Virus record (IMG/VR): IMGVR_UViG_2687453321_000002
Coordinates: 1 to 64,000 of that record
Strand: one strand, 5' to 3'
Length of the DNA: 64,000 bases
From: a virus
Taxonomy: Duplodnaviria; Caudoviricetes
The notes under the pieces are model-generated. The model did not search any database and was not told where the DNA came from. It saw only the letters and a list, made by a program, of their open reading frames with translations. Both the position numbers and the translations under genes were made by a program. Below are positions 1 to 64,000 of this stretch, in pieces. Numbering within the stretch: the stretch's first letter is position 1; the number at the start of each line of letters is the position of its first letter.

Positions 1-1122
1 ATGGAACTGTTTGATTCAGAAATAACCTATCGAGGTGATAGGTTAAAGTTAGCGCGTTTAGCTAAGGGCTTATCTGGTGAAGACCTTGCATCTGTGCTAG
101 GCGTAACAAAGCAGTATATTAGCAAACTTGAACGTGGCTTTACTCCAAGCAGCGCTATGGTGGCTACTTTGGCTGATTACTTAAATGTCGATGAGGGATT
201 TTTCTTTACGGAAAGGAGAATGCCTCTTGATAGTGAGAACTGTCATTTTAGAAGTAAGAAATCGCGTACCCAGACTTTAACTAACTGCGTCCTTTCGCGT
301 GCAGAAATTCTTGATGTTTTAGTGGGGAATATTGAAGAGGAAATAGAGCTTCCAGCACTGAATATTCCGGATATTTCCCATATGCCTCTATCTAATGATA
401 CTGACATTGAGCGAGTTTCAGAAGAGTGTCGTCGTTATTGGGGGTTAGGTTTAGGCCCTATATCTTCAATGATTAATTTTGTTGAAAGTATAGGTGTTGT
501 CGTTGCGCATGTATCTGGAGTGGATGATAGAGTTGACGCTTTTACTGTGCATAATAAACGACCATTGATAATAAGAAATAGTGCTAAAAAAAGCGTATGC
601 CGTTTTCGGTCTGATCTTGGTCATGAGTTAGGTCACCTTGTATTACATGAGGGAATTATTACTGGCGATAAACTGACGGAACATCAAGCTGATCATTTTT
701 CAAGTGCATTTTTAGTTCCAAGGCTGTCATTTATTAAAGAGTTTCCTAAAATGAGAGGAAGCCATTTAGACTGGAATGCATTGGTTGAGTTTAAGGTTCG
801 ATGGAAAATCAGCCTCAGAATGTGTCTCTATCGCGCCTCTGTGCTTGGCATTATAAGTCCTGAGCAAATGAGACGAGGATTTATCCATCTTAATTCTAGA
901 GGTTTTGTTGGTATAGAAAAAGGCGATGATAGAATCCCTAAGGAAGAACCAAGCATAATAGCTAATGCTGTTGGCATGTTAGATGATTATACTTGGAGCT
1001 GTGTATTGGAAAAATCAGCCTTAAAATCATCGTTTGTGAAAGAAGTGTTCTCAATTGATAGACCGCTTTTTGGCGATGATGGGAAATTGGTTTCAATATT
1101 TAAGTATAAGAATTTTGGTTAA
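1..1122 (+). CDS. XRE HTH fused to ImmA/IrrE (DUF955) metallopeptidase
   Basis: N-terminal RLKLARLAKGLSGEDLA..ISKLE HTH; HExxH motif GHELGH; later EHQADHFSSAFL; AT-rich moron convergent with int. Confidence 0.9.
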   Translation: MELFDSEITYRGDRLKLARLAKGLSGEDLASVLGVTKQYISKLERGFTPSSAMVATLADYLNVDEGFFFTERRMPLDSENCHFRSKKSRTQTLTNCVLSRAEILDVLVGNIEEEIELPALNIPDISHMPLSNDTDIERVSEECRRYWGLGLGPISSMINFVESIGVVVAHVSGVDDRVDAFTVHNKRPLIIRNSAKKSVCRFRSDLGHELGHLVLHEGIITGDKLTEHQADHFSSAFLVPRLSFIKEFPKMRGSHLDWNALVEFKVRWKISLRMCLYRASVLGIISPEQMRRGFIHLNSRGFVGIEKGDDRIPKEEPSIIANAVGMLDDYTWSCVLEKSALKSSFVKEVFSIDRPLFGDDGKLVSIFKYKNFG

Positions 1123-1128
1123 GTTGAA

Positions 1129-1150
1129 GGACCTCTATGTATCGAGGTCC
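1129..1150. terminator. Hairpin between convergent ImmA gene and int
   Basis: GGACCTC-tatgtatc-GAGGTCC inverted repeat. Confidence 0.45.
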
Positions 1151-1160
1151 AATCTATTTG

Positions 1161-2288
1161 CTAAATGGCTACGACCTTCCATTCTTTACCTCGGGCATCA
1201 TTATAACGATCAGTTTGACGTTGGGATTTGTGCCCTAACAAATCCTTAGTATTGATTTTTTGTTCCCGGTATAAGCGCTCCGCCAGCGAACGGATCTCGT
1301 GAAAGCTGGGAGGGGTACCTTTACTCCAAGACAACCCCGATAGCTCACGGATTTTTTTAAAACTTGTGCTGATAGTGTTGGGCTTAACCATACCTCCCCG
1401 CCTGGCCATTGCCGTATTGTGCGTGTAGTGGACAAGGTAAGGGCTGACGATATGATCCCGGCACTGAGTGATTACCTGTTCCAGGGTCATGCCAATGGCA
1501 TCACAGCGAAGGGATAGCGGGATCGCGACCTTAGCCCCGGTTTTTATCTGTTCAACGTGTAGGTGGCCGTCCCACACGTCAGAAAACTGCATTTTGCTAA
1601 TGTCGCCCTGTCGCTGGGCTGTAACGAGGCCCAGCAACATCGCATTTTTCATGTACTCGAACGGTGGTGGCGTTACGCTAAGCATGGTATTGAATTCATC
1701 TAAGATCATACGTTCACGGCCTATGCGGTTATGTGGATTTTTTGTAGCCTCGGCCGGGTTGTACCCTGGAGGAACTTCGCCGGCGTGCTGGGCTTCTTTG
1801 AAAACATCGATCAGAGTTGTTCTGACGACTTGGGCCATTCTTGAGTGGCCCTGCTTTTTGTAATCATCCAGAATGTCAGCAATATCGCGGGTATCGACAT
1901 CACATATAGGTTTAGAGGCCAATGCGTTACGCATAGCTTTAACGGGTGCTATCTTTTGCTTCACAGTGTTCTCAGAAATTTCATTTGCGGCCTTGCGCTC
2001 CTCCTGGATAACCAGATAACGATCCAGCCATGTTGAAACGCTGATGCTCCCGCCGACCGCACGGCTCAGCTTGTCCCGTACCGCCAGTGTGTTACGCAGC
2101 TGCTGTTCCGATAATCGATTATTGGCTTCAATAGCTATTGCTTTCGCTTCTTCGGCATTTGTCCCTAAACCATGAACAGTTCCTGTGAGCGGATGTTTAT
2201 ATTTCCAATATATGCGCTGTGTTCTTTTATCTGTGCTGCAATACAGCCCTGGGATGTTTAACGCAAATTTACGAGGCCTGCCCATCAT
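1161..2288 (-). CDS. int: Tyrosine integrase (lambda/phage 21/e14 type)
   Basis: Arm-binding N-terminus; catalytic motifs AQRQGD, FHEIRS, LLGHK, DRY. Confidence 0.96.
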   Translation of the reverse strand: MMGRPRKFALNIPGLYCSTDKRTQRIYWKYKHPLTGTVHGLGTNAEEAKAIAIEANNRLSEQQLRNTLAVRDKLSRAVGGSISVSTWLDRYLVIQEERKAANEISENTVKQKIAPVKAMRNALASKPICDVDTRDIADILDDYKKQGHSRMAQVVRTTLIDVFKEAQHAGEVPPGYNPAEATKNPHNRIGRERMILDEFNTMLSVTPPPFEYMKNAMLLGLVTAQRQGDISKMQFSDVWDGHLHVEQIKTGAKVAIPLSLRCDAIGMTLEQVITQCRDHIVSPYLVHYTHNTAMARRGGMVKPNTISTSFKKIRELSGLSWSKGTPPSFHEIRSLAERLYREQKINTKDLLGHKSQRQTDRYNDARGKEWKVVAI

Positions 2289-2514
2289 TTAAAATCCTCA
2301 GCAAACGGGGATCGTCGTTTTTCTTTGTCACAGGTTTGCATGAAAGCCCTATATACCTAGCTCCTTTGTCAACACGCCAATAGCGACCGGCTTTCTTTGC
2401 CGGTGGGTCAATCATGTTGTTTTTTGCATAATGAAGAATGGTTGTGTAACTCGGGCAATCGTCTTCTCCGAACTCCTCTATCGCCCAGTCCATTAATAAC
2501 TGAGTACGTGCCAT
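2269..2514 (-). CDS. xis: Excisionase
   Basis: Small basic protein overlapping int start; PPAKKAGRYWRV and DDPRLLRIL motifs as in e14/21-type Xis. Confidence 0.88.
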   Translation of the reverse strand: MARTQLLMDWAIEEFGEDDCPSYTTILHYAKNNMIDPPAKKAGRYWRVDKGARYIGLSCKPVTKKNDDPRLLRILNDGQAS

Positions 2515-2590
2515 TGGTCATACCTCGAACGATATAACCGACCAGCAGGGTAACTTGCTGGCCGGTAAATTTTTGACTTTAAAAAATCAG

Positions 2591-3094
2591 TTATCGGACT
2601 TGCAAAGAGCGAGGGCCGGTTTCAAGGTGTGCGCCTTTAATCTCAGTGCCGGCCAAGATTGCTTTTTTAAGCTCATCTTTCTTTACCTTATTAACCACTT
2701 CAGTGAATGACTCTACGAACTCATCCGGTAGTAATTCCTCGTCATCGATAACCAGCGATTGCGAACCTTTACGAGCTGTAAAGGTGTTCAGATCGGTTTT
2801 AATCGTGTCAGAACCTGATGTTAGCAAGCATTCAAGTATATATTTTTTAAGCAGCCCCGCCTGGTTCTCCCAGCTCTTCTTGCGGGCTGCGAGACGCTTA
2901 GATTCAGCATCGCAAACATTGGCTTGGCCCTCAAAACCACGTACAACGGCTATGGTCGCATCCAGCTTGTCGCCGATCATGCCTTCCAACCCTTCGAGGG
3001 TGTCCTTTATCATCTCTGGGGTAAGCTCGCCATCTTCGGCCAATGCCTGAAGCTTTTTCATTTCGATTGCTAAATCGATAGTTCTGGTGCTCAT
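2591..3094 (-). CDS. Siphovirus Gp157 family protein
   Basis: Coiled-coil N-terminus; LVIDDEELLPDEF and IKGAHLE..SLQVR C-terminal motifs. Confidence 0.85.
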   Translation of the reverse strand: MSTRTIDLAIEMKKLQALAEDGELTPEMIKDTLEGLEGMIGDKLDATIAVVRGFEGQANVCDAESKRLAARKKSWENQAGLLKKYILECLLTSGSDTIKTDLNTFTARKGSQSLVIDDEELLPDEFVESFTEVVNKVKKDELKKAILAGTEIKGAHLETGPRSLQVR

Positions 3095-5205
3095 TATTTT
3101 TTCTCCTCTTCAAATTTAGCCAGACATTCAACCTTAATTTCCTCCAGCCGGGTCAGGCGGCTTTCGAGGTATTTAACATGTTCCGTATCTGCAACAGCCT
3201 TGGCGCTCTTAATATGAGAACCAATTACACGAGTAAGGGATGAGCAAATTTTTGTCACTTCATTGCTTGTAACCGCTTCTCGCATCGTTTTTGTATTGGC
3301 CTTAAAACGTTCGTCCAATTCTTTTCTTAATCGGACGGAGTCGTCAGCCTTGGCACTGGCATTTTTTATGTTGTGCTCATATTCGTTTTCTTGTGTGTAT
3401 TCGTTATCTTCGAACATACCCAAATAAACATCAGCGCTAAATCCAAGCGATGACAGGGCTTTTGTTGTGGCATCAGTGAGGCTTTTTTTGCTTGGTTCCT
3501 CTTCAACGCTCAGACCAAACTTACTTGCATACAGGTATTTGGTGTGGCCGTATGCGATGATCTCTCCGCGTGCACCAGCATGGATGTACCAGAGCATTAT
3601 CTTCATCGTGTGATTGAGAGACGTAAGGATTTTTCCATCCCCATCACGCATGACTTTCTTACCTGTTTCACGGCCGGCGCTATCAATAATGCCTTCCATT
3701 AAAGGGATGCCGGGATCGAAGCGTTCTTCCAGCACATCAACGCCCCAACCAATACCGAATGGGCCGAATATTTCCGTGGCGCGCATATATTGGTATGTCG
3801 GCCGAATGCTCGTTACTGTGCGAATAACTTTTCCGCTATTGTCGCGGGTGTCTTTCCGTTTAGTTCGAGCTGGGTCAGTCCGCTGAACGCGTTTCCAAAT
3901 ATCGAGGTTTTTCGCTGCATCGCCTTCTTTGGAGTCCAGCTCTTTTTCGAGTACAGATGCGCGAGTTTGGAAATCGTCTGTGGTAATTTCATCGTCAGCG
4001 GTTGGTGCTTTATTTTCAGATTGCACCGCTGCTTTAGCTGTCGTTACAGATTGGGAAGGGGTAACCAGAGCTTCATCGGCTGGTTCAATCGTTTTTTCCG
4101 AATTCCCCATCAATCCGTCAATGCTAAATTTGCCATCACCCAGGCTCTGTACTTTGAGCGATTCATCCTGGCCTGATGGCTCTTTTTGCTGGCTGTCAGC
4201 GGCCTTGCTTGCCGTATTTAAGGCTGGCTTTTCTTCTGCTTCAAAAGTCATCCCACAGCGTTCAGAGAGGCATTTGTGAATGAATTTCCGCCTCATGTCC
4301 GGGTTTGTGGAAAACTCGGGATATGAAAGCCCAGCGGTGATCATTTTGAAAATGATTTCGCGATCGATGTCGAGTATGCCGACAATAACCCGCAAGGACA
4401 TACTCCATGCCCGCCATGTTTGATCTCGCTGGTTGATCAACTCCTTTGCTGCCGTTACATCTGCCGCTTTGGCGTGTAATGGATTAACGCCTTTGATTGC
4501 TAATGCGATTTCATTGTCGAGCATGTCGTAAGTGCGAGTAACGGTCACATCTTTATTAGCGGCTGCTGGTGTCCTGTCGGCATTTGCGGTTTGTACCCAG
4601 GTATCTGCAAACTTTTTGACCTCTGGCCATGTTGTCATCGCCGGTGATTTCGCCTGGATAGCTTCAATCAACTTTTCCACCGAGGTAACCAGCATTGACT
4701 TAACTTGTGGTACGCGGGGCAGAGCATCAACAATCGCGCGCAGACGTTGTTCAGCCTCGTCATCGTTGATCAGGTCATATGCGTTAGAAAGGTGCTCCAT
4801 ATCGACAGCATCAGGCTCTGCGCCGTACATCAAGATATATGCGACCCGGACGTCGATAGGCAGTTCGAAAATCGTTTTTGACGATGTGAGTCCTGCCTCA
4901 CCATTTCCATCCTGCTCTGGAAGCTCGATTGCCTCGTATTCTTTAGTTTCTTCATTCCACTGATTTTTAGTCATCCAATCAGCGTCGAATTGATCAACGG
5001 GCGGCCGTGGTAGCCCTTCGCGATCAGCGCAAATTTTGGGTTTGAAAAAGTTACTGGTGGAATTGGGGAAAGCCTCTTCCAGTAGCATTGTCGCTTTCAT
5101 TTCTGCCAGCTTGGCGTTCTTGGCCTCAACGGCAATTGCTAATGCAACGGTGCCATTTGCCGCAGCTGATTTTTTAGGGGGGAACCCACACGTAAATAAA
5201 GGCAT
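3094..5205 (-). CDS. Recombination protein: RecE-like N-terminal region fused to Rad52/Sak-like annealase domain
   Basis: N-terminus resembles exonuclease VIII N-domain (AVEAKNAK..FFKP..FDADW); C-terminus has TDP..TK, ATEIFGPFGIGWG, KKSLTDA..KALS.LGFSADVYLG typical of Rad52/22-like SSAPs. Confidence 0.65.
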   Translation of the reverse strand: MPLFTCGFPPKKSAAANGTVALAIAVEAKNAKLAEMKATMLLEEAFPNSTSNFFKPKICADREGLPRPPVDQFDADWMTKNQWNEETKEYEAIELPEQDGNGEAGLTSSKTIFELPIDVRVAYILMYGAEPDAVDMEHLSNAYDLINDDEAEQRLRAIVDALPRVPQVKSMLVTSVEKLIEAIQAKSPAMTTWPEVKKFADTWVQTANADRTPAAANKDVTVTRTYDMLDNEIALAIKGVNPLHAKAADVTAAKELINQRDQTWRAWSMSLRVIVGILDIDREIIFKMITAGLSYPEFSTNPDMRRKFIHKCLSERCGMTFEAEEKPALNTASKAADSQQKEPSGQDESLKVQSLGDGKFSIDGLMGNSEKTIEPADEALVTPSQSVTTAKAAVQSENKAPTADDEITTDDFQTRASVLEKELDSKEGDAAKNLDIWKRVQRTDPARTKRKDTRDNSGKVIRTVTSIRPTYQYMRATEIFGPFGIGWGVDVLEERFDPGIPLMEGIIDSAGRETGKKVMRDGDGKILTSLNHTMKIMLWYIHAGARGEIIAYGHTKYLYASKFGLSVEEEPSKKSLTDATTKALSSLGFSADVYLGMFEDNEYTQENEYEHNIKNASAKADDSVRLRKELDERFKANTKTMREAVTSNEVTKICSSLTRVIGSHIKSAKAVADTEHVKYLESRLTRLEEIKVECLAKFEEEKK

Positions 5206-5219
5206 TGGTCATTCCTCGC

Positions 5220-5540
5220 TTACATTTCTTTGGAAATAGATTTATGAGCTGTGATTAACTCGTTGAGAACTGCGTTGGGTAAAACATGGCGTAATGAAAT
5301 TGCGTCACAGTTCTTTACTTGCTCGACAGCCAATGAAAGCAACTCTTCGACGGTAATGAAACCGACTTCCACCAGGTCTTTAACGGTTGAAATAACCGCA
5401 TTATTAGATGTGGTGATAATTGCCTGCATTGGGTGGTCGCTTTCTGAACTGATAATGTTCACCGAGCAGGCTAAAACGCTAAAGGTTGTCTTTCTCATCT
5501 GGATCTCGCTATACTTATGGCGTCCAGTGGTGGAAGCCAT
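5220..5540 (-). CDS. Hypothetical early protein
   Basis: 106-aa ORF starting at an exact barcode copy. Confidence 0.6.
   Translation of the reverse strand: MASTTGRHKYSEIQMRKTTFSVLACSVNIISSESDHPMQAIITTSNNAVISTVKDLVEVGFITVEELLSLAVEQVKNCDAISLRHVLPNAVLNELITAHKSISKEM
5486..5515 (+). promoter_or_regulatory. Candidate sigma70 promoter for an antisense RNA
   Basis: TTGTCT(5486-5491)-18 nt-TATACT(5510-5515), opposite to the leftward operon. Confidence 0.5.
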
Positions 5541-5634
5541 TGGTCATACCTCGCAGGAGTCGGTTTGGTCGCTGACTCCGCCGTCACCGGGACGTTAAGC
5601 CGGTAGACTGGCCCGCCTTGTGCGGGCCTTTTTT
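5522..5634 (+). ncRNA. Candidate ~113-nt antisense sRNA carrying the complement of the start-associated repeat
   Basis: Upstream promoter; hairpins 5524-5543 and 5556-5579 with G.U pairs only on + strand; single-stranded TCATACCTCG; + strand intrinsic terminator. Confidence 0.5.
5610..5634 (+). terminator. Rho-independent terminator oriented rightward inside the leftward operon
   Basis: GGCCCGC-cttgt-GCGGGCC-TTTTTT; no U-tail on the minus strand. Confidence 0.8.
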
Positions 5635-5639
5635 ACTTT

Positions 5640-6077
5640 CTAATCGCAATAACTACGGTTGCAGTGAGGGCAACCAGTAACCAGTTGAGAACCTGCGCGA
5701 CGTACTGAAATACCAGTGACCGAAATTCCATTATCCATGCGTGCGTAAATATCCTTTTTGCAGCGAAAGCAAATTCCATCTAACGGGGCAAAATGAGGAG
5801 CGCGGCTTTCTTCACAGTATTTTTTTTGAGCTAAGCACGATGACTCGGAGTCGAATGCATTTTCAACGTCCAAAAACTCAATGCCTGCTGGAGTTGCGAT
5901 AGCGCCGAAAAATGGAACTTGGTCGCTACCGTCACCCTCATACGCCATTGGTTTGCAAATGTTTATGTATTCTGGGTGAAGCTTCTGTATTTCACGTAGT
6001 TGCATGGCGATGTGGCGAGCATATATATCAGCTCCACCACGAATGCTATCTAATGCATCAATTAGTCGCTGTTCCAT
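5640..6077 (-). CDS. Hypothetical protein with C-terminal Cys-rich (Zn-finger-like) domain
   Basis: CFRC...GCPHCNRSYCD; SD AAGGAG upstream. Confidence 0.65.
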   Translation of the reverse strand: MEQRLIDALDSIRGGADIYARHIAMQLREIQKLHPEYINICKPMAYEGDGSDQVPFFGAIATPAGIEFLDVENAFDSESSCLAQKKYCEESRAPHFAPLDGICFRCKKDIYARMDNGISVTGISVRRAGSQLVTGCPHCNRSYCD

Positions 6078-6199
6078 ATTCTTCTCCTTTTGTTATTAAA
6101 ATGCGCCCTGCGAGTTGACGCCCCGGATGGGAAACGCTGGACGCATATCAATAACTTCAAAAAGCCCCGCCAGCGACGGCGGGGAAGACTACACAGCAA

Positions 6200-6493
6200 T
6201 TACTGGATGGATAACACGCTGATATTTAATGAGCGAATGCCGGCTTTGGGGGGGATTAGATCGATAGTTTCGCCAAGAGGTATACGCTCAAAACGACGGA
6301 TAACAGCTTCAATCGCACACATTTCGCAATGCTCGTAACCAATATCTTTGCCATTGTGGGTGATAGCGAAAGGATGCTGGTTTTGATGCTCATTTTCGGG
6401 CAGGGCGATGTAACCGGCGGTTTCGTCATTTGAAAACACTTTAGCTACGTTTTTGCTGACCAGCGCTAATTTGAAAATTATTTCCTTGCTCAT
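6200..6493 (-). CDS. Hypothetical early protein
   Basis: 97-aa ORF preceded by barcode variant CGGAGTACGACCAATG. Confidence 0.6.
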   Translation of the reverse strand: MSKEIIFKLALVSKNVAKVFSNDETAGYIALPENEHQNQHPFAITHNGKDIGYEHCEMCAIEAVIRRFERIPLGETIDLIPPKAGIRSLNISVLSIQ

Positions 6494-6639
6494 TGGTCGT
6501 ACTCCGATTTTAGGTAATGGTGATCCGTAGCTAAATTAATTAGCTAGAGAAAAATTAAATTAGGTGCCGGTTACGTTTCCGGCGTCGTATTACCTACCTC
6601 TACGGGCGGAATATACGACCGTTCCCTGGTGTTGCATTT

Positions 6640-6837
6640 TCAATGAGTGCCGGCAGGCTCGAAATAAGGTGGAACGCTGCGAGCCTCGAACGCTGACTTG
6701 ATTGCCCGAAGATTGCCGGTAGGTTCGAACCGATATACTTTGCAGTGAATATCGTAATGAGCCATCCATGCAGCGCCGGTGCGTTTATTACGGTATCTGG
6801 CTTGCTTGCCGCTATGTGGAATAGTTGTATTGATCAT
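6640..6837 (-). CDS. Hypothetical early protein
   Basis: 65-aa ORF starting at an exact barcode copy. Confidence 0.65.
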   Translation of the reverse strand: MINTTIPHSGKQARYRNKRTGAAWMAHYDIHCKVYRFEPTGNLRAIKSAFEARSVPPYFEPAGTH

Positions 6838-6880
6838 TGGTCATACCTCGGAGATTCTCCGCGCTTTATCGCGGTGGGTG

Positions 6881-7075
6881 TTATAACTTCGGCAGTTCGC
6901 GGAATTTACCGTAACTGGACTGATCAACAAAAATGCTGATTTCATCCCCTTGATCATCGATAACACGCACGCACTTTCCATCAGAGCAAGTGCTTTCGAT
7001 GTCATATTGCTTACCAGCGGTAAGGTAGCCGACAGCCTCTTCGCTTGGGGTGATACATAGGACTGTTGCTTTCAT
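6881..7075 (-). CDS. Hypothetical protein, first full gene of pL operon
   Basis: MKATVLC.. start coupled (ATGA) to an 11-codon leader ORF 7072-7107. Confidence 0.55.
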   Translation of the reverse strand: MKATVLCITPSEEAVGYLTAGKQYDIESTCSDGKCVRVIDDQGDEISIFVDQSSYGKFRELPKL

Positions 7076-7178
7076 CGTGTAACCCTCTGCCGTGTAGTGA
7101 AATCCATTGGTCATACCTCGCCGTCTTTCCGGCTGTCAGAACTTTGTACCTGAGCACTGCTGTGCTGTTGATGTGTTG

Positions 7179-7218
7179 ATTAAATATCATATTTATATAA
7201 GTGTCAATATTATATTTA
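7179..7218 (-). promoter_or_regulatory. pL promoter with operators
   Basis: TTGACA-17-TTTAAT on minus strand; palindromes TAAATA-N3-TATTTA at 7181-7195 and variant 7204-7218. Confidence 0.7.
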
Positions 7219-7284
7219 TAGTCTTTCTGGAGATGAAAAAAAACCGCCACAGGGGCGGTGAGTAACTTTCTGATTTTTAGAGAG

Positions 7285-7857
7285 TTATCCTCTCATTTTT
7301 TTTAGTTCCTCGAACATGCTGTCGTAAAAATCAGCCTGCTTTTTTACATTCTCTAGAAATTCTTGCTTGGCTTTGCTTGTAAGCTTATGAAAGTAAAATA
7401 AAAGTTCTTTATCTTCATCATTTAGCTTTGTTGGCGAAACAGAACTATTACCGGCATCTAAGTGATTGAAAGGTAATCCATAATCTTGCTCAATCCGCCT
7501 GGCAGTTTTATCAGTGAAGGCGGCTTTCCCATTAACTAGATCTTCAAAAAATCCAGCTTCTTCTTCGGGGAATCCAGGCTCGCTAAACCAATCAGCAAGG
7601 CGTTTGGCTCGATGCGCGTTCAACTCATGGAGTTCGGGGCCACCTTCCAATATCCAATCCACCGATACGCCAGTAGCCGCGGCAATCTTCTTAGCGGAGG
7701 CTTTTCCAACCTCACCCCGATTGAACCAGCCATTAACGGCCTGAGCACTGACTCCTGCCATACGCGCAAGATCAGCTTTTTTCAGGTCTTTCATATGCAT
7801 AAGAAGAGCCATGCGCTCTTCGAATGCTAACACTGGATTCGATATTTTTTCTTTCAT
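7285..7857 (-). CDS. cI: CI-like repressor (HTH, no S24 peptidase; DicA-like C-terminus)
   Basis: KKADLARMAGVSAQAVNGWF HTH, divergent from cro; no Ala-Gly/Ser/Lys peptidase domain. Confidence 0.85.
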   Translation of the reverse strand: MKEKISNPVLAFEERMALLMHMKDLKKADLARMAGVSAQAVNGWFNRGEVGKASAKKIAAATGVSVDWILEGGPELHELNAHRAKRLADWFSEPGFPEEEAGFFEDLVNGKAAFTDKTARRIEQDYGLPFNHLDAGNSSVSPTKLNDEDKELLFYFHKLTSKAKQEFLENVKKQADFYDSMFEELKKMRG

Positions 7858-7867
7858 TTCATGATTA

Positions 7868-7933
7868 TAAACATTAGGTTTAATGCATCAACTACATATT
7901 TTGTTGACATTCTTTATAAATAAATTATTTAAT
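7868..7933 (+). promoter_or_regulatory. pR/OR region
   Basis: TTGACA(7904-7909)-18-TTTAAT; operators TAAACA-tta-GGTTTA (7868-7882) and TAAATA-aat-TATTTA (7917-7931) matching OL. Confidence 0.7.
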
Positions 7934-7950
7934 GTCCGTGTCGTTAACCT

Positions 7951-8208
7951 ATGGAGTCCAAAATGACAGTGCTAGACGAAGTAATTAAAAACTTTAGGAG
8001 TGCTTCTGGTTTAGCTAAGGCGCTAGAAGTAACACCTATGACCGTAAGCCAATGGAGGCATCGAGATAAGGGGAAAGTGCCAGAACGACACTTGATGAAA
8101 ATTTACGAACTCACGGGGATTACCCCCCATGAACTTCGGCCGGATATTCATCCTAACCCTACGTCCGGATTGCCACTGAATATCAACAATAGCATCGCGG
8201 ACGATTAA
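7951..8208 (+). CDS. cro: Cro-like regulator (YdaS/Cro family)
   Basis: LAKALEVTPMTVSQW HTH and TPHELRPDIHPNP motif. Confidence 0.85.
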   Translation: MESKMTVLDEVIKNFRSASGLAKALEVTPMTVSQWRHRDKGKVPERHLMKIYELTGITPHELRPDIHPNPTSGLPLNINNSIADD

Positions 8209-8218
8209 GGACTGACTT

Positions 8219-8650
8219 ATGGAAATCAATTATGAAGCGATCTGCATTGAGCTACGCCGCTGGGCCAATGCGACAAAACGGGAAACGGTGGCTGCGGAGA
8301 TTACTCAGCACTATTTCGAGTTAGGTGGCGGTGATCTGCCTTTGTATCCGATCGAGGCTCCTGGGGCGACACATAACAACATGCAAAATATTTTCCGCTG
8401 GTTGGATAGTGGCAGCAGGAAAGCGAAAGTAAAAATCGAAGCCTTAAAGCCTGCAATTTTGAAGGCGTTGGAGCAGCGGCGTTACGGAACAATCCAGTAT
8501 CAGGTGGCAAGGGCACAAAAGGAATTTGCTGAGGCCGTCAGTGCCGCACTGCTGGAGTTGCCGGAAGCGGACGAGGAAATCAACGACGCAATAGAAGCGT
8601 TGCATGTGTTACGAAGCAGACCGCATAGCGGCATTTACTGCCGGGGATAA
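8219..8650 (+). CDS. CII-like / YdaT family protein
   Basis: Position after cro; ELRRWA..ETVAAEIT..QNIFRWLD resembles YdaT. Confidence 0.65.
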   Translation: MEINYEAICIELRRWANATKRETVAAEITQHYFELGGGDLPLYPIEAPGATHNNMQNIFRWLDSGSRKAKVKIEALKPAILKALEQRRYGTIQYQVARAQKEFAEAVSAALLELPEADEEINDAIEALHVLRSRPHSGIYCRG

Positions 8651-8663
8651 CGAGGTATGACCA

Positions 8664-8894
8664 ATGGCTAATTTTACGAAAGAACAGGTCGAGGTGCAGA
8701 TCCGCGATCAATTGGTGCGTGAAGGTATTTCAATCGATGTGGCTCGTTCGGCGGCAATGCGTGGTGCTAATCATTACGCGAGCCGGCCAAATGCAACTAT
8801 CGCAAGCAGTATAGCGATCGCCAAAACCTATGCGAAACCATTAAAGCGTGTGAAAGGGAAGCCAAATTGCAACGCCAATTCTCGCAAAAGGTAA
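8664..8894 (+). CDS. Hypothetical protein
   Basis: 76-aa ORF starting at an exact barcode copy. Confidence 0.6.
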   Translation: MANFTKEQVEVQIRDQLVREGISIDVARSAAMRGANHYASRPNATIASSIAIAKTYAKPLKRVKGKPNCNANSRKR

Positions 8895-9331
8895 CGCTGT
8901 CAGCGTTACAAAGTTAATACAGTCGAGGCGTATATGGCATCAAGTTGGATAAAAGTCGAAGTAATTACTCCAGATAAGCCGGAGGTATACCAGCTTGCTG
9001 AATTGTTGGAATTAGACCCTGATGCGGTACTCGGTAAGCTGATCCGCCTGTGGTCTTGGGCAGATCAACAAACAATTGACGGTAACGCAGATTGTAACGC
9101 TGTGAGCGTTACTAAAAGTGCGATAGATCGGATCACTTTTGTGAGAGGTTTCGCCGAAGCAATGCTGAAAGTTGGATGGTTGGCTCTGGATGGCGAAAAG
9201 TTGGTTTTTCCAAACTTCGAGCGGCATAACGGGAATTCCACTAAAAAACGGGCACTTACAAATAGGCGCGTTGCAAATTTACGCGATTCGCAACGCAGTG
9301 AAGCACCAAACAGTAACGCTCACAGCGTTAC
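8891..9331. repeat. Palindromic iterons GTAACGCT-N3-AGCGTTAC (probable origin)
   Basis: Copies at 8891-8909, 9094-9112, 9313-9331 plus half-site 9082-9088, in and before the replication gene. Confidence 0.7.
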
Positions 9332-9869
9332 AAAAAAGGCACAAAAGGGGTTACCAGATGAAGATGAAGAGGAAGAAGAAGATATAAAAGATCCCCCCTT
9401 ACCCCCCAAGGGGAACGGGGAGGGGCAATTTGATTTTAATTCGATTGAACTACCCGAATGGCTATCGCCTGAAATATGGCGTCAGTGGGGAGAGTTTTGC
9501 ATCGAACTGGGGAAACCGGTGAAAACAAAACGTGCGGCAATGGCGAACATTAAGCGGCTGGAGGAGTTTCGGCAGCAGGGGCATTCACCCGACTCGGTGA
9601 TTCTGCACTGTATCGCGAACGACTGGAAAACGTTATCACCACCGCTTGTTTCGCATCCGGTATCAAATTTTATTGATTTCGATGGGGCGTTTAACCGGCT
9701 AATTACTTCTCGCAAGAAGCCTCAGAACAGGGCGGAAGAAATTGCCAAGGAAAAATACTCGAAAGCTGGATTGCGGATGGCGAAAGAATTCGAGTGCCGT
9801 AACGCATGGCGGGGCTATTTAAGCCTGGCATACAAAGAAACCGGCGAGCAGCCGTACGTGGGAGGTTAG
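8934..9869 (+). CDS. Replication initiator (O-like replisome organiser)
   Basis: MASSWIKVEVITPDKPEV N-terminus; DEDEEEEE.DPPLPP linker; internal iterons. Confidence 0.8.
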   Translation: MASSWIKVEVITPDKPEVYQLAELLELDPDAVLGKLIRLWSWADQQTIDGNADCNAVSVTKSAIDRITFVRGFAEAMLKVGWLALDGEKLVFPNFERHNGNSTKKRALTNRRVANLRDSQRSEAPNSNAHSVTKKAQKGLPDEDEEEEEDIKDPPLPPKGNGEGQFDFNSIELPEWLSPEIWRQWGEFCIELGKPVKTKRAAMANIKRLEEFRQQGHSPDSVILHCIANDWKTLSPPLVSHPVSNFIDFDGAFNRLITSRKKPQNRAEEIAKEKYSKAGLRMAKEFECRNAWRGYLSLAYKETGEQPYVGG

Positions 9870-10268
9870 ATGGAAACAAATACTATTAATCGGCTAGTGA
9901 CGTGTGATTACTGCGGGAAGCCTGCCGCGCTGGTGAGGGGCTTTGTTATTTACCCGCACCGCAAGGATTTGGCGAATGGGTATTACTGGTCATGTGATCC
10001 ATGTGGAGCTTATGTCGGCTGCCATCGAGACAGTAACGCAATGCCACTTGGCCGATTGGCGAATGCCCAGCTACGCGCCGCCAAGCGGCTTGCACACGCT
10101 GCCTTCGATCCCTTGTGGATAGAGTTCGGGATGAAGCGGGCGGACGCGTACCAATGGCTGGCCGAACAACTCGGCATTCCTGGGGCTGAGTGCCACATCG
10201 GCATGTTCGATGTTGATATGTGCCGTCGTGTGCAACGCGTGGCGACGGAATACAAGAATTCCCTGTAA
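9870..10268 (+). CDS. DUF3268 zinc-finger protein
   Basis: CDYC..CDPCGAYVGCH..GRLAN..CHIGMFD. Confidence 0.8.
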   Translation: METNTINRLVTCDYCGKPAALVRGFVIYPHRKDLANGYYWSCDPCGAYVGCHRDSNAMPLGRLANAQLRAAKRLAHAAFDPLWIEFGMKRADAYQWLAEQLGIPGAECHIGMFDVDMCRRVQRVATEYKNSL

Positions 10269-10282
10269 GCGAGGTATGACCA

Positions 10283-10708
10283 ATGGCAGTAGAAATTAAC
10301 AAATTAATCAACGAGCGTCGTATTGGTGTCGATGATGGGTGTGATTACGGTGCGGTAATCATCGATAACCTGAATGCTGCGGCACGAGCAAGGACGAGAG
10401 CGTGCTATCAACCGCCGGTAAGGGCTCCGTTTGTCAGTCGGCCTCAAGGCGATGACAGCCCTGTGGTGAAGATTGGCAACCGCAATGTATACGGGCGCAA
10501 AGTCATCACCGGGATTTATCAGCTCCATCTTTCTGGCCGCACTCCGGTTCAAATCGCCCGACTGCTGAAGATGCCGTTACACCGGGTAGAGCATCTACTC
10601 CGACGGGGAACCAGCGTCCGCCGCGAAATTTTCCGGAATGTGTCAACCCAGCCGTTGCCGACAGAGGCTGAAATTATGCGCTGCCTGGCGGCAGAGTCGA
10701 AGGCGTGA
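10283..10708 (+). CDS. Hypothetical DNA-binding protein
   Basis: Starts at an exact barcode copy; HTH-like GRTPVQIARLLKMP. Confidence 0.6.
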   Translation: MAVEINKLINERRIGVDDGCDYGAVIIDNLNAAARARTRACYQPPVRAPFVSRPQGDDSPVVKIGNRNVYGRKVITGIYQLHLSGRTPVQIARLLKMPLHRVEHLLRRGTSVRREIFRNVSTQPLPTEAEIMRCLAAESKA

Positions 10709-10715
10709 GGTGAGC

Positions 10716-12338
10716 ATGAGCGAATTAATTTTAACTGAGGAGTTTTTTGCTCCAGCGGCCACCGATCTCGTTGATGGATTATTGGGGCAGTACAAGCATC
10801 TGCGCGCTGATATTGAGCAGATGGCGGGCGTGATAAGCACGCATCATGCATCGGTGCATCATTTCCTGGAGGGGAATCAGAACCAAGACCGACGCCATTA
10901 TATCGGGAGTGTCGACCAACTTTTTAAACTCGAAGGGGCCATTGCGAGCCTGAACTCTACGTTTTGGCAAAAAGCTCTAAATATGACCGACGTGTACGAG
11001 TACATGCCGAATAATCGCCGTACTGAGTGGAATGATCAGATCCGGGAAATGAAAACCCCAGATTTCGAAGAGGAAACAGTACGCCCCACAATTATGGAGT
11101 TGCTCAACTCGCGGCAGAAGTTTTTCTCTGAGCGCGTGGATGGCATTTTCCGTGCTCTTTCCGGCGATCATGTTACTAACAGACCGGAGGGTTTCGGTAA
11201 ACGCATGATCCTCGCGCGCGTGTTCAACGAGTACGGATGGACCAATCACGATGTGAGTGGTTTTATCCAGGATCTCCGGCAGGTCATTGCTAAATTTATG
11301 GGCCGTGATGAACCCCGTTGGCGTGTAACCGATGACGCGCTCCAGGAGGCCCGTATCCGTCACGGTGAATGGCTGACGATGGACGGTGGCGCATTGCGTG
11401 TCCGGGCCTATCTGAAAGGAACTGCGCACCTCGAAGTTCACCCCGAAATGGCCTGGCGGCTAAATTGCATTCTGGCGCACCTGTATCCGATGGCAATTCC
11501 GCCTCAGTTCCGCCAGAAACCGAAAAAGAAACTCAAAGATTTCATTTTGATGGACAAGCCGCTACCGTTCGCCGTTCTGGCGGTGCTTTCGGGTTTGAAA
11601 GCTGAGTATCACACCCCGATACGACGCAACAAATGGGATGATCCTACACCACCACTGACAACCAATCCGTTTAATCGCAGATTCGATTGGCGTGATGAAG
11701 ATAAGGCAATCCGCGGACAAGCAGGCAAGGTGTTGGAAATGATCGGCGGCATACTTATCAAAGCCGGCCCTCATAAAAATATCAACATCTGGGAGTTCGA
11801 TTACGACCCATCCCGAGTGCTGGGTGAGATCGTTGCATCTGGCTGTATTCCAGACTATCAGTCGCACCAGTTCTACCCAACCCCGGAATCACTGGCCGAA
11901 AGGGTTGTATGTGAGGCCGAAATACAACCTGGCGAAAAATGCCTGGAGCCGAGTGCTGGCACTGGAAACATTGCGATATTGATGCCGGCAGATCAAACCT
12001 GTTGCGTGGAAATATCGACCCTACATTGTCGGGTGCTGGAAGCCAAAGGATTAACCGTTGAACAGGCGGATTTTATCAAATGGGCGCAGAGCACCAACAA
12101 GCGCTTCGACAAGGTGGTTATGAATCCTCCCTTCAGCGAGGGGCGTGCCAAAGCACATGTGGAAAGTGCTGCCTCATTGGTAAATCGAGGAGGGCGTTTG
12201 GTGGCGATATTGCCCCTGGGTATGAAAGGCAAAGAAATATTACCCGGTTGGAAAGTGAGCTGGTCAGAAGAGATCAGCAACGAATTCGCGGGAACAAGCA
12301 TTTCAGTAGTTATTTTGACAGCAGAAAGAGAGGTATGA
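10716..12338 (+). CDS. DUF4942-domain DNA methyltransferase
   Basis: QFYPTP, LEPSAGTG (SAM motif I), VMNPPF (motif IV, amino-MTase). Confidence 0.85.
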   Translation: MSELILTEEFFAPAATDLVDGLLGQYKHLRADIEQMAGVISTHHASVHHFLEGNQNQDRRHYIGSVDQLFKLEGAIASLNSTFWQKALNMTDVYEYMPNNRRTEWNDQIREMKTPDFEEETVRPTIMELLNSRQKFFSERVDGIFRALSGDHVTNRPEGFGKRMILARVFNEYGWTNHDVSGFIQDLRQVIAKFMGRDEPRWRVTDDALQEARIRHGEWLTMDGGALRVRAYLKGTAHLEVHPEMAWRLNCILAHLYPMAIPPQFRQKPKKKLKDFILMDKPLPFAVLAVLSGLKAEYHTPIRRNKWDDPTPPLTTNPFNRRFDWRDEDKAIRGQAGKVLEMIGGILIKAGPHKNINIWEFDYDPSRVLGEIVASGCIPDYQSHQFYPTPESLAERVVCEAEIQPGEKCLEPSAGTGNIAILMPADQTCCVEISTLHCRVLEAKGLTVEQADFIKWAQSTNKRFDKVVMNPPFSEGRAKAHVESAASLVNRGGRLVAILPLGMKGKEILPGWKVSWSEEISNEFAGTSISVVILTAEREV

Positions 12339-12342
12339 CCAA

Positions 12343-13191
12343 ATGGCAAACTCATTTAACAAAATGATTGACGAGAAAGTAATTAAGCGTGGAAAAACAA
12401 GCCTGCTTATACGTCTTGATGATATTCATATCAAAGAGGGTTTTAATCGTCGTGTTGACAATGAGCGTTATCGTGAAGCTAATGAGAAGCTTTACCAATA
12501 TATGCTCATGGGTGGGAAAATCCCCAACCTTGAGGTTGTTCCTCGCGATGAAGGTGGTGTGTGGGTTGTTGAGGGGCACCGCAGGACATTAACTTGTCAT
12601 CGTCTTCGTGATGAAGCAGGTAAGCCTGTTGAATGGATAAAAATAGAGCCGTTCGAAGGTAACGATGTAGACCGTATCGCACGCATTAGAACCAGTAATG
12701 AGCAATTGCCGCTTACTGATTACGAAGAGGCACTATTGGTCAGGGATTTGCAAAATCTCAATTTGCACGCTGACAAAATCGCCGAGGTCTTACATATTCC
12801 CCGCTATAAAGTCGACAATGCCCTAGTGCTGCTCTCCGCCAATTATGACGTACACCAATTGGTAGAAGAAGGTGAAGTTGATATCCCACTGGCGGTACAG
12901 CGTATAAAAAAACATGGCGAAAAGGCTGGGCAAGTTTTGCAGAACGATGCCGAAAAAGCCAAGCAAAAGGGGAAACAAAAAGCCACCAAGTCAACAGCAA
13001 TCCCACAATTCAGCGCCACCCGCGCCCGCCGGCTCTGTGAGCTGCTCTACGATGCTGCCCCGATGGTTCGTGAAGAGGGGGATGTTCTGCTGCTCCTTCC
13101 AGGGACAAGAGAAGAAATTAACACCATCCTCAACGAGTACCGGCAGCAGCATCCGCAAGTATTCGATGAAGAAGAGCGCGGAGGTGCGTGA
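12343..13191 (+). CDS. ParB-like N-terminal domain DNA-binding protein
   Basis: GFNRR..VVEGHRR ParB/Srx motif followed by HTH. Confidence 0.7.
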   Translation: MANSFNKMIDEKVIKRGKTSLLIRLDDIHIKEGFNRRVDNERYREANEKLYQYMLMGGKIPNLEVVPRDEGGVWVVEGHRRTLTCHRLRDEAGKPVEWIKIEPFEGNDVDRIARIRTSNEQLPLTDYEEALLVRDLQNLNLHADKIAEVLHIPRYKVDNALVLLSANYDVHQLVEEGEVDIPLAVQRIKKHGEKAGQVLQNDAEKAKQKGKQKATKSTAIPQFSATRARRLCELLYDAAPMVREEGDVLLLLPGTREEINTILNEYRQQHPQVFDEEERGGA

Positions 13192-13757
13192 TGCCAGCAA
13201 ATGAACGGAATCTGTATCCCAACATAAAGCGAGTAGTTTGGAGTGATTGGGCCGAAGGGAAGGTTCGGCAGCAGCGCTGGCACCCGATGCGAGTGGCAAT
13301 GCTGTTTCGCCTCGGCCCTGTCATGCCAACGCCCACTATCGCAAAAATGTTCGGAGTTTCACCGCGGGTCGTTAGGAGTAAGGCTGAAAGCCTTGGGATC
13401 AGGCTGTACCGATGCTTTCGGAACTACGCCGATTGGGAAATAAAGTTCATGAAAGATAATCGGCAAAAGCTAACGCAGAATGAAATCGCACTGCATTTGG
13501 GCAGGACAGAAGAAGCTGTTTGCACAGCAATGCGCAAGCGCGGGTTTGGCCCAGGAAAGCCGCGCGGCGAACGCCACCCTCATCACAAACACAGCGACTA
13601 TGACGTTGAGCTATGCCGTAAGTTGTCAGACGAAGGTTTGAACGCGACTGAAATCGCCGAAAAGATGGATATTGATCTCAGCACCGTTTTTCGGTGGATT
13701 AACTTCCTCAGCCGCACCAACATAGAACTTGAAGACTACGGGAGAGCGAGAGCATGA
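13188..13757 (+). CDS. Multi-HTH DNA-binding protein
   Basis: Repeated HTH-like segments (IAKMFGVS, IALHLGRT, IAEKMDID). Confidence 0.6.
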   Translation: MMPANERNLYPNIKRVVWSDWAEGKVRQQRWHPMRVAMLFRLGPVMPTPTIAKMFGVSPRVVRSKAESLGIRLYRCFRNYADWEIKFMKDNRQKLTQNEIALHLGRTEEAVCTAMRKRGFGPGKPRGERHPHHKHSDYDVELCRKLSDEGLNATEIAEKMDIDLSTVFRWINFLSRTNIELEDYGRARA

Positions 13758-13930
13758 CTATAGCCAAAGCGCCGGGGTACGCCATGCCTCCACTTAACTT
13801 TTCACCTCGCCTGGTGCGGGGCGTCAATTTGACGACAGAGCGCGATATGTGGCAGAGCGAAAAGCATTATCGCTTTCGTTCGGGCAAATACTACGGCCGG
13901 GTCCGGTATGTGGAGTTGAATCATGGATAA
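13754..13930 (+). CDS. Small protein (58 aa), homolog of 49919-50065
   Basis: NFSPRLVRGVNLTTERDMWQSEKHYRFRSGKYYGRVRY nearly identical to the prophage 2 ORF; below the ORF-track cutoff. Confidence 0.75.
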   Translation: MTIAKAPGYAMPPLNFSPRLVRGVNLTTERDMWQSEKHYRFRSGKYYGRVRYVELNHG

Positions 13931-14399
13931 TCTGAGTAAGCCGGTGGCGTACATTGCAGATTGTGGAACGATTGTCAGCGAAAGCGATCCGTTCTTTGAT
14001 GATTACAAGAATCCGCAACCGCTATATACGGCCCCTCCTGAGCCAGCATACCCGGAAAGGTTGCCGTGCCCCGTGCATCTGCTGCCGGGGTTAAAGTTTG
14101 GCAAGGGGGTTCCAACGCGCAGCATGCTTGATGCTCTTGTTCGCCGGGCAGAGTATGAGTCCGAGCTTGAAGCTATGACACCAGAGCAAAGGGCTGAAAA
14201 CGATGCACGGTTAGAAAAGCTGAAAGCGTTGATTCCCCAGCCGTCACTGCCAGCAATGCCGGGGATTATTACAGCGTCAATGGCAGCAGAAAAAGCATTC
14301 CGGCTTGGTGCTGTTCTAAATAGCGCCGAAGCTGAGCAATTCGCTGAAGGCTGGAACGCCTGCCGCGCTGCAACGCTAGATGAACCACAGGGTATTTAA
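13923..14399 (+). CDS. Ea/Ead-like modular phage protein
   Basis: KPVAY, PLYTAP and GWNACRAA motifs. Confidence 0.65.
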   Translation: MDNLSKPVAYIADCGTIVSESDPFFDDYKNPQPLYTAPPEPAYPERLPCPVHLLPGLKFGKGVPTRSMLDALVRRAEYESELEAMTPEQRAENDARLEKLKALIPQPSLPAMPGIITASMAAEKAFRLGAVLNSAEAEQFAEGWNACRAATLDEPQGI

Positions 14400-14401
14400 T
14401 A

Positions 14402-14500
14402 ATGGACTGGTTTACGCTGGGTATTATTTGTGTGTTGGCGTTGTTCTGTGGTGGGGTGTTGCTGTTCGCCTGGTTGATGCTGAAGGTGATTTCTGACTGA
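14402..14500 (+). CDS. Small single-TM protein (32 aa)
   Basis: MDWFTLGIICVLALFCGGVLLFAWLMLKVISD. Confidence 0.45.
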   Translation: MDWFTLGIICVLALFCGGVLLFAWLMLKVISD

Positions 14501-14759
14501 TGAGCTGAGCTTTTCATCCTCCCCATGAATAGTTATGTCCCAAACCCGCAAATATGCGGGTTTTTTGTTATAAATCAGACGAGTATAACAATAAACCATA
14601 GTTACTATGTGCTGTCGATCGGTTTGAACGATCGAAGTGCCAGTATTGATCTATGTGGCCTATTAGACAAAGCCGGCCCAGCGGCTTTACTGAAACATGT
14701 GAGTCCGTATATCCATGGTGTTTCGCCTCGACATTGATTCTAACTTATTGAGGTGAAAT

Positions 14760-14969
14760 ATGATTTCTGAATGCCCGTTGTTTGATGTGCTTCGTGGTAG
14801 TTGCAGATTTTGTGTTGAGGCTGTTGTGGCCGAGGGCGTTATCATCAGGGAGATTGATACGGGGAGATGCTTCACGTTAAGTCCTGATGTGTCGCTGCTC
14901 TCGCGAGCTGACCTCTGCGAGATTGCTGCGCAGGCGGGGTTAAATCTGGGTCTACATCAGGTCAAATGA
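14760..14969 (+). CDS. Hypothetical protein
   Basis: SD GAGGT; 69-aa ORF. Confidence 0.45.
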   Translation: MISECPLFDVLRGSCRFCVEAVVAEGVIIREIDTGRCFTLSPDVSLLSRADLCEIAAQAGLNLGLHQVK

Positions 14970-15034
14970 TGTTATAATTAATCATCCAGTCTGAACAACT
15001 GGAACCTGAGCACTGCGCTATACCGGAGACGATA

Positions 15035-15634
15035 ATGGCGCAGTTAATACAGTTAGTTAAGTCCGCACCGACTATCCTGACCCCGGCGACGATCGAGGCC
15101 AGTGATTTTGTACAGCGTGTGAAACTCGGTGAATGGATACAGGCTGAGTTTCGCCGTGTCCGTAACTACCAATACCACAAGCGTTTTTTCAAACTTCTGC
15201 AATTTGGTTTCGACTACTGGACACCAACCGGTGGCGCGTTGACGCTCCCTGAGCGCGAGCTTATCGATGGCTTCGTTGGGTATCTCGTTGAGATGTCAGG
15301 CCAGCAGCATGGCGAGGTTATGACTGCCGTTGCCGATGAATACTTGCTTAAGGTCGGCCAGCTTCGCACCCAAGAAATCGCGCTACTCAAATCATTTGAG
15401 CCATATCGGGCCTGGGCAACCGTCGAGGCAGGTTACTACTATGAGGTAGTGCTCCCCAATGGGCTACGCCAGCGCATTCCCCAATCAATATCATTTTCAA
15501 AAATGGATGAGGATACATTCCAGAGCCTTTATAAAGCGGTGTTCAATGTGCTGTGGAATTTCATTTTATTCAGGAAATTTAATTCACAGCGAGAAGCAGA
15601 AAACGTCGCAATGCAGTTACTGGAGTTCGCATGA
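15035..15634 (+). CDS. DUF1367 family protein
   Basis: RVRNYQYHKRFFKLLQFGFDYWTPTGG; SISFSKMDE. Confidence 0.85.
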   Translation: MAQLIQLVKSAPTILTPATIEASDFVQRVKLGEWIQAEFRRVRNYQYHKRFFKLLQFGFDYWTPTGGALTLPERELIDGFVGYLVEMSGQQHGEVMTAVADEYLLKVGQLRTQEIALLKSFEPYRAWATVEAGYYYEVVLPNGLRQRIPQSISFSKMDEDTFQSLYKAVFNVLWNFILFRKFNSQREAENVAMQLLEFA

Positions 15635-15927
15635 GAAAGGAAGATCGCGAACATCTCCAGCGTGTAGCAGAACTCGGCTGTGTCGTTTGCCGTAATCTCG
15701 GATATGGCAGTTCGCCGGCAGAAATACATCATTTGAGAAAAGGGTGCGGGATCGGGCAGCGCTCTTCACACAAGCGAGCCATTCCGTTATGCCCTCCGCA
15801 CCATCGTACCGGTGGCTATGGTGTCGCTATTCATGCTGGGCAAAAAAAATGGGAAGACATTTATGGCACAGAAGAGAGCTTATTAGCGCAAATTGAATCC
15901 GAATTACGCGGGGAGTTTTTTGCATGA
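15631..15927 (+). CDS. Ref-like HNH nuclease
   Basis: LGCVVC..AEIHH..IPLCPPHHR. Confidence 0.75.
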   Translation: MRKEDREHLQRVAELGCVVCRNLGYGSSPAEIHHLRKGCGIGQRSSHKRAIPLCPPHHRTGGYGVAIHAGQKKWEDIYGTEESLLAQIESELRGEFFA

Positions 15928-16613
15928 ATGCACAGCAGCTGGAATTTATACGCTTAGAGTTAACCCGTGCCTTATTGGATGATTCAGGGGGTACTAAAGG
16001 ACAACTAGAGGCATTTAGCGAGCATCCTCCTGCTGATAACAAAAGTTACCCTCGACAACACATCCATAAAGTTGAGCTGGAGGGCGAGCGTTGGGTTAAT
16101 ACCGATAACTCCGCCGTATATGTGTTGGAAACACGTAGCCGGCGACGTCCTATGCCGCCGATGAAAGAGCATACATTTGCAACCTGCTCCTGGCGGCGAG
16201 CGGTTATGATGCTGGATGAATACCAGCAGGCGTGGGTCAGGTATTGTTACGGGTATGACCTGAGTTTCAGATACCAAATTGCGATATGTGAATATATTTG
16301 GAAGGGTTATGAAGCTGAGCTTGCAGATAAGAATATCCAGCGCCGAGTGAAAAATAAACTGGTGTCATTGGTTTGGCTTGCTGTCCAGGATGTAACCGCA
16401 AAAAACAGCAACGAGTCATATCGGGAATATGCCGGTTCGGCATTGGCTAACCTTATGAGCATCACTCGACAGACATGGGGTGAGTGTTACGCCAGGCATT
16501 GGCATGAATTAAAGGAGAGGGCAATGGCGTTAGATCTTACAGCGCTGCAAGCGACTCTAATCCGCCATGAGCAGGTTAATACACAGCGGATATTGCAAAA
16601 CCTGACAGAATAG
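15924..16613 (+). CDS. Q: Late antiterminator Q (phage 82-like)
   Basis: SGGTKGQLEAF, ETRSRRRP, SWRRAV motifs; precedes pR'. Confidence 0.85.
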   Translation: MNAQQLEFIRLELTRALLDDSGGTKGQLEAFSEHPPADNKSYPRQHIHKVELEGERWVNTDNSAVYVLETRSRRRPMPPMKEHTFATCSWRRAVMMLDEYQQAWVRYCYGYDLSFRYQIAICEYIWKGYEAELADKNIQRRVKNKLVSLVWLAVQDVTAKNSNESYREYAGSALANLMSITRQTWGECYARHWHELKERAMALDLTALQATLIRHEQVNTQRILQNLTE

Positions 16614-16679
16614 GCTAAATTTAAGTTCAATTTGATATTTTGCCGAAATTATAAAAACCCGCCACTAGAGCGGGTTTTT
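16593..16679 (+). promoter_or_regulatory. Late promoter pR' and terminator tR'
   Basis: TTGCAA-17-TAAATT; AAAAACCCGC-cactaga-GCGGGTTTTT. Confidence 0.65.
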
Positions 16680-16698
16680 GCATGTATGGTGCCTAAAA

Positions 16699-16974
16699 AT
16701 GTCGAAACGTATTACTGAGAGTCTCGTCTTCAGGCCGGCGAGTGAACTACCGACCGCCGACCTCGATGGTAGGAGTGTGCTGGTGCTCAATCCCTGTGAT
16801 GGGTGGCACGAGGGGCATATACGGGTATTCGAAGAAGACGGCGAGGTTTACCACATTGGGATTCACACCTGGCTGATGGAAGAAATGACCCCGCATGACT
16901 TCTACGTCGCCTGGGCTCTGTTGCCTGACGGTATCACGTTAAGCGCGAAGTTCGAGTCAGAGAAGCACCGTTGA
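16699..16974 (+). CDS. Hypothetical protein
   Basis: 91-aa ORF after tR'. Confidence 0.55.
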   Translation: MSKRITESLVFRPASELPTADLDGRSVLVLNPCDGWHEGHIRVFEEDGEVYHIGIHTWLMEEMTPHDFYVAWALLPDGITLSAKFESEKHR

Positions 16975-17036
16975 TATGTAAAGAAATATCAATGGGTCTT
17001 GTGTGGTTATGTTGACTGCATTAGTATTCGCGCCTC

Positions 17037-17113
17037 GGCCCTTTAGCTCAGTTGGTTAGAGCGCGCGACTCATAATCGCTCGGTCGCTGGTTCAAGCCCA
17101 GCAAGGGCCACCA
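17037..17113 (+). tRNA. tRNA-Ile2 (CAT anticodon, ileX-like)
   Basis: GGCCCTT..CT CAT AA..GGTTCAAG..AAGGGCC A CCA cloverleaf. Confidence 0.93.
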
Positions 17114-17115
17114 AA

Positions 17116-17190
17116 CCGCCATTAGCTCAGCAGGAAGAGCAACGACCATTAAGTTGTAGGTACGGGGTTCGAGGCCTCGATGGCGGACCA
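17116..17190 (+). tRNA. Atypical or pseudo-tRNA (6-nt anticodon loop CATTAA)
   Basis: Acceptor CCGCCAT/ATGGCGG, D and T arms and CCA intact; anticodon loop non-canonical. Confidence 0.6.
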
Positions 17191-17192
17191 AT

Positions 17193-17267
<75 letters not shown>

Positions 17268-17562
17268 AACAAAGCTTTTCAGCCTGCGATGAAGGGATAC
17301 CCGGAGTGGCTGGAAAGCGCCTCAGAAGTATGAGAAAAGCCCCCTTGATTTCCCATCAACATACCTGCCGGTTTGTTCATAGGGGGCCTCTCTGATACAT
17401 GCAGCTGCAAGAGCCCTGGCTAACCGCCGGGGCTTTTGCATTCTTGTGGATCAGATTTCAGCCGTTGGTGGTGATCCTCGGGCGACAATTGCCCTTCATA
17501 CATGTTGCTGCAGCCAGCGTTGAGGTAAAATCCTTTCACTGCAATGCCAGGGGAACATAGCC

Positions 17563-18132
17563 ATGAAAAACTTGCCTGATGATTATTTTCTGGATGCCGA
17601 CGATGAGCTGGTTGATTTTCTGGAGGCACAGGGTGAGGCGTGCATCAAGGATATTTACCAGTCGAACACGGTGAATAAAGAAAACGGGTACAAGCTGCTC
17701 AGTATTCTGATCGTTGGTATTGGTTCGTCTTTTTTGCTGCTTACGCAAAGACCGAATTTAGACTTTCTCAGCACTGGGCTTGCGGTATTTATCGTGTACT
17801 GGTCACTGTGCGCGATCTATCTGGTAACGCAGGTTCTAACTGTCCACATGCGTGGGTTGGTTTATGCGTCGCCAGATCAGCTTTACACCCAAAATTACAA
17901 GTCTATTAATCAAGAGCATTTTGATTATTTCAAAAGCACTGGATTTAGAGGTGAGTGTAATCGCCTATCGGTGATGAGGCGGTATAGGCTGCATTCTCTA
18001 TGCCTAACCGCCAATGAGTTAGCAAGCGACAACAAGAAAATAAGAAAAAGACTAACCTGGGCAAGGATGGCGACCATCATTACCCCGGTCTGCGCTCTCT
18101 TTATTTCTGCGCTTACTTACCTTTTTTCCTGA
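17563..18132 (+). CDS. Three-TM membrane protein (moron)
   Basis: Hydrophobic segments; lies between late leader and holin. Confidence 0.7.
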   Translation: MKNLPDDYFLDADDELVDFLEAQGEACIKDIYQSNTVNKENGYKLLSILIVGIGSSFLLLTQRPNLDFLSTGLAVFIVYWSLCAIYLVTQVLTVHMRGLVYASPDQLYTQNYKSINQEHFDYFKSTGFRGECNRLSVMRRYRLHSLCLTANELASDNKKIRKRLTWARMATIITPVCALFISALTYLFS

Positions 18133-18259
18133 GGCCTTCAGCGGAATCACCAATGATCATGCGCTCAACCGTGAAGTCACCTGGCTTAACCGGAGCAGGC
18201 TTCGGTTGTTCTGCCGGCTGCGGTTTACTCTCGCCGGCAGGTTTATTTGTCTGACTCAT
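18113..18259 (-). CDS. Small Pro-rich protein (48 aa) convergent with the membrane moron
   Basis: MSQTNKPAGESKPQPAEQPKPAPVKPG..; SD GGAG. Confidence 0.5.
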   Translation of the reverse strand: MSQTNKPAGESKPQPAEQPKPAPVKPGDFTVERMIIGDSAEGLRKKGK

Positions 18260-18400
18260 AAAACTCTCCATTTCTGTAAGGTTGTTTGTCGCGATTCAAC
18301 AATATCAGATGTGGAAAAACACCGCCAGGCTAGGTCTGGCACCTCCTTGAGGCTGCGCTAATGCGTGGCCTTTTTCCTTTCTGAAACCCGGAGCCGGGCA

Positions 18401-18757
18401 ATGAATAATCAACACCTGCCGCCGGGTTTCCTGGAGGCTACTTTGCTGTGGATGAAAACTAATGCACCTGTGCTTTATGGTTCGTTCGCTGCGTTCGGCA
18501 TGGCTACCTTGCTGACCTTGCGTGATGGCAAATCGTGGCTGGACGCGCTCTACGCTGGAGCCATTTGCTTGCTGATCTCTCTGGGCGTTATCAACTCCCT
18601 TGAGCTATTCGGAATGAGCCAAGACAACGCGCTGCTGATTGGCGTCGTGATTGGTGGCATCGGTGTGGAACGTTGCCTGGCAATTCTCCGCACTTTTTCC
18701 AGCATGAAAACCAACACACCAATGGATGAGAAGGAAAATCGTAAAAATGACCGTTAA
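18401..18757 (+). CDS. Holin (lambda family)
   Basis: Three TM segments, charged C-terminus, precedes endolysin. Confidence 0.8.
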   Translation: MNNQHLPPGFLEATLLWMKTNAPVLYGSFAAFGMATLLTLRDGKSWLDALYAGAICLLISLGVINSLELFGMSQDNALLIGVVIGGIGVERCLAILRTFSSMKTNTPMDEKENRKNDR

Positions 18758-19139
18758 TTTTTGCTTTAGCCCACGCAGTGAAAAAAATCTGCAAGGTGTC
18801 AATCCTGCTCTGATTGCAGTCGTCCGCCGAGCTCTTGAATTATCACCCGTAGATTTCGGCATTACTGAGGGGCTTCGAACTCTTGAACGCCAGCGCGAAA
18901 TGGTACAGACCGGAAAAAGCCAAACGCTGAAAAGTCGCCACTTGACCGGGCACGCTGTGGATGTGGTTGCATATTTGGGCACCAACATCAGTTGGGAATG
19001 GCGGTATTACGAACAGATCGCCACAGCGTTTAAGCAGGCCGGCAAAGAGCTGGGGACGGTGATCGAGTGGGGCGGCGACTGGAAAACCTTGAAAGACGGC
19101 CCGCACTTCCAGCTATCAGTGAGGGATTACCCAGCATGA
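18747..19139 (+). CDS. Endolysin, M15 L-Ala-D-Glu peptidase
   Basis: EGLRT, SRHLTGHAVD, WGGDW, DGPHFQL. Confidence 0.9.
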   Translation: MTVNFCFSPRSEKNLQGVNPALIAVVRRALELSPVDFGITEGLRTLERQREMVQTGKSQTLKSRHLTGHAVDVVAYLGTNISWEWRYYEQIATAFKQAGKELGTVIEWGGDWKTLKDGPHFQLSVRDYPA

Positions 19140-19522
19140 CCGGTTGGTTGCAAAAACTGATGCAGGGCGGGTTGGTGCTGTTGCTGCTGGTGGCTATCTG
19201 TCTTGGTGGTTACAGCTCGCTGTTGTCGCACCGGTTGGCGCTGGCACGCCAGCAGGTTGCAGATCAGGAAAAGACGCTGGCGCAGCAGGCTGGGCTGATC
19301 ACTACATTGCGCGCGGATGACGCCCGTAATCGCGCAATGATGGTCGAACAGCAACGGAGAGAGTATCAACTGCGCCAGCGGGGTGAAATCTATCAAAGGA
19401 AGTACCAGGATGCTATCAAAAACGATGAGTGCGCCCGTGGCCGCGCTCCTGACGCTGTGCTTGGCCTCCTGCTCGGCACGGATGCCACCGCCACCGAAAC
19501 CCATCGTCTTGCTGCCCCCTGA
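19136..19522 (+). CDS. i-spanin (Rz-like)
   Basis: N-terminal TM + coiled coil + C-terminal Cys. Confidence 0.8.
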   Translation: MTGWLQKLMQGGLVLLLLVAICLGGYSSLLSHRLALARQQVADQEKTLAQQAGLITTLRADDARNRAMMVEQQRREYQLRQRGEIYQRKYQDAIKNDECARGRAPDAVLGLLLGTDATATETHRLAAP

Positions 19523-19673
19523 GTCTGTATTCAGGTTATGCGAGCGCCCGACGTTGCAGGGTAATACCTGGGGGGACATCGGGAGCTACGCGCTGGCACT
19601 GCAAACTGCTTTATCAATATGCGCCGGCCAAGTGGTCACGCTGAACCAATGGCGGGAAGCCGCCGGGAGATAA
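19410..19673 (+). CDS. o-spanin (Rz1-like lipoprotein)
   Basis: Overlaps Rz; lipobox LASC; Pro-rich; TWGD. Confidence 0.8.
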   Translation: MLSKTMSAPVAALLTLCLASCSARMPPPPKPIVLLPPESVFRLCERPTLQGNTWGDIGSYALALQTALSICAGQVVTLNQWREAAGR

Positions 19674-19674
19674 A

Positions 19675-19917
19675 ATGGAAAATCAACACCGTAAAATTGC
19701 TGGATATCGTGAACTGACCCAGGACGAAATCGACTGCATGAACAAGGTTAAGGCATTAGGCGAAGAATTGGGTAAGCTTTATGACTATTTGTTAATCAGC
19801 AATCATGATACCGGCGGACATCAGATAGATATGCGTTGGTTGAATGAAGGGCGGACTGATCTTCAGAAGGGAATTATGTGTTGGGTGCGTGCCGTGGCGC
19901 AGCCTACGACATTTTAA
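19675..19917 (+). CDS. acb2: Acb2-like anti-CBASS cyclic-nucleotide sponge
   Basis: MENQHRKIAGYRELTQDEIDCMNKVKALG..RW..GRTDLQKGIM..RAVAQP matches the Acb2/Vs.4 signature. Confidence 0.85.
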   Translation: MENQHRKIAGYRELTQDEIDCMNKVKALGEELGKLYDYLLISNHDTGGHQIDMRWLNEGRTDLQKGIMCWVRAVAQPTTF

Positions 19918-20001
19918 AGATTGAGTTATATTTTGTTGTTTACGGTTTGGCAGGGTATCCTACTTTCGGCCATATGAGGCTATGACAAAAAGGATATTTT
20001 C

Positions 20002-20430
20002 ATGAGTAATTATCTTGCCAAATCAGCAAATGGGCATGATCAGTCTACAGCAAAAGCAATACAACTAGGGTTACAAACTGCTATGAACAAAGGATGCAGC
20101 TTACTGCTGTTATCTCCTGGTATTCAGAACGCAAAAAACTCTGACGTACTTGAGTCTGCGCTAGGAAGTGCGGCTTATAAGCAGATTGTGAACCAAAGAG
20201 GACATGTTCAGATCCCTAATACTAACAATACGATTTCACTTGAAACAATAAGCACGATGAAACATGGTTTATCGGCTTTTGATGGTGTTATCGTTGGGTT
20301 GTGGACCTCATCTAAGGATGCAGACACTATATCTGCAACCGCAAAGCAAGCAAAAGATGTGATTCTTGTTGAGTGGGCTGATTCAGAGTTGGATCCTTGG
20401 AGTGGAAAGCACAATGCGACTATTATTTAA
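20002..20430 (+). CDS. Hypothetical moron protein
   Basis: AT-rich, followed by terminator 20464-20487. Confidence 0.65.
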   Translation: MSNYLAKSANGHDQSTAKAIQLGLQTAMNKGCSLLLLSPGIQNAKNSDVLESALGSAAYKQIVNQRGHVQIPNTNNTISLETISTMKHGLSAFDGVIVGLWTSSKDADTISATAKQAKDVILVEWADSELDPWSGKHNATII

Positions 20431-20831
20431 AAAATAATATTGCGTTGTTATTATTGTTTATCTAAACCCGTTACGGCGGGTTTTTTGTATTACAGAGCGG
20501 CTTTCCGAGGCTGCTGCGTAATGCGCAAGCAAAATCACCGGCAGATCCTGCCTGGTCACCCTGACCGTTATCTGCTGGTGGTTTTTATTTTGTTCTGAGT
20601 TTTTGCGTTGGCCACAAAGAAAATCAGCATAAACGATCTGTATTCGTAGATGGTGGTTAGCGGTTTTCCCGAGCGGGTATTCCAGAGGTCAGCAGAAAAT
20701 TCTAAAGGAGGGTGGGCGACCATCGGCAGCTGTAACTGCCGATGGTCATTCATACCCACGTCACAGGTCATGAGTATGAACCAAGGCCCACTTGCTCTCG
20801 AGAGCAGGGCCATAGTATTGGATCCTCAGAA

Positions 20832-22259
20832 ATGACCAAAGGAAAAAATCAATCAACGCTCTCAATTGTTTACAAAACACGCGAGTCGTTGATGGCTTAT
20901 GCACGAAATGCCCGAACCCACTCCGATGAGCAGGTTCGACAGATTGTTGCCAGCATCAGTGAGTACGGGTGGACGAATCCGGTACTGATTGATGAAAACG
21001 AAGAAGTGATCGCCGGTCACGGTCGGTTGCTGGCGGCTGAACAGCTTTTTGTCGATGAAGTGCCGACTATCACGCTGTCGGGCCTGAGTGAGCAGCAGAA
21101 AAAAGCCTACCGCCTGGCGGACAACAAACTGCCGTTAAATGCTGGGTGGGACGATGAATTATTGAAGCTGGAGTTGAGCGACTTGCTGGACAGCGGCTTT
21201 GATATCGATCTGACTGGCTTTAGCCAGGCTGAGATTGATGAAATTTTCACTGTCGATGAGGTGTTGCCCGGTGAATCGAAGGCGGGAAACCTGACAGAAA
21301 AATTCTTAGTGCCGCCTTTTTCTGTGCTTAATGCCCGAGAAGGCTGGTGGCAAGATCGCAAGAAAAATTGGATCGCCCTTGGCATCCAATCAGAGTCGGG
21401 CCGCGAAGACGAATTGTTGTTCAGCAAATCGACGCAAAGCGGTGCGGTCTACGGCAAGAAAAACGCGTATGAGGCTAAAATAGGCAGGGTGGTCAGCTGG
21501 GATGAATTTTTCCAGGCGCACCCTGACCTACAGACTTTGCCGACCACGAGCATTTTCGACCCGGTAATGTGTGAATTGGCTTATCGCTGGTTTTCACCTG
21601 AGGGTGGGACGGTTATTGACCCTTTTGCTGGTGGATCAGTTAGGGGCGTTGTCGCGGCTAAATTGGGGCGTCAATACCTTGGCTGTGATTTGAGAAGCGA
21701 ACAGGTAGAGGCAAACCGCCAGCAATGGGTGCAGATTGATACCGATGGTGGCGCTGCCCCTCATTGGCACTGTGGCGATAGTCGTGACATTCATCAGCAC
21801 TTCAAAGGGGCGCAGGCAGATTTTTTATTCAGTTGCCCGCCTTATGCTGATCTTGAGGTTTATTCTGACGATCCCGCTGATATTTCGACGCTGAACTACC
21901 CGGAGTTTGTCATCGCCTACCGGCAGATCATCAAAAATGCGCTGTCACTGCTTAAAGAAGACCGATTCGCGTGTTTTGTCGTAGGGGAGGTGCGGGACGC
22001 GAAAGGCATCTACCGTAATTTCGTCAGTGATACCGTGTTGGCGTTTTGTGATGCCGGCGCAGCGTATTACAACGAGGCGATCCTTGTTACTCAGGCGGGA
22101 AGTTTACCCGTTCGGGCTGGGAAAATGTTTTCCGCCAGCCGAAAGCTCGGTAAGACGCACCAAAATGTACTGGTGTTCGTGAAAGGCGATCCCCGTAAAG
22201 CGGTTGAGGCCTGTGGTGTCGTAGACGTCACTGATATTTTCCCCGACGAGCCAGACTAA
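20832..22259 (+). CDS. ParB-N domain fused to amino-DNA methyltransferase
   Basis: NARTH..IAGHGR ParB-N; DPFAGGSVRG and SCPPY motifs. Confidence 0.85.
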   Translation: MTKGKNQSTLSIVYKTRESLMAYARNARTHSDEQVRQIVASISEYGWTNPVLIDENEEVIAGHGRLLAAEQLFVDEVPTITLSGLSEQQKKAYRLADNKLPLNAGWDDELLKLELSDLLDSGFDIDLTGFSQAEIDEIFTVDEVLPGESKAGNLTEKFLVPPFSVLNAREGWWQDRKKNWIALGIQSESGREDELLFSKSTQSGAVYGKKNAYEAKIGRVVSWDEFFQAHPDLQTLPTTSIFDPVMCELAYRWFSPEGGTVIDPFAGGSVRGVVAAKLGRQYLGCDLRSEQVEANRQQWVQIDTDGGAAPHWHCGDSRDIHQHFKGAQADFLFSCPPYADLEVYSDDPADISTLNYPEFVIAYRQIIKNALSLLKEDRFACFVVGEVRDAKGIYRNFVSDTVLAFCDAGAAYYNEAILVTQAGSLPVRAGKMFSASRKLGKTHQNVLVFVKGDPRKAVEACGVVDVTDIFPDEPD

Positions 22260-22480
22260 AGACGATATTTCGCCTTCAGGGCGTCAATACCGGCGGCAAT
22301 CAGTAAAGCCGGCTCTCTTCCCATCTGTATTTGAAACTCTGGTCGCAGCACGGCTTCTTTAGCCCGTGTGATTACCCGCGCTTCATTACCCAGGCGAGGA
22401 AAGCTGCCGGCAAGTTTGATAGCCGCTTCCCAATCGTTATCACTGGCAAGTTCCCTGAGAACGTCGATTTTCTTTTTCAT
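22256..22480 (-). CDS. Small hypothetical protein
   Basis: SD GGAGG before MKKKIDVL. Confidence 0.6.
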   Translation of the reverse strand: MKKKIDVLRELASDNDWEAAIKLAGSFPRLGNEARVITRAKEAVLRPEFQIQMGREPALLIAAGIDALKAKYRL

Positions 22481-22549
22481 GGCGTTTTCCTCCGTGCTTT
22501 GGACGATAGCGGAGTCACCGCCCCCGTTCGAGGGGGACGCGGGGGAAAT

Positions 22550-22813
22550 ATGCAAACTTTACCCATAGCGAACATCGAAGCGTTGGCCGCCCGTCGTTTG
22601 AGCGAGCAGCAGATAGCTGACGTGTTGGATATTTCTCTGGATGAGCTGAAAAAGGACAGAGAGCAGCTATCGCTATTTCGAGTCGCTATACGGAAAGGGC
22701 GGGCAAAAGGAGAGGCTGAGTTGAGGGGCGCGCTGTATAGGCGGGCCAAGAACGGGGACATACAGGCATACAGCGAATTGCTGAGGCGCGAGAAACAACA
22801 GGACAGTGACTGA
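22550..22813 (+). CDS. Small HTH protein
   Basis: LSEQQIADVLDIS; coupled to terminase small subunit. Confidence 0.65.
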   Translation: MQTLPIANIEALAARRLSEQQIADVLDISLDELKKDREQLSLFRVAIRKGRAKGEAELRGALYRRAKNGDIQAYSELLRREKQQDSD

Positions 22814-23841
22814 TGAGCAAGCCTGATGAGAAAGCAATCGAGCGTGATTTCTGTGCTGGTGAGCTTTCCCTACAGGACGTTGCGGATAAGCACGGGATCA
22901 CGATAAAAGCCCTGCGATACATGGCGGGCAAACGCGGTTGGAAACGCAACAAAGGGGCAAGGGCAAAAGCGGGGCAAAAAAACGGGGCAAAAAATAATTC
23001 TGCCCCAAAAAAAACGCCCCAAAAAAAGCAGCAAGATCCTGATGGCTTCCAACAGCCGCGCCGGAAAATTTCCAATGAAGAAAATTCCTCAGAGGAAGAT
23101 TTTGATCTGGCATTTGATCCTGATGAATTCGGACTTTCTGACCAGCACGCTCTTTTTGTTTATTGGTATGTAAAAACAAAAAACAGAGTCGAGGCGTATA
23201 GAAAAGCGGGCTACAAGTGCGAAGGCAACGCTGCTTATGCTGCTGCCAGCCGGCTGTATAGGAATGTTAAGGTTTCGAAGGCTATCCGGGCGCTGTTAAA
23301 TCGCTTCCGGGAACGCTACACCGCAGACCTTGATGAAATTGTCGATCAGTTGGTGGCGATAACGCGGGCCGACCCTAACGCGCTGACGCAATACCGCCGT
23401 GTGAATTGCCGCCACTGCTGGGGCGAAAATAATTTATACCAATGGCAAGATATTCAGGAGTACGACCGCGCCGCTGCAAAAGCGATGAAGGATGGCCGGT
23501 CAGAGCCTGAATACGGCGGCCTTGGCTTTGTCACTAACTCCGACCCTAACCCAGATTGTCCGCGCTGCAATGGCGAGGGCGAAGGGGAATTGTTGATGGG
23601 GGATACCCGCGACCTTGATGCTAATGAGCACGCTTATTTCCTCGGGGTGAAGCAAACCAAAAATGGGATTGAGGCTGTTACTGAGAGTAAGCAGGCGGCT
23701 CGAGCCATGTTGGTAAAAATCATCCAGGGGGAAAATGCTGCTAGTCGCGGTGGTGATAAACCGCCGGTCAATCAATATAGCCCTGATGATTACCGCGCTG
23801 CTGCTTCATCACTCGACGATGAATTTGGGGATCTGGACTAA
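22813..23841 (+). CDS. terS: Terminase small subunit
   Basis: HTH, AYRKAGY..AASRL, CRHC..CPRC zinc ribbon. Confidence 0.85.
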   Translation: MSKPDEKAIERDFCAGELSLQDVADKHGITIKALRYMAGKRGWKRNKGARAKAGQKNGAKNNSAPKKTPQKKQQDPDGFQQPRRKISNEENSSEEDFDLAFDPDEFGLSDQHALFVYWYVKTKNRVEAYRKAGYKCEGNAAYAAASRLYRNVKVSKAIRALLNRFRERYTADLDEIVDQLVAITRADPNALTQYRRVNCRHCWGENNLYQWQDIQEYDRAAAKAMKDGRSEPEYGGLGFVTNSDPNPDCPRCNGEGEGELLMGDTRDLDANEHAYFLGVKQTKNGIEAVTESKQAARAMLVKIIQGENAASRGGDKPPVNQYSPDDYRAAASSLDDEFGDLD

Positions 23842-25481
23842 TGAGAATACTCGAATGGGAGGATCTCGATTTTCCGGCGCGGGTAGCCTTGAAAGCCAAG
23901 TCTGAAAAAAGCTTCCTCAATTTTACCCGGTTGCAGTTCGAGCTTCAGAGCGGTCAGCGGATGATGGTCAACTGGCATCATCGCCTTATGGCCTCGAAAA
24001 TCGATGACCTGATAAAAGGCGAACTACGGCCGCGCAACCTGATCGTCAACATTCCACCAGGCGGCACAAAAACGGAGTTCTTTTCGATACATCTGCCTGC
24101 TTACGTGAACATGTTGGTGCAGACCGAGAAGTTACGCCGATTCCGCAACCTGAATATTTCTTTTGCCGATACGCTGGTAAAGCGAAATTCTCGTCGTACC
24201 CGCGACCTGATCTTGAGTCGGGAATATCAGGAATTTTGGCCGTGCAGCTTTGGCGTCAATCAGGCGGAAGAATGGGAAATTGTCGATACGAAGGGCCGCT
24301 CTATCGGGCAAACCGTATCACGTTCAAGTGGTGGTCAGATCACCGGCGGACGCGGTGGTTACGCCGGACCTGATTTTTCCGGCTTCGTCTGTTTGGATGA
24401 TTACAACAAACCCGACGATATGTTTTCTGCATCTCGCCGGGAAGCCGCCAACCGCTTGCTGGTGAATACCATCCGCTCACGTCGTGGTGATAAGTCAAAA
24501 GATCATCCGACCCCGTTCGTCAGCATCCAGCAACGTCTGCACATGAAAGACGCTACCGGTTTTATGCTGGCCGGCGGCATGGGCGTAGATTTCCACCACG
24601 TCGCGATCCCGGCGTTGGTCAGTGAAGAATTTATCGATTCACTGGCTGAGCCATGGCGTTCGATGTGCTGGAGCCAGGTAAAAAACACCGAAAGTGTGGT
24701 GGTGAACGGTGTCCGGTATTGGTCCTACTGGCCGGAAAACGAGTACATCGGTGACCTGCTGAAACTGTGGGAAAGCGACGAATACACGTTTTGGAGCCAG
24801 TACATGCAGCGCCCGCGGGCACTGACTGGTGGTCTGATTGATACGGTCTGGTTCCCGCGTTATGAAACGTTGCCGATTCTGACGCACCGCGCCGTTTATG
24901 TGGATACAAACAGCGGGAAAGTTGAGGACTATAACGATTACACGGTCTTCACGCTGGTGGGTGTCGACCGGGCTAAAAATCTGTACATCATCGACAGTGT
25001 GCGTGGTCGTTGGGACCCGGAAGACTTGCTGAAAAAGGCGGTTGAGCTGTGGGAAAAATGGAAGCCGCATAACCCTCGCCAGCCGGCACCACTTCGTCAT
25101 ATGGCGATAGAGGATAAACAGGCGGGCCAGGGGCTGATCACCACGCTGAAAAAACGTAAAAGCATTCCGATTCTGGAAATTCCTCGCGGTGCCGGGCAGA
25201 ACAAGTTAATCCGTTGCCTGAACGTCATCCCTCAAATCAAAACCGGCACAGTCTATGTACCCGCCATCATGGCCGACGATGGCCGCAAAATCGCGTATGT
25301 GAAGTATCACGACGGCAGGATCGCAGCGGCAACCGATTGGGTGCTGCCCGGTTTGGCCGAATGCGCTGATTTTTCTGCCGACGATAGCCACGCAAATGAT
25401 GACATGTTGGATACCTGGATGGATGCGATCGATATCGAACTGATTTCCTCCTTGGGGATCTCTGAAAAAGACTGGGTATAA
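23841..25481 (+). CDS. terL: Terminase large subunit
   Basis: Walker A PPGGTKT, GQITGGRG, Walker B LDD, RNase H nuclease residues. Confidence 0.93.
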   Translation: MRILEWEDLDFPARVALKAKSEKSFLNFTRLQFELQSGQRMMVNWHHRLMASKIDDLIKGELRPRNLIVNIPPGGTKTEFFSIHLPAYVNMLVQTEKLRRFRNLNISFADTLVKRNSRRTRDLILSREYQEFWPCSFGVNQAEEWEIVDTKGRSIGQTVSRSSGGQITGGRGGYAGPDFSGFVCLDDYNKPDDMFSASRREAANRLLVNTIRSRRGDKSKDHPTPFVSIQQRLHMKDATGFMLAGGMGVDFHHVAIPALVSEEFIDSLAEPWRSMCWSQVKNTESVVVNGVRYWSYWPENEYIGDLLKLWESDEYTFWSQYMQRPRALTGGLIDTVWFPRYETLPILTHRAVYVDTNSGKVEDYNDYTVFTLVGVDRAKNLYIIDSVRGRWDPEDLLKKAVELWEKWKPHNPRQPAPLRHMAIEDKQAGQGLITTLKKRKSIPILEIPRGAGQNKLIRCLNVIPQIKTGTVYVPAIMADDGRKIAYVKYHDGRIAAATDWVLPGLAECADFSADDSHANDDMLDTWMDAIDIELISSLGISEKDWV

Positions 25482-25483
25482 AA

Positions 25484-26884
25484 ATGAAAAAACGGTCACT
25501 CCCTGACGTTGGCGGGAAGCCGCGTATACGGCTGACGGCTGATGGGCTTGAAAACGTAATGACCGGGATGGGAACCGAACGAGACCGTCGGACCCATAAC
25601 CGATTCATGCTCGGCACCATGCAGGACTTTGCCGAAATGGAGTCCGCATATATCGAAAACTGGGTAGCGCGTGCCATTGTTGATTTTCCGGTTGAGGATG
25701 CAACGCGGGAATGGCGCACGTTCTCAACTGACGACGCAAAGGTGCTACAGGATGCAGAAAAGCAATTCGGTATCCAGAGCATTACTCAAGATGCGTTTCG
25801 TTGGGCAGGTGTATATGGCGGTGCCGGGGTATTGATGCTTACAGATCAAGACCTCGCAAAACCGTTAAACCTGAAAAAAATTAAAAAGGGTTCGCTGAAG
25901 CAGCTAAAGGTGCTCGACCGCATGCTGATCAACGGGTTCGATTATAACGTCACCAATATTCTGGCAGATAACTACATGCGCCCGGAGGTGTACCGGGTAA
26001 ACGGTGGGCTGCAAAATATTCACCACAGCCATTTTGTTGTTGCTCCAGGTGCGGCACTGCCAATGAGGCTACGGCTTATTAATGGTGGGTGGGATGATAG
26101 CCAGTTGCGGCGCTGTTTGGACGACATCAAGGATTCAGTGGCGGCAAAAGGTGGCATAGCGTCTCTGATTCTGGAGGCCAACGTCGACACCATAACCCGC
26201 ACCAACTTGAGTAATGATCTGTCCACTGGCGATATGGATGAAGCGATAGCAAAGCGTTACCGCTTGTTCGGTATGATGAAATCCCTTTTTCGCTTGGCAC
26301 TGCTGGATTCGAATGAAGCCTTCGATCGCAAGCCGATCTCATTTGGTGGATTAGGCGAAATCCTCGCGGTGTTGATGGAGTGGACATCGGGGGCCGCTGG
26401 TATTCCCATGACGCGCCTATTTGGCGTGCAGGCGAAAGGGCTCGGTGATTCTGGTCAGGGGGATATGAACAACTACAACAACAATATTCGCGGGCAGCAG
26501 ACGACAAAATACAGGCCGTTCCTCAGCAATCTTGATGCTGTTTGGATCCGCTCAACTTTGGGTGCGATCCCCGATGGCTACGATTTCGAGTTTTCACCGT
26601 TGGCGCAGCCTAGCGATAGCGAACTTCATGATCAGCGTCTGGCTGACGCACAGGCTGATGATATTCGCCTGCAACAGAGGGTCGTCAAGCCGTCGCAAGT
26701 TGCACGTAAATTGATGGATCAGGGGCTTTATGGCATCGACGAATCTGATATTACCCGCATCGAAGACGATGAAAGCGCCGACCGGGACGGTGATTATCAA
26801 TTCCGGCTGGGACAAACTGAAGGCCCGAATGGCAACAGTGTCCCAGACCCGAAGGAAGCCGATCCGACCGGTAACGCTGAATGA
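25484..26884 (+). CDS. Portal protein (DUF1073)
   Basis: Follows terL; IVD.PVEDATREW, IPMTRLFG. Confidence 0.88.
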   Translation: MKKRSLPDVGGKPRIRLTADGLENVMTGMGTERDRRTHNRFMLGTMQDFAEMESAYIENWVARAIVDFPVEDATREWRTFSTDDAKVLQDAEKQFGIQSITQDAFRWAGVYGGAGVLMLTDQDLAKPLNLKKIKKGSLKQLKVLDRMLINGFDYNVTNILADNYMRPEVYRVNGGLQNIHHSHFVVAPGAALPMRLRLINGGWDDSQLRRCLDDIKDSVAAKGGIASLILEANVDTITRTNLSNDLSTGDMDEAIAKRYRLFGMMKSLFRLALLDSNEAFDRKPISFGGLGEILAVLMEWTSGAAGIPMTRLFGVQAKGLGDSGQGDMNNYNNNIRGQQTTKYRPFLSNLDAVWIRSTLGAIPDGYDFEFSPLAQPSDSELHDQRLADAQADDIRLQQRVVKPSQVARKLMDQGLYGIDESDITRIEDDESADRDGDYQFRLGQTEGPNGNSVPDPKEADPTGNAE

Positions 26885-27686
26885 CGATACCGAGAAATTC
26901 TACAACGGCCAGTTACGGGCGTTAATCCGCTTAATGGCCAGCTCGGTCGAATCGGTGCTCATTCCGGTGCTACGTCGCAACTATACCGCCGATAGCTTTC
27001 TTACTGATCTGATTAAAGAGGCCATCCGCCAGGCATCAGAGCAGTTTTACTCGGCAACACTGCAAGCACAGTTTCACCGGTTGGCTCAAACCGTGGTCAG
27101 TCGGGCTGAGTCTGATTCATCCAGTGCGTTTGTTGAGCAGATTAACCGGTCAATAGGCATTGATATGTCTGCGCTGGTAACGCGGGAAAGCCTGGGTGGT
27201 TTTTTTGATGCCTCGGTGGAAAGTAACGTCGCGCTGATCAAATCACTATCGTCCGATTACTTTGATGACATTCAGCGTGAAGTGATGGATAGCATCATGC
27301 GTGGTGACAGCGTTACTACGTTGACACGCAACTTGCAGCAGGTGACCGGGGCTGCTTACAAACGCGCCCACCTTATCGCCCGTGACCAGACGGCGAAGAT
27401 CCGCAGCGATACGACCAGCCGACGGCAACAATCGGCAGGCATTACGCGATTCCGCTGGTCTACATCTCAGGATCGCCGTGTAAGTGGAAATCCGGCGGGG
27501 AAATACCCCAATGCCAAAATTAAATGTTTTGTTCTTGCCCGCAACGACGTGGGCTACGGACCGGGCGTTTATCTCTGGTCACGCGGTGCTCAATTTAACG
27601 GCGAAACCGGTCTGTTCCCTGGGCGGGCCCATATCGGTTGCCGCTGCCACGCCATCCCTCAAATTCAGGGACTTGATTACCAATAG
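26829..27686 (+). CDS. Minor head protein (SPP1 gp7/Mu F)
   Basis: LIARDQT, WSTSQDRRV, PG..IGCRC. Confidence 0.88.
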   Translation: MATVSQTRRKPIRPVTLNDDTEKFYNGQLRALIRLMASSVESVLIPVLRRNYTADSFLTDLIKEAIRQASEQFYSATLQAQFHRLAQTVVSRAESDSSSAFVEQINRSIGIDMSALVTRESLGGFFDASVESNVALIKSLSSDYFDDIQREVMDSIMRGDSVTTLTRNLQQVTGAAYKRAHLIARDQTAKIRSDTTSRRQQSAGITRFRWSTSQDRRVSGNPAGKYPNAKIKCFVLARNDVGYGPGVYLWSRGAQFNGETGLFPGRAHIGCRCHAIPQIQGLDYQ

Positions 27687-27694
27687 GACAATAA

Positions 27695-28879
27695 ATGCGG
27701 ATCACTCTCCACGATCGGCAGTCCTTTCCTATTAACACCCAACGCATTATTGCCGAGAACGGTTATTTGCGCGTTCCGGGGCGGGTTGCTCGCACCGGCG
27801 TGCAGCAATACCTTGCGTCTGAACTGGGGTTAACGGACAGGCCGCCAAACAGCATTGTTAACGTATATCGACCGCCGGAAGAGGTGTTCTCACCGGCCAG
27901 TCTTGCCAGCTATGACAACACCGATGTCACCGTTGAGCATCCCGACGATCTTGTTGATTCGACCACGTTTAAAGAGGTGTCGGTAGGACACGCCACGTCA
28001 CCGGGGCGTCCTGATGAAGACGATGAGAATTATGTTGTCGTTGACTACCTGATTAAAGATCAGGATGCCATCGACAGCATTAACAGGGGCAAGGCTGAGC
28101 TTTCTGCCGGTTATACCTCTGAATACGTTGAGCGTGCCGGTGTTGCGCCGGACGGCACCCCTTATGAGTTCGTGCAAACGGATATCACCATCAACCATAC
28201 CGCGCTTTGTGACCAGGCTCGCGCCGGTCGCCGCGCACGATTGTTTGACAATAAACCCACGGAGAAACAATCCATGCCAAAAGTAACTTTGGACAATGGC
28301 GTCAAAGTAGAAGTTGCCGACGAGGCGACGCAAACACTTATCCAAACCACGCTCGACAGTCTGAAAAAACGTGTGAAGGATGCCGAAGAGGCCGCAGAAA
28401 AGGCCGATGAAGAAAAAGAAGCAGCTGAGGCGAAGGCAGATGCCAAAGACGACGAGATTGAAGAACTGAAGGAAAAAGCTTCAGAAGATGCGATCTCCAG
28501 CCGTCTGGCCGATGTTATTTCCGCTATGGACTCAGCCGTAAAAATTGCTGGTAAGGAATTTACCAGTGACTCCGTCAATCCACTGACTATCAAACGCCAA
28601 GCGCTCGATGCGGCAGGTATCAAGTGCAAAAAATACGCCTCTTGGGATAAGGCGCCAGAGGCGTATGTAAATGCCTATTTCGATGCGGAGGAAGAACGCA
28701 AAGAAATCGAAGACGAGGAAGAGGAGGAAGAACGCAAGGAAGCGAAAGACTCCGTGCGCCGCCTGGGTGGTGAGTTGGGTAAAAAAGTGAAACTCGGCGA
28801 TGCCGAAGCACAACGTCTAGCCACTCGTCAGGCGTTCCTGGATAAGCGTTATGGCCGTAACCAAGAGGACAAAAAATAA
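27695..28879 (+). CDS. DUF2213 prohead protease/scaffold
   Basis: ARTGVQQY, ELSAGY, NHTALC..ARAG; acidic coiled-coil C-terminus. Confidence 0.88.
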   Translation: MRITLHDRQSFPINTQRIIAENGYLRVPGRVARTGVQQYLASELGLTDRPPNSIVNVYRPPEEVFSPASLASYDNTDVTVEHPDDLVDSTTFKEVSVGHATSPGRPDEDDENYVVVDYLIKDQDAIDSINRGKAELSAGYTSEYVERAGVAPDGTPYEFVQTDITINHTALCDQARAGRRARLFDNKPTEKQSMPKVTLDNGVKVEVADEATQTLIQTTLDSLKKRVKDAEEAAEKADEEKEAAEAKADAKDDEIEELKEKASEDAISSRLADVISAMDSAVKIAGKEFTSDSVNPLTIKRQALDAAGIKCKKYASWDKAPEAYVNAYFDAEEERKEIEDEEEEEERKEAKDSVRRLGGELGKKVKLGDAEAQRLATRQAFLDKRYGRNQEDKK

Positions 28880-29490
28880 TGGCAATTGCACAGAATGATT
28901 TCACGGTATTCCGTGGTCGCGGCTATGAAGGCCAAATCTCCACCATCGATGTTGCTGACGTTATCAGCCGCATGGTGGAAGACGCGTTTATTCCTTACGG
29001 GCGTGCTGCTGTGCGTGGTGTGGGCAAGCGTACCTGCGCACCAGTAACAGCCGCCAGCAAAGCCGCTGACATTATCGGTTTCACGGTGCGTTCAATGGCC
29101 GAAGCCAGCCCAACGCCGCCTACTGAAAATGGCGAGTATGCGATTGGTTATCCCGTTGATCATGTGGCGTCGCTGCTGCGCAGAGGGTCGATGTATATCT
29201 TGTGCGTTGATGGCGCTATGGCAGGTGACCCGGTGAGCGTTATCACTGAGGAAGGTGAAAACCTCGGGCGTCTTACAACCGGTGGTGATGGCCTGGTACT
29301 CGATTTTGTGAAGTGGGTGGATACCGTGGCCGCAGGCGAAATCGGTGAAATTCAGGTAGACGGCATCATGGCCGGTGCTGGTGGCGGTGGTGGTGGAACT
29401 CCAGGGCCAAAAGGCGACAAGGGCGATACGGGGCCGGCGGGTCCAGAAGGTCCACAGGGACCAAAAGGTGACAAAGGCGATCCGGCGTAA
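28879..29490 (+). CDS. Capsid decoration/cement protein with C-terminal collagen-like tail
   Basis: Position before MCP; poly-Gly then G-X-Y repeats. Confidence 0.75.
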   Translation: MAIAQNDFTVFRGRGYEGQISTIDVADVISRMVEDAFIPYGRAAVRGVGKRTCAPVTAASKAADIIGFTVRSMAEASPTPPTENGEYAIGYPVDHVASLLRRGSMYILCVDGAMAGDPVSVITEEGENLGRLTTGGDGLVLDFVKWVDTVAAGEIGEIQVDGIMAGAGGGGGGTPGPKGDKGDTGPAGPEGPQGPKGDKGDPA

Positions 29491-29554
29491 GGCCGGATTT
29501 TTTATATCCGCCCCGTCAAATATTGAATTATTGAAAGATTGAGGATGAAAATAG

Positions 29555-30493
29555 ATGGCTAGAAACGTTTTTGACATGTCGCCGACCGCTGCGCTGTCCT
29601 TTTTGGTGCAGCAGGCAGCTTACATCGAGAGCGAAATTTATCGCCTTGAATACCCGCAATACAAGTACAGCTCGCTGGTTCCGCTGGATGACTCAGCCCC
29701 CGACTGGACGAAACAGGTTGTCTTCCGTTCGGTTGATGCACGCGGTGAGTTGAAACTCTTTGGTCCAAACTCTACCGACGTGCCGACTGTGGACATCGCG
29801 ATGAATCAGGGCTTCCACGAAATCAAAACAGCGGCGCTGGGGTATACCTATACGCTGGAAGAGATTGGGTTCGCGCAGCTCAACAACGTCAATCTGGACG
29901 TTGAAAAAGGCCAGGCCGTTCGTGATGTGACAGAGCAGGGGATGAATAAAATCTATCTGCTGGGCCACGATGAAATTGGCGAAGGTTTGTTCACCAGCGG
30001 AAATGTGTCCAAAGAAACCGCACCAGCCACGTTGAAGCAACTGGTGGCCGATATTCCGACCAAAGGCACGCAGCCTATCGTTGATTTGTTCGCTGCTGGT
30101 TACAACCAGGTTTACCTGACCAATACCAAGACGGTCCGTCGCCCTACTGATTTTGTTCTGCCACCGGAACAAATGCAGTTGCTGATGCGCACCATGCTCA
30201 ACTCTGCCAACGCCTCGAACTACACCTTGTTGCAGTTCTTGCGTGAAAACTTCAAGGATATGGAGTTCACCGACGATCTGCTGCTGACGAAAGCCGATGG
30301 TGGCCACGCAGCGGATCGCATGATGGTGTATCAGAAAGACATGCGTGTGGTGAAAGGGCACGACGTAATGCCGTTGCAATTCCTGGCACCGGCTACCGCC
30401 GACAATATCAACTTTAAGGTGCCGGCTCTCTGCCGCACCGGTGGCACGGAATGGCGTATTCCGAAAGCGGCTCACTACGTGGATGGGGTGTAA
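29555..30493 (+). CDS. Major capsid protein (DUF2184)
   Basis: Size and position; C-terminal RTGGTEWRIP..YVDGV. Confidence 0.9.
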   Translation: MARNVFDMSPTAALSFLVQQAAYIESEIYRLEYPQYKYSSLVPLDDSAPDWTKQVVFRSVDARGELKLFGPNSTDVPTVDIAMNQGFHEIKTAALGYTYTLEEIGFAQLNNVNLDVEKGQAVRDVTEQGMNKIYLLGHDEIGEGLFTSGNVSKETAPATLKQLVADIPTKGTQPIVDLFAAGYNQVYLTNTKTVRRPTDFVLPPEQMQLLMRTMLNSANASNYTLLQFLRENFKDMEFTDDLLLTKADGGHAADRMMVYQKDMRVVKGHDVMPLQFLAPATADNINFKVPALCRTGGTEWRIPKAAHYVDGV

Positions 30494-30495
30494 GC

Positions 30496-30807
30496 ATGGC
30501 TGAGTTGATGAACTGGAGCAATGCGCCGATCGTGGTCACAGACGAAAATGGCGAACGTCACACCATTCCTGCACAGGGCGCGGCAAAAGTGGCGGGGGAT
30601 TTTTCCTCACATCCTTACGTTGTCAGCGGCGAATTGTCAGTGGACGGCGAGCTGGTTGCCAAAACACAAGAGGGTGAACAAACGGATATGCAGAAATTGC
30701 GCACCCGATATAAGGCCATCTTTGGAAAATCAGCGCCGCCAGCAGCCAAAGCCGAGACGCTGATCAAGAAAATTGAGGAATGGCAGGAACAGCAGGACGA
30801 AGATTAA
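30496..30807 (+). CDS. Small head-associated protein
   Basis: Follows MCP; HeH/LEM-like C-terminus. Confidence 0.6.
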   Translation: MAELMNWSNAPIVVTDENGERHTIPAQGAAKVAGDFSSHPYVVSGELSVDGELVAKTQEGEQTDMQKLRTRYKAIFGKSAPPAAKAETLIKKIEEWQEQQDED

Positions 30808-30869
30808 TCCGCCGTGTTATTTACCATCGAACCCGCCGACTATGGCGGGTTTTTCTTGTGGGGTTTCGG

Positions 30870-31292
30870 ATGGATATTACAGCCAAAATTGTGACTGATT
30901 TCCGGACTTATTACCCGGAGTTTAAGGACACCGCCCGGTGGCCTGATGACGAAGTGATCCTCGCGCTGGAGGAAGGTGATTCAGAAACGGGTAAGCGGTG
31001 GTTGGGGTATTACGATCGTCCCGCGTCAATAAAAAAACGCGGAATGTTCGCGTTTGCGGCACACCGCCTGATTATGCGCCGCCGTGCAATGGGTGAAGAC
31101 GGTGAAGGTGGCGATGCGGGGGCGGCCTACGCGATTTCAGGTAAATCGGTCGGGGATGAGTCCACGTCGTTTGCTGTGCCATCGACATCGATGGAAGAGC
31201 AGACGATTAATGGCGATCTGCCGCTGACATCGTACGGCATTGAGTTTTTGCGATTACGTCGCAGAGCCGGAACCGGAGCGCTGATGGTATGA
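30870..31292 (+). CDS. Head-tail adaptor (DUF4054)
   Basis: FRTYYPEF, AAHRL, SVGDES, TSYGIEF. Confidence 0.85.
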   Translation: MDITAKIVTDFRTYYPEFKDTARWPDDEVILALEEGDSETGKRWLGYYDRPASIKKRGMFAFAAHRLIMRRRAMGEDGEGGDAGAAYAISGKSVGDESTSFAVPSTSMEEQTINGDLPLTSYGIEFLRLRRRAGTGALMV

Positions 31293-31756
31293 AATTTAAT
31301 ACGGAGGTGCGCGGCGGAGAAAAGCTCGCCAAAAAGCTGAAGCAAATTCAGGACCGAGTCACCAGTAAAAAAAGAGTGCTGGTTGGTTTACCTGCCGGCA
31401 GTGGGAATTATGAAGATGGTGCGCCGATCGTGGTGATTGGGGCGGTGCAGGAATTTGGCTCTGCTGATGGTCGAGTACCTGAGCGCTCATTCCTCCGCGT
31501 ACCACTGCGCCAAAATCAGGACAACATCAAGAAGGGCTTTGCAGCGCTTTCCCGCCAGGTGGTTAAAGGGGAGATCTCTGCCTTTCAAATGCTGGATCAG
31601 ATGGGCGCACGTGCAGTGGGGTACTGCCTGGAGGCTATCGAAACCGGTATAGCACCCGCCAACGCCCCATCGACGATTAAGCAGAAAGGCAGCTCAACGC
31701 CGCTGATCAATCAAGGCATTTTGAAGGGCGCCATCACTCATGTCGTGGAGGACTGA
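31289..31756 (+). CDS. Neck/tail completion protein
   Basis: EFG..PERSFLR, NAPSTIKQKGSSTPLI. Confidence 0.8.
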   Translation: MKFNTEVRGGEKLAKKLKQIQDRVTSKKRVLVGLPAGSGNYEDGAPIVVIGAVQEFGSADGRVPERSFLRVPLRQNQDNIKKGFAALSRQVVKGEISAFQMLDQMGARAVGYCLEAIETGIAPANAPSTIKQKGSSTPLINQGILKGAITHVVED

Positions 31757-31758
31757 CC

Positions 31759-32178
31759 ATGTTTGGTAATGGGCTGGATATGCGCGGCCACGTTGATTCG
31801 ACATTTAATTCGAAAATTGCCGGGGGGATTTGGCTGATCCGTATGAGCGGTGATTACTCCGGCCCTGGCGGCGTGTGGCAGGAGTCGGAGTCTGCCCGCC
31901 AGGCGCTTACTCACGTCAACGTTCAGCCCGCTCGTTGGCGAGAGATTACGCTACTGGTTGGGCAAGGTGGTGTGGCCATGCTTGGTGACTTCAGAACGGT
32001 GCACATCAACGATGGGAAAACCTATCTGATGCCTGATGAGAGTGGCGAATACCGTGATCTGCTGGAATTTAGCGACGGTGTGACAATGCGTCGTTGGCGG
32101 GTGATGACGGCAGATAATCGCCCGTGGCGTAATTTTTGCCGCGCTGTTGTTGAAGTGGTCAGGGAGCCTGTGAAATGA
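31759..32178 (+). CDS. Head closure protein
   Basis: Synteny in neck module. Confidence 0.6.
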   Translation: MFGNGLDMRGHVDSTFNSKIAGGIWLIRMSGDYSGPGGVWQESESARQALTHVNVQPARWREITLLVGQGGVAMLGDFRTVHINDGKTYLMPDESGEYRDLLEFSDGVTMRRWRVMTADNRPWRNFCRAVVEVVREPVK

Positions 32179-32711
32179 AAGAAATCAGTGAACTGCATGC
32201 GTTGTTGCAGGGGCTGGTTTCAGTTTGTTCTGGTTTGGACAGCGCCCGCATTGTTCTTGCCGATCAGGGAAGAGCACCGCCAGGAGGCGGTACGCTCTAT
32301 GCGACCTACAATCCTATCCCCGTCCGGGCGTATGGACAGCCCGGTCAGCGACTGGAGTTTATCGCGCCGGTGGAGGAGTTCGACGAGTCTCTGGGGGAGG
32401 ATTGGCAGGATTTGGAGGAAATTACGGCCAGCTCGATGGAATTGATGCTGTCGGTGAATTTCTTCAATGAAGGCGCGTCGCAGGCCGCGATGATGCTGCA
32501 TAACGCCAATTTTCGAACCCCGGTTAGCGATTTTCTGTTTGTTAACCAGATAGGCTTTCGTTACGTCAGCAATCCCCGCAATCTCAGCTCGCATTTTCAA
32601 TCCGGTATTCAGCCGCGCTGGCAGGCTGACATTCATTTATTTGTTAACCATGAAGTTAGCAGCAAAGTATTACGTGCTGCGGGTTTCTCTATTCATTTAA
32701 CAGAGGAGTAA
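32175..32711 (+). CDS. Tail terminator protein
   Basis: Synteny, precedes sheath. Confidence 0.6.
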   Translation: MKEISELHALLQGLVSVCSGLDSARIVLADQGRAPPGGGTLYATYNPIPVRAYGQPGQRLEFIAPVEEFDESLGEDWQDLEEITASSMELMLSVNFFNEGASQAAMMLHNANFRTPVSDFLFVNQIGFRYVSNPRNLSSHFQSGIQPRWQADIHLFVNHEVSSKVLRAAGFSIHLTEE

Positions 32712-32717
32712 AGCCTG

Positions 32718-33974
32718 ATGGCGTACTCAGTAGACAATATTATCCCGGTCAACGTGATTATCGGTGCGGCCGGACTGGGGTATGCAGATTTTGCAACCGC
32801 CTTTGTTTTTGCCGATCCGTCTGATTTAGAGGCCGCGGAACCGGATAGCGCTCTGCTCACTGAAAACGGCAACAAAATTGAGACGGAAGATGGCCAGGCT
32901 ATTATCGTGAATGAACCTCCGATCACGTTGCGCGGCGTTGAATTCCCCGTTGATACCTACCGCGATTATTCTGGCGTGACAGAGTTGGGGGCGGATTTCC
33001 CGACCGCCAGTGAAATTTACCGTATTGCCACGCGCTATTTCGCACAGATCCCACGTCCGTCGACGCTCACGGTGTGGATGAAAAATCCTGAAGATGAGGG
33101 ATTGATAGCGACAGTCAATAAAGCAGCCGAAGCCGCCTGGCGTTACAACTACTTCTTTAAAACCGAAGACTACAGCGACGAAAATCTGCTGTTGCTCAGC
33201 GACTGGAGCGACGCTGCCGGCCATCCTGTTTGGTACACCAATACACAGGATGAGGTGATCGATCAGAATGTGAAGGACGACATCGTTTCACTGCTGGCGA
33301 AAAAGGGTAATCGCCATATGTTTGCGGGGTGGCGAGCACAAGAAGCGGTGGATATTGATCCCTCGCAGGCGCATTCGATGGTACAGGTCGCAGCGACGTT
33401 CGCCAAATTCCGCCCCAATGGGCTCAACACGGCAATCACTGCCGAGTATCAGGTGTTGCCCGGAATTGATGGCGATGAGTTGCAGACGAGCCACTACAAG
33501 GCGCTGAAAGCCAAAAAGGCGGTCTTTTTCACACCGATCGAGCTGGCTGGGCAGACGGATACCAGCCGGGTGATTAACAGCGTGTCGATGTCGTCCTATG
33601 GCGAATTTATTGATGACGTGATCAACATCGATGTGCTGAAGAACCATCTGCAGGTGGATGGCTACAACTACATCGCCAACGTTGGCACCAAACGGCCGTT
33701 AACGCCGAAGGGCTACGGTGGCTTGCTGAACGTGCTGACCGGCACCCTGAAGCGTTTCTATAACAACGGCGTGCTGGGCGAAGGGACATTCACGGATGAA
33801 GAAACCGGTGAAGAGAAAACGTCTGCGTTTGGTTTCGTCATCCTCTCCAGAGAAGAAGATGTCCTGAAACTGACCAAGGAGCAGCGCAAGAAGCGCGAAT
33901 TCCCGCCGACAAAAATCCTCGTCATTCTGGCGCGTGCCGGCCATGTCGCCGAACTGAACGTAACTGTGGAGTAA
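32718..33974 (+). CDS. Tail sheath (DUF3383-like)
   Basis: 418 aa; GEFIDDV; C-terminal LARAGHVAELNV. Confidence 0.82.
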   Translation: MAYSVDNIIPVNVIIGAAGLGYADFATAFVFADPSDLEAAEPDSALLTENGNKIETEDGQAIIVNEPPITLRGVEFPVDTYRDYSGVTELGADFPTASEIYRIATRYFAQIPRPSTLTVWMKNPEDEGLIATVNKAAEAAWRYNYFFKTEDYSDENLLLLSDWSDAAGHPVWYTNTQDEVIDQNVKDDIVSLLAKKGNRHMFAGWRAQEAVDIDPSQAHSMVQVAATFAKFRPNGLNTAITAEYQVLPGIDGDELQTSHYKALKAKKAVFFTPIELAGQTDTSRVINSVSMSSYGEFIDDVINIDVLKNHLQVDGYNYIANVGTKRPLTPKGYGGLLNVLTGTLKRFYNNGVLGEGTFTDEETGEEKTSAFGFVILSREEDVLKLTKEQRKKREFPPTKILVILARAGHVAELNVTVE

Positions 33975-33981
33975 ATAGACG

Positions 33982-34386
33982 ATGGCAATGAAGAACTACG
34001 GCGCCAGCCATGCTGATCTGACGATAAACGGCCTGCCGATCGACGAATTCGGTGACAGCGATCCGCCGATCACAATTGAAGATATTGATGCACGCGCCAC
34101 CCTGAAGCGGGGGATCGGCAAAACCTCCGTTCGCCTGGATGGGCCGACCCGACCGAAGCGCCTGACCGTCAACCTGATGCCGGGATGTGACCAAGTGCGC
34201 CAGTTGCTGGCGATTGAAAAATCCGGTGTGGATTTCTTCTTCACCTTTCGTCAGCGGGGAACGGATGAGTATGTGGCGGCGTTCGACGGTGTTATGACCC
34301 AACGTGGTAGCCTGACCCGCGGGGGCAAGACCAGCGCCAGTGACGAGCAATTTACATTCGAGTTCGCTGACTCGGAGGAAACCTGA
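33982..34386 (+). CDS. Tail tube protein
   Basis: 134 aa after sheath. Confidence 0.75.
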   Translation: MAMKNYGASHADLTINGLPIDEFGDSDPPITIEDIDARATLKRGIGKTSVRLDGPTRPKRLTVNLMPGCDQVRQLLAIEKSGVDFFFTFRQRGTDEYVAAFDGVMTQRGSLTRGGKTSASDEQFTFEFADSEET

Positions 34387-34649
34387 TGGCAAATAAACAA
34401 CCGCTACGCGTAGCCATTGATTGCTCCAGCCTGAAAACGAAGGTTGATTACCTTTCCTTACTGCTTAACTGCGCTGATTATTCGCCGGAAAAAATCGAAA
34501 GCCTTGCGGCGGGGTTATCCCGTAGCCTGATTTTAGGCGAATGTCATTCTACTATTGCGGCAGACGGCGTGTTGGAACTGCGGCAGGTGGTGGATTTTGG
34601 CGGGCAGTACGATGAATTAGTGGCGAACCTTATCGATACGAAAAGATAA
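34386..34649 (+). CDS. Hypothetical protein
   Basis: Coupled ORF between tube and chaperone. Confidence 0.5.
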   Translation: MANKQPLRVAIDCSSLKTKVDYLSLLLNCADYSPEKIESLAAGLSRSLILGECHSTIAADGVLELRQVVDFGGQYDELVANLIDTKR

Positions 34650-34661
34650 AAAGGAACGGAA

Positions 34662-35051
34662 ATGGCACGAAATATTGAAGTGAGAATTAATGAGATTCCA
34701 TACGTTGGTTCAACGGCGTCAGCCAAAGACCAGGTGGAAATGCTGCAAATTGCATCACGGTGTGGTCTGCTGCCTGCTATCTCTGACAACGTGACCCCGA
34801 TGGGAGTAGTGGCCAGTTTAGCGGCAGTGGACGCGGCCAACCTTAACCGTCTGAAGGTGTTATGCCTGACTAACGGTAATATTGTTCGTCAGAGTGATAA
34901 TGTGCCGGTGGCCGAAAATATGTTCCAGGATGAAGTACATAATTTTCTGGGATTGATCGGGGGGGTATTGAAAGAAAATATCGGCCCTTTCTGGCAACTC
35001 AGCGGCAGCGAAAAAACCAGCCCCAACGCAGCGGCAGAGACTCAAGAGTAA
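34662..35051 (+). CDS. Tail assembly chaperone (probable -1 frameshift extension to 35215)
   Basis: Slippery C CCT TTC at 34985-34991; -1 frame open to TAG at 35213-35215. Confidence 0.75.
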   Translation: MARNIEVRINEIPYVGSTASAKDQVEMLQIASRCGLLPAISDNVTPMGVVASLAAVDAANLNRLKVLCLTNGNIVRQSDNVPVAENMFQDEVHNFLGLIGGVLKENIGPFWQLSGSEKTSPNAAAETQE

Positions 35052-35305
35052 ACTGGTTTCTGTGGCGGCCTTGTGCCGGTGTCGGGCAACTATGCCCGCC
35101 ACTGGCTGCATGGTCTGACATGATTGATGGAACTTATTGTCTCGAGGATGTGCAGGCTATGCATGATGTTCTGGATGAGGTGATTGACGCGGCTGAAAGA
35201 GCAAGAAATAAGTAGCCCGCTTCGGCGGGTTTTGTTTTGGTTTGGGGTGACGCTGAGGGCAAGGGGTGGTAGGATTTCTGCTCAAAATATAGGGAGATTC
35301 ATTAT

Positions 35306-35788
35306 ATGTATAAAGGAATGTTGATTCTGTTGTTGTTGGTGGTGTTACCTTGCCGGGCGGATAACCTTTGCTCCCATCGCGATGGGAGCTGGGAACATCG
35401 CGTTGTAGAGAATGGCAGTCTTGATATAGCCACAAAGATGCTTGATAGCAGAGTGAGGATATATATCGGTGGTGTACCAGGAAAGCTGCAATTAATAAGA
35501 CTGGATGGGGTGGGGCGTGTAAAAACAGATGCACTAAAATCAGGCGAGCCTAACCCTCTCAGAGCAGCTTTTGTGACAATCGGTAGTGACGTATATAAAA
35601 AAGATAAAATCGCAAGCCTTTACTCTCAAGCTAACGGCGGTTCGATAACCATTCCAATGAGAGAACTTCTACAGTACATATTGAGAAGTCGTATTTTGCA
35701 TATTTCAATCGAAGGTGAGAATAATAAGATGATTGAGTATGATATTGATGTTCGGGATATTCCTCTAGGCAGTGGTCATGATTGTTAA
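35306..35788 (+). CDS. Secreted/periplasmic moron protein
   Basis: Signal peptide MYKGMLILLLLVVLPCRA; flanked by terminators. Confidence 0.7.
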   Translation: MYKGMLILLLLVVLPCRADNLCSHRDGSWEHRVVENGSLDIATKMLDSRVRIYIGGVPGKLQLIRLDGVGRVKTDALKSGEPNPLRAAFVTIGSDVYKKDKIASLYSQANGGSITIPMRELLQYILRSRILHISIEGENNKMIEYDIDVRDIPLGSGHDC

Positions 35789-35854
35789 TTTTTGCCTTCC
35801 ATTTCCTTGCCCACTTTTAGTGGGCTTTTTTACATCTAAAATCTGAGGTCTAAT

Positions 35855-37480
35855 ATGTCAGAGGTCATAGACTCCCTGTTGGTTTCACTCGGCCTCGAAA
35901 CCGATAAGAAAAGTTTTGATAAAGCCAATGCTGCGATTAATAGCGTTAAAACTGGCTTTGTCCAATTGGCAGCGGCAGCGGGTGTTGGATTCGGGTTTAA
36001 GGCGCTTACTTCAGACCTTGCCAAATCTACAACGGAGATGGACCGCTTAAGCAAGATTACAGGATTTGCCGTCAAACAAATCGGAGGCTTGCGTTTTGCT
36101 TTACGCGCTTTAGGGCAAGACCCAGAAGCAGCAAATGGCATTGTTCAGAAAATCCCAGCTTTGCAGCAAATGGCAAAGCAAGGTGAGTTGGGTTCGAAAG
36201 CATATTGGAGCGGAACATTCAATCCTACTGAGTTTGCAAATAAGCCTGGAATGGATGCGTTTAAGTATCTTGTAGAGTCCTATGGGCGCATGGATCACGA
36301 GCAGCAGCGGAATTTACGAAGCGGTATCGGGGCTGGTGATAACGATCCTCTCACCCGTCTGATGGAACTGGGCTCGCAAGGGCTTGATGATGTACTTAAG
36401 GTTTACGAACCACTCTACCAAGCCCTTGATCCAAAACTCATTGAGTCTTCAATAAAATTCAACGAGGAACTAGCTAAATTATCTACAAGCTTTGAAAATC
36501 TACAAGCGCAAATCGGTGGGCCATTATTAGATGAGGTGAGTAAATTTTTAAATCTGACAAGTCGTGCAATATCAGGTGATGCTTATGGTGAGTCATTAAA
36601 GTATACTGAGAAAAAGGGGAAGGAGTTCCGGAATTGGCTCCGCGATAGTTATGTGGTGAAAAATGATGATTTTTTAAAATGGTTGTTTGGCGAAAAGGAG
36701 GTTGTCTCTGACGATGAACTGCCTGCTGAAAGACTCGTCAACCAGACTGCAATTCGTGTGGTAAATCATATTGCTGAAAATGATCGCTTATTAGGCAAGG
36801 TAATCCCTGTACAAAAGGAACTTCCATTCTTTCTTACGAATAGTCAGCAAGCCTCGAATCAACTCTCTAACGAAAATTTGCAAAAGTATTTGAATGTCAT
36901 TGCACTGTCGGAAGGTACTGCCGGTTACATGAATAATGGTTACAACACAATGTTTGGTGGTGACCAATTTTCCGATATGAGTGATCACCCGCGTATATTG
37001 AAAGAGTTCACTGATAAAAATGGCAAGAGAAATAAAACCTCAGCTGCGGGGCGGTATCAGTTTACGCAGGCATCGTGGGACGAAGCCGCCAAGGCTCTCA
37101 ACTTAAAGGACTTCTCACCACAAAGTCAGGATATGGCTGCCTTATACCTAATCCAGCGTGCGGGCCAGTTGGATAACGTGCTGAATGGTAATTTTGCCGA
37201 GGCCACGGCCGGTCTTGGTGGTGTGTGGGCATCCTTACCGTCTTCCACTTATGCTCAGCCGAAGCATAGCTACGAGGCCATGGAGAATTTTTATGCCATG
37301 AATAATACGCCACCATCCTTTGGTGGTGCCGCTGGCGGCTCACGCGCTGTTACTGTCAATAACCAATTCTCAATCAATGCCTCAGGGGCTAATGCTGATG
37401 AGGTTGCCGATATTGTGTTTGGGCGAGCTACAGATAGTGTTAACCAAGCAGTGGGGCAACTACCTGGGGACAAATTCTAA
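35855..37480 (+). CDS. Tape measure protein with lambda-R-like muramidase domain
   Basis: IDSLLVSLG N-terminus; IALSEGT..YN.MFGG..DHP..TSAAGRYQF..WASLP. Confidence 0.88.
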   Translation: MSEVIDSLLVSLGLETDKKSFDKANAAINSVKTGFVQLAAAAGVGFGFKALTSDLAKSTTEMDRLSKITGFAVKQIGGLRFALRALGQDPEAANGIVQKIPALQQMAKQGELGSKAYWSGTFNPTEFANKPGMDAFKYLVESYGRMDHEQQRNLRSGIGAGDNDPLTRLMELGSQGLDDVLKVYEPLYQALDPKLIESSIKFNEELAKLSTSFENLQAQIGGPLLDEVSKFLNLTSRAISGDAYGESLKYTEKKGKEFRNWLRDSYVVKNDDFLKWLFGEKEVVSDDELPAERLVNQTAIRVVNHIAENDRLLGKVIPVQKELPFFLTNSQQASNQLSNENLQKYLNVIALSEGTAGYMNNGYNTMFGGDQFSDMSDHPRILKEFTDKNGKRNKTSAAGRYQFTQASWDEAAKALNLKDFSPQSQDMAALYLIQRAGQLDNVLNGNFAEATAGLGGVWASLPSSTYAQPKHSYEAMENFYAMNNTPPSFGGAAGGSRAVTVNNQFSINASGANADEVADIVFGRATDSVNQAVGQLPGDKF

Positions 37481-38196
37481 TGGCTATTACCGGGCTGTTT
37501 ACCAAAAACAGGCCGAAGATCGGCAGTCTTTATTTCGACGCGCTTTTAAAGGAGAGCACCGAACTTCGGACCGATGTCAGTGAATACCCCCTCGAAACCG
37601 CGGCTACCGCACACGATAACGCCGTCACGCGCTCGTTAGCAATAACGATGGAGATCGGCGTATCAGATAACTGGTATCGCGGGCTTATCGCGCAGCAAGA
37701 AGAGATGGCGCAGCCCTTTGTTGATATTGGTGGTGGGCTGACAGTGGGTGTGGCGTCTTCTTTGCTATCAGGACGAACGGCAGCCTTGGCAGGGGTAGCA
37801 GCAAGTGTGGGGCTGGCGGTTTATCAGGGAAACCAGCAGACGACGCGCTCTCAGGGACTTCTTGAACAGTTGCGAACCATCCAGCGCAATCACGAGACAT
37901 TCGATCTTGTTGCCAGCAAGGGGGCGTCTTACAAAAATTGTATTATCACCAACACCCGAACTGAGACAGAGATGAATACTGAGGGCGGATTGATTATCGC
38001 GGTCGATATCCTTCAGCTCACGATCATTCACGACACAGTGGCTGAGACGAACGCAAATTTACCCTATGGTGATTCATCGGCAACGCAGGGACAGCGTGAA
38101 TTGTCAGGTGGCGAGGTTGTTGTTTCGGAGGTTAAAAGTGAATCTATCCCTCTCCCAGAACGGCCAGGGAACATTTCTGTCAATTCCGCTCAGTAG
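37480..38196 (+). CDS. Baseplate/tail initiator protein
   Basis: FDALLKES..VSEYPLE; synteny. Confidence 0.7.
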   Translation: MAITGLFTKNRPKIGSLYFDALLKESTELRTDVSEYPLETAATAHDNAVTRSLAITMEIGVSDNWYRGLIAQQEEMAQPFVDIGGGLTVGVASSLLSGRTAALAGVAASVGLAVYQGNQQTTRSQGLLEQLRTIQRNHETFDLVASKGASYKNCIITNTRTETEMNTEGGLIIAVDILQLTIIHDTVAETNANLPYGDSSATQGQRELSGGEVVVSEVKSESIPLPERPGNISVNSAQ

Positions 38197-38461
38197 TGGC
38201 TATGCCTTCCAACGGTTTCGCGTTCAGTTGGGGTCGCATTACTTGGTTTTTCGCCTGCGGTGGCTAACCCGATTTCATTATTTTTGCGTTGATATTTATG
38301 AGAATGGGGAGCCTGTGGTTCTTGGGCGGGCATTACATCCTGATGTGAATCTCTTGGCTGGATTGAACACGGATATTGGAAAATTATATCTGCGTGGTGA
38401 AAGCCCAACAGTTGGCAATCTTGGTGTAACCAATAAATTGGAATGGGTGGCAAATGAGTAA
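38138..38461 (+). CDS. Baseplate plug protein
   Basis: GTG start with GGAGG SD; synteny. Confidence 0.6.
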   Translation: MNLSLSQNGQGTFLSIPLSSGYAFQRFRVQLGSHYLVFRLRWLTRFHYFCVDIYENGEPVVLGRALHPDVNLLAGLNTDIGKLYLRGESPTVGNLGVTNKLEWVANE

Positions 38462-39350
38462 ATATTTTGACCGCCGTTACCATCTGGAAATTATTACAAC
38501 CAGTGGTGAAGTGCTGACGTATGAGCCCCCCATAGAAATTCGCTTTCTGGTTGATAATTTCCCTCAGCATACTAATGCAACGGCTGGTATAACGATTTAT
38601 GGCATTTCTTCACGTACCCGTGAATTAATCCAGTTGCGCGATGATGCTAATAATCACTATGGAAGGGTCGTGTTAAAAGCCGGGTATGGTGAAAATGTCG
38701 GGGTGATATTTACAGGGAGAATAAACAGCGTCCAAGTGGCAAAAGACGGTGTTAGCACCTGCATTAAGTTGTTCTGCTCAGCAACGGCAACAGAATGGGA
38801 TGCTGTGTCATATCGAGCCTGGGGGGATAATACGCCTTATCAGGATGTGATCCGTGATATTGCCGAAGGGTTGGGGGCACCGGTCGAGTTCGTGGGGGAT
38901 TTTTCAGACCTGCCAATGCTTACCCGTGGAAGAAATGCCGGTGGGAAATTATGCCGCGCTTTATTAGATGACTTGAAGTCTTTCTTTGGTTTCTGGTGGC
39001 TACATACGCCGACACGAACAATCATCATCCGTGACGGCGCGTCACGAGACTGGGTTGAACATGATGTTTCTGCATTGAATGGGATGGAGGGCGTGCCCCG
39101 CTGGTATACAAACTCATTGGAAGTTGATGTGAAACTGAATTTCCAGCTCCAGCCAGGCGATGTAATGAATGTTACATCTCGTTTTTGGACAATTAATTTC
39201 AGTGGTGCTTACTTCACTGATTTGCAGAATTTAGCCGACAAACAGAGAAAAACAGGGAAATTCACTATCCTCAGGACGGCTCATGAAGGGGCTTTGTGGG
39301 GGAATGTTTGGAAAACAACGGCAGTCTGTCTTTGGCGGGGGGATGTATGA
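38454..39350 (+). CDS. Baseplate hub protein
   Basis: LKAGY..IFTG; synteny. Confidence 0.75.
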   Translation: MSKYFDRRYHLEIITTSGEVLTYEPPIEIRFLVDNFPQHTNATAGITIYGISSRTRELIQLRDDANNHYGRVVLKAGYGENVGVIFTGRINSVQVAKDGVSTCIKLFCSATATEWDAVSYRAWGDNTPYQDVIRDIAEGLGAPVEFVGDFSDLPMLTRGRNAGGKLCRALLDDLKSFFGFWWLHTPTRTIIIRDGASRDWVEHDVSALNGMEGVPRWYTNSLEVDVKLNFQLQPGDVMNVTSRFWTINFSGAYFTDLQNLADKQRKTGKFTILRTAHEGALWGNVWKTTAVCLWRGDV

Positions 39351-39949
39351 AGGATTCAAACCCATTTTTGACAATGTTAAAGGGATTGCGGCCCCGTCTG
39401 CTTTGGGACTTGATGATCTGTTTGCCGGGAAAAGTGATTGATTACGATCCCGACCTTCAGCGTGCTGTGGTGGAGTGCGGTATTCAGCGGCACGAAGGAA
39501 GCGGTGAATTTAAAACACTGCCAGAGATCCGCCATGTACCCGTTCAATTCTCCGGCTCTGCCGTCTGGTCCGTCTTTCATGAGTTACCGGAAGGAACGGA
39601 AGGTTTAATTCATTTTTCTCAACGATCGGTTGACTACTGGCTGGAGCAGGGCGGGCCTGTGCGGCCACTGGATGCGCGGATGTTTGACGCAACAGACGCT
39701 TTTTTTGCACCCGGTTATCGCTCGCGAGCCACATGTATATCGGGGTTGCCTACCGAAGGTATAGGAATGAGCAACGCCAGCGGGACGGTACGGCTTCACC
39801 TTACCGATGAGGGCGTTGAGCTGATGGCCGAGGGGCAAAAGCTATCTCTGTCCCCTGAGGGGCTCCGGCACAATGGTGTGAACATTGGTGCGACGCATAC
39901 ACATAGTGGGGTTGAGAACGGTGGTGGGAAGACTGACGAACCGGAATAA
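39347..39949 (+). CDS. Baseplate spike (Gp138 family)
   Basis: C-terminal HTHSGV metal-binding tip. Confidence 0.85.
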   Translation: MKDSNPFLTMLKGLRPRLLWDLMICLPGKVIDYDPDLQRAVVECGIQRHEGSGEFKTLPEIRHVPVQFSGSAVWSVFHELPEGTEGLIHFSQRSVDYWLEQGGPVRPLDARMFDATDAFFAPGYRSRATCISGLPTEGIGMSNASGTVRLHLTDEGVELMAEGQKLSLSPEGLRHNGVNIGATHTHSGVENGGGKTDEPE

Positions 39950-39964
39950 CAAAGGGGGAACAGA

Positions 39965-40312
39965 GTGATCCGCAATTTTACTGATGGCGACATCGTGACG
40001 AGTGGTGATCACTTCGTTACCGGTAAGACCGAAACACAACAGGCCTGCATTTGCAGGCTTCGTCTTTTTCTGGGGGAGTATTTTTTGGATGCGACCGATG
40101 GCACGCCGTGGTTCCAGAGCATCCTGGGCAAGAGCGCGCGGGATATTGCCGAGGCCAATATCAAGCAGCGTATTCTCTCCACGCGTGGCGTGATGGCGCT
40201 AAATACCTTCGAGATGGACAGCGACACGAAAAAACGCAAATTCACGGTATCGGCCACGCTGACCGATATCAACAACGAACAGTTTGAGTTCCTGTTTGAG
40301 AAGGAGCTGTAA
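39965..40312 (+). CDS. Baseplate wedge protein
   Basis: RLRLFLGEYFLD..GTPW. Confidence 0.75.
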   Translation: MIRNFTDGDIVTSGDHFVTGKTETQQACICRLRLFLGEYFLDATDGTPWFQSILGKSARDIAEANIKQRILSTRGVMALNTFEMDSDTKKRKFTVSATLTDINNEQFEFLFEKEL

Positions 40313-41517
40313 TGGCTGAAATCACAAAGTACGGGGTCACGGGTAAAACCCTGCAAGAGTACAAGGATGAAGTGAGTGAAAAGTACCTTGCCATAGACAG
40401 TGCCTGGAACATCGACCCGGAATCCCCGGACGGTATGGCAATTGCTGCCTGGTCCGAACTGCTGGCCAATCTTGATGAAGAGGTGGTGAACAGCTACCAC
40501 TCTGTGGATCCGAACTCGGCTATCGGACAGCAGCTTGACCGCATCGCTGCGTTTGCCGGCATTCAACGCCAGCCGGAAAGCTTCTCGACCGATGTGGTGG
40601 AGTTTGAAGGGGATGGCCTGATAGAAGTACCGGCGGGGACAAAGGTGCGGCATCGTGTTACAGGCACCGTGTGGGCGACGGATGCCAATGTTATCACCGA
40701 TACCAGCGGCAGGGCATCGGTCAGCGTCACCTGCACATCAGCGGGGGCACAGGGGGCGAACCCCGGCACGTTGACCATTATCGCGACGCCCGTTGCACGG
40801 ATACGCGCTGTGACGAATACGCAGGGCGCCAGCCTGGGTAAGGCGGAAGAAAGCAACAATGCGTTTCGTGTGCGTCGCACTTACTCCGTCGCTTTGCCTG
40901 GCAATAACCAAATCGACAACATCAAGGCGGCGCTGGACAACGTGACGGGCGTTAAACAGTCACTGGTGCATGAGAACGTCGAGAGCGAAACGGATGAGCA
41001 TGGCGTTTACGGCCACAGCATGGCGATATTTATCGATGGTGGTGAGACGAGCGACATTGTGTTGGCGATGGCCACACACAAGAATCCAGGCTGTGGTTTG
41101 AATCGCTACAACACCTTCCCTAACAAAATCAGCGTGGATACGTTTACCCCGAAGGGGCAACCGGTAAACATCACGTTTTACCGCCCGGAATATGTGGCGA
41201 TTTATGTACAGGTAGATATTAAAACCAGTACGCTGGGCGAAGATGAAAAAGCGCTGATTAAAGCCGCCATTGTCGATTACACGTTGGTGGGATTTGATGA
41301 AACAACGGGGTTTGCCAAGCAAGGGTTTCGTATTGGTGAGGCATTGGCAGCGGGGCGGCTTTATACGCCGACGAACTACTTTGTCGGTGGCGATGACTAT
41401 GTGAGTAACATCGCAATCGGCACCAGTGAAAGTGACATCACTAAGAGCGTCATTCCTGTCACGTTTAATCAACTGGGTGTGTTCAGCGTGGAAAATATTA
41501 AGATAAATTATGTCTGA
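40312..41517 (+). CDS. Baseplate J-like protein
   Basis: AIGQQLD, EESNNAFR. Confidence 0.88.
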   Translation: MAEITKYGVTGKTLQEYKDEVSEKYLAIDSAWNIDPESPDGMAIAAWSELLANLDEEVVNSYHSVDPNSAIGQQLDRIAAFAGIQRQPESFSTDVVEFEGDGLIEVPAGTKVRHRVTGTVWATDANVITDTSGRASVSVTCTSAGAQGANPGTLTIIATPVARIRAVTNTQGASLGKAEESNNAFRVRRTYSVALPGNNQIDNIKAALDNVTGVKQSLVHENVESETDEHGVYGHSMAIFIDGGETSDIVLAMATHKNPGCGLNRYNTFPNKISVDTFTPKGQPVNITFYRPEYVAIYVQVDIKTSTLGEDEKALIKAAIVDYTLVGFDETTGFAKQGFRIGEALAAGRLYTPTNYFVGGDDYVSNIAIGTSESDITKSVIPVTFNQLGVFSVENIKINYV

Positions 41518-42370
41518 ATTTAAAAGCAAGGCATTAAGTCGCATTTATTGGCAATATAAAAATGCGCCTAAATTAATTCAGTGGATCCTAACGCTGCCCG
41601 ATATTGTGCAAAGTAATATCGTTGAGCAGGTCGAGAAAATCCGCAATATTCTTGACATTGATAAAGCAGAAGGGGAACAGCTCAATATTTGCGGCCGCAT
41701 TGCCGGCTACCGCAAACGACCTGTGGGGCGATTTTATCCTGGGTGCGTCGTGGCTGAGGTAGACGACGTGCTTTATCGGAAAATGATTAAAGCGAAAATC
41801 TGCAAAAATAACGGGATTGCCACGATTGACGATGTTAAAGCAGCGGCGGATTACATTCTCGACGTGGATGTTACGGTCCTCGACGCACAGGACATGACGA
41901 TGCGGCTTGTCTGGCAGGATGATAGCGTCAGTATCGCTGTGCAGCAGCTGGTGGCCGATTATGACCTTATTCCCCGTCCTCAGGGGGTTGGGATGCGTAA
42001 GCACCGCGTCGTCAAATACAAGCCGTTTGGCTTCGGTATCCACAATGCCAATTTTAACCGTGCGCCGTTCTGGTACGGTGATGGCACGCCTCCCGTCAAT
42101 TATGATGCCACCATTACATTAGCGTGGGCGGATGGGGTACTCACCGGCCAGCTGAAAGCAAACGTGCTTGATGTCTCCGAGCAGGACGTGACGGTCATTA
42201 TTACAGGGGATGATGGCGCACCCTATGTCCGGTATGCGGTAACCGATGTATCGGGTCATTTCACCGTAGAAAATATCACTCCGCCGGCGACGATCATTGC
42301 CCGCGCTTTGCTCATCGCTCTGGATTGCCAGGCGATCGAACTTGAGTCTGAACCGCTGAAAATTAACTGA
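41510..42370 (+). CDS. DUF2612 baseplate wedge protein
   Basis: QYKNAPKL, AEGEQL..GRI, PRPQGV. Confidence 0.82.
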   Translation: MSEFKSKALSRIYWQYKNAPKLIQWILTLPDIVQSNIVEQVEKIRNILDIDKAEGEQLNICGRIAGYRKRPVGRFYPGCVVAEVDDVLYRKMIKAKICKNNGIATIDDVKAAADYILDVDVTVLDAQDMTMRLVWQDDSVSIAVQQLVADYDLIPRPQGVGMRKHRVVKYKPFGFGIHNANFNRAPFWYGDGTPPVNYDATITLAWADGVLTGQLKANVLDVSEQDVTVIITGDDGAPYVRYAVTDVSGHFTVENITPPATIIARALLIALDCQAIELESEPLKIN

Positions 42371-42382
42371 TCTGGAGTAAAT

Positions 42383-43345
42383 ATGGCGAATAAAAAACTC
42401 CCCTCTGGCCGCAAGTCCGGGGGGCGCTCTGCTGCGTCGAAAATGAACCGTGTGGCGATTAAATCAGATGCAACCGGTGTCATGATTTCTGACCTTCCTA
42501 TTGCAGATGCGTTGACCGGTGCAGAGCTATTCCCCGTTGTTCAGGCAGGGGAAACCCGGAAAGCAGATATTGAACAAATTACTGCCCTCATTCCTTCGGG
42601 CGCGGATGGTAAAGATGGCTCTCCAGGAGAGGTCGGCCCTCAGGGGGAAAAAGGTGAAACCGGTGACGTTGGGCCTCAGGGACCACAAGGTGAGAAAGGT
42701 GACAAGGGAGATATCGGTCCAGTCGGTCCGGCAGGTAAAGATGGCGCTGACGGTTCTCCGGGAGAGAAAGGCGAAAAAGGTGATGCTGGACCACAAGGTG
42801 AGGTTGGGCCGAAGGGCGATAAGGGCGATCCTGGACCGGAAGAACTTACGTTATCTCCTGGCTCTGGACAACGCAATCTACTTGAGCGTCAGGGAGACGG
42901 ATATAAAGTTGATGCCATGCGGGCTATCATTCCTAAATTCGGTCCAGAGTACAAAACTCTTCCTCTGTCGAAGTTGGTAAAAACATTTCCGAATGGTTCG
43001 GTTCTTTATCGCATGGAGAACAAAGTAATAAATCAGCTTCGATATAAATCGCTTGCTGGCTTACCTATCCCTGTCTCCGTGGACACCCGATTGCAACAAT
43101 ATTTCCTGGACAAAGAGGGGAACGTTATTACGGTTCAGGCCATGTCGACATATGATGTGCTGGATAAGGATTTTATTTCAGTAGTCACGTCGGTATTTAT
43201 GAGTGCGGCACCCGATAAGGCATTCAACTTAAAAGATGATACACCATACCCAGATACCGGTCAGTTAGAAAAATTTAGCGTATATCTCTATGTGCTCATC
43301 GGTAGCACGCTTGCGCAAAACGGTATTGATATTCAGATCCCGTGA
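42383..43345 (+). CDS. Collagen-like fibre protein
   Basis: [18 protein letters not shown]-domain followed by a long G-X-Y run. Confidence 0.8.
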
Positions 43346-43515
43346 GTTAGAGAAATTTAGTGTGTATTTTTATGTGCTTGCCGGAGGTGCACTTAAAAAT
43401 TGATTTTGAATAATTTTACCTGTCGCTGACACAACAGTGATGAATTTCCATTTCATTTGCATGGTTATATCGTGGGTTTCGCCAATTACGGCGAAATTTC
43501 AATATGGAGATTATT

Positions 43516-44052
43516 ATGTTTGCAAAGAAATTAATGACAGTTTCACTTATCTCTCTGGGAATGGTCAGTTCTGTTTGTGTTGCAGCTGACCAGGGGCATG
43601 GTAAGGCAACGATGGTTGGGAGTATTGTAAGCACACAGGCTTCTTGCTCCATCTCGCCAGAAAGTGTCGATCAAACGATCGACCTGGGTCAAATTGCCGA
43701 TACAGTTTTGCTGGAAGCAAATGGTTCAGGCAAGTCTACACCTCGTAGCTTTGCAATTAACCTTGAGAATTGCGAAGTCGGCGCGGGAAGTAGTGTAAGT
43801 GTCACCTTCTCTGGAATGGAAGGAAAGGATGGGCGGCTGGGTATTTCGGGGACGGCCAGTGGTGCCAGTATTGCGTTTACTGATGGCACTGGAGAGGTGA
43901 TTAAGCTGGGGCAGCCAAGCAAAAGCTTCTCTCTCCAGAATGGAAACAACATCCTACCTTTTGCCGTTTATCTCCAGGGGGATGGTGTGCCGGGAAACAT
44001 TAAACCGGGTGATTATCATGCCGTGGCCGATTTTACGCTCAGCTATCAATAA
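43516..44052 (+). CDS. Orphan chaperone-usher fimbrial major subunit (SmfA/PapA-like)
   Basis: Signal peptide; ADQGHGK, CSISPES.DQT..LGQI, F.I.LENC, C-terminal ADFTLSYQ with penultimate Tyr. Confidence 0.9.
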   Translation: MFAKKLMTVSLISLGMVSSVCVAADQGHGKATMVGSIVSTQASCSISPESVDQTIDLGQIADTVLLEANGSGKSTPRSFAINLENCEVGAGSSVSVTFSGMEGKDGRLGISGTASGASIAFTDGTGEVIKLGQPSKSFSLQNGNNILPFAVYLQGDGVPGNIKPGDYHAVADFTLSYQ

Positions 44053-44077
44053 CACCATTATTTAACCATTAAGTGCC

Positions 44078-44107
44078 AAGGCAACTGTATATGCAGTTGC
44101 CTTTTTT
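44078..44107 (+). terminator. Terminator of fimbrial moron
   Basis: AAGGCAACTG..CAGTTGCCTT-TTTT. Confidence 0.7.
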
Positions 44108-44121
44108 ATTTGGAGAATGCG

Positions 44122-46104
44122 ATGGACCAGAAGTTTTTCCGTATCCCCTTCGCCAGTGCAGGTGATAAGCAACAAATTCCCGACGATAAAAATGCAGAAG
44201 GTTATGTCAGCTTTGTCGAGGGATGGGGCGAGGATTACCAAAAAGACCTGATGAGCGATGCGAATGCCAAGGAGGTAGAGCGTGACGTGATGAACGGTAT
44301 TCTGAATGCCATCACTGTTGCGCTGAGGCAGTATCAAACAGACAGCTTCCCCGAATGGATCACGCCGGCGAATAACGGCGGTACAGCGTACCCCTATGGC
44401 GTGGGCGTTGTTGTTCGTCATCGCCAGGGCAACGGGGCATTCATCTCGTATGTTTCTCTGACGGATAACAACACGACTGAGCCAGGTACAAAAGATGCTA
44501 AATGGCAGGCATTTATTTATCGCCGCGCCACGCAAGATGAAGCAGATGCGGGTAAAGATGGTTCATTGATTATTACGCCCCCAACGCTTCAACAGTCGAT
44601 CAAAAATGCTCTTGGCGACATAACCACTGAGCTGGCGCCATTCCTGCTGCCGGTTGGCATCATTGCCGCGTGGGGTAGCCCTGTGCCCCCAGATGGATGG
44701 ATTGAGGCAAACGGTCAGGCTTTTGACGTAGTGAAGAACCCTAAACTTCATGCAGTATACCCCTCTGGACAAGTCCCTGACTTACGCGGTCGATTCATTC
44801 GTGGATGGGCGCACGGTTCGGGTGAAGACCCAGATCCAGGCCGCGGGGTTACGAGCTATCAAGATCAGAGCGACCTTACGCACTATCACCATGTTGGCCG
44901 ATTCGGCAACAACTGGGGGCCAGATTCGGACGATGGCTATTTTCCGCAGCGTAAAGAGGAAAATGCGTGGGAGGGAGAATCATACCGGGGCCGCGCGATT
45001 TGCGGGGATAAGCAGTCGATTTTAGAAGCACAAATCCCTCAAGGGCTGACTGGTCCAGCATCGCGAACTTTCTCAACGAGTAATCAGCGATACCTTGCAA
45101 CCGGGGAAGTATCGACTCAGCCCGACGTCCATCCGAAAAATATAGCGCTGATGTATATCGTTAAGACCGATCAGGCTGACAACATCGCACCTGAACCGAC
45201 ACCGACAAACATCGTTGTTACGCCATCGATGCTTAGTATTGGCGTTGGGGAGACTCAAAAATTTACGGCGCAGGTGTTCCCGACAGATATTGCTGAAAAA
45301 TTCCCAGTATCGTGGCTTAGTACAAACACCGCCGTGGCCACTATCGACAGCAAAGGACTTCTAAAAGCTGTTGGGCCAGGGAGTGCAGACATAATTGCCA
45401 GCGTTAGCTCGGGACTTAGCGTGCGCGTATCCGTTCAAGTTAACATCTTGCTGACGAATATCACGATGGGAGCGATCCCTGATATGGTCGCCGGTGATAC
45501 TTACCGGCTTGTGATCGCAAAAACACCATCGAACGCAACCGAACCGTTGATCTATTCATCTACCGATGCAGCAGTAGCCAGCGCAAGCGGAGATGGTCAG
45601 TTGACAGCTGCCGGGGAAGGTACTGCTACGATAACCGTCGAAGGGGCTCTGTCTGGTAAAAGTGCAAGCCGAGTTGTTAAAGTCACGGCAGCCCCAGTGG
45701 TTTCTGAGTTTTTGGCTATCAAAAACAACCTCTCAGAAATCGCTGACGCAGGAAAAAAAGCACAGGAAGCATCGCAGAAAAATCTTGGGTTGGGGAAATT
45801 GGCGACCAAAGATGCGATCACTGCGAAGGATGCCGGTGCAGTTCCTGTGGCCGATAAAACTATGCCAGCAGGCACGAATTTAAACGCTATAACTGAACCT
45901 GGCGAATACTTCCAGAACGTGACCAGCAACGCCACGCTGGCCCTAAACTACCCAGAGGCTGTGGCTGGCGCATTAAAGGTGTATCGAACCGGGGTTGATG
46001 CTGGTGCGTGCCGCCAAGTGTATATGCCGTACAACTCAACGGTTGAGCACCGGCGCTATGCATTCGGCGATCCGCTGGTGTTCTCTGCATGGAAGGCGTA
46101 TTGA
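44122..46104 (+). CDS. Tail fibre with tail-collar and Ig-like (Big_2) domains
   Basis: PVGIIAAW..PDLRGRFIRG collar; WLSTNTAVATID and YSSTDAAVASAS Ig repeats. Confidence 0.88.
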   Translation: MDQKFFRIPFASAGDKQQIPDDKNAEGYVSFVEGWGEDYQKDLMSDANAKEVERDVMNGILNAITVALRQYQTDSFPEWITPANNGGTAYPYGVGVVVRHRQGNGAFISYVSLTDNNTTEPGTKDAKWQAFIYRRATQDEADAGKDGSLIITPPTLQQSIKNALGDITTELAPFLLPVGIIAAWGSPVPPDGWIEANGQAFDVVKNPKLHAVYPSGQVPDLRGRFIRGWAHGSGEDPDPGRGVTSYQDQSDLTHYHHVGRFGNNWGPDSDDGYFPQRKEENAWEGESYRGRAICGDKQSILEAQIPQGLTGPASRTFSTSNQRYLATGEVSTQPDVHPKNIALMYIVKTDQADNIAPEPTPTNIVVTPSMLSIGVGETQKFTAQVFPTDIAEKFPVSWLSTNTAVATIDSKGLLKAVGPGSADIIASVSSGLSVRVSVQVNILLTNITMGAIPDMVAGDTYRLVIAKTPSNATEPLIYSSTDAAVASASGDGQLTAAGEGTATITVEGALSGKSASRVVKVTAAPVVSEFLAIKNNLSEIADAGKKAQEASQKNLGLGKLATKDAITAKDAGAVPVADKTMPAGTNLNAITEPGEYFQNVTSNATLALNYPEAVAGALKVYRTGVDAGACRQVYMPYNSTVEHRRYAFGDPLVFSAWKAY

Positions 46105-46137
46105 TGAAGATGGCCGGCATTTGTCGGCCTGGTACCA

Positions 46138-46353
46138 TCAATAACCTCGTAGCTTTTTGATGAGTGTGTCGCCGAGCCAGCAAATGAGACAAAATATTGC
46201 TATTGTCGATAAAATGGCGATGACACGTTGAGTTATCGTGTCGAAGCTAAAGAAGAAATAGATACACAATAAGAATCCAGCCCCCCCTATTAACTGATAG
46301 AAAAACTCAAAGAAAAAAGAAAGTATGCGAATATGGATGCTATCTTTTCTCAT
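46138..46353 (-). CDS. Small two-TM protein
   Basis: Two hydrophobic helices; coupled to 46350-46997. Confidence 0.65.
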   Translation of the reverse strand: MRKDSIHIRILSFFFEFFYQLIGGAGFLLCIYFFFSFDTITQRVIAILSTIAIFCLICWLGDTLIKKLRGY

Positions 46354-46997
46354 TTCATTTTTTCCTCAATGTTTTGCAGCAATCTACTAAACGCTGCATC
46401 ACCTTGGTTTTTACGTACAGCCAAAGCATCGATGAACGGATCAACATAGGGTTGCACTAAAAAGTAGATGAAATCCAAGTTTCCTGCACTTCTAAGCTTG
46501 TAGTAAACAGCGCTATGCGTACGTTCGAGACCGATTGATTTGTATATGCTTCGTTCTATCATACCGCCAGCCATCAGCGTGAAGCTCGTAGCAACGCCTG
46601 CACCTCGAGTAATCATGGCTGCACCGCCTGCAGATATTATGCTGTTCACTATTCTTGATGAAATCAGGGAGGTGGTAAGCATTCGGCCAGCGGAAGAGGA
46701 GCCCACGCTTCTAAATATTTTGTCTTGCGTATTTTTTGGAACGTAAGCGGCGAATGCATCAATGATGATTTTTGTCGTTCTGATGACGTGATGATAGTTC
46801 AATAAACCGGACTTCATTGCCCTCATCATGCGAATGCGTTCGTCTTCCATCTTCCTACGATTGCTTGTGTCAAAAATGCCTAGGGCTAGATAGCCAAGAT
46901 CAACAGGTACTGACATTGCACCATCAAGCAACCCCACAACTGTTTCTGGGGAGACAATCACTTTTACTATCCGTTCCACTATCTCTGTGTTGTTCAC
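46350..46997 (-). CDS. Hypothetical membrane-associated protein
   Basis: Gly/Ala-rich hydrophobic hairpin. Confidence 0.65.
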   Translation of the reverse strand: MNNTEIVERIVKVIVSPETVVGLLDGAMSVPVDLGYLALGIFDTSNRRKMEDERIRMMRAMKSGLLNYHHVIRTTKIIIDAFAAYVPKNTQDKIFRSVGSSSAGRMLTTSLISSRIVNSIISAGGAAMITRGAGVATSFTLMAGGMIERSIYKSIGLERTHSAVYYKLRSAGNLDFIYFLVQPYVDPFIDALAVRKNQGDAAFSRLLQNIEEKMK

Positions 46998-47106
46998 TTT
47001 CGTCCCTCGAAATTTTTATGGTTGTAACATAACGGACGTGGGGACATGTTTCAATGTTTGGTCAGTGTGGTAGTCTGTTCGAAAATTATGCTATGGAGGT
47101 CTGGAC

Positions 47107-47301
47107 ATGGAAATCAACGAAGAACGAGCAGTGTTTATAGCCAACGAGATCGGTGCCGCGGTTATCGACCTAATCGCAAATGGTATGGATGTGAACCGCC
47201 CTAACATTGCTGACTCTCTTGAGATGAAGCGTAAGATTGTCGGCAACACGCTATACAAGGGCGTATTGCGGGATGCAGCTGCATTAGTCCGTGAAAAATA
47301 A
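47107..47301 (+). CDS. Small hypothetical protein at prophage end
   Basis: SD GGAGG; 64 aa. Confidence 0.6.
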   Translation: MEINEERAVFIANEIGAAVIDLIANGMDVNRPNIADSLEMKRKIVGNTLYKGVLRDAAALVREK

Positions 47302-47481
47302 CAATGACCGGTCACCATTTTTTGCCGGTTGCCTACTTTGACGCTGGGGCGGTTCGTTCTGCAAAACTCAACTGAAACCACCATGAATAAAGGTCCATTA
47401 AACACGATTCGCTTGAAATGCCACAATCTGGAGTTGTGATATTTATATATATAATTCAGTTGGTTAATTTTGACATCGTAT

Positions 47482-47649
47482 GTGCTGCTGCGCCACATGG
47501 GCTGGTTCGAAGCGGCTAACCTGATCGTTAAGGGCATGGAAGGTGCTATCGCTGCCAAGACCGTGACCTATGACTTCGAACGCCTGATGGAAGGCGCTAA
47601 GCTGTTGAAATGTTCATGGTTTGGCGACGCTATCGTAGAGCATATGTGA
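47482..47649 (+). pseudogene. icd: Duplicated 3' end of isocitrate dehydrogenase (icdC-like), att junction
   Basis: Translates [54 protein letters not shown]; contains the e14/phage 21-type core TGCTGCGCCA. Confidence 0.93.
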
Positions 47650-47718
47650 TATAGTAACGAGTGAAATTAATAACGGGAGCTAAATGCTTCCGTTGCTTTA
47701 TTATTCAACTTGGATTTT

Positions 47719-47752
47719 TTATCAAAACATTATCAAAACGTTTTATCAAAAC
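47719..47752 (+). repeat. Integrase arm-type sites (3x TTATCAAAAC)
   Basis: Direct repeats at 47719, 47730 and 47743 between att core and int. Confidence 0.7.
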
Positions 47753-47770
47753 CCCCTCCAAATTCTCTCT

Positions 47771-48898
47771 TCAAACCGCGACAGTGATCCAATCTTTGCC
47801 TCGATCATCGTGATACCGGTCGGTCTGTTTCTGCGATTTGTGGCCCAACAATAACTGGGTATTGAGGCCTTGTTCGCTATAAAGCCTTTCGGCCAGAGAA
47901 CGCTGTTCGTGAAACGTTGCCGGCGTACCGGAACCCCAATCGATGTTTGCTTTATCGCGTGCTTTGCTGAAATTTACCGTGAGGGTATTGCCGCTTACCT
48001 GGGCGCCGCGTTGCGCCATCGATGTTGATCGGAAGTAATGGATCAGATACGGGCTGACGGCGTAATCTCGGCATCGTGCGACAACTTCACGCAGGGACAT
48101 GTTGATCGCTTCACAACGGAGTGAAAGGGGAATGGCAAGCTTAGCACCAGTCTTCTCTTGCACGATGTGCAAACAGTCATCCCAGATATCATTAAACCTC
48201 ATGGCAGAAATGTCCCCGAGGCGTTGGCCGGTGACCAAGGCTAACAGCATTGCATTTCCCATATACCGGTGATTCTTGTCCGCTATATCGAAAATCTGCT
48301 GCCACTCCTGCAGGCTGAGGCGTTGCCTGGTAATTTTCCTGCGTGGCTGTTTGGTGGCCAACGCAGGGTTATATCCCGGTGGGACCTCACCAACATGCTG
48401 CGCCTCTTTGAATACGTCGATCAGGACGGAACGAACAACCTGGGCCATACGTGGCTGCCCAGCTGCCGTATACTCATCCAGTAGCGCCGCAATATCGCGG
48501 GCATCCACGGCAGGTAAAGCCTTCATCGCGTAGTTTTGGCGCATGAGTTCAACGGGCTTTCGTTTCTGCTTGAAAGTATTGGGTTTAATATCGCCGGCAG
48601 AAAGGCGTTCTTCCTGTATTTTCCAGTATCGATCAAGCCAAGTGTTGACGGTAATTTCTTTCCCGCGGATCTGGGCAATTCTGTCGCTTAGAGCCAGCAT
48701 CTGGCGGCTTCTCTGCTCCGCTAGGCGATTATTTGCTTCAATCGCGATCTCTTTCGCTTCTTGCTCATTATCACCCAGGGCGTGGTATTTGCCGGTAATA
48801 GGGTGACGGTAACGCCAATAAATTTTATTGGCGGTCCGGCTAAAAAGTGGGTAAAGGTTAGGTATTGTTACGTTATTTTTCCGTGGTCTGGCAGCCAT
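47771..48898 (-). CDS. int: Tyrosine integrase (e14 IntE/phage 21 type)
   Basis: GQRLGD, FHEQRS, LLGHK, DRY; paralog of 1161-2288. Confidence 0.96.
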   Translation of the reverse strand: MAARPRKNNVTIPNLYPLFSRTANKIYWRYRHPITGKYHALGDNEQEAKEIAIEANNRLAEQRSRQMLALSDRIAQIRGKEITVNTWLDRYWKIQEERLSAGDIKPNTFKQKRKPVELMRQNYAMKALPAVDARDIAALLDEYTAAGQPRMAQVVRSVLIDVFKEAQHVGEVPPGYNPALATKQPRRKITRQRLSLQEWQQIFDIADKNHRYMGNAMLLALVTGQRLGDISAMRFNDIWDDCLHIVQEKTGAKLAIPLSLRCEAINMSLREVVARCRDYAVSPYLIHYFRSTSMAQRGAQVSGNTLTVNFSKARDKANIDWGSGTPATFHEQRSLAERLYSEQGLNTQLLLGHKSQKQTDRYHDDRGKDWITVAV

Positions 48899-49124
48899 CG
48901 TTCAAAATCCTCAGCAACCTTGGGTTGTCGTTCTTTCTCTTTTCCGGTTCTGCCAGCGATCCAACGAGTTCAGCATCCTCTCTCACACGCCACCATCGAC
49001 CTTCTTTTTGAGCTGGTGGGTTGAAGTGGCCGGCTTTGGCTCGTTGCCTCAATGTGCTCACTGAGGGTGGGTCGCTGCGGTATTTTTCAGCTGCCCATTC
49101 TTCAAGTTTTAGCATCTGTAGCAT
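48873..49124 (-). CDS. xis: Excisionase
   Basis: LEEWAAEKY..PPAQKEGRWWRV. Confidence 0.9.
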   Translation of the reverse strand: MLQMLKLEEWAAEKYRSDPPSVSTLRQRAKAGHFNPPAQKEGRWWRVREDAELVGSLAEPEKRKNDNPRLLRILNDGCQTTEK

Positions 49125-49169
49125 GAGTTATCTCCACACATAGGCCCGCTGCAACGGGCCGTTAAATAT

Positions 49170-49748
49170 TTACAGGTCGTTCGGATGCTGGTGGGGTGAT
49201 AGCAATCGCTGGTGGATTGCTGAAACATACTGTGCCTGGTGTACAGCGTCTGCCAGTGCATTGTGGCGTTCGCCGTCGAAAGGCAGATCGCGTTTCGGGT
49301 CGAATCCTACACGCCGGCCGAGGTTCACCATGGTGCGCACGTCCAAATCGTTAAACCAGTTCCAGCATGGCGCCTTACTGCAGCGCTCGTAGGCTTCACG
49401 CAGAATGACGTTGTCGAAGGCGGCACCGTTGCCCCAAACCTTCAGATACTTAGGCTGCTCGCAGCTGCGGGTGACAAAATTGGTCAACGCATCGAGGGCT
49501 TCAGCGATGGGCTTTGCCTCGTCACTGGTGATCGCCGCTCGGGCCTCGCTGCTTTGTTTCAGCCACCAGTTGATGGTATCGCCATCGGGAACGGCGCCGG
49601 CGGCCAATTCGCTCGCCAGATTTACCGCGGTATAAAACTGCGGGCCAAGATCACCCGTCATAGGGTTAAAGAACACGGCGCCGATCGCCACGATTGGTGC
49701 ATTTGGCTTGTTGCCTATGGTTTCCAGGTCAATCATCAGATCATTCAT
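49170..49748 (-). CDS. 3'-5' exonuclease (DEDDh, DUF5051-like)
   Basis: MIDLET, WGNGAAFD, HNALADA. Confidence 0.88.
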   Translation of the reverse strand: MNDLMIDLETIGNKPNAPIVAIGAVFFNPMTGDLGPQFYTAVNLASELAAGAVPDGDTINWWLKQSSEARAAITSDEAKPIAEALDALTNFVTRSCEQPKYLKVWGNGAAFDNVILREAYERCSKAPCWNWFNDLDVRTMVNLGRRVGFDPKRDLPFDGERHNALADAVHQAQYVSAIHQRLLSPHQHPNDL

Positions 49749-49926
49749 TGTTTTTACCTTGTGTTGGGGCCGCTGCCAGCCATTGAAATAGTTTTTCCGC
49801 ATCAGCTGCGTCGATAACGCGCTGGCCGTTGTCGAGGACGTGAACTTTTACCCGCATCCCGGCGACTTCCATCGTTTCCTCTGCAACCGAGACTGGCAAA
49901 TCAGACAGATCGCTCAGCTTATCCAT
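49741..49926 (-). CDS. Hypothetical protein
   Basis: MDKLSD start coupled to upstream small gene. Confidence 0.55.
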   Translation of the reverse strand: MDKLSDLSDLPVSVAEETMEVAGMRVKVHVLDNGQRVIDAADAEKLFQWLAAAPTQGKNNE

Positions 49927-50065
49927 GCTGGGCTTCCGCATATCTGATCCGTCCGTAATACTTGCCAGAGCGAAAGCGATAATGCTTTTTGCATTGCCAC
50001 ATGTCCTGTTCTGTCGTCAAATTGATGCCACGCACCAGGCGTGGTGAAAAGTTATGTTTAGGCAT
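49919..50065 (-). CDS. Small protein (48 aa), homolog of 13754-13930
   Basis: MPKHNFSPRLVRGINLTTEQDMWQCKKHYRFRSGKYYGRIRYAEAQHG. Confidence 0.75.
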   Translation of the reverse strand: MPKHNFSPRLVRGINLTTEQDMWQCKKHYRFRSGKYYGRIRYAEAQHG

Positions 50066-50393
50066 GGGTGATCACCCCACGGTGGTTGATGCGGTACACA
50101 CGTTTAGGCATGCCGGAATTTTGGCGATTGCCGTTGACAAACTGCGCCCACATTTTCAGTTCAAGTAAAAAGCCGCACATACCTTTCCCTGTCTTTCTGA
50201 CGCCAATCTTGTTGCTGTTTCCTATGCTCCGGCGAGCCTTTCGCATTACATTGCGGTTGTGGGCGTTGCACACCTCAAGCCAGCGGTCATTACCTCTATG
50301 CCTGTATGGCGAGAACGTCCGATAGCGCCGCGCCTGCAGCTCCTGTAGGTGCGAATGTTGCAAATCTTCGATGTAGGTTTGCTTGCTCATCAA
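50058..50393 (-). CDS. Hypothetical basic protein
   Basis: Coupled ORF in leftward operon. Confidence 0.55.
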   Translation of the reverse strand: MMSKQTYIEDLQHSHLQELQARRYRTFSPYRHRGNDRWLEVCNAHNRNVMRKARRSIGNSNKIGVRKTGKGMCGFLLELKMWAQFVNGNRQNSGMPKRVYRINHRGVITHA

Positions 50394-50704
50394 TCGTCAT
50401 CCTCATTGACCATAACCAGCTGCGTATCGTCCGGTACTTCCATGGTCAGCTGGACGCTGTAACCTCGCTCATGCATGGAGTATGAGACAGGCCAAGCTGG
50501 TACCGGCACGTCTTCGCCAACCTGGCAAAGCCCAATAGCCCAGCAACCTTCATCGGTGTAGGTTGCGACAACCAGCACTTCGCCCTCAGCAGATTTCAAG
50601 TGATAGATCCCCAGCTCGTTAAAGCAGCCGATCTCTTCACGTATCGCACCCTCAACCTCAAACAGATCATCGCTGGCGCCATAAAACTTCAGTATTTTGC
50701 TCAT
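50390..50704 (-). CDS. Hypothetical protein
   Basis: FYGASDDLFE motif. Confidence 0.65.
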   Translation of the reverse strand: MSKILKFYGASDDLFEVEGAIREEIGCFNELGIYHLKSAEGEVLVVATYTDEGCWAIGLCQVGEDVPVPAWPVSYSMHERGYSVQLTMEVPDDTQLVMVNEDDD

Positions 50705-50722
50705 GCTGTTTCCTTCAGGGCT

Positions 50723-50983
50723 TTAGCCCGATTGTTTTGGCTGATAGAACGCATCCATCAGGAAGCGTTTGCCGAGTTTGGTTAATTTCCCGTGCAGCTT
50801 CTTCGTGAAGCCGATTTCCACCATGATGGTAGAGAGGGTGTGGCCAGACCATGAGTCACACGCAGCTTTAAGGCACCCTTGCTCTAACATTTTCCGTTTG
50901 TTAACGGGGCCAAAGTTGGTGCCGTCGAACGCTTGCTCAATATACTCATCCGTGATGTGGTCGCAGTTAACCGGTTTAGCCAT
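50723..50983 (-). CDS. Hypothetical protein
   Basis: Coupled ORF. Confidence 0.55.
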   Translation of the reverse strand: MAKPVNCDHITDEYIEQAFDGTNFGPVNKRKMLEQGCLKAACDSWSGHTLSTIMVEIGFTKKLHGKLTKLGKRFLMDAFYQPKQSG

Positions 50984-51464
50984 TGCCATCCCCCTTCACG
51001 AAGATGATCCAGTGCGTTTTGTCGTTCTTTCCGGTGCGCTGCCAGATCGCCGGTTTTTCGTCTGTGAGGGCGATGATCTGGCTAACCGGTATCTGGGTTT
51101 CGTTCCATTTGAAGATCAGCACGCCGTGTGGCCGCAGCACGCGGAAAGCCTCGGCGAACCCGGCTCGCAGTTCATCGCGCCATGTTTCACGGTCGAGCTT
51201 CCCGTACTTCTTGCCCTGCCAGCCATTGGGGCCTACGCGCTCCAGGTGCGGCGGGTCGAACACGACAACAGAGAAACTGCCGTCTGCAAACGGCAGCGCT
51301 GTGAAGTCGGCGATCAGGTCCGGGGAGATAACCAGCTTTCTACCGTCGCAAAGGGTGTGGCTCTCGCAGCGCTTGTCGCTGAATACAGCGCGCTCGTCCT
51401 CTTTGTCGAACCAGAACATGCGCGGACCGCAGCACATATCGAGGATTGTTTTATCAGTCAGCAT
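50976..51464 (-). CDS. SAM-dependent (probably DNA amino) methyltransferase
   Basis: ILDMCCG and FDPPH motifs. Confidence 0.85.
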   Translation of the reverse strand: MLTDKTILDMCCGPRMFWFDKEDERAVFSDKRCESHTLCDGRKLVISPDLIADFTALPFADGSFSVVVFDPPHLERVGPNGWQGKKYGKLDRETWRDELRAGFAEAFRVLRPHGVLIFKWNETQIPVSQIIALTDEKPAIWQRTGKNDKTHWIIFVKGDGNG

Positions 51465-51648
51465 CTTCGGCCTCCTGGCGTTGCGCCGGGATCACTCCAT
51501 CAACCGGCAGACACTCGTATTGCGAGGGTAATTTCTGCTGGTGGATATCCGCCAGGCAGTTACTTTTGTCTGGATATACCCAGCCTTGCGGCACAAATTC
51601 GCAGGGCTGATAGGTGTAGCAGACGAGCAGGAACAGGCCGAACATCAC
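51454..51648 (-). CDS. DUF1482/YebW-like protein
   Basis: MFGLFLLVC..C..C..ECLPVD Cys pattern. Confidence 0.6.
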   Translation of the reverse strand: MMFGLFLLVCYTYQPCEFVPQGWVYPDKSNCLADIHQQKLPSQYECLPVDGVIPAQRQEAEDAD

Positions 51649-52178
51649 GCAGCCCTCTCGTTGGCCAGCTGGTTATAACGCTGCATGAACATCGCCCTGG
51701 CCTGTACTGGATTGACTGGTGAAACGAAAATGTCTTCCGAAGGGCGGATCCCGTTGAGCATTGGCCAAGGTGTCCCATCGTCAATGTCGAGATCGCGGCG
51801 TTCGGTGGCCAGCATCACCAGATCGGCATGCTTGACGATCGGGCTGGTGGTGGCTGGAAGGCCGAATTTATAACGAATAACAAAATCAATATTATTTTCG
51901 ATGCCGCGATAGTCGGGAATTAACTTTTTAAGCGGTGATGGAATATCTTTGCAATATGCTTCGTGCGCGTCATGCAGTAATGCTTCAAAAGCAAAACTAG
52001 GCGGGACGATTTTACTGGCAATGACACAATGCTGTGCCACGCTATAGAATTCAGGAATATGACCATTGAAGCGACATTCATGAGATAAGGCTTGTGCTAT
52101 ATCTTCAATGCAAATAGCGTCAACGGTTGGCGCTTCGTAATCAAAGCGTTTACCCGTAAAAGTTAAAATCCAAGACAT
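51645..52178 (-). CDS. HD-domain 5'-deoxynucleotidase-like protein (YfdR family)
   Basis: CRFNGH..YSVAQH..LLHDAHEAY. Confidence 0.85.
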   Translation of the reverse strand: MSWILTFTGKRFDYEAPTVDAICIEDIAQALSHECRFNGHIPEFYSVAQHCVIASKIVPPSFAFEALLHDAHEAYCKDIPSPLKKLIPDYRGIENNIDFVIRYKFGLPATTSPIVKHADLVMLATERRDLDIDDGTPWPMLNGIRPSEDIFVSPVNPVQARAMFMQRYNQLANERAA

Positions 52179-52263
52179 AATTATTCTCCACACAGTTTTT
52201 GGCAACACTTCACCAAATACCCCATTGCTGGGGTATTTGAGGCTGTATTACTTATTTAAAAAA

Positions 52264-53091
52264 TCAGGCTTTGAAATTACCGATGAAGGTTTCGACTGAA
52301 CCGCCATCGAATTTATCGATCAGCAGATCGCGAAACTCGTTGGCAATTGCTTCTTCCTGCGCTTCAAGTTGAACAATGCGCAGGACGAAAAGCGGTTCGT
52401 CACTTTTCAGAAGGCTATTGCGGAGGCTGAACTTGCGTTCCCCGAGGCCTTCATACGGCGTGCAGGTGAATTCGAATGCAACCGGCATCACGTCTTTGCT
52501 GCTGGCTTCAATGCTTTGCATGAGTGATTTTTTACCGCTGAAATCACCGTCTTCATGATCTGCTTCTGACATTTGCTTAATGCTTACGCGGCGAACGGCA
52601 CCGGCAGCCTGCGAGATAGACATTGCTTTACCCTCGGCATCAAATGCTTCCAGATAGTCGCTCCAGTCTTCCAGCCATTCGGCAATATTTTTCTGGCGCA
52701 GGCGTTCGCCATCTATTGCCAGCAATGCACGATATGGTGCTGTTTTCTTGAGTTTGATCGAAGCGACGTTATCGGCATGGCCTGGATTCTCAAGGGAACC
52801 GATATTGAACACTGACCGTGCACTCATGTTGTCGGCGTCAATGAAGCAGCGTGCTGGTTCATCCTGTTTGGCATAGCCGGTGGAGTAGCGAACAAAATCG
52901 GCAATGCTGGTTGTTTCCATGATGCCGCGGAAGCGGAAGCGTTCCAGGCCGAATCGTTCAAGACTTTCGACGCCAACACCTTCAGGTAAAATTGCTGTCG
53001 GGCAGGCCAGTCCTTCGATATCACGAAGGTGATAACCAGAAATCACCAGGTCTTTAATTTGTTGAATTGCTCCGCCATCTAATTGAGACAT
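52264..53091 (-). CDS. YfdQ/DUF2303 family protein
   Basis: RFRFRG..T.SI.DF, PGHAD, CTPYEGL. Confidence 0.85.
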   Translation of the reverse strand: MSQLDGGAIQQIKDLVISGYHLRDIEGLACPTAILPEGVGVESLERFGLERFRFRGIMETTSIADFVRYSTGYAKQDEPARCFIDADNMSARSVFNIGSLENPGHADNVASIKLKKTAPYRALLAIDGERLRQKNIAEWLEDWSDYLEAFDAEGKAMSISQAAGAVRRVSIKQMSEADHEDGDFSGKKSLMQSIEASSKDVMPVAFEFTCTPYEGLGERKFSLRNSLLKSDEPLFVLRIVQLEAQEEAIANEFRDLLIDKFDGGSVETFIGNFKA

Positions 53092-53145
53092 AAAATAATC
53101 CTTTGGGTTTAATTGAATAGAGCGTTTATGAATAAGGGCGCGTTA

Positions 53146-53517
53146 TTACTTTGCGACCCGTAATTTACCGTCAGTGCCACCATCTACTGTAAATAGCTGA
53201 CCTTGGTCTTCTTGCAGAATTGTTAACTTACCGCCTTTGCCAACGTACATTGGCGTTTCGGTGGTATCTTCTTCTGAAACTTTCCCACGTGGTGTTGGGG
53301 TTACAAATTTCAGTTGATGTTTAATGCTGACGCGCTTTTCTTCAACCGAATTGCTTAAACGATCAATGTCGAGGGTAATAACGACTTTACCTTTACCGCC
53401 ATTATTAAGAACGCCCAGCGCAGTAGCGTTTAATGCTGCTGAAAATTTATTTTCAAACACGCCGGCATCCAGTTCACCCAGAAAGTCCGGCACATTGGTT
53501 TTGCGGTCTTCACTCAT
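53146..53517 (-). CDS. YfdP-like protein
   Basis: TNVPDFLGELDAGVF, EEDTTETPMYV. Confidence 0.8.
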   Translation of the reverse strand: MSEDRKTNVPDFLGELDAGVFENKFSAALNATALGVLNNGGKGKVVITLDIDRLSNSVEEKRVSIKHQLKFVTPTPRGKVSEEDTTETPMYVGKGGKLTILQEDQGQLFTVDGGTDGKLRVAK

Positions 53518-53561
53518 AAAATAGTCCTCACACGAAGCGGCGATCGCCGCGGTTTTCTCCA

Positions 53562-53640
53562 CACACCTGGTGGCGCACCGTGCCGGGCTATACTGTGGAG
53601 AAATTAATAAGGAAACCGGCACAGTACGCCACCTGATGTG
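53562..53640 (-). ncRNA. Candidate structured RNA: 25-bp stem with loop containing TTTCTCCACAG (anti-barcode)
   Basis: Stem has 3 G.U pairs and 1 mismatch on minus strand; 29-nt loop complementary to TGTGGAGAA. Confidence 0.45.
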
Positions 53641-53937
53641 TAAAAAGGGCGGCCAGCCTATGAACATTATCTTCATCCTCCTGGTGTTGGTGGGTTGAAG
53701 TTCGGCGTGGCCGCCAAAGACTACACAAAGCAATTCATCGGTTGTGGTGGCCGGCGGACAACGCCCCTGAAGTCCACCAGCCAGATCCACAACGGTATGC
53801 TCACTCATGAGTTAGGATCTTCCACCGCTCCCAGAACTGAGGGAAAGGGCGAGTGAGCATGCCGTTGTGTGCCGGGATTTTTAACCACGCCCGGCGCGTG
53901 GTATCTTGGAGTTCTCACACAACCAAGAAGGATTGAG

Positions 53938-54123
53938 ATGAAAAATATTGATGCTGTAACTCAATTTGCGTTTGAATATATCCGCAATCAAAATGAAACT
54001 TATTCGTCACCTGCTGAATTTCTGATGGCTGTGAATAAAATTAAGTGCCAGTTTGCTGATCTTCTTGAATGTTCCCCTTCGGAGCTCCATAAGGCTGTTG
54101 TTGATGCTCGGGAGACGAATTAA
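53938..54123 (+). CDS. Small hypothetical protein opposing the pL operon
   Basis: SD AAGGA; 61 aa. Confidence 0.5.
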   Translation: MKNIDAVTQFAFEYIRNQNETYSSPAEFLMAVNKIKCQFADLLECSPSELHKAVVDARETN

Positions 54124-54358
54124 CGCAATTCAGAACCGCTCTCATACCAACAACCATTGCTTCTGCAGTGGTTGTTACTGCGCTGAGCACATCAGCCTTG
54201 GGTTTTCCACGTAGCACGTAGTCTTCAGCGACGCGTGATATAGTTGGCCCAAATAATTCAACCAAATAATTAGCAAAATGTTTGTTTACTTCTTCGCCGA
54301 AGAAATCATTCATACATTCTTCGTGGGACTTCTGTTTTTCGATAACCTTTCCCATCAC
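54041..54358 (-). CDS. Hypothetical protein, first gene of pL operon
   Basis: 105-aa ORF after structured leader. Confidence 0.5.
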   Translation of the reverse strand: MMGKVIEKQKSHEECMNDFFGEEVNKHFANYLVELFGPTISRVAEDYVLRGKPKADVLSAVTTTAEAMVVGMRAVLNCVNSSPEHQQQPYGAPKGNIQEDQQTGT

Positions 54359-54462
54359 CTAAACCCCTTACTGAAAGTCACCTGAGCGAATCATCCCGAT
54401 CTTCATGCGCCTCGGGCGGCTACTTCGTGGGCGTCCTGCCTGTTCGCTGTTGATGAATTAAA

Positions 54463-54512
54463 GTTTACATAACAAAACAAATGCGTCAAGCGAAAAGTTT
54501 GTATATCAAAAC
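54463..54512 (-). promoter_or_regulatory. OL operators of prophage 2
   Basis: GTTT-N8-AAAC at 54463-54478 and 54497-54512; TTGACG -35 on minus strand. Confidence 0.65.
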
Positions 54513-54589
54513 TTGAGCGAGGCAGGAGTACAAGAAAACCCAGTTATACTGGGTTGGTTAATGTGATGTTCTCAAATTGTATGCTGCGG

Positions 54590-55240
54590 TTAGGGTAGTC
54601 TTGATAGAACCTGTAAACAGACACCAATTACTTGGCCCAGGCTGGCAATTTGGATCGCTTTGTAATTGCTGTTAAGTGGAACAAGGTAGATGTTTGGTCC
54701 ATCGACGGATAACTTCTTAATTGTGACAGTCTTGTGGTCATCGAGCAATGCAATAACAATACGACCAGCCGTTGGCTCTTGGGTTGGATCAACTATCACC
54801 GTGGCGCCAAGTGGAATTGTGACATCTCCGACCGCGCTTACCATAGAGTCATTGTCCATCTGTACTGCAAATGAGAAGGGGGATACGTCATCCGAGACTG
54901 TTATCCAATTTTGGAAGTGAGTTAAATCCTGATTCATTAGATCGCTCCATTCCCCCGCCTGCTGTAATGATAATAGAGGAATTTTTTGGAGTTCTCTGGT
55001 ATTCGCGACCGGCGATTTTTGCCTTTGAGCGCCGCCTAACAACAACCACTGTTCACTGACTCTCAGTACTTTAGCCAGTGGAGCTATATATTGTGCAGAT
55101 GGTTCGTTTCCTCCGTTCACCCATTGGCTCACGGTGCCCTTTGACGCCTTGGTGGCCTCAATCAGATCTTTGCTTTTCAGGTTGAGTTTCTGCATCTGCA
55201 TCTTGATGCGTTCACTCATCGTCATGTCTTGAATTTTCAT
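54590..55240 (-). CDS. cI: CI repressor with S24 peptidase (RecA-cleavable)
   Basis: HTH; QAG cleavage site, DSM Ser, TIKKL Lys. Confidence 0.9.
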   Translation of the reverse strand: MKIQDMTMSERIKMQMQKLNLKSKDLIEATKASKGTVSQWVNGGNEPSAQYIAPLAKVLRVSEQWLLLGGAQRQKSPVANTRELQKIPLLSLQQAGEWSDLMNQDLTHFQNWITVSDDVSPFSFAVQMDNDSMVSAVGDVTIPLGATVIVDPTQEPTAGRIVIALLDDHKTVTIKKLSVDGPNIYLVPLNSNYKAIQIASLGQVIGVCLQVLSRLP

Positions 55241-55302
55241 GTTTGTATTTTTAAACACATATGGTTTTGATGCTTGACCTTGTTGGGTTTTGATAGTTAA
55301 AC
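55241..55302. promoter_or_regulatory. OR operators of prophage 2
   Basis: GTTT-N8-AAAC at 55241-55256 and 55287-55302; degenerate 55264-55279. Confidence 0.65.
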
Positions 55303-55320
55303 TCAATAATAAACTAGGAG

Positions 55321-55542
55321 ATGAGCATGAAAAAATCAGAAGTCTTGGCCCATTTCGGTGGAACAAACGCCACAGGAAAGGCTTTGGGAGTATCAAAGAG
55401 CACCGTCAGCCTGTGGGGGGAGCTAATTCCATGGCAATACGCGTTGTTGATATCTGAAGTTACTGATAACGCGATCAGATTCAACCGCGAGGATTATCCA
55501 GAGAGATTCAGCAACGTGAGCAATGGCAGTAGTGATATTTGA
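55321..55542 (+). CDS. cro: Cro
   Basis: KKSEVLAHFGG..GKALGVSKSTVSLWGELIP. Confidence 0.88.
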   Translation: MSMKKSEVLAHFGGTNATGKALGVSKSTVSLWGELIPWQYALLISEVTDNAIRFNREDYPERFSNVSNGSSDI

Positions 55543-55611
55543 CTCTCATCGAACTGATACAGAAGTCTACTGCCTCGGCAAGATAACAGTAACTACCAAA
55601 GGAAAATCAAC

Positions 55612-56085
55612 ATGGTAGAACCAAATTTGAAAGACGTAGTGAAGGGCATGTGCAAGGCAGTGGCTGGTGGTCGATCGGCGATGGCCGGCGCATTGGGCAT
55701 GTCGGAGACGGCGTTCAACAACAACCTCTACGAGAAGAACGGTTGCCGCTTCTTCGAGATCGGTGAACTGGAAGCGATGGAGGATATCTCGGGCACCAAC
55801 CTGCTGACCGAATATTTCGCCCGGCGCCGGGGTTTGCTGGTGGTGGAGATCCCCGCTCTGGACGAATTGGACCAGGTGGAATTGTTCAGCAAAAGCATCC
55901 GCACCGCCGCACACCGTGGGCATGTGGATCAAATCATTCAGGAGTCGCTTGCAGATGGCGTCATTGATGAGAAAGAAGCTGCCGAGATCATGCGTTATCA
56001 CCGCAAGCACCTGCAGGCGCGTGATGCAGAGGTTAGGGCGGTGCTGGCGCTGTTTGGCAAAAAGGCCAAGTGCCAGAAAGGGTAA
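55612..56085 (+). CDS. YmfL family regulatory protein
   Basis: MAGALGMS..FNNNLYEKNGCRFF. Confidence 0.85.
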   Translation: MVEPNLKDVVKGMCKAVAGGRSAMAGALGMSETAFNNNLYEKNGCRFFEIGELEAMEDISGTNLLTEYFARRRGLLVVEIPALDELDQVELFSKSIRTAAHRGHVDQIIQESLADGVIDEKEAAEIMRYHRKHLQARDAEVRAVLALFGKKAKCQKG

Positions 56086-56148
56086 CGCCCAGAGGTTGCA
56101 GCCCCTGGGCGTCAGTGCGAGTAAATCAGTGTGTGGAGAAATAATCGC

Positions 56149-56343
56149 ATGAGCAATTTAACCAGAAATTCTATGGTGCCGCAAATCCGCTGCCGTGCAA
56201 TGACTGGCGGTAATTCTGCGTCGCCGTTCCGGTATGAGGTCAATGTACTGGGTCGGTGGATTGCCAGCAACTACCAGTTTGCCAGATGGGTGGTAGATGG
56301 CGGCGCCTGGTTGTCACGACACAGCGAGGTGAAGCATGACTAA
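56149..56343 (+). CDS. Small hypothetical protein upstream of Rha gene
   Basis: Starts after GTGTGGAGA SD. Confidence 0.6.
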   Translation: MSNLTRNSMVPQIRCRAMTGGNSASPFRYEVNVLGRWIASNYQFARWVVDGGAWLSRHSEVKHD

Positions 56344-57157
56344 TCTACCAGCGACCGGGATCACTATGACCAGCCTGGAGCTGGTGGACTACATCAACGC
56401 TGAGCGTGAGTCGAAAGCGATCGCCGCCGGCGCCTCGTTCCCGAGCAAGGGCCATACCCGTTTGCGCCACGCCGATTTTATGGCGAAGGCGCCGCGGGTA
56501 TTGGGTGAAAACCACTCAACGAAATTTTTCGCTCAGTACACCGACCCGACCGGGCGCGAGCTTCCATGTCTGCACTTACCCAAGCGCGAAGCCTGCCTGA
56601 TGGCAATGAGCTACAGCTACGAGATACAGGCGAAGGTGTTCGATCGCATGACGGCGCTGGAGCAGGCCAACGTACCGGCGCCACAACTGCCGGCGACCAA
56701 GACAGACCAGATCCAGGCCGGGTTGTTGATCGTGGAATCTGCTACCAAGCTGCTGAATCTCTCTCAGTCGTCACGCTTGGGGGCATTGCAGAAGCTGCAA
56801 GAGCTGGCTGGCCTGCCGGCGCTGATGCCGGTATACGCCATTGATGCGCCATCGGATGCCGTTGACGGCTCCAGCCGGCCGACAGCGGCGATCACCACTC
56901 TGTTGAAGCTGAACAGCAGCACGATGAGCACGCCGGTGGCCTATCGCATTCTGGAACGGCTTCGGATAGTCGAGCGTAAAAGCCGCCCAAGCCGGCGCCA
57001 CGGTGAAAAGCACTTCTGGTCGATCACCGCCACTGGTCTGCGGTTCGGGAAAAACATCACCTCACCGAATAACCCGCGGGAAACCCAGCCCCATTTCTAT
57101 GAATCGCGCTTCCCAGAGTTGCTGCAGCGCATCTACGACGAGTGGAGGCGCGGTTAA
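56336..57157 (+). CDS. Rha-family/antirepressor-like protein
   Basis: MTSLELV..LRHADF..LPKREACLMAMSYS; FGKNITSP.NPRETQPH C-terminus. Confidence 0.8.
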   Translation: MTNLPATGITMTSLELVDYINAERESKAIAAGASFPSKGHTRLRHADFMAKAPRVLGENHSTKFFAQYTDPTGRELPCLHLPKREACLMAMSYSYEIQAKVFDRMTALEQANVPAPQLPATKTDQIQAGLLIVESATKLLNLSQSSRLGALQKLQELAGLPALMPVYAIDAPSDAVDGSSRPTAAITTLLKLNSSTMSTPVAYRILERLRIVERKSRPSRRHGEKHFWSITATGLRFGKNITSPNNPRETQPHFYESRFPELLQRIYDEWRRG

Positions 57158-57336
57158 TGGCGGCTAATTACCCAGATATCGGCAGTCGCTGGCGTGATCA
57201 GCATGGTCACGTAGTCATCATTGCCGCGCACGACATTGAAAATCAGAAAGTTGTTTACCAGCGCCCAGGCTACGAGTGGCATTGTGCTTGCCCTCTGATC
57301 ATCTTCTGGGCCCGTTTTACCAGGACTATTTTATGA
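57157..57336 (+). CDS. DUF4222 protein
   Basis: WRDQHG..V..RPGYEW.C.CP. Confidence 0.75.
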   Translation: MAANYPDIGSRWRDQHGHVVIIAAHDIENQKVVYQRPGYEWHCACPLIIFWARFTRTIL

Positions 57337-58346
57337 GTACGAAATTGACCGCATACGTGTGGGACGGTTGCGCGGCGGCGGGCATGAAACTGTCCATGGT
57401 AGCCATAATGGCGCGCCTGGCTGACTTTTCCTCGGATGAAGGCCTGTGCTGGCCGTCAGTGAAGACGATCGCCCGTCAGATTGGCGCCAGTGAAAGCACG
57501 GTGAGCGCGTCGCTGGCCAAACTGGAAAAAGACGGCTGGATCACCCGCCAACAGCGCCGGAAGGGCAACCGCAATACCTCAAGCATGACGCAGCTGAACG
57601 TTGAGATGCTTCGCGCTGCTGCAAATTCTCACCCTCCAGAATCTGAGGCATCAAAATCTGATGCATCAAAATTTGATACCTCAAAATCTGACCCGTCAAA
57701 ATCCAGCAATACAGGGCGTTTTGACCCTCCAGAATCTGGATACGATCCGTCAGTAAATTCAAAACATGATCCATCAGATAAAAACACTTTTGGTCAACCG
57801 CCGGCGGCGGCCGACCAGGGGGATGTTGTTTCTGAAGAAATTCACATCACTGATCAGGCCATTCTGGTGCTGAAACACCTGAACCAACTGACGGGCGCCA
57901 AATACACCACTGCCAAATCCACCCTGCAGAACATCCGGGCCCGACTTGTGGACGGACACACGCTAGAGGAACTCAAGCTGGTGGTGGAATTCCTCGTCCA
58001 GCGTTGGCTGGGGACTGAATACGCCAAGTACCTGAACCCGGAAGCGATGTTTAAGCCGGTCAAGTTCCCGGGCAACCTGCTGGCGGCTACAGCCTGGCAT
58101 GACGGCGGGCGGAAGCCTGAGCAAGCCCGTTCGGTGCCGGTGGCCTGTGCAGAGCGTGACGCGGCCTATCGTCGTTTCATCGGTAACAGTCTGCCGCTTC
58201 AAAACCCGGGCGAGCTGGAGACGTTGGCGAGAACTGAGGCCAGCAAAGCCGGCGTGCGCACCATGCAGCCGAGTTACGCAGTGCCGGCATGGAACCGCAT
58301 TTGGGCTGATTGTGCCCAGCGCCTGAACGGAGGGAAGGCCGCATGA
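57333..58346 (+). CDS. Replication initiator (HTH + conserved phage C-terminal domain)
   Basis: ARLADFSSDEGLCWPS; internal 15-bp repeats. Confidence 0.85.
   Translation: MSTKLTAYVWDGCAAAGMKLSMVAIMARLADFSSDEGLCWPSVKTIARQIGASESTVSASLAKLEKDGWITRQQRRKGNRNTSSMTQLNVEMLRAAANSHPPESEASKSDASKFDTSKSDPSKSSNTGRFDPPESGYDPSVNSKHDPSDKNTFGQPPAAADQGDVVSEEIHITDQAILVLKHLNQLTGAKYTTAKSTLQNIRARLVDGHTLEELKLVVEFLVQRWLGTEYAKYLNPEAMFKPVKFPGNLLAATAWHDGGRKPEQARSVPVACAERDAAYRRFIGNSLPLQNPGELETLARTEASKAGVRTMQPSYAVPAWNRIWADCAQRLNGGKAA
57631..57738 (+). repeat. Iteron array (TCAAAATCTG-based 15-bp period), probable origin
   Basis: Tandem tcaaaatctgatgca/tcaaaatttgatacc/tcaaaatctgacccg flanked by two accctccagaatctg. Confidence 0.75.
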
Positions 58347-58585
58347 AACCAGTAACCAAACAAATTTGTGGCGTTACCGTCTTCCCGCTGGTGGCTGTAC
58401 TGCAGCAGCTCCGCCGGTGGTGGTCTATCCGAGGGCTGCGAATCCATTGGGCTGATGATCAGGATCTGCGGCGTATAGCCCGGGAACGCAACTGGGTGCG
58501 CGTACTGACCCAATTCAACATCGAGGCGCGTTATCGCTTTATCAAGCTGCTGGTCACTGCTGAACAGCAAAGGGGGATCCTGTGA
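58343..58585 (+). CDS. Hypothetical protein
   Basis: Coupled between rep and dam. Confidence 0.55.
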   Translation: MKPVTKQICGVTVFPLVAVLQQLRRWWSIRGLRIHWADDQDLRRIARERNWVRVLTQFNIEARYRFIKLLVTAEQQRGIL

Positions 58586-59121
58586 CCGTATATTCAAGCA
58601 ATACGCCAGCAGAGCACAAAGACCGCTGGCAAACCCCGATCGAGATATTCAGCGCGCTTGATGTTGAGTTTGGTTTCTACCTGGACGCTGCAGCAGACCA
58701 CGGCAACGCGCTGTGTGCTCGTTACCTAACAGAGCAGGATAACGCGCTGGCGGTGGATTGGGAGAGCTACGGCGCCATCTGGTGCAACCCGCCATACAGC
58801 GCCATAACGCCTTGGGTGGAAAAGGCCGCGGAACAATGCCGCGCGCAGAATCAGCCGATCGTGATGTTGCTGCCGGCAGACACCTCAACAGGTTGGTTTT
58901 CGTTGGCGCTGCAGTCCGTCGATGAAGTTCGCTTTATTACCGATGGGCGCCTGGCGTTTATTAATTCCGCCACAGGCAAGCCGGGGAAGAACGGCAACAG
59001 CAAAGGCAGTCTGTTGTTCATCTGGCGGCCATTTATCAAGCCGCGGTGCCAGTTCACCACGGTATCCCGCGACGAGTTGATCGGGATCGGCGCCGGTGCT
59101 CTCCGCGAAGTGGCGGCATAG
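58582..59121 (+). CDS. dam: Phage N6-adenine methyltransferase (Dam-like)
   Basis: DRWQTP, LDAAA, WCNPPYS, LLPADTSTGWF. Confidence 0.9.
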   Translation: MTVYSSNTPAEHKDRWQTPIEIFSALDVEFGFYLDAAADHGNALCARYLTEQDNALAVDWESYGAIWCNPPYSAITPWVEKAAEQCRAQNQPIVMLLPADTSTGWFSLALQSVDEVRFITDGRLAFINSATGKPGKNGNSKGSLLFIWRPFIKPRCQFTTVSRDELIGIGAGALREVAA

Positions 59122-59264
59122 GCAGGGGTGACATCATGAAAAATAAGCAATATAGTGATCCACGCGTATCCACTCTTGCAGGGGTAAGAGATGCGCAGGT
59201 TGGTCCCGTCTATTTGCAGATAGCGGGGCGGGACCTGATAAAAATCAGTGTGGAGAATAAGAAC

Positions 59265-60002
59265 ATGAATCAGTTTGATCTGATTGGTGGCGCTTGCGCA
59301 TACCAACCTACCGTTAGCCCATTCGAATTAGCCATGACCAGCCTGGAGATCGCCGAGCTGGTTGGTAGTCGTCACGACAAAGTCAAACAATCCATTGAGC
59401 GATTGGCAGAGCGTGGCGTGATAGCTTTACCCCCAATGGGGGAAAAGGTCACTGCAGGTCGCCCGGCGGCATACTACGTCTTTGAGGGAGAGCAAGGTAA
59501 GCGAGACAGCATCATTGCTGTTGCCCAGCTTTCGCCTGAGTTCACCGCCCGCCTGGTAGACCGCTGGCAAGAACTGGAGCGCAGCCGGCAGAGTCAGCCA
59601 CTCACACAGCTTGAAATCCTTGCCCGCATGGCGACAGAGGCCGCAATCAACGAACGTAAGATGATGGCCCTGCAGCAGCAAGTGAACGGCGTAGAGCAGA
59701 AAATCGAGGAAATATCCTCTGGATCTATCCCCGCTGGCTGGGAAACCGTCCGCAACCTTTCGGCAAAATCTGGCATCTCGAACCAAAAGATCAGGGACCT
59801 GGTCGCCGCCTTTGCCGTACCCAATAAAAAAGTCCCTTTCATGGCGCCTAATGGCATTTTGACGAACGTCACAGTTATCGAAGAATGTGAGTTTGACGGC
59901 GCCATGCGCACCCTGCTTGACGAATCGACTCCGCCGAAGAAGGGGAAATATTGGCAGCACCCGGCGATAGGGCGCTTCGAAATCCGACGAGGCGCAGAGT
60001 GA
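59265..60002 (+). CDS. Rha/Roi-like regulatory protein
   Basis: MTSLEIAELVGSRHDKVK..AQLSPEFTARLVDRWQELE. Confidence 0.85.
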   Translation: MNQFDLIGGACAYQPTVSPFELAMTSLEIAELVGSRHDKVKQSIERLAERGVIALPPMGEKVTAGRPAAYYVFEGEQGKRDSIIAVAQLSPEFTARLVDRWQELERSRQSQPLTQLEILARMATEAAINERKMMALQQQVNGVEQKIEEISSGSIPAGWETVRNLSAKSGISNQKIRDLVAAFAVPNKKVPFMAPNGILTNVTVIEECEFDGAMRTLLDESTPPKKGKYWQHPAIGRFEIRRGAE

Positions 60003-61036
60003 GGCTGCTACTAACACCCTACCTGCAGCGTGATCTGGGCGTAGTGATACTGCGCCCCGGTCGTGAGCTGCTGCATTATTTCAGCAGCCAGCGCCGGTTG
60101 TTGATTGCCAACGAACCAGAAGAGCTAAAACCACTCCCATCGGGTTTGCTGCCGGCCGCCGATCAGGGGCTGGCCAATGATCCGCGTCTGTTGCCATTTT
60201 TCATGCATGAGCGAGTTATTGGTGCCGCTGGTGGTGTTGCTGCGCTGCGTGAGTGGCTGAGCCGCGGCACCGAGTGCCAGTGGCCACATGGCGACGGTTA
60301 TCACAATCACAACATGGATATTCTGGATTATGACGGCTTGCCAGTCCGTTTGTGCTGGCACCATGAACACCTGCTTCGGGAGCAAATCCACCCTACGCTG
60401 GACGCTTTGGCAAAGCAGAATGTTGCGGATTGGCTGGTGTACCGGGCCCGCACGCACTTTCGGTTCAAAGAAGATCACCAGCTGAGCCTGCCGGAATTGT
60501 GCTGGTGGGCCGTGCTAAATGGTGTTTCCGATCTGTTGCCTGATTCGGTGGCGCGCTCGGCATTGCGCCTTCCACCAGCACCAGACGAAACAGGTACGCG
60601 TAAAGAGTCGGATATCGTCTGGGAAAAGGAGCCGAAGGCGATAATCAACGAGCGCGTGGAGAAGGTTAAGCCGGCGTTACTCGTTGATGTGGACCCGGCT
60701 CCGCCGGCGGGCTTTATGCTGCGGCCAAAATTGACGCGCTGGGAATGCGAAAAGTACACCCAGTGGGTGAAGTCGCAGCCTTGCTGCTGTGGTTGTGGAC
60801 TGCCGGCAGACGACCCGCATCACATCATCGATCAGGGCCTGGGCGGCACTGGCACCAAGCCTCACGACATTTTCACCATTCCTCTGACCCGCAAATGCCA
60901 TAACGAACTGCATGATGATGTAGCGGCATGGGAGGCCAAACACGGCAGCCAGCTGTTCCACCTGGTGCGCACGCTGAATAAGGCATTCGGGATTGGGGCG
61001 ATCACCACGGCAAACAAACGCGGGGTAAAGGCATGA
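59999..61036 (+). CDS. DUF968 (YdfU-like) HNH protein
   Basis: VRLCWHH, PELCWWA, ADDPHH, IPLTRKCHNELH. Confidence 0.88.
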   Translation: MRLLLTPYLQRDLGVVILRPGRELLHYFSSQRRLLIANEPEELKPLPSGLLPAADQGLANDPRLLPFFMHERVIGAAGGVAALREWLSRGTECQWPHGDGYHNHNMDILDYDGLPVRLCWHHEHLLREQIHPTLDALAKQNVADWLVYRARTHFRFKEDHQLSLPELCWWAVLNGVSDLLPDSVARSALRLPPAPDETGTRKESDIVWEKEPKAIINERVEKVKPALLVDVDPAPPAGFMLRPKLTRWECEKYTQWVKSQPCCCGCGLPADDPHHIIDQGLGGTGTKPHDIFTIPLTRKCHNELHDDVAAWEAKHGSQLFHLVRTLNKAFGIGAITTANKRGVKA

Positions 61037-61854
61037 ATATTGAAACGGCATTGAAACACTTTAGCCCGAAAAGTTTGCATATCTCTGACACCTCCCGAGC
61101 TACTGCAAGTGAAGATTTAACGGGCACTGACATTATGGCTGCGCTTGGAATGGTAGAGGCGAAAGCTGCATTTGGGATGGCGCTGTGCTTTGGTAAATAT
61201 GGCGTCAGCAAAGAAGACCGGGATCGCTCGGTCGATATGCTAACGCAATTTGCCAGCCAAAATGCGCCCAGGGCGATAAAGCGAGCCGCCGGCGCCAAAT
61301 TAGGCCGTTGTCTGCGCATCATGGCTGCCATGGCCTACGGTGAATTTTGCCGGTCTGCGTTATCAGCAGAATCCTGCTCATGTTGCCAGGGCCGGGGACT
61401 GGTTCGCAAAACTGAGATAAATCGAAACGAGCTGGCGATCCTGTGGGAAGAAAATAAATTCAGAATTAAGAATGGGTTGTGGATGTTGAAGGAAAGCAGC
61501 CAACCACCAGCAAAGACGATATGGGAAGATGTCACTATGGTGGTCTGTCCAGTATGTAGCGGTAAAGGCAAGGTTAGCGCTCGTTGCCGTTGCCAGGGGA
61601 CCGGTACCGTTCTGGATAAAAAGGCGAGTGAACTTAAAGGTGTTCCGGTCATGAAGGAATGCCCAAAATGTAAGGGTAGGGGATTTAAACGGGTTCAACC
61701 GTCAGTCATACACCATGCGGTTAAAAAGCTTATCCCTGAACTGCCTGAGCGTACATGGCGTTATAGCTGGAAACCGTTTTACGAATCGCTGCTTACCAAA
61801 TGCTACCAGGAAGAGAGCGAATTGGAGCGTATTTTCAGTAAGGTCACCCGGTGA
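61033..61854 (+). CDS. Q: Late antiterminator Q (lambda/Qin-type, Zn-finger)
   Basis: LKHFSPKS..LTGTDIMAALG; repeated CxxCxGxG. Confidence 0.88.
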   Translation: MNIETALKHFSPKSLHISDTSRATASEDLTGTDIMAALGMVEAKAAFGMALCFGKYGVSKEDRDRSVDMLTQFASQNAPRAIKRAAGAKLGRCLRIMAAMAYGEFCRSALSAESCSCCQGRGLVRKTEINRNELAILWEENKFRIKNGLWMLKESSQPPAKTIWEDVTMVVCPVCSGKGKVSARCRCQGTGTVLDKKASELKGVPVMKECPKCKGRGFKRVQPSVIHHAVKKLIPELPERTWRYSWKPFYESLLTKCYQEESELERIFSKVTR

Positions 61855-61866
61855 AAAACTGGCCGC

Positions 61867-61959
61867 TTGCAAAAGTTGCCGTTTTTTCCTAATATCAGAC
61901 CTAACGATGGGGTTTGTACGCCCGTTAAAGAAAAGTCCGCCACCGAGCGGGCTTTTTTT
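61867..61959 (+). promoter_or_regulatory. pR' and tR' of prophage 2
   Basis: TTGCAA-17-TAATAT; AAAGTCCGC-caccga-GCGGGCTTTTTTT. Confidence 0.6.
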
Positions 61960-62029
61960 GTGCGCGAATGTAAAGATAACCATATGGTATTGTGTGGTTA
62001 ATGGGGAATGTTTTAGAATTCGCCACCTT

Positions 62030-62106
62030 GGCCCTTTAGCTCAGTTGGTTAGAGCGCACGACTCATAATCGTTCGGTCGCTGGTTCAAGTCCAGCAAGGG
62101 CCACCA
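62030..62106 (+). tRNA. tRNA-Ile2 (CAT anticodon)
   Basis: Near identical to 17037-17113. Confidence 0.93.
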
Positions 62107-62108
62107 AA

Positions 62109-62135
62109 CCGCCATTAGCTCAGCAGGAAGAGCAA
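62109..62135 (+). pseudogene. 5' fragment of the second tRNA
   Basis: Identical to 17116-17142, then similarity ends. Confidence 0.8.
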
Positions 62136-62227
62136 TGACACCATTTCAAATCGACCCGCCTAGTGCGGGTTTTGTCATTTCTGGAGCCTCGACTTTTGTC
62201 GGGGCTTTTCTGTTTCTGGAGTTTGCT

Positions 62228-62713
62228 ATGGCTGAAGAGGTCTGGAAAGATGCTTATGGATATGAAGAGTTTTTCTCTGTTAGCTCCAATGGGCGGATAA
62301 TGAGCAAGCGAACGGGGAAATTACTTCGGCAGTCTACAGGGCACAACGGATATAAATTACTTAGTACCAGGCTGGAAGGACGTGCCGGTAAGTCAATCTG
62401 TATACGCGTTCATCGGCTTGTGGCATCAACTTTTCTGCCTAACGTAAATGGTGCTCCTTGCGTAAACCATTTGGATGGCAATAAACAAAACAATCACGTC
62501 AATAACCTAGAATGGTGTGACCATTCTCGAAATACGAAGCATGCATTCGAGCTTGGCTTGGTAAATCGTAGACCAACAACGCTGACCCTAAAACAACAGA
62601 AATTAGCAATTGAAATGAAACAGAGTCATGGGTGCTCCAACCGACATATTGCTGGGATCATAGGTGTTGGGCCTGGCGTCATTCATCGGTTTGTGCGACG
62701 CGCTCAACTTTGA
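62228..62713 (+). CDS. NUMOD4-HNH homing endonuclease
   Basis: EVWKD..GY..VSSNGRI; VHRLVA..F; VNHLDGNKQNN..NLEW..N..HA. Confidence 0.9.
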   Translation: MAEEVWKDAYGYEEFFSVSSNGRIMSKRTGKLLRQSTGHNGYKLLSTRLEGRAGKSICIRVHRLVASTFLPNVNGAPCVNHLDGNKQNNHVNNLEWCDHSRNTKHAFELGLVNRRPTTLTLKQQKLAIEMKQSHGCSNRHIAGIIGVGPGVIHRFVRRAQL

Positions 62714-63213
62714 CTTGTTGCTGATATGATATTTCGGTAATCTCCAGAAAATGCTTTTCAGCCTGCGATGAAGGGATCCCCGGAGTGGCTTGGAAGCGCC
62801 TCAGAAAGGCGCATTCAGTTTGATATGCACTATCGATCCCTACTTACCCTGGGTGTTCTGAGTGCGCCCCTCTGATGTGAAGTCTCCGCCGAGAAAGACT
62901 GCACCTATTTTTAATCTTGGCTAACCGCGATTTTATGAGGCTTGACTTTACTTGTCTGCCCATCTGAAAGTATTTTTGTTGCAGTGAATCCCACTAAGCG
63001 TCGGGGTGAAACAGCGGAATTTCTAACCAGGAATTTGCTTGAAAGACCACGAGTCACGGTGGCTGACCAACGACTCACTGGGAGGCACCCAGCACTGCAA
63101 CACTGATTTAGGCCCTGGCTAATAGCCGGGGCTTTTGCGTTTTAGTAGAGCAGGTTTCAGCCGTTGGTAAGTAGGGCTGCACTCTTGCTTTGCTTGCTGT
63201 TTCATATTGAGTT

Positions 63214-63233
63214 ATTCTGTACATGTACAGAAT
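63214..63233. promoter_or_regulatory. Probable Phd operator
   Basis: Perfect 20-bp palindrome ATTCTGTACATGTACAGAAT just upstream of phd. Confidence 0.7.
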
Positions 63234-63242
63234 GAGGTGAAT

Positions 63243-63629
63243 ATGAAGACAGTAACTTATACCCAGATGCGTTCTGAATTATCGGATATTCTTGAGCTTT
63301 TGCGGGAAGGAAAAAGCATAACGGTTACTCAAAGAGGTAAACCCGATATTGTGGTCCGCGGTTCATGCGAAGTGAACGAAGCTAACCCCACACTTGGCGC
63401 TATGTCGAAAATTCCGGAATTCAGGGTTTCCCCAGAAATTTCTGAGGGGGTAAAAGAAATGAGCAAACAGCTAAACAACGTTTTGAACTCACCTGGTACC
63501 CGGGAGGCTATAGCCATGGCGGCTAAGATGGCATCAAGGCTTAATTCCCTTCCAGAGGAGTTTGCAAAGGCGCTCTCGCACACACAGAGCAAGCACGCTG
63601 AAATCATCAAGAAACTGGAAGATAAATAA
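63243..63629 (+). CDS. phd: Phd/YefM-family antitoxin (long form)
   Basis: MKTVTYTQMRSELSDIL..ITVTQRGKP; C-terminal helix KHAEIIKKLEDK. Confidence 0.85.
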   Translation: MKTVTYTQMRSELSDILELLREGKSITVTQRGKPDIVVRGSCEVNEANPTLGAMSKIPEFRVSPEISEGVKEMSKQLNNVLNSPGTREAIAMAAKMASRLNSLPEEFAKALSHTQSKHAEIIKKLEDK

Positions 63630-64000
63630 TGGATGAAATCAGGTTTTTATCTGTTGATGAGGTGATCGCAATACAAAATTCGACACTTTCTAATAGCGGC
63701 AAGCCTGACAGTGGCAAGCTGGAGGGGGCCTTGTTCAGGATACAAACACTGAGAGATTACGAAGGATGCCAAGACATTTTTACTTTTGCAGCTATGTATA
63801 TGGTCGCCATAGCAAAATCCCATGCTTTCAATGATGCAAATAAAAGAACGGCATTTCAGGCCGCTAGCGTATTTTTGTTGTTAAACGGCCATGAGCTGAA
63901 TACCTCATTGGAGTTGGTCAAGCTCACTATATTTGCTGCAACCGGAGAGGCTGAACTTGGCGATGTTTCTTTCACATTAAAGATACTTTCTGATTATCGA
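63629..64000 (+). CDS. doc: Doc (Fic-family) toxin, truncated by window end
   Basis: Translates MDEIRFLSVDEVIAIQ..SHAFNDANKRTAF (Doc motif HxFxDANKR). Confidence 0.9.
   Translation, partial: MDEIRFLSVDEVIAIQNSTLSNSGKPDSGKLEGALFRIQTLRDYEGCQDIFTFAAMYMVAIAKSHAFNDANKRTAFQAASVFLLLNGHELNTSLELVKLTIFAATGEAELGDVSFTLKILSDYR

Follow-up and report, generated by a model that had tools for sequence, protein, structure and literature searches.

Genomic context

The window (the whole 64,000 nt stretch of DNA that was analysed) belongs to a 90-kb provirus record. Its immunity region contains a cI-like gene flanked by operator-like repeats, with cro-like and cII-like genes on the strand opposite to it (Table 1). 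A hairpin with a T-run is present after cI, at 54555..54537 on the minus strand. The promoter-like site that points leftward is likely to be pL, judging from its position; a promoter scan found promoter-like matches at no more than the chance level, with 3 against 3.3 expected. Leftward along the minus strand come a 105-codon ORF, approximately 520 nt without a conserved ORF, the yfdP-like gene, a DUF2303 (yfdQ-like) gene, an HD-domain gene that is the yfdR-like gene, and a methyltransferase gene. The yfdP-like protein has no match in Pfam, and one of its homologues is named 'protein YfdP' in a phage record. The GAGG at 53529..53526 is likely to be the Shine-Dalgarno (SD) sequence of this gene.

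The long hairpin that is the subject of this analysis has its start within the terminator U-run of a DicF-like sRNA, and its end is some 40 nt short of the yfdP-like gene. It would be part of the early-left (pL) transcript in a lambdoid prophage, probably one of Serratia or a close relative. The initial annotation had placed it in the pL leader. It would be on the leftward, pL-side transcript, as had been said, but it does not directly follow pL, being some 800 nt downstream and beyond the first, 105-codon ORF.

The 361 nt before yfdP fold as a row of hairpins (z -6.2). Upstream of the sRNA there is a second long hairpin, which in L009, L012, L013, and L025 is replaced by a cassette with GTTGTGGTGA(A/C)... 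that resembles the STnc100-like domain of Qin. Mechanical ORF calling produces a 220-codon ORF (53808..53146, minus strand) that takes in the sRNA and the hairpin and continues into yfdP. Coding through the hairpin was considered and rejected: the frame from 53808 is open for 99 codons before the yfdP ATG, but in many relatives it is closed within 2 to 20 codons. The extension is not conserved and its annotation is unwarranted.

Table 1. Features of the early-left region and of the hairpin, with coordinates in the window
Feature	Position	Strand	Details
Operator-like repeats GTTT-N8-AAAC	54463-54512 and 55241-55303		Flank the cI-like gene
Promoter-like site TTGACG-16-TAAACT	54462..54489	minus	Between the operator-like repeats; points leftward
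Second long hairpin	53788..53869	minus	19-nt arms, 95% complementary, 44-nt interior; upstream of the sRNA
DicF-like sRNA candidate, ~83 nt	53647..53729	minus	Rfam DicF (RF00039), 23.6 bits, E 0.11
sRNA terminator stem	53715..53708 with 53655..53648	minus	GGCGGCCA with TGGCCGCC, then U-run 53646..53642; predicted fold
Extended helix, ~30 pairs	53556..53646	minus	Minimum free energy folds; U-run + ACA (53646..53641) with UGUGGAGA (53563..53556)
Long hairpin	53640..53562	minus	5' arm 53640..53616, loop 53615..53587, 3' arm 53586..53562
Loop segment AUUUCUCCACA (claimed anti-barcode)	53594..53604	minus	Complementary to TGTGGAGAAAT
TGTGGAGA directly 3' of the stem	53556..53563	minus	Within invariant block TGTGTGGAGAAA; no start codon within 20 nt
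Small GC hairpin GCGGCGAUCGCCGC	53537..53550	minus	In the yfdP-like leader
yfdP-like gene, 123 codons	53146..53517	minus	ATG at 53517; 598 relatives in viral contigs

The DicF-like sRNA

The sRNA candidate scores below the DicF model's gathering score of 48, as do the other weak matches to this model, in L083 (32.6 bits), L016 (22.4 bits), and L037 (21.7 bits). Its likeness to DicF is in the same place in the operon and in the GGCGG...CCGCCC terminator stem with its U-run. It differs from DicF in length, DicF being 52 to 53 nt, and in its conserved core, GAAGAUAAUGUUC. It shares 84% identity with its counterpart in Serratia phage OS31, where the copy is at the same place, after the cI gene and a DUF1391 (ydfA-like) gene. 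Next in OS31 come a long hairpin that differs from the window's and a gene lying ahead of a DUF2303 gene. The core GA(A/G)GAUAAUGUUC is also found in OS31, L033, L066, L071, and L072, which have other types of cassette downstream, and there is a variant of it in L082. A search for targets of the core within the window identified only its own complement and one site with a single mismatch, which is no more than would be expected by chance. A 12-codon ORF (MNIIF...) on the plus strand, antisense to the sRNA, was rejected; its ATG is ACG in the L016 group.

Sequence and fold of the hairpin

Read on the minus strand, the 5' arm of the hairpin is CACATCAGGTGGCGTACTGTGCCGG and the 3' arm is CCGGCACGGTGCGCCACCAGGTGTG, enclosing a loop of 29 nt, TTTCCTTATTAATTTCTCCACAGTATAGC. 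Of the 25 stem positions, 21 are Watson-Crick pairs and 3 are U.G pairs, with an A.A mismatch at the remaining one. Both the sequence and the fold thus bear out the original description of a 25-bp stem on the minus strand with three G.U pairs and one mismatch. The predicted fold of the minus strand as RNA has an energy of -52.3 kcal/mol, whereas 200 shuffled sequences gave -25.8 +/- 3.0 kcal/mol and none of them was as good (z -8.9). The plus strand folds at -36.4 kcal/mol (z -3.3). On the plus strand the three G.U pairs would turn into A.C, and the weaker fold there, a difference of 16 kcal/mol, is expected if the G.U pairs matter.

The helix is predicted to extend outward, with UUUUUACA on the 5' side of the stem (the U-run and ACA) pairing with UGUGGAGAA on the 3' side. 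All 14 loci of type A, the type to which the window belongs, are predicted to have this extension. With 25 positions in the stem and about 30 pairs with the extension, the near-continuous double-stranded RNA exceeds the length of approximately 20 bp that was looked for in an RNase III substrate. The variants of type A have 26 to 31 pairs in this helix.

There is no U-run or U-tail after the 3' arm, where UGGAGAAAACC stands on the minus strand. The hairpin as an intrinsic terminator was rejected on this basis, the real terminator being the hairpin that precedes it. It likewise has no terminator hairpin of its own with a 3' U-tail, as an Hfq module would. No meaningful match to the hairpin was found in Rfam, the sole one being to MIR2646 at 24.2 bits against a gathering score of 245, and a megablast search of complete E. 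coli genomes found no match, nor anything close. The put-type antiterminator RNA of phage HK022 consists of two short stem-loops, approximately 70 nt, just downstream of the promoter. The hairpin described here is unlike it both in shape, as one 30-bp helix, and in place, about 800 nt from the pL-like site.

A conserved slot for unrelated helices

Of the 598 confirmed relatives of the yfdP-like protein found in viral contigs, the best 80 were used. Sufficient upstream DNA was available for 78 of these, and together with the window they provided 79 upstream regions, 71 of them distinct. A helix of at least 20 pairs that runs from the T-run to TGTGT(A)TGGAG is present in 68 of the 79, a figure that overstates the number of independent cases, many of the type C loci being nearly identical. 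By type, the helix is found in 14/14 loci of type A, 12/12 of type B, 34/36 of type C, 5/5 of type F, and 3/3 others (L022, L072, and L082). The stems in this slot are of at least five unrelated sequence types, and Serratia phage OS31 has yet another stem in the same slot.

Seven loci (L019, L020, L021, L023, L027, L028, and L029) have a tRNA gene in place of the helix, at approximately 2362-2443. These are tRNA-Asn-GTT in L019 and tRNA-Gly-CCC in the other six, and they end 9 nt before the TGTGTGGAG of the yfdP leader. A tRNA gene is an RNA-processing signal too. In two further loci the slot contains a Qin-like insert, which has 33.3 bits on the Rfam STnc100 model (L084, 33.3 bits). The most conserved part across the types of cassette is the flank, TGTGTGGAG(A/T)AA. 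In all of the yfdP-type leaders this block precedes the small GC hairpin, after which come the real SD and the ATG; in other cassette types there are hairpins of different sequence at the place of the small GC hairpin.

Thirteen of the relatives in the yfdP set share the hairpin type of the window (type A). A pattern scan for this type added 31 viral loci and 5 genome loci, and 22 distinct rows were aligned. An exact-pattern scan of species-representative genomes identified the type in three Serratia genomes and one Chania MAG. A 23-nt match to the pattern in a Dehalococcoidia MAG (L120) is without the surrounding hairpin and was rejected as a chance match. Among the type A sequences there is a compensatory change from GGUGGCG/CGCCACC to GGUAGCG/CGCUACC, and the A.A mismatch of the window is an A-U pair in most of the relatives. 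Standard pairs occupy 91.5% of the pair cells in the 22 rows, against 36 to 55% when the partners are slid, although the search pattern fixed much of the 3' arm and the invariant pairs therefore say little. Changes on both sides are seen in 3 of 31 pairs. At the free Y position of the pattern, in the lower stem, G-C has become A-U in 8 of the 22 rows, on both sides every time. The comparison between types of cassette is stronger evidence than the covariation within type A.

In L096, L097, L099, and L102 (pattern match at 401-423) the GGAG at the base of the helix is 5 nt before the ATG of a short ORF, and is there an SD buried in the helix. This sRNA and type A hairpin are retained in the four loci, but the region downstream is another one, with an rdgC-like gene. 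Four Logan contigs of 2.5 to 8 kb (X4, X11, X13, and X14) come from RNA-labelled runs and are informative on sequence only. They retain the block of sRNA and hairpin, with the first pL gene (window 53911-54358) swapped for 486 or 571 other letters, and three of them also diverge just past the small leader hairpin (53537), like L113. These swaps show mosaic exchange around the sRNA-hairpin block.

Comparison with Qin, a prophage in E. coli K-12

In the Qin prophage of K-12, dicF scores 76.7 bits on the Rfam DicF model. After it there is a predicted 21-bp helix, pairing 1649442-1649462 with 1649573-1649593 and enclosing approximately 110 nt, which begins 8 nt beyond where dicF is annotated to end and stops about 15 nt short of the dicB start codon. 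Among the in vivo RNase III sites in the supplement of Altuvia et al. 2018 (PMC6212723) is a pair, 'dicF.dicB.IGR', at 1649454 (C1) and 1649584 (C2). In that paper C1 and C2 denote the nucleotide that lies downstream of the respective cut, and 3' overhangs of 2 nt result from double cuts. These two published sites fall in both arms of the K-12 fold, with the geometry of a 2-nt 3' overhang. Position 1649454 is nucleotide 73 from the 5' end of DicF, and so fits the 72-nt DicF species, which is attributed to RNase III by Balasubramanian 2016 (PMC5069750) and Ponath 2022 (PMC9438474), both citing Faubladier et al. 1990. Processing of DicF that is dependent on RNase III and RNase E is confirmed by Ragunathan et al. 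2023 (PMC10448788). The supplement also lists K-12 RNase III sites upstream of dicF, at 1649182 and 1649251.

The K-12 helix and the hairpin of the window are alike in having at least 21 bp, in standing a few nucleotides past the intrinsic terminator of an sRNA in an early-left operon, and in ending just before the translation start of the next gene. In the window the hairpin is directly 3' of the intrinsic terminator of the DicF-type sRNA, the U-run at 53646..53642 being the first strand of the helix. The order is the same in the window, Qin, and OS31: repressor, early genes, sRNA and terminator, helix, next gene. The two differ in that the helix in K-12 encloses approximately 110 nt of further structure rather than a 29-nt loop, and in the gene downstream, which is dicB in K-12 and yfdP-like in the window. 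The helix in K-12 also has mapped paired cuts in the published supplement, whereas cleavage of the hairpin in the window is predicted.

On the dicF-dicB spacer of K-12 the STnc100 model (RF02076) scores 34.4 bits (E 1.5e-5), and its consensus includes the outer helix. The same model has no match in the window between 50000 and 58000 at E values up to 1. Homology of the window hairpin to the Qin spacer was not found by sequence or by covariance model, and on the present comparison the link to the K-12 site is by position and shape alone. STnc100 is one alternative cassette of the slot, present in K-12 and in L084, with the same kind of outer helix as the window hairpin. A preprint (10.64898/2026.05.13.724894) presents STnc100 and PasD as base-pairing prophage sRNAs with seeds and STnc100 as related to PasD. 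The seeds described there contrast with the seed-like loop of the window, which is not conserved.

Literature searches on DicF with yfdP, and on RNase III helices after the terminators of prophage sRNAs, had nothing on this family among the matches listed. RNase III hairpins that alter the translation or stability of flanking phage RNAs include the lambda N-leader and sib, and the early R sites of T7. Like the hairpin proposed here, these are in phage early transcripts, but they are not known to be linked to the terminator of an sRNA.

The loop and the TGTGGAGA motif

The initial annotation had focused on the loop, proposing that it displays an 'anti-barcode' for TGTGGAGA at the starts of genes elsewhere in the prophage. 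There are 6 copies of TGTGGAGA in the window, against 1.76 +/- 1.16 expected, and none of 100 shuffled sequences reached 6. Four of the copies are 6 to 9 nt before an ATG (49131-, 52185-, 56132+, and 59249+), where they are the SD regions of an xis-like ORF next to the integrase, of the yfdR-like HD gene, of a small ORF that precedes an rha-like gene, and of a second rha-like gene. Of the other two, one follows the stem immediately on its 3' side, and the loop itself, read as its complement, accounts for the other. The perfect complement of the loop is 11 nt at 56132, 10 nt after the stem, 9 nt at 52185 and 59249, and 8 nt at 49131, in agreement with the 8 to 11 nt originally claimed. Shuffling the loop produced TCTCCACA in 136 of 200,000 trials. 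In this one sequence the match of the loop to TGTGGAGA is not naive chance.

The relatives do not retain this match. All 13 type A relatives of the yfdP set keep TGTGGAGA after the stem, and 12/13 have it at the SD of the yfdR-like gene, while the loop has TCTCCACA in just 1/13 (L009), TCTACACA in 4/13, and TTTGCACA in 4/13. L006, L007, L008, and L011 are 97 to 98% identical to the window over a region of 261 nt, yet their loop has TCTACACA. Across 36 hairpin-bearing sequences, 26 of them distinct, a loop complement of at least 8 nt is found only in the window and L091, which is on the same contig as L009. It stops at 6 nt in eight distinct variants, where the central base is A or G, and is 5 nt or less in the rest. 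The loop therefore varies independently of a fixed TGTGGAGA in the homologues, which is the very observation that the initial annotation had named as counting against the pairing of an anti-barcode with its cognate motif. Conservation of a seed, or its co-variation with targets, as would be expected of a base-pairing sRNA that acts in trans, was not seen. A general system of RNA addressing through a trans-acting loop is accordingly unsupported, with the seed in 2 of the 26 distinct variants and the targets unchanged. As for the suggestion that RNase III excises the hairpin and that it then acts in trans, the cutting is supported by analogy with the K-12 site; the action in trans is not, as the seed is unconserved.

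The partial match present in a sub-lineage (AUUUCUnCACAG, AUUUCUnCACA) is better read as a presumed degenerate copy of the strand at the base of the helix (UUUUUACACAU; as RNA, UUUUUACACA), which is itself predicted to pair with the same 3' flank as the loop segment does. The loop of L101 has UUUACACAG at the site of the partial match. A pseudoknot in cis between the loop and the 3' flank was rejected by reasoning from the structure, because no linker remains to span the 25-bp stem and such pairing is excluded while the stem stands.

Two of the copies of TGTGGAGA on the plus strand, at 56120-56150 and 59240-59265, have a more extended context in common, (a)atcag(tg)TGTGGAGAA(a)TAA. A nearly identical string joins the tRNA to the yfdP leader in L019-L029, at approximately 2445-2470. 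Context of the TGTGGAGAA type looks like a recurring linker at module boundaries or translation starts, not a barcode.

A different feature of the loops is more widely shared. The motif NA(C/T)AGT(A/C)T(A/G)A is in 14 of 22 distinct type A loops and in all 11 distinct type B loops, the lower stems of which differ. The window loop has CACAGTATAG (53587-53600, minus strand), one base different from the motif, and the loops of L112, L099, and L121 are similar to those of type B. On the opposite strand the motif resembles a -10 box (TATACT or TAGACT), with no evident -35.

A probable processing helix between the sRNA and the mRNA

The hairpin is, we believe, a processing helix of the RNase III type in the prophage pL transcript, which separates the DicF-like sRNA from the mRNA downstream; on this analysis such a role is probable, though well short of certain. 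Termination at the intrinsic terminator upstream would release the DicF-like small RNA. On read-through the hairpin would be transcribed, and the U-run of the terminator would pair with UGUGGAGAA to complete a double-stranded RNA of some 30 bp. Both arms would then be cut by host RNase III, parting the sRNA, lengthened slightly at its 3' end, from the mRNA of the yfdP-, yfdQ- and yfdR-like genes. The cut would also free the leader of this mRNA and may thus affect its translation or stability. Cutting by RNase III is supported here because the hairpin has the position and shape of the mapped K-12 substrate.

It is conceivable that the structure acts in cis without RNase III, the pairing of the U-run with GGAGAA and the bulk of the helix setting translation or stability downstream. 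It could mask an SD-like standby site, block 5' decay, or shape the 3' end of a read-through sRNA. The strong conservation of TGTGTGGAG(A/T)AA across the cassettes would fit with this, as would the working SD position of the motif in L096, L097, L099, and L102, and the small GC hairpin and real SD that come next in all yfdP-type leaders. However, 8 to 10 bp would be enough to mask the motif, leaving the presence of 20 to 31 bp of perfect-type double-stranded RNA in every cassette unexplained. The replacement of the helix by a tRNA is also left unexplained, and the K-12 counterpart is cut according to the published site list. For these reasons a purely cis-acting role seems unlikely. Rather less likely again is that the upper stem and loop are the functional RNA, binding a protein or serving as a decoy, with the long stem only presenting or releasing them. 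The loop motif common to type A and type B despite their differing lower stems is what would suggest this, but L114 is entirely without the motif, types C and F and L082 have unrelated interiors, there is no Rfam family match, and common descent of the loops in types A and B could account for the motif without any function.

For the loop segment AUUUCUCCACA to be a trans-acting anti-barcode, the hairpin would have to be excised by RNase III and the loop to pair with the UGUGGAGA SDs of the xis-like, yfdR-like, and rha-like genes. The complementarity is real and, from the shuffles, improbable for this loop by itself. The segment is unpaired in the predicted fold, and STnc100, another cassette of the slot, is treated as a base-pairing sRNA in the 2026 preprint. 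That the slot might yield a stable RNA is accordingly not implausible, although none of the observations favours this particular seed. Set against this are the rarity of the seed among the distinct variants, including relatives almost identical to the window that have A or G at the central C, and the constancy of TGTGGAGA while the loop changes. The partial match of the sub-lineage is probably a degenerate copy of the base of the helix, and neither a U-tail nor a terminator follows the hairpin. We consider this role very unlikely. A chance inverted repeat, or an element that functions as DNA such as a protein-binding palindrome or a cruciform, has nothing in its favour except the inverted repeat itself and can hardly be entertained. 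Contrary to it are the G.U pairs, which the opposite strand would show as A.C, the difference in folding between the strands, and the compensatory changes in relatives. It is further disfavoured by the conservation of the slot with unrelated stems.

A broader and more speculative possibility, which we think improbable as a whole, is that the slot after DicF-like terminators is, in the early operons of enterobacterial prophages, a form of swappable 'punctuation'. Helices, the STnc100-type domain, and tRNA would be interchangeable in it, each paired to the same flank (U-run/ACACA with UGUGUGGAG), with host RNases rescuing the sRNA and unmasking the next leader. The upper hairpin of types A and B, with its (C/T)AGU(A/C)U loop, would in that case be a stable functional RNA, and the anti-SD seed may have been newly gained in the lineage of the window.

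The interpretation of the hairpin as a processing helix removes the idea of private prophage barcodes and anti-barcodes and puts a conventional reading in its place. For annotation, the gene-free stretch of approximately 520 nt is best labelled as structured non-coding RNA, comprising the sRNA and processing helices. What is new here is one more unrelated type of helix after DicF-like sRNAs, in prophages of the Serratia group. This additional type strengthens the view that RNase III processing after the terminator of an sRNA is a general design of early operons, rather than a peculiarity of Qin.
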